41,200 nt of DNA. It comes from Paraspadella gotoi (taxonomy: Eukaryota > Animalia > Chaetognatha). A program made the translations under genes and the position numbers. The notes beneath the pieces were generated by a model, which was given only the letters and a program-made list of their open reading frames with translations, made no database searches and was not told where the DNA came from. The stretch covers positions 12,276,894 to 12,318,093 of the forward strand of contig CM119266.1 of assembly GCA_051294375.1 (NCBI GenBank), given 5' to 3'. Positions 1 to 41,200 of this stretch are shown here, one piece after another (the first letter of the stretch is position 1; every line of letters starts with the position of its first letter).

Positions 1-27476: not shown

Positions 27477-27857
27477 TTAAAACCTGAAGAGGTCTTCCGC
27501 CAGCGACTCCTCGGCGGCGGCGGAGAGAGTCGTCCACGTCCTCGGATCCTCGAACTTGGCGAGGTTGTTGGCGGGATTGACGGGATCGAGAACGAGCGGG
27601 AACTCGATCCTCGTCTCCGATCGAATCTCCTCCTCCGAGTAGTTGACCGTCCAAAAGACGTTCAACACTCCGGGATCCTTCAGCCTCGTCAACATTCCGC
27701 GCAGGGCGACGAGCAGCTGGAAGCGCAGGCGCCCGCGAAGGATTGTCTCCCAGTGGTTGATGCAGAGCAGCTCGAAGAGATAGGACGGGACGCGGCCGCC
27801 GTTGTAGCGAGGGCGGACGACGCGCTTGTACCAAAATTTGACTAGGAGGATCAGGTC
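27477..27857 (-). CDS. OAS: OAS-like protein, exon 2 (aa 400-525): OAS1_C domain
   Basis: After the (CT)n-TAG acceptor, phase 0 gives DLILLVKFWY (cf. LIRLVKHWY), PSYLFELLCINHWE (cf. PQYALELLTVYAWE), VFWTVNY (cf. IYWTKYY), PLVLDPVNPANNL (cf. PVILDPADPTGNL), WTTLSAAAEESL, then the stop at 27477. Same frame as ORF 27477..27695. Confidence 0.92.
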   Translation of the reverse strand, partial: DLILLVKFWYKRVVRPRYNGGRVPSYLFELLCINHWETILRGRLRFQLLVALRGMLTRLKDPGVLNVFWTVNYSEEEIRSETRIEFPLVLDPVNPANNLAKFEDPRTWTTLSAAAEESLAEDLFRF

Positions 27858-27987
27858 CTAAGAGAGAGAGAGAGAGAGAGTAAGACGAGAAAGCCGAGAG
27901 AGAGAGAGAGAGAGAGAGAGAAAATTTATTCTTGAATGCACCAAAATTCTTGACTTTCTTCAGCATCACAACATAATAATAACTCAC
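27858..27987 (-). other. 130-nt GT-AG intron of the OAS gene
   Basis: GTGAGT donor, (CT)n polypyrimidine tract and TAG acceptor. Removing it joins ...DRVK to DLILLVKFWY and restores the OAS consensus. Confidence 0.9.
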
Positions 27988-29184
27988 CTTGACTCTGTCG
28001 CAGTCACCGATCTTCTGCAGCACGAACCGCTTCTGCAGCTCCGCCAACGAAGTATTAAATTCTGATCCTTGAATCTTCCCCGCGACGAGGCTCCACGAGA
28101 CGACGCCGTCGACGAGGCATTCCGGAAGAAGTTCGTAGGCGACGAGGACGTCCACGGCGACGCCGTCGATGGTCGTGGAGAAGCCGAATGGCGCCTTCAA
28201 GGCGCAGTCTCGCCGGGAACTCCGTTCGCAAACCGCGCATTCTTGGAAGCTCCACATGACGGACTTGAGAAAAACTTCACGATACTTTCTGAATATCTCG
28301 CGGGTCGAGAATTCGAGACTTTCAGTTCCCAGTACGATACTTTTTGCGAAGACGACGACGTCCAAGTCGGCGTGTCCGCGAATAGCGGTGCCTCGTCCAA
28401 GAGAACCGCTTTTCAACACCTTGGAGGCGGCGACGGATTCCAGATGTTGAGTGAGGCAGGTGTGAATTTGACCCATGACTCCTCCGTAGCGTCGTTTGTC
28501 CTCTTCGGAGAGACGAACCATTTCGGACAGGCACTTGTTGAGATCCTTCTCCGTTTTTGGAAATCCCAAACACGCCGTCAAGCCTTTTGGGCTTGAATCA
28601 GCGGCCGTTCCGTGGAGGTTAGCCAGTTGCATTTTCGGTTTAGTCTCCTCGGTTATAGGTGGCACAAGATTTGAGACAGAAGGAATTGCCTGGCTCTGAT
28701 TGGACCTTGGCCTCGGCCTGGCTTCCGGAGGCGGAGGCGCCATGCGTCTGGGACGATTCCGGACTAGAGGAGGTCCTTGAAGCTGGATCATGTTTGTAGG
28801 AGGTGGTGGAGCAGCCAAGGCCCCGGGCCAGCTTCTTCCATATTGCGCCATCGGCACAGATGCAGAAACCGTCGGCGGCAGCACAAAGACGCCTCCTGAA
28901 ACCCCGGAATTGGCCGTGGCCGTCGACCCATTGTTGGCGTTCGATTCGGACGTATTGCAGTCCCTCCCCGCAGTGACGTTCTGGACCTTTCCGATTTTTT
29001 GCCATTTGCAAAAACCAAAGGCAGCAAGGAACCCGACAATGACTAGGCCAACCAATGCCATTAAGATTGCCCAGCAGATAGTGAAGGAGCAATCGCAGCC
29101 GTAATATCTGCTGGTCAGCGAGCAAAGGCTGCAACTCGCCGTTTTTAAAAGGTCCGGTGCAACGCATCGATGTAAAAACGACAT
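27988..29184 (-). CDS. OAS: OAS-like 2'-5'-oligoadenylate synthetase, exon 1 (aa 1-399): Cys-rich N-terminus, TM helix, Pro-rich linker, nucleotidyltransferase lobe
   Basis: 1197-nt open frame from ATG 29184 (acaATG, in-frame TAA 9 nt upstream). OAS motifs: GSLGRGTAIRGHADLDVVVF (P-loop-like GS plus D273-x-D275), VAVDVLVAYELL (third Asp D345, cf. OAS1 VEFDVLPAFDAL), FNTSLAELQKRFV (cf. FSTCFTELQRDFL). Ends at phase-0 donor AAG|GTGAGT. Confidence 0.92.
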
Positions 29185-29324
29185 TGTATTTTAAACTGTC
29201 GTTAATGCGAAGGAAAATTTCTCTTTTGATCCGTTGGCTCTAGAAGAAAACGCCAAATAATTTCAAGTTTGAATTTTTTTTTTTATTAAACTTCAACGAC
29301 TTTTCTCAAGGCATACGTAAGCTT

Positions 29325-29372
29325 CTCCTATTGGTTGATTTTAAAAAAGCACGCGTTCAACGGCCAATATTG
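29325..29372 (-). promoter_or_regulatory. Possible OAS promoter: two oppositely oriented CCAAT boxes
   Basis: ATTGG at 29330 and CCAAT at 29364, 150-180 bp upstream of the ATG. Motif match only. Confidence 0.25.
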
Positions 29373-29449
29373 TTATGGAAACATGTCGAGAGAAGGACAA
29401 GATTCGTGTCGCAAGATCATTTTAAAATTCTGAGAAATATACTTAACTT

Positions 29450-29588
<139 letters not shown>

Positions 29589-30534
29589 CTAATATCATAC
29601 AAAGATCATGCCTTCACGCATGAATAAGCATTTAAAAAGGCAAGAATAGAACAAAGCCGACTCTTCGATATGTTTGGTTAACTTAAAATTTAAGTTAAAT
29701 ACTAGTCCCTTCCGGCCGGAACAAAATAGCGCTGAACCGAAGGTAGAAATGCGGTTGCAACAGAAGAATCGAGTGAAGAAATTGCTGATTGCGACGCGCA
29801 TCCCCCTCAAAATTTGTCCCCATTATATTTTGACAATTGGCGAAATTTGGAAATTGCGTTTGGATTCTGAGTCTAGGAAAAAGTTTAACCAATTTTGAAA
29901 AAAAGAAATTCGACGACCCTCCGCGGTTCGAGTTTTTTATCGTTTCATTAAAGATTGAGTCAGCTAATTTGTCATTCTTTGAAAAAGTCTCGATATATTT
30001 CTCAGAAAAAGTCGTGTTTGGGTGGTAACTACTACGACGTCTCGACTATCGAGCCAACGCATAAAATGAGCTTAATTTTGATATTTACATTCGAATCAGG
30101 TAGCATAAGGCTTTAGTCGGGGAATAGAATTAATTTATGCTTTTTTATTATTCAAATACTTATTTGTCAATAAATATTGAAACTTTATTATTAAACACTA
30201 AATGTACTTAGTTTACTAAATAACAATAAAATTGAAAAAAAAACACTAAAAATAAAACCCTGTGGACGCAACAAGTGGGGGAAATTGAGCGAGGGTATAT
30301 AATTTTCCTACAATACCTACAATATTTTATTATGGCACTATGATGCGATAAACCTTTCGTTTTCGTTGTTATTAGGATTTATTATGGCACTAAACTCGGC
30401 GGAGATTCAATCAATTATAATCTTTCGTAGTTTTTCTTAGCTAAAAATAGTCGGGCGAGTCTTTCTATCCCAACTTTTAATCTCTTTTCTCACCATCTTC
30501 CCCCCCCCCTCTTTTCGTCTGTTCCTCATTTCAG

Positions 30535-30706
30535 CCCGGGGGGCAGAGTTTATCCCGAGCCCCGTCGGGTCAGACCCCCGCGTCCCCACCGCCCCGGGAG
30601 AAGGAAGAGGAAGAGGACGAGGAAGCCGTTCCTTTCGGCGAGGAAGACGACGACGAGGAAAGGAGGAGGAGAGGAGGAAAAGAGACGGACAGAAGAAGGA
30701 TCATTG
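30535..30706 (+). CDS. Candidate host-gene exon (acidic/basic low complexity)
   Basis: Strong polypyrimidine-CAG acceptor and G|GTGAGT donor. Phase 0 reads PGGQSLSRAPSGQTPASPPPREKEEEEDEE...RRII, compatible with the phase-0 donor at 24339. Another frame is also open. Confidence 0.6.
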
Positions 30707-31914
30707 GTGAGTCATTCGATTGGTTGGGGGGGGGCGGAGCGGGAGGGGGTGAGTTTTGGTGGGGGTCGAAACGTGTATGGAGTTAGGACGGGATGAAAAT
30801 ATTAGGATGCGATGGAAACGTAAGGTAAGAAGGAGATGAATTGTTATTGGCTCCGGGCCAAAAATGGCGAAGATGAATAATGAGAGCTTTGAGTAAACGA
30901 TCTTTCTCCCGAGTGTGAAAATAATGAACGTTAAAGTGATTAATAAAATGAGAAAGATGTGAAACGATGACGAAGGGGGGAAGATATAAAATCACTGTCG
31001 GAGAAATGTGAAAGACGTTCCGCGATGAGATGAGGAGCGATAAAGGGGAGCGAGTGATAAAGTGAGGAGCGAAATTGAAGATAAGATTTGAGGGTTGATG
31101 TAGGATCCAGAGTGAAATGGGAACGGATCAAATTACCGACGAGAAAAAAAAATGACTAAAAATAAAAAAATTTAAAAAAAAAACGGTGTGAAATCGATAG
31201 CGGTGGATGCAAGATAAAAAGTCTGGCGTGGTATTAGTTAATTAACTTTTTTTTAAATTTAATATACTGTCGTATTCAAGAGTCTAATGTTTAAATTACA
31301 ATTAGAATTACATTAACTTTGACTACAGACTTTCGACATTCGATTCCTCGTTCGACCCAAACATATTTCTGGGGCCTCGAGACACTTGAACTTTCCCCCA
31401 GTTTCGCTGAAGGGAAAACTTTATTCATTTAATTCGTCTTCTTTGTTGTTCCTTCGCTGAAGCCATATCTCGACAATCAACGTAAATATTTGCAAGCTGC
31501 CAAGACAAGCTTTTTCGCAGTTGTGTTATATGGTATAACAGCTGAATACGCACGAAAATAGATTGGTTTCGATGTATTCAAGGTCATAAACCTTATCTTC
31601 GGGGATCAAACATGTATTAGATTTGACGTAACAGGTCGAAAGATATACGCTCCGAAACACCGCGGCTTTGAAAACGACTTGGTCACAGATCTTCTCATCG
31701 TACACAGCCACAACTCAACATTTGCCACTTTCCATCTCGACAAAAGGATAGGACTCTTTTTTTTTCGCCTGACGAGATAAACATCAACAAAACCTTTCGC
31801 TTTCGTCTTTCGACCAAAACATTTCTCGTTTCTCTTCGCTTCTTCCTTTTTTTTCATTCGATTTCTTTCCTTTTTTTTTCCTTTCCTTTTTTTCGTATTG
31901 CCCGACGAAATTAG

Positions 31915-31991
31915 TTTATCTCGATCCTCTCTCGATTCCTCTGTGGCCGACGCGTCGGGCGGACGGTCGGTCGGGTCCATCTCGACTTTCG
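31915..31991 (+). CDS. Candidate small host-gene exon
   Basis: Long pyrimidine tract, TAG acceptor, G|GTAAAC donor, GC-rich island. Frame ambiguous (LSRSSLDSSVADASGGRSVGSISTF or VYLDPLSIPLWPTRR...). Confidence 0.4.
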
Positions 31992-32175
31992 GTAAACATT
32001 TCGGTTTTCGATTTTTCTCCTTCTCGATTGCTACCTTGCTTGATGGCTCGCTTGGTTTCTTGCTTACTTTCTTGCCATTTTGGATTTTTCCTTTTTTAAT
32101 CTTTGTTGGTTTTCTTTTCATTTTATTATTTCTTCCTTTGTTTGTTTCTTTCTTTCTTTCTTTCTTTCTTTCTTT

Positions 32176-32212
<37 letters not shown>

Positions 32213-32220
32213 TTTTTTTT

Positions 32221-32271
<51 letters not shown>

Positions 32272-32722
32272 AATACTTTCTTTATACTTTTAAAGTAATT
32301 ATCTCCTTTTTTAGCTTTTCTTTTTTGAGTGTGTGACTGTGTTCTCTTCTCTGAGTCTCTGTTTTGTTTCTATTTTTGTTCTATTTGTGTTTTCTTCATT
32401 TTTTAGTTTTGTTTCTGGGAAGACTTTCTATTTTCATAAATCTCTCCCTCTTCCTTCCTCGTCCTCCTCCCTAACCCCCTCTCTTCCTCACTCGCTCTCT
32501 CCCTCCCTTTCCTCCTTCCACTTTCTCTTTTTGTTGTTTTTTTTGGAACCAGCGGGGAGGCGGTCGGCGGGATCTGGGATCTGGGATCTGGGATCCCTAT
32601 AAGACATCGATTATTCACATCAAAAGAATGGAGCGAGAAAAAAATTGATGGTCGTTCAATTTTGGAAAGCGCTGATTTTTCATTTTCACTCACAAAAACA
32701 CTCTCTTTCGGGCAATCGTTAG

Positions 32723-32838
<116 letters not shown>

Positions 32839-33469
32839 CTCCTTCTCCTTCAAAAAAAGGAATATTTTAGGCTCTGACACGTTTTGCTCTCGTTGTCCTT
32901 TTGTTCTCGACAAGAAAATTACCTTTCCGCCATTATTATTTTTCTGTTCCTCTCTCTTTTTTTTTTCATTCTTTTTTTTCTTTCCTCATTTTCTCTCCGC
33001 GTTTCTGACTCACATTTTCTTTTCCATTTTTTTTCTCCTTTCACTTTGTCTGGTTCCCCCCGATTGTCATCGGCCTCATTTATTTTCTTCGGCGCGACGA
33101 CAACGACGACGACGACGATCACGACGACGAGCGATCCGCTTCTCCGACGTTCACTGTCACCGACGCGTTATATTCACAAACTCGCAGTCTCTCGTCTCAC
33201 GAAGGCTGTGAAAAGGGGATAGACTCACGCGAACGCTCGTCTTACATGTCGATTTCACATCACATTTGAATTTGACGAAAATCGTCACTGAATTTTTGCA
33301 TCCAAAAATAAAATTAAATAAAATTTACACAATGAAATAATTTATTTTATTTCAAATGTTTTCCCCGAACTTTATTTTGTTGACATCCCGAGATTTTAAA
33401 ACTTCTACATCCAATTTTCCATCTCAACCCGCTCCATCTCTTTCGACTCCTCTCCCTGCTCCATCTCAG

Positions 33470-33734
33470 CTCCAGCTCCTCCTCCAGTTCCGCTTACTCT
33501 TCCGCTCAAGAGGAGTCTTCGGAACGCCTCAACGATGACGCCGTCCCGAGCGGCGCCGCCGACGCCGGCGTCTCCGTCGCCAACGACGACGACGAAGACG
33601 AAGCGAAGAAGCGACGACGACGAACGGCGTCGATCTTCGGATCTTTGTTCAACATTAAAGAGGCGCTGAAAAGGAAAACGAAAGAGCAACGCATCGACGA
33701 ACGTTTCGACGGAAATCCGCGAGTTGAGGCGCAA
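33470..33734 (+). CDS. Host-gene exon
   Basis: CAG acceptor (same-phase alternatives starting 33476 and 33488), open frame SSSSSSAYSSAQEESSERLNDD...EAKKRRRRTASIFGSLFNIKEALKRKTKEQRIDERFDGNPRVEAQ, phase-0 donor CAA|GTGAGT. Confidence 0.7.
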
Positions 33735-34812
33735 GTGAGTTTTTAACTACTATTAGTATTAGTATTAGTATTACATTATTAAATGTAAATTATTTTTTTA
33801 AAAAGTTGTTGTATGTTTCTTTATGTTTCTTTATGCATCAATTCAAAAAATTCCCAAGCTTTCTTAAATCTAAACCACCGTATGCGTACGAAATGTTCAA
33901 CTCATCAGGTTAAAAATAAACCACGGCAAGCTAACATCTGGTTGGACCGGAATACATTTAATTCCTTCTCGTTGAAGAGCGAAACCAAATGTTTTAAGGC
34001 CGGGTTCGCGGGAGAAAAAAAATAAAATTTACGGCCAAAACAAGTTTTTTTTATGGATGTTGAACATAAATAGCCGCCCTCGAGCTTCGCGATATTTAAT
34101 AATAAGCCATAGCTATATTTGTTATAAGTACGTATTAACCCCTTAAATTGCTTAAATTTTAATAAATATTTTCCTTAATTCTCTGACATGACTTTGAAAG
34201 ATCGAATCTCCTTTTCTTAAAGTTTCTGTGAATTGGAGTTTCGGCGAATTCCAAAACCTTTGCCCTCCAACTAAATCTTCCCTAATCTTTAAATTAGAAA
34301 GACTCTTCTCATCTTCTTAAATTTCTCCCTCTTCATTCCGAGCGTCTCTCGCTTTCATTCAAACTTGAAAGTTTTAATCTGGCGACTCTTCTCTCTCTGT
34401 CCGACCAACGTTCTTTTGTAAGGGACTGTCTGTTCCGTCTTACTCGTATTCCCTTTGCCAAGCTAAGCCTTTGAAAATGGGCTGCTTCGTAATTACATTA
34501 TCAATTAAGTTGAAGCTCTTTATTTTTTTTTTTTCAATTCAAAGCCATCCCATTTTTTTTTCTTCATTTTGGGAGTATTCTAAAATCCCATCAATTCGCT
34601 CAATCCCCCAAAGGAAAAAAAAGTTCAGAAAAGTCAGAAGTTCATGAGGTGGTTTTATTTTTTTATTCTTTTTTTATTAAATCTTTTTTTAAATATTTTC
34701 CCGCTCTTTCCTTTTTTTTTTTAATTTTTTCGCCGACTCGGAAACTCAGATGTTTTGATCTCGAAATAATTTTAACCGATAATGAAAAAAAAAAGGAGGT
34801 AAAAAACCAAAT

Positions 34813-34896
<84 letters not shown>

Positions 34897-35360
34897 CTTC
34901 TCTCCTCCTTCTCCCTTAAAAAAAAAAAAAGGCCGGCCCTGTCGAAGATACAAAGGCTTTGCTGTAGTTTTCTCGCCTCCCCCTCTTCCCCCCTCAGAAA
35001 AAAAATGAGTAAAAAAAGGATGTTTTCTGACTCGAATATACATGTATAACTCTCAATGTCTCTCTCTTTCTCCTAAGAAAAAAAAGAAAATGTGTTTTCT
35101 AGATCCGAAAAACGATCTCGGTTTTTTGTTTTTTAGCTAGAAAAAAAAAGAAGAAAAGTCAAGATTTTTTTCCCCGCTAATTTTACACGGCCAATCCTCG
35201 TGGATGATCTTCAAAGATAAATAAACCGGTATCTCTCTCTTTCTCTTTCTCTCTCTCTTCTAGACCACCTCTTCTCCCCCCTCAGTTTCGATACATCCTT
35301 ATAACTTTTACTCTCAATTATCCATCTTCGTGACTTTTGTTTTCCTCGATTTCTTTCCAG

Positions 35361-35518
35361 AATCGCATAAAAAAGACTAATCGCGCCCTCTCTCTGTCGG
35401 ACCTAACGTCTAACGGTTTCACCGGGTCTTACTTTCAAAACAAAAGGACACAGAATCGTAAAGAAGAAAGAACGAGGGAAAGCGTCGTCAACGTCTGCGC
35501 CTCTTCCGGCAGCACGAG
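35361..35518 (+). CDS. Host-gene exon
   Basis: tttctttccag acceptor, phase 0 in: NRIKKTNRALSLSDLTSNG...SSGST, AG|GTAAGA phase 2 out. Phases match both neighbours. Confidence 0.75.
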
Positions 35519-37334
35519 GTAAGATGATGGCTTTGATGCATCTGGTAAGGGTCTCTGCGTTCTCACGAGGACGAAACTATAAAATTTATTTTATTTTTAT
35601 TTCTTTTTTTATTACCAGTGGTTTTTTTTTATTTTTTCTTTGTTCTCTTGCTGTCTTCTTTTCTTTTTTAAAGAAATATATCTTTCTCAAGACGAAATTT
35701 TTTTTTATTCACAATCATTTGTTTATAAGACAAGACTTCATAATGTAATATATACAACTTAGTGCTAAATTAACTCTGTATTTTTCACATATCACCCCCA
35801 CCCCATTTCCCAAATACTAACCAATTCATACATGCCTGCAATTCACCTCCCTTAATAACGAGCTATTCGGCCTCGTCCGTCAATCATCGTCCGGCTTTTA
35901 CGAAATTTCCCTTTTTCTCTCGTTTCCCCGTTTGACGAAAACCGACGTCTTTTGTTCTTTCGAGTTTGTGAATCGAATTAAACGAGTTTTTTTGTTCGTT
36001 AAACCGAGTTTAAAACGATTCTTTCTCTACGACTTTGAAGCCCAGAATTGAGGATTTCAAAAAAAAAAAAACTCCAAAACTTGGAGGAAAGGAAACTTTA
36101 ATCCTACGAATTTGTTTGCCTTTCCCTTCGTGAATAAAGAGTAAAACTGGGAGAAAAAGCAAAGACGCTGCCATCTGCCGATTTTGGGTTTTAAACCTAT
36201 CAAAATTCGTCCTTTGTTATGGTTTCGAGGGACGAACGTTGAGTTTATAGTATCTTTTTTACGATGGATATCTAATTAAACTTTTAGTTAAAACAAAATA
36301 AAACTTTTTATTCATCGAATTACTGTCAATTTCACATAATGATTTGAATATTGAATGCTAATTTCACCAACGCTCCTCTCATGCAAATTTTTCTATTCAA
36401 TTTTCTTTATTCATTCGATCTTAAGTTTTCTTTGAAGGATCTCGACATCTGCCTGCGGCCAGAAGAATTTTCAATTTCGGAGTCGACGTCTGGATGCACG
36501 TGGTTTCCTCTCTCATTCATCACTTTCACTTTTCTTTCTCCTCTTTTCTCTTTCGGTTTTTCTCTCACTCTTTGCCAAATAGACGGGACCTATCTTCGTT
36601 TTTTCCTGAGCTTTCTTTTGGATTTCTTTTCTTTCTTTGCTTTTTCTCTCTTTCTTTTTTTTTCTCTTTCTCTCTTTATTTTTTTTCCCTNNNNNNNNNN
36701 NNNNNNNNNNNNNNNNNNNNNNNNNNNNNNNNNNNNNNNNNNNNNNNNNNNNNNNNNNNNNNNNNNNNNNNNNNNNNNNNNNNNNNNNNNNNNNNNNNNN
36801 NNNNNNNNNNNNNNNNNNNNNNNNNNNNNNNNNNNNNNNNNNNNNNNNNNNNNNNNNNNNNNNNNNNNNNNNNNNNNNNNNNNNNNNNNNNNNNNNNNNN
36901 NNNNNNNNNNNNNNNNNNNNNNNNNNNNNNNNNNNNNNNNNNNNNNNNNNNNNNNNNNNNNNNNNNNNNNNNNNNNNNNNNNNNNNNNNNNNNNNNNNNN
37001 NNNNNNNNNNNNNNNNNNNNNNNNNNNNNNNNNNNNNNNNNNNNNNNNNNNNNNNNNNNNNNNNNNNNNNNNNNNNNNNNNNNNNNNNNNNNNNNNNNNN
37101 NNNNNNNNNNNNNNNNNNNNNNNNNNNNNNNNNNNNNNTTAGTAAAAAAAAGGATATTTTTCGTTGAACTCTCGCAAATGTAATTCGCCGCCATAAAAAG
37201 AGTAATAAACCACAAAATCACAAATCGAGACGAGAACAAAACTTTTCTTTCAATTTTCGTTAGGTAAAAAATCTCCGTAAAACAAGTCTATTTTTTTTCC
37301 CCGACCCGCTTCCCTGGCCTCTTCTCCGATTCAG

Positions 37335-37685
37335 CGACCGCGGCGAGTCGCTGGAGTCTCTCTCCGAAGCGTCGACTTCGTTACCACGCCAACGAACAGC
37401 CGCTGCCGCCGCAGCCGCCGCCGCAGCCGCCGCCGTCGCCGCCACCGCCGCGCCCAACGGCCCGTCTCGCCCTTTGCCCGCTCGTCCTGCACGCTCTTCT
37501 CGCCAGCCGAGGCCATTGAGCGTGCTTATCCCTTCCCGAGCCGACGCCGCCAACGGGTACGCCTCCGCTGCCGCCGCCGCCGCCACAGACTCCGCCGGAA
37601 TCAGTCGACCGATCGTCGGCGCAGTCTCTTGTTTCGATTTGGACAGAATTCACGAGAATCGCGACGACTACGGATTCGGTGGAAG
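37335..37685 (+). CDS. Host-gene exon (poly-Ala tracts)
   Basis: CAG acceptor, 351 nt, phase 2-2: DRGESLESLSEASTSLPRQRT(A)n...PRPLSVLIP...AVSCFDLDRIHENRDDYGFGG, donor AG|GTAATG. Confidence 0.75.
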
Positions 37686-37788
37686 GTAATGGGTGGTAAT
37701 GGTAAGGGTAATGGGTGGTAATGGTAAGGGTAATGGGTAGTAATGGTAAGGATAATGGGTGGTAATGGTAAGGGTAATGGGTGGTGAG
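37686..37788 (+). repeat. 22-bp G/T-rich tandem repeat, 4.5 copies
   Basis: Unit GTAATGGGTGGTAATGGTAAGG starting exactly at the intron donor. Confidence 0.9.
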
Positions 37789-38467
37789 AGTAATATGCGA
37801 TAATATCAAGAGTGGTCACTGGTTCGAAAATTCTGAAGTATTTTAAAGTAACATTAAATGCATTTAATGATTATCATTACTAAATTTGCTAAACGATTAG
37901 AGTTATTGAGATTGTGAAACATTCCGATTTTGTTGGCAATCGTAATAAATTAGTAAACACATTTGTTAGTTTAAACGCATGATTAAAAAAAAAACATAAA
38001 AGTTGAAGAGTCATCGAACCACTGAGCAGATTAGTTCGTAGTAGTAAAATCACGAAAGGCATTTGAGAAGTAATCGTCCGTTTATCACGAAGATGATGAC
38101 GAACAAATGACTCACTCGTCTGACTCGAACGAAAATCATCAAAAACATCCTGACACAGTGAAAGCATTCTCTCTCTCTCTNNNNNNNNNNNNNNNNNNNN
38201 NNNNNNNNNNNNNNNNNNNNNNNNNNNNNNNNNNNNNNNNNNNNNNNNNNNNNNNNNNNNNNNNNNNNNNNNNNNNNNNNNNNNNNNNNNNNNNNNNNNN
38301 NNNNNNNNNNNNNNNNNNNNNNNNNNNNNNNNNNNNNNNNNNNNNNNNNNNNNNNNNNNNNNNNNNNNNNNNNNNNAAAAAAAAAAAAAAGAATCTGATT
38401 ACCGACGAAATTATAATTTGTTTTCCTTTTTTCCTTTTTCTCCCTTTTTTTCCTCTTAATAACTCAG

Positions 38468-38676
38468 ATCGAAACTCGACCCCGATTCGTTTTTCCCTTC
38501 GGATCCTCGTTCTTCCTCTGATCATCGTCATCCTCATCATCATCGTTCGACGGGGTTCGTCGCCAACGCCCGCAGCGGCACGCCCACAGTCCCGACCGCT
38601 CCGCCGCGGCCGTCCGCCAGAGGCGCCGGAGGAGGAAAGGAAAATCCTCGAGTCGGTGGAGGAAAGGAAATCGAAG
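38468..38676 (+). CDS. Host-gene exon
   Basis: Pyrimidine tract plus CAG, phase 2 in: SKLDPDSFFPSDPRSSSDHRHPHHHRS...PTAPPRPS...GKEIE, donor G|GTAAGA. Confidence 0.7.
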
Positions 38677-39524
38677 GTAAGATAGAGGAAAATAAAAAAA
38701 AGAGGAGAGAAAAATGGAGGAGATAAAATAAGGAAACAGAAATTTAGGAAAAAAGAAAAATTGGGGAAATTTAGTTGGAAAGAAAGATTGTCTCCCTTTA
38801 TATTTATTTCCTTCAGCGCTTCCCTTTTTTTCTTTTTCGGTTCCACCTCTTTCTTCTTTTTTTGTTTTTTCCATTAATTCAAGTTTTTGTCTGTGTCTCT
38901 CTCTCTCTCTTTCTCNNNNNNNNNNNNNNNNNNNNNNNNNNNNNNNNNNNNNNNNNNNNNNNNNNNNNNNNNNNNNNNNNNNNNNNNNNNNNNNNNNNNN
39001 NNNNNNNNNNNNNNNNNNNNNNNNNNNNNNNNNNNNNNNNNNNNNNNNNNNNNNNNNNNNNNNNNNNNNNNNNNNNNNNNNNNNNNNNNNNNNNNNNNNN
39101 NNNNNNNNNNNNTTTTTTTCTATCCCTTTCCCGCCATTTCGATTTTGACTTTTGCGCGCGAAATTTCGCTTTGCGGTTTTATTCCTATCTTTTCGCTCGA
39201 GAGATCTGGCGTCTGGTTATCGAGATGGCTTAAACGGGTAGGGGGTAGTCGTTTTTTTTCGAAAGGTAGGGGTTAGTTCTAAGCTAGGGGGGTCAGTAAT
39301 TCGCTTCTTCGATCGAATTTTCTCGTCTGATCGCGAGAGACTTGCGTCCGGTAGCTCGCCCCNNNNNNNNNNNNNNNNNNNNNNNNNNNNNNNNNNNNNN
39401 NNNNNNNNNNNNNNNNNNNNNNNNNNNNNNNNNNNNNNNNNNNNNNNNNNNNNNNNNNNNNNNNNNNNNNNNNNNNNNNNNNNNNNNNNNNNNNNNNNNN
39501 NNNNNNNNNNNNNNNNNNNNNNNN

Positions 39525-39945
39525 TCACGCGCCGCCTTCCTCCCCCTCTTCCCCTCAACGCGAAACGCGCCGGTTTCAGCGCGTCTGCTCTCGACCTTAC
39601 CCGAGACCTTACCCTCGGTCTCCCGACCCGCGAACTCTCCCGCGCCGTCGACTGCGACGTCGGCATTAAAACTTACCACGCCAGCTTCGTCGATTTATCC
39701 GCGCCGCCGCCCGAGACTTCGGTTCCACCCCGCGGCGGTCTTCCGCAGTCGTCGATCGGCGGGGGCGGCGTCTTTTCGTGCGTCACTTCCGGCGCCGCGG
39801 CGGCGTCGGTGACGTGGACGTCGCAGCGCCCGACGGTCTGCGCGGTGCCGACGGAGGCGCCGAGACTTCCGGTCATTAAGAGCGTCTCCGTGTGGAATCT
39901 TTCGTCGAAGGAAGGCGTTTATCATCAAATTCACAACAATAACAT
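39525..39945 (+). CDS. Host-gene exon, 5' end lost in N-gap
   Basis: Open frame TRRLPPPLPLNAKRAGFSASALDL...HASFVDL...KSVSVWNLSSKEGVYHQIHNNN, donor AT|GTGAGG (phase 2). Confidence 0.62.
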
Positions 39946-40197
39946 GTGAGGATGGATTACCGCATGCATTATTTTAAGCTCCGGTTTTTTTTTTTTTTTT
40001 TTTTTTTAAATTATATTTTTGAAATTAGAATTTTCACTTTTTTGTGACTTTTTGTTGATCAAAATTTAAAGCCGTTATTCGTCAGAGGACCAGTTTCCAA
40101 GACTCTCGACGTATTCGGTATTCCTATAAAAATATAAATGTATAAATTACAAACTACCAACAAACTAAATAACGTATATATGATCCTTCTCCTCCAG

Positions 40198-40335
40198 ATT
40201 GCAAAATCAAAAATCCAACTTTGGATCTCAGCCTCGCATCGACAGGAATTCCTTTTCTCCCCGTGGCACTCTCCCTAATTGGAAGCCGAACATGGGGGCC
40301 AATCAAAGCCAGCCGCCGCCCGGCGGATCCAACTG
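40198..40335 (+). CDS. Host-gene exon
   Basis: ccttctcctccag acceptor, 138 nt, phase 2-2: LQNQKSNFGSQPRIDRNSFSPRGTLPNWKPNMGANQSQPPPGGSN, donor TG|GTAAGG. Confidence 0.68.
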
Positions 40336-40630
40336 GTAAGGGTCGAATGGGGAAGGGGGCTTTGAGGGCAGGGGTGAGGGTTTTTAGAGAATTAGGGTGG
40401 GTAGGGTTTTAAGGGGAGAGTTAAGACGCGGCGGGGCACGATTGAGGTTTCGACGTGTGTGGGTTGAAAAAACAAACAGGATGGGGTCGCATTTTTACTC
40501 ACTTTTAAAATTGTTATAATTAGTGGGAGAAAGATATACATAATCGGAAATGTTTGGATTAATTTATTTTGTTTTTAAAAAAGCAAATGAAATTAATTTC
40601 TTATTGAAATGATCAAAATTTTTTTTGCAG

Positions 40631-41024
40631 CACCGCCCCTATCAAAAACCCTCGGCGTCAAAGTGCCGCCTCTACCGCTTCTTCTCGCCTCTCCTACCAC
40701 GAAAGCCTCGATCCTTCATTGGCGGAATTCTCGACCAATCAGAGGTCAGAATCTTCGACCAATCATCATCCGGATTCACGAAAGGCCTCGTCGACTGCGT
40801 CGCTGGCCTCGGACGTCTCCAAGTATTCTTCATGCCCCGGTTTGGCGCCCGCGCGCGGGTCGCGCAGCGGCGCCGCCTCGGGTGTTTCGACGACGTCTAG
40901 CGGCGCCGGCTCCAATCACGCGCTTTCGACGAGCCTGGATCTGCGGCGAATCTCCGAGGCGCCAGCCGAGGAAGAGCGTGCCGGTTTGGACGCTAAGAGA
41001 GAAACGGGATTCCATATCAGACAG
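40631..41024 (+). CDS. Host-gene exon; gene continues beyond the window
   Basis: ttttttgcag acceptor, phase 2 in: TAPIKNPRRQSAAST...RKASSTASLASDVSKYSSCPGL...ALSTSLDLRRISE...FHIRQ, donor CAG|GTAAGA. Confidence 0.75.
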
Positions 41025-41200
41025 GTAAGATGCCTTTTCAAGCCGGAGCCCTTTTTTGAAATTTTTTTGTTAATTAATACCAAAAACAGTATTAACACAA
41101 TAATCGGCACTCCTAGAGTAATGACAGAACTATTTCGTCAATTGTCATTAAAGTTTTCTTTATAAATAAAAAGACGAAAGTCTGAAAATTAAAACGTTGA

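What the first reader, a model, noticed from the sequence alone, without database searches (positions are those of the whole stretch)
27477..29184. Membrane-anchored OAS: Cys-rich N-terminus, TM helix and Pro-rich linker fused to an intact 2-5A synthetase
Seen: one stop-free exon encodes six Cys in aa 1-37, a 26-aa hydrophobic stretch (aa 34-59, FTICWAILMALVGLVIVGFLAAFGFC, nt 29008-29085), a ~150-aa Pro-rich linker and, from about aa 210, an OAS fold with all three catalytic Asp. Established: OAS enzymes are cGAS-related Pol-beta-family nucleotidyltransferases that sense dsRNA. Vertebrate members lack TM helices and reach membranes by lipidation (OAS1 p46 CaaX prenylation, OAS2 myristoylation), which matters for sensing viral replication organelles. 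Inference: this is a receptor-like integral-membrane OAS, an independent route to membrane targeting in an invertebrate innate immune system. I do not know of a described TM-OAS but cannot verify novelty.
Basis: partly seen in the sequence, partly recalled or inferred. Interest (0 to 1): 0.88.

Follow-up and report, generated by a model that had tools for sequence, protein, structure and literature searches.

The report
Receptor-like membrane-anchored OAS enzyme
This spliced eukaryotic gene joins an enzyme of the antiviral OAS family to a predicted membrane-spanning helix and a small six-cysteine module that three related lineages also keep, so it likely makes nucleotide signals from a fixed place on a cell membrane, in a receptor-like layout I did not find described for this family.

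Summary
A two-exon minus-strand gene encodes 525 aa: six Cys (aa 7-37), a hydrophobic helix (aa 38-59), a low-complexity linker and an OAS domain with D273/D275/D345. One assembled contig of run X1 covers leader, ATG, helix and enzyme and lacks the 130-nt intron. The N-terminus is no one-off: three further lineages (P0005, P0006, P0038) keep all six Cys, the helix and a basic patch behind it, while the linker has drifted; P0005 and P0006 are only 51-53% identical in the enzyme. The charge bias predicts a type III topology, Cys module outside or luminal and enzyme in the cytosol. The clade also has fixed active-site changes (pig OAS1 S73, S186, P150), so "intact 2-5A synthetase" and dsRNA sensing are unproven. 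New is the conserved N-terminal Cys module plus TM on an OAS with an intact catalytic triad. The organism was not identified; activity, location and ligand are untested.

The parts
27196..29412 (-). Span covered by one spliced contig (record 7 of run X1): leader, both exons, 3' UTR
   Evidence: table 8
29185..29412 (-). 5' leader with two minimal upstream ORFs (ATG at 29384, 3 aa; ATG at 29314, 2 aa) and an in-frame stop at 29193-29191
27988..29184 (-). Coding exon 1, aa 1-399
27858..27987 (-). 130-nt GT..AG intron, phase 0, with CT repeats before the acceptor
27477..27857 (-). Coding exon 2, aa 400-525 and stop; Pfam OAS1_C
   Evidence: E 2.2e-20
29074..29166 (-). Six-Cys module, aa 7-37 (C7, C18, C21, C30, C32, C37), predicted luminal or extracellular; no known family found
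   Evidence: conserved in P0005, P0006/11/12, P0038; searches gave no family
29008..29073 (-). Predicted transmembrane helix, aa 38-59, ending in a Cys and followed by Lys residues
28585..29007 (-). Low-complexity Ser/Thr/Pro linker, aa 60-200, poorly conserved
27988..28584 (-). OAS nucleotidyltransferase lobe, aa 201-399
   Evidence: model of relative P0003 matches porcine OAS1 4rwn, Z 27.6
28360..28371 (-). A272 (Ser73 in pig OAS1) and catalytic D273, D275
28204..28239 (-). Clade-specific Cys cluster C316, C319, C327 in the beta3-beta4 region
28150..28152 (-). Third catalytic Asp, D345
28054..28056 (-). N377, at the place of acceptor-pocket Ser186 of pig OAS1

Best explanation
The gene encodes an OAS-family nucleotidyltransferase fused behind a conserved six-cysteine module and a predicted single membrane helix, which likely anchors it N-out/C-in so that the enzyme would hang in the cytosol on a flexible tether and likely make short oligonucleotide messengers at that membrane. 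Shown: gene structure, one spliced contig from leader to 3' UTR, OAS fold, catalytic triad, conservation of Cys module and helix in four lineages. Inferred: (1) insertion as an uncleaved signal anchor (type III) in the secretory pathway; (2) three disulfides in the Cys module and palmitoylation of the Cys residues behind the helix; (3) the module serves sorting or binding of a luminal or extracellular partner, while the enzyme is switched on from the cytosolic side, most likely by RNA close to the membrane, as for lipid-anchored OAS1 p46 and OAS2; (4) the product is a 2'-5'-linked oligonucleotide but possibly not pure 2-5A, because Asn replaces the Ser that contacts the acceptor base.
For: Spliced contig spans ATG, helix and enzyme with 0 coding differences. 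A pattern of six Cys plus L, G and W matches 6 of the 44 proteins held, four distinct lineages, each directly followed by a hydrophobic stretch; best KD19 2.27-2.75 in P0001, P0005, P0006/11/12. Net charge of 15 residues after minus before the helix is +3, +6, +7, +3. 0 of 28 OAS proteins outside the clade has such a stretch before its first P-loop (only 5 have an extension over 19 aa). The five complete clade domains form one branch, 100/100, and the window protein is the deepest split, so the layout spans the clade. Model of P0003 (pLDDT mostly above 80 over the domain) matches porcine OAS1 best: Z 27.6, rmsd 2.8, 299 aligned. G61, S62, K65 (R here), D74, D76, D147, Q193, K212, E233 of pig OAS1 are kept in 5 of 5. 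Membrane attachment is needed for antiviral action of OAS1 p46, OAS2 and Oas1b, by three different anchors (PMC13372824, passages).
Against: No activity, location or ligand was measured. S73, a pyrophosphate contact in pig OAS1 (PMC13129866, passages), is Ser in 32 of 32 other units but A/M/L in 5 of 5 clade members; S186 is N, P150 is V/A/G, the R129 column holds Cys. Basic residues that I recall as dsRNA contacts are only partly kept (R194 K, K203 R, K205 K kept; R198 is L in the window and K in four relatives; R209 is L in all five). Sponge OAS are said to act without dsRNA (PMC6307210, passages). P0003 and P0004 belong to the clade and lack the module; their contigs leave only 388 and 375 spare bases, so truncation is plausible but not shown. 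The window's linker has 4 N-glycosylation sequons against 1.5 expected (P 0.047), though P0005 has 0 and P0006, P0038 are at chance. The Cys module is not resolved by AlphaFold2 (pLDDT 40-59, 5 sequences).
Confidence: 0.5

Rival explanations
1. True receptor-enzyme: the six-Cys module binds an extracellular or luminal ligand (a cytokine, microbial or allorecognition cue), clustering brings the OAS domains together, and a nucleotide messenger is made without cytosolic RNA, in the manner of a receptor guanylyl cyclase but with an OAS domain.
For: The module is conserved residue by residue while the linker is not. The size and the lack of a signal peptide recall type III TNF receptors such as BAFF-R and BCMA (recalled). 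A [VI]PY[AG]VL motif (YxxL, ITIM-like) sits in the linker of 3 of 4 TM-bearing lineages. Human OAS2 is regulated by dimerisation at Golgi membranes (bioRxiv 10.1101/2025.01.28.635220, passages). dsRNA-contact residues are only partly kept.
Against: The linker is 140-255 aa, low in complexity and variable, a poor lever across the membrane. The window protein lacks the Tyr motif, and one such motif arises by chance in 8-28% of shuffled linkers. Cys spacing differs from the TNFR modules as I recall them, and the PDB profile search matched BAFF-R only through the TM, E 1.3.
Confidence: 0.22
2. Membrane adaptor with weak or no catalysis: the OAS fold binds a nucleotide or RNA and recruits partners, as for mouse Oas1b and, from memory, MiD49/MiD51.
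For: Loss of S73, P150 and probably R129 in 5 of 5 clade members. Both TM-bearing precedents are non-synthesising: Oas1b lacks 2-5A activity (PMC13372824); MiD49/51 (recalled; MiD49 is listed at Z 13.3).
Against: All three Asp, the P-loop, Q193, K212 and E233 are invariant across domains only 51-83% identical; inactive OAS units in the same alignment lose the triad. R129A keeps 62% activity in pig OAS1.
Confidence: 0.15
3. Other topology or membrane: a type II protein with a cytosolic, metal-binding or palmitoylated Cys tail and a luminal or extracellular OAS on a glycosylated stalk, or a mitochondrial outer-membrane signal anchor like MiD49/51.
For: Four sequons in the window's linker, three within 26 aa of the helix. 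CxxC and CxC can bind zinc (general knowledge). A basic patch behind an N-terminal helix is also typical of mitochondrial signal anchors (recalled).
Against: Charge bias is C-side positive in 4 of 4 lineages; sequons are not conserved; the enzyme needs NTP and Mg; helix hydrophobicity is high (2.3-2.75).
Confidence: 0.09
4. The N-terminal part is an accidental open extension and the working protein starts at a later Met as an ordinary soluble OAS.
For: Met at 112, 132, 148, 185 and two upstream ORFs; P0003 and P0004 are called without the module.
Against: Six-Cys spacing recurs in three other lineages (loose pattern found in 0.09-0.9% of shuffles each; the pattern was drawn from these sequences, so this is generous); M1 has A at -3; the contig covers M1.
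Confidence: 0.04

Closest known systems
Mammalian OAS1/OAS2 (porcine OAS1 4rwn/1px5, human OAS1 4ig8, human OAS2 9h1z)
   Same: OAS fold (Z 27.6 and 25.3), P-loop, three Asp, OAS1_C domain; membrane attachment is a recurring need in this family.
   Different: Under 29% identity to any unit outside the clade; anchor is a predicted N-terminal helix with a Cys module instead of a prenyl or myristoyl group; S73, S186, P150 replaced; extra Cys cluster in the N-lobe.
Mouse Oas1b
   Same: An OAS held in a membrane by a TM segment (PMC13372824 and PMC5473748, passages).
   Different: Oas1b is anchored at its C-terminus and lacks 2-5A activity; here the anchor is N-terminal, carries a conserved six-Cys module, and the triad is intact.
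Non-vertebrate OAS (group OASb of PMC10400998; sponge, mollusc, amphioxus, echinoderm)
   Same: Single NTase + OAS1_C unit without ubiquitin-like domains, outside the jawed-vertebrate branch in my tree; SY in place of QY/KY as in several invertebrate units.
   Different: Long separate branch (1.44 changes per site); none of the named non-vertebrate proteins retrieved has an N-terminal TM. Mytilus proteins have a C-terminal hydrophobic tail instead.
MiD49/MiD51 (cGLR superfamily)
   Same: From memory: N-terminal TM, disordered linker, nucleotidyltransferase fold in the cytosol.
   Different: Other superfamily (Mab21; Z 13.3 against 27.6), no catalysis and no six-Cys module (recalled).
Type III small receptors and adaptors (BAFF-R, BCMA, Fn14; WBP1/VOPP1/TMEM52/Shisa-like)
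   Same: From memory: short Cys-rich ectodomain, one TM, juxtamembrane Cys, Pro-rich tail. P0006 scores weakly on TMEM52 (E 0.0028, below cut-off).
   Different: No significant sequence or structure match; Cys spacing differs as recalled; none carries an OAS domain to my knowledge.
Bacterial CdnC and CdnE CD-NTases
   Same: CdnC 6p80 is the third structural match (Z 21.9). In CdnE an Asn above the acceptor site selects uracil and N166S shifts the product to cAA (PMC10442399, passages); N377 here replaces the acceptor-contact Ser186.
   Different: That N377 is the same position as CdnE N166 is my recollection-based inference and was not shown by any alignment here.

Membership tests
OAS family (NTase + OAS1_C) | OAS1_C domain (PF10421) above the curated cut-off | tested here: met
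   exon 2: 73.5 bits against 19.9
OAS family (NTase + OAS1_C) | N-terminal Pol-beta-type NTase lobe with P-loop and three catalytic Asp | tested here: met
   Motif aa 258-279 and D345 align with pig D74, D76, D147; NTP_transf_2 itself is below cut-off for exon 1
OAS family (NTase + OAS1_C) | OAS1-like three-dimensional fold | tested here: met
   Model of relative P0003 (58% identical), not of the window protein: 4rwn Z 27.6
Canonical 2-5A synthetases (OAS1-3) | Acceptor and pyrophosphate pocket residues S73, R129, S186, T190 of pig OAS1 | tested here: not met
   A272, probably C327, N377, A381; residues named in PMC13129866 and PMC6307210
Canonical 2-5A synthetases (OAS1-3) | Synthesis of 2'-5' oligoadenylate from ATP | not testable with these tools
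   needs an enzyme assay
Canonical 2-5A synthetases (OAS1-3) | Activation by dsRNA through a basic surface | tested here: inconclusive
   recalled contact residues partly kept; no surface or binding test
OASa (jawed vertebrate OAS1-3, OASL) | Branches within the jawed-vertebrate group | tested here: not met
   outside the 20-row branch, 96/99
OASb (non-vertebrate OAS-related) | Branches with the OASb sequences of PMC10400998 | tested here: inconclusive
   their set was not available; in my tree the clade's place is open and long branches meet
Type III single-pass membrane proteins | One hydrophobic helix near the N-terminus, no cleaved signal peptide, basic residues on the C side | tested here: inconclusive
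   hydropathy, charge bias and AlphaFold2 helix agree; no topology predictor or experiment; P0038's called start has an extra hydrophobic stretch
TNF receptor superfamily (BAFF-R/BCMA type) | TNFR cysteine-rich domain | tested here: inconclusive
   no Pfam or PDB match for the module; model too poor for a fold test
WBP1/VOPP1/TMEM52/Shisa-like adaptors | Family Cys pattern before the TM | tested here: inconclusive
   1 of 11 proteins scored on TMEM52, below cut-off; 0 of 3 N-termini did; Atlas score 0.78 is under its lead mark
cGLR / MiD49-51 | Mab21 domain | tested here: not met
   no Mab21 hit at E up to 1 for either exon; OAS1_C instead

The most novel reading that the evidence does not exclude
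A family of single-pass receptor-enzymes in which a new 30-residue, three-disulfide ectodomain senses an outside or luminal cue and drives a cytosolic OAS domain to make a non-canonical, possibly pyrimidine-containing 2'-5' messenger: the first OAS switched on from across a membrane and not by cytosolic dsRNA.
Probability: 0.2. Interest if true: 0.92.

Novelty: new variant of a known kind. Interest (0 to 1): 0.7.

Why it matters
OAS enzymes are found in many eukaryotes that have no RNase L or interferon, and what they sense and make there is open (PMC10400998, PMC6307210). In mammals, antiviral action depends on reaching membranes by late add-on anchors. A clade that has kept an integral N-terminal anchor with its own Cys module over about one change per site shows an independent and durable solution, and gives a concrete protein with which to ask whether an OAS can work as a transmembrane receptor. 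The fixed Ser-to-Asn change in the acceptor pocket predicts a different product, which one LC-MS experiment can test; sponge extracts do contain 2'-5' heteronucleotides whose enzymes are unknown (PMC2852836).

Tried and rejected
No whole genome is held for this window, so paralogues, RNase L and STING could not be sought. Taxon: 75 other reading frames of the window gave no Pfam hit above cut-off; no named protein falls in the clade; three clade motifs were absent from 5 supplementary text files of PMC10732462. X1 showed no cover over 29590-30315, which fits an RNA run but proves nothing. Family of the Cys module: profile search of longer proteins returned only P0005 and P0006 among 2249 candidates (weak by design); Pfam on 3 N-termini gave only TM-type hits with E 0.03 or worse; PDB profile only TM matches; Atlas best 0.83, all shown rows small proteins, and nothing for the module alone; fold searches of the low-confidence model gave E above 4 and Z at most 4.6. 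Homodimer prediction of aa 1-70: no answer, score 0.02. A DxL ligand motif as in BAFF-R (recalled) occurs in the window's module but not in the three other lineages: rejected. Hydrophobic stretches in P0019 and P0016 lie between tandem OAS units of long shark or ray models and look like gene-model joins: not counted. Equivalence of N377 with CdnE N166: two paper searches found nothing and the paper that defines the lid residues is not held. Earlier scan notes: none on this sequence or genome. Literature searches for a described N-terminal TM-OAS listed none; 'transmembrane' occurs 0 times in the main text of PMC10400998 and PMC6307210. The supplement of PMC10400998, which holds domain architectures, could not be read, and subscription papers (Kjaer 2009, Pari 2014) are not held, so prior cataloguing is not excluded.

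Full report
Gene. The minus strand carries exon 1 at 29184-27988, a 130-nt GT..AG intron and exon 2 at 27857-27477, giving 525 aa with no internal stop. M1 follows an in-frame TAA by two codons and has A at -3; two minimal upstream ORFs lie in the leader. Exon 2 is Pfam OAS1_C (73.5 bits, cut-off 19.9); exon 1 scores on SMODS and NTP_transf_2 only below cut-off, but its 7 PDB matches are six OAS chains and CdnC.

Transcript. One run, X1, holds 0.89 of the sampled words. Its record 7 (2092 nt) lies on 27196-27854 and 27987-29412, which is the locus minus the intron; the 3 substitutions and one 5-base insertion all lie in the leader. So leader, M1, helix and enzyme are on one spliced contig, and nothing in exon 1 is spliced out of it. 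Limits: one run of one study, assembled contigs, RNA status guessed by the tool, and the joint row was dropped by the tool at a repeat, so the splice is read from piece coordinates. Translation from M1 is not shown.

Relatives. Three database searches and two cluster look-ups gave a small set of close, unnamed relatives: P0003 (JGI), P0004, P0005, P0006 with P0011/P0012, P0038 with its shorter cluster mate P0022 (ENA), and fragments P0009 and P0018. In a tree of 33 OAS units (4 incomplete units of 37 dropped) the five complete clade domains form one branch, 100/100, on a long stem; the window protein splits first and is 51-58% identical to the others and at most 29% to anything else. The clade's position among non-vertebrate OAS is unresolved, and no taxon could be assigned; 'invertebrate' is untested.

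The N-terminal module is conserved. P0005, P0006/11/12 and P0038 keep all six Cys, L23, G29 and W38. One pattern, C-x9-14-C-x2-C-x-L-x4-6-G-C-x-C-x-[FY]-[ST]-x-C-W, matches 6 of the 44 proteins held, four distinct lineages, and in each a hydrophobic stretch, one to five Cys and a Lys/Arg patch follow. The linkers behind it differ in length (about 140-255 aa) and barely align. Of 28 OAS proteins outside the clade none has a hydrophobic stretch before its first P-loop. Against: P0003 and P0004 are called without the module. Their contigs leave 388 and 375 spare bases, P0004 starts at a place matching about aa 130 of P0005, and P0003 has a VPY motif 22 aa after its start, like the one 30 aa behind P0005's helix; truncation is likely but not shown.

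Topology. Net charge after minus before the helix is +3, +6, +7, +3, which by the positive-inside rule (established knowledge) puts the C-terminus in the cytosol and the six Cys in an oxidising space. AlphaFold2 models aa 32-67 as one helix, confident over aa 41-60, and leaves the module unresolved. The window's linker has four N-glycosylation sequons (P 0.047 against shuffles), which would suit the opposite topology, but P0005 has none and the other two are at chance. P0038's called start has 37 extra residues with a Phe-rich stretch that may be read-through of non-coding sequence or a signal peptide. No family was found for the module (see Tried and rejected).

Enzyme. A model of the whole OAS domain of P0003 matches porcine OAS1 at Z 27.6, human OAS2 at 25.3, CdnC at 21.9 and MiD49 at 13.3; the window's own spliced protein was not folded. 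Using pig OAS1 numbering, G61, S62, T67, D74, D76, V78, D147, L149, T187, Q193, K212, E233 and D300 are kept in 5 of 5 clade members and K65 is K or R. Four places differ in all five: S73 (Ser in 32 of 32 other units, from 16 of the 28 outside proteins; the fragment P0020, left out of that count, also has Ala) is A/M/L; S186 (29 of 32) is N; P150 (29 of 32) is V/A/G; and the R129 column holds C327, part of a C316-x2-C319-x7-C327 cluster in a loop that the model resolves poorly. S73 contacts pyrophosphate and S186 the acceptor and donor bases (PMC13129866, passages; PMC6307210, section 13). In bacterial CdnE an Asn above the acceptor selects uracil (PMC10442399, passages); that N377 is the same position is my inference from memory. 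Sponge extracts make 2'-5' heteronucleotides and use UTP and CTP (PMC2852836, passages). The triad's conservation argues for catalysis; the product and the activator are open.

Mechanism. Most likely (0.5) a type III membrane protein whose cytosolic OAS domain is tethered to a membrane and activated from the cytosolic side, the Cys module serving sorting or partner binding. The receptor reading (0.22) has the module's conservation and a shared [VI]PY[AG]VL motif in 3 of 4 lineages in its favour, and the long floppy linker and the window's lack of that Tyr against it. A non-catalytic adaptor (0.15), another topology (0.09) and an untranslated extension (0.04) follow.

Comparison and novelty. 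It is a member of the OAS family by domain, motif and fold, but fails the pocket features of canonical 2-5A synthetases. TM anchoring of an OAS is known: mouse Oas1b has a C-terminal TM and no 2-5A activity (PMC13372824 and PMC5473748, passages; the original Courtney 2012 paper was not read), and Mytilus OAS proteins retrieved here end in a hydrophobic tail (KD19 1.5-1.85). MiD49/51 have a similar order of parts in the cGLR superfamily (recalled). Six literature searches (listings only, apart from the papers named) and passages of two OAS surveys, one CD-NTase survey and one cGLR survey (PMC10400998; PMC6307210; PMC10732462; PMC9980059) showed no OAS with an N-terminal Cys module and TM; the unread supplement of PMC10400998 and subscription papers may bear on this. 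Earlier scan notes report other fusions on non-vertebrate OAS, so domain accretion as such is common. Verdict: a real, expressed, conserved and apparently undescribed receptor-like variant of OAS; interest 0.70.

Noticed in passing
window 24340-30534 (+ strand): The OAS gene may be nested, on the opposite strand, in a 6.2-kb intron of another gene: record 6 of X1 has an exon at 30535-30706 (good acceptor and donor) with about 420 upstream bases that lie elsewhere, and an ORF from ATG 23989 to a donor at 24340 ends in AAG and would join it in frame.
   Followed up: partly
window 13498-18792 and 19794-24866: Tandem duplication of about 5.3 kb at 89% identity, each copy with a tRNA-Ala(CGC) on the minus strand (17471-17547, 23598-23670) and a copy of the Pro-rich ORF named above.
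   Followed up: partly
P0021, P0029-P0033 (Mytilus OAS, last 30 residues): Mussel OAS proteins end in a hydrophobic stretch (KD19 1.5-1.85) followed by a short charged tail, a possible tail anchor like mouse Oas1b's.
   Followed up: partly
window 28204-28239 and 28456-28458 (- strand): C316, C319, C327 and C243 are invariant in the 5 clade domains and could form a zinc site in the N-lobe; human OAS2 uses zinc at a different site to dimerise. Geometry not resolved.
   Followed up: partly
linkers of P0005 (aa 94), P0006 (aa 134), P0038 (aa 160): Shared [VI]PY[AG]VL motif, a YxxL sorting or ITIM-like signal, in otherwise unalignable linkers; the window protein has no Tyr there.
   Followed up: partly
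P0004, P0005, P0006 behind the DxD strand: Gly/Ser-rich insertions of about 60-105 aa inside the NTase lobe, absent from the window protein and P0003.
   Followed up: no
P0020 (ENA fragment, 128 aa): Shares SGS in the P-loop and Ala before the first Asp with the window protein but has only a short N-terminus; a possible TM-less sister of the clade.
   Followed up: no
window 25156-25516 and 22094-22286: Imperfect inverted repeats, possibly small transposons; 22094-22286 has a copy at 15891-16091.
   Followed up: no
window 29185-29412 (- strand): Two minimal upstream ORFs in the leader could damp translation of the OAS gene.
   Followed up: no
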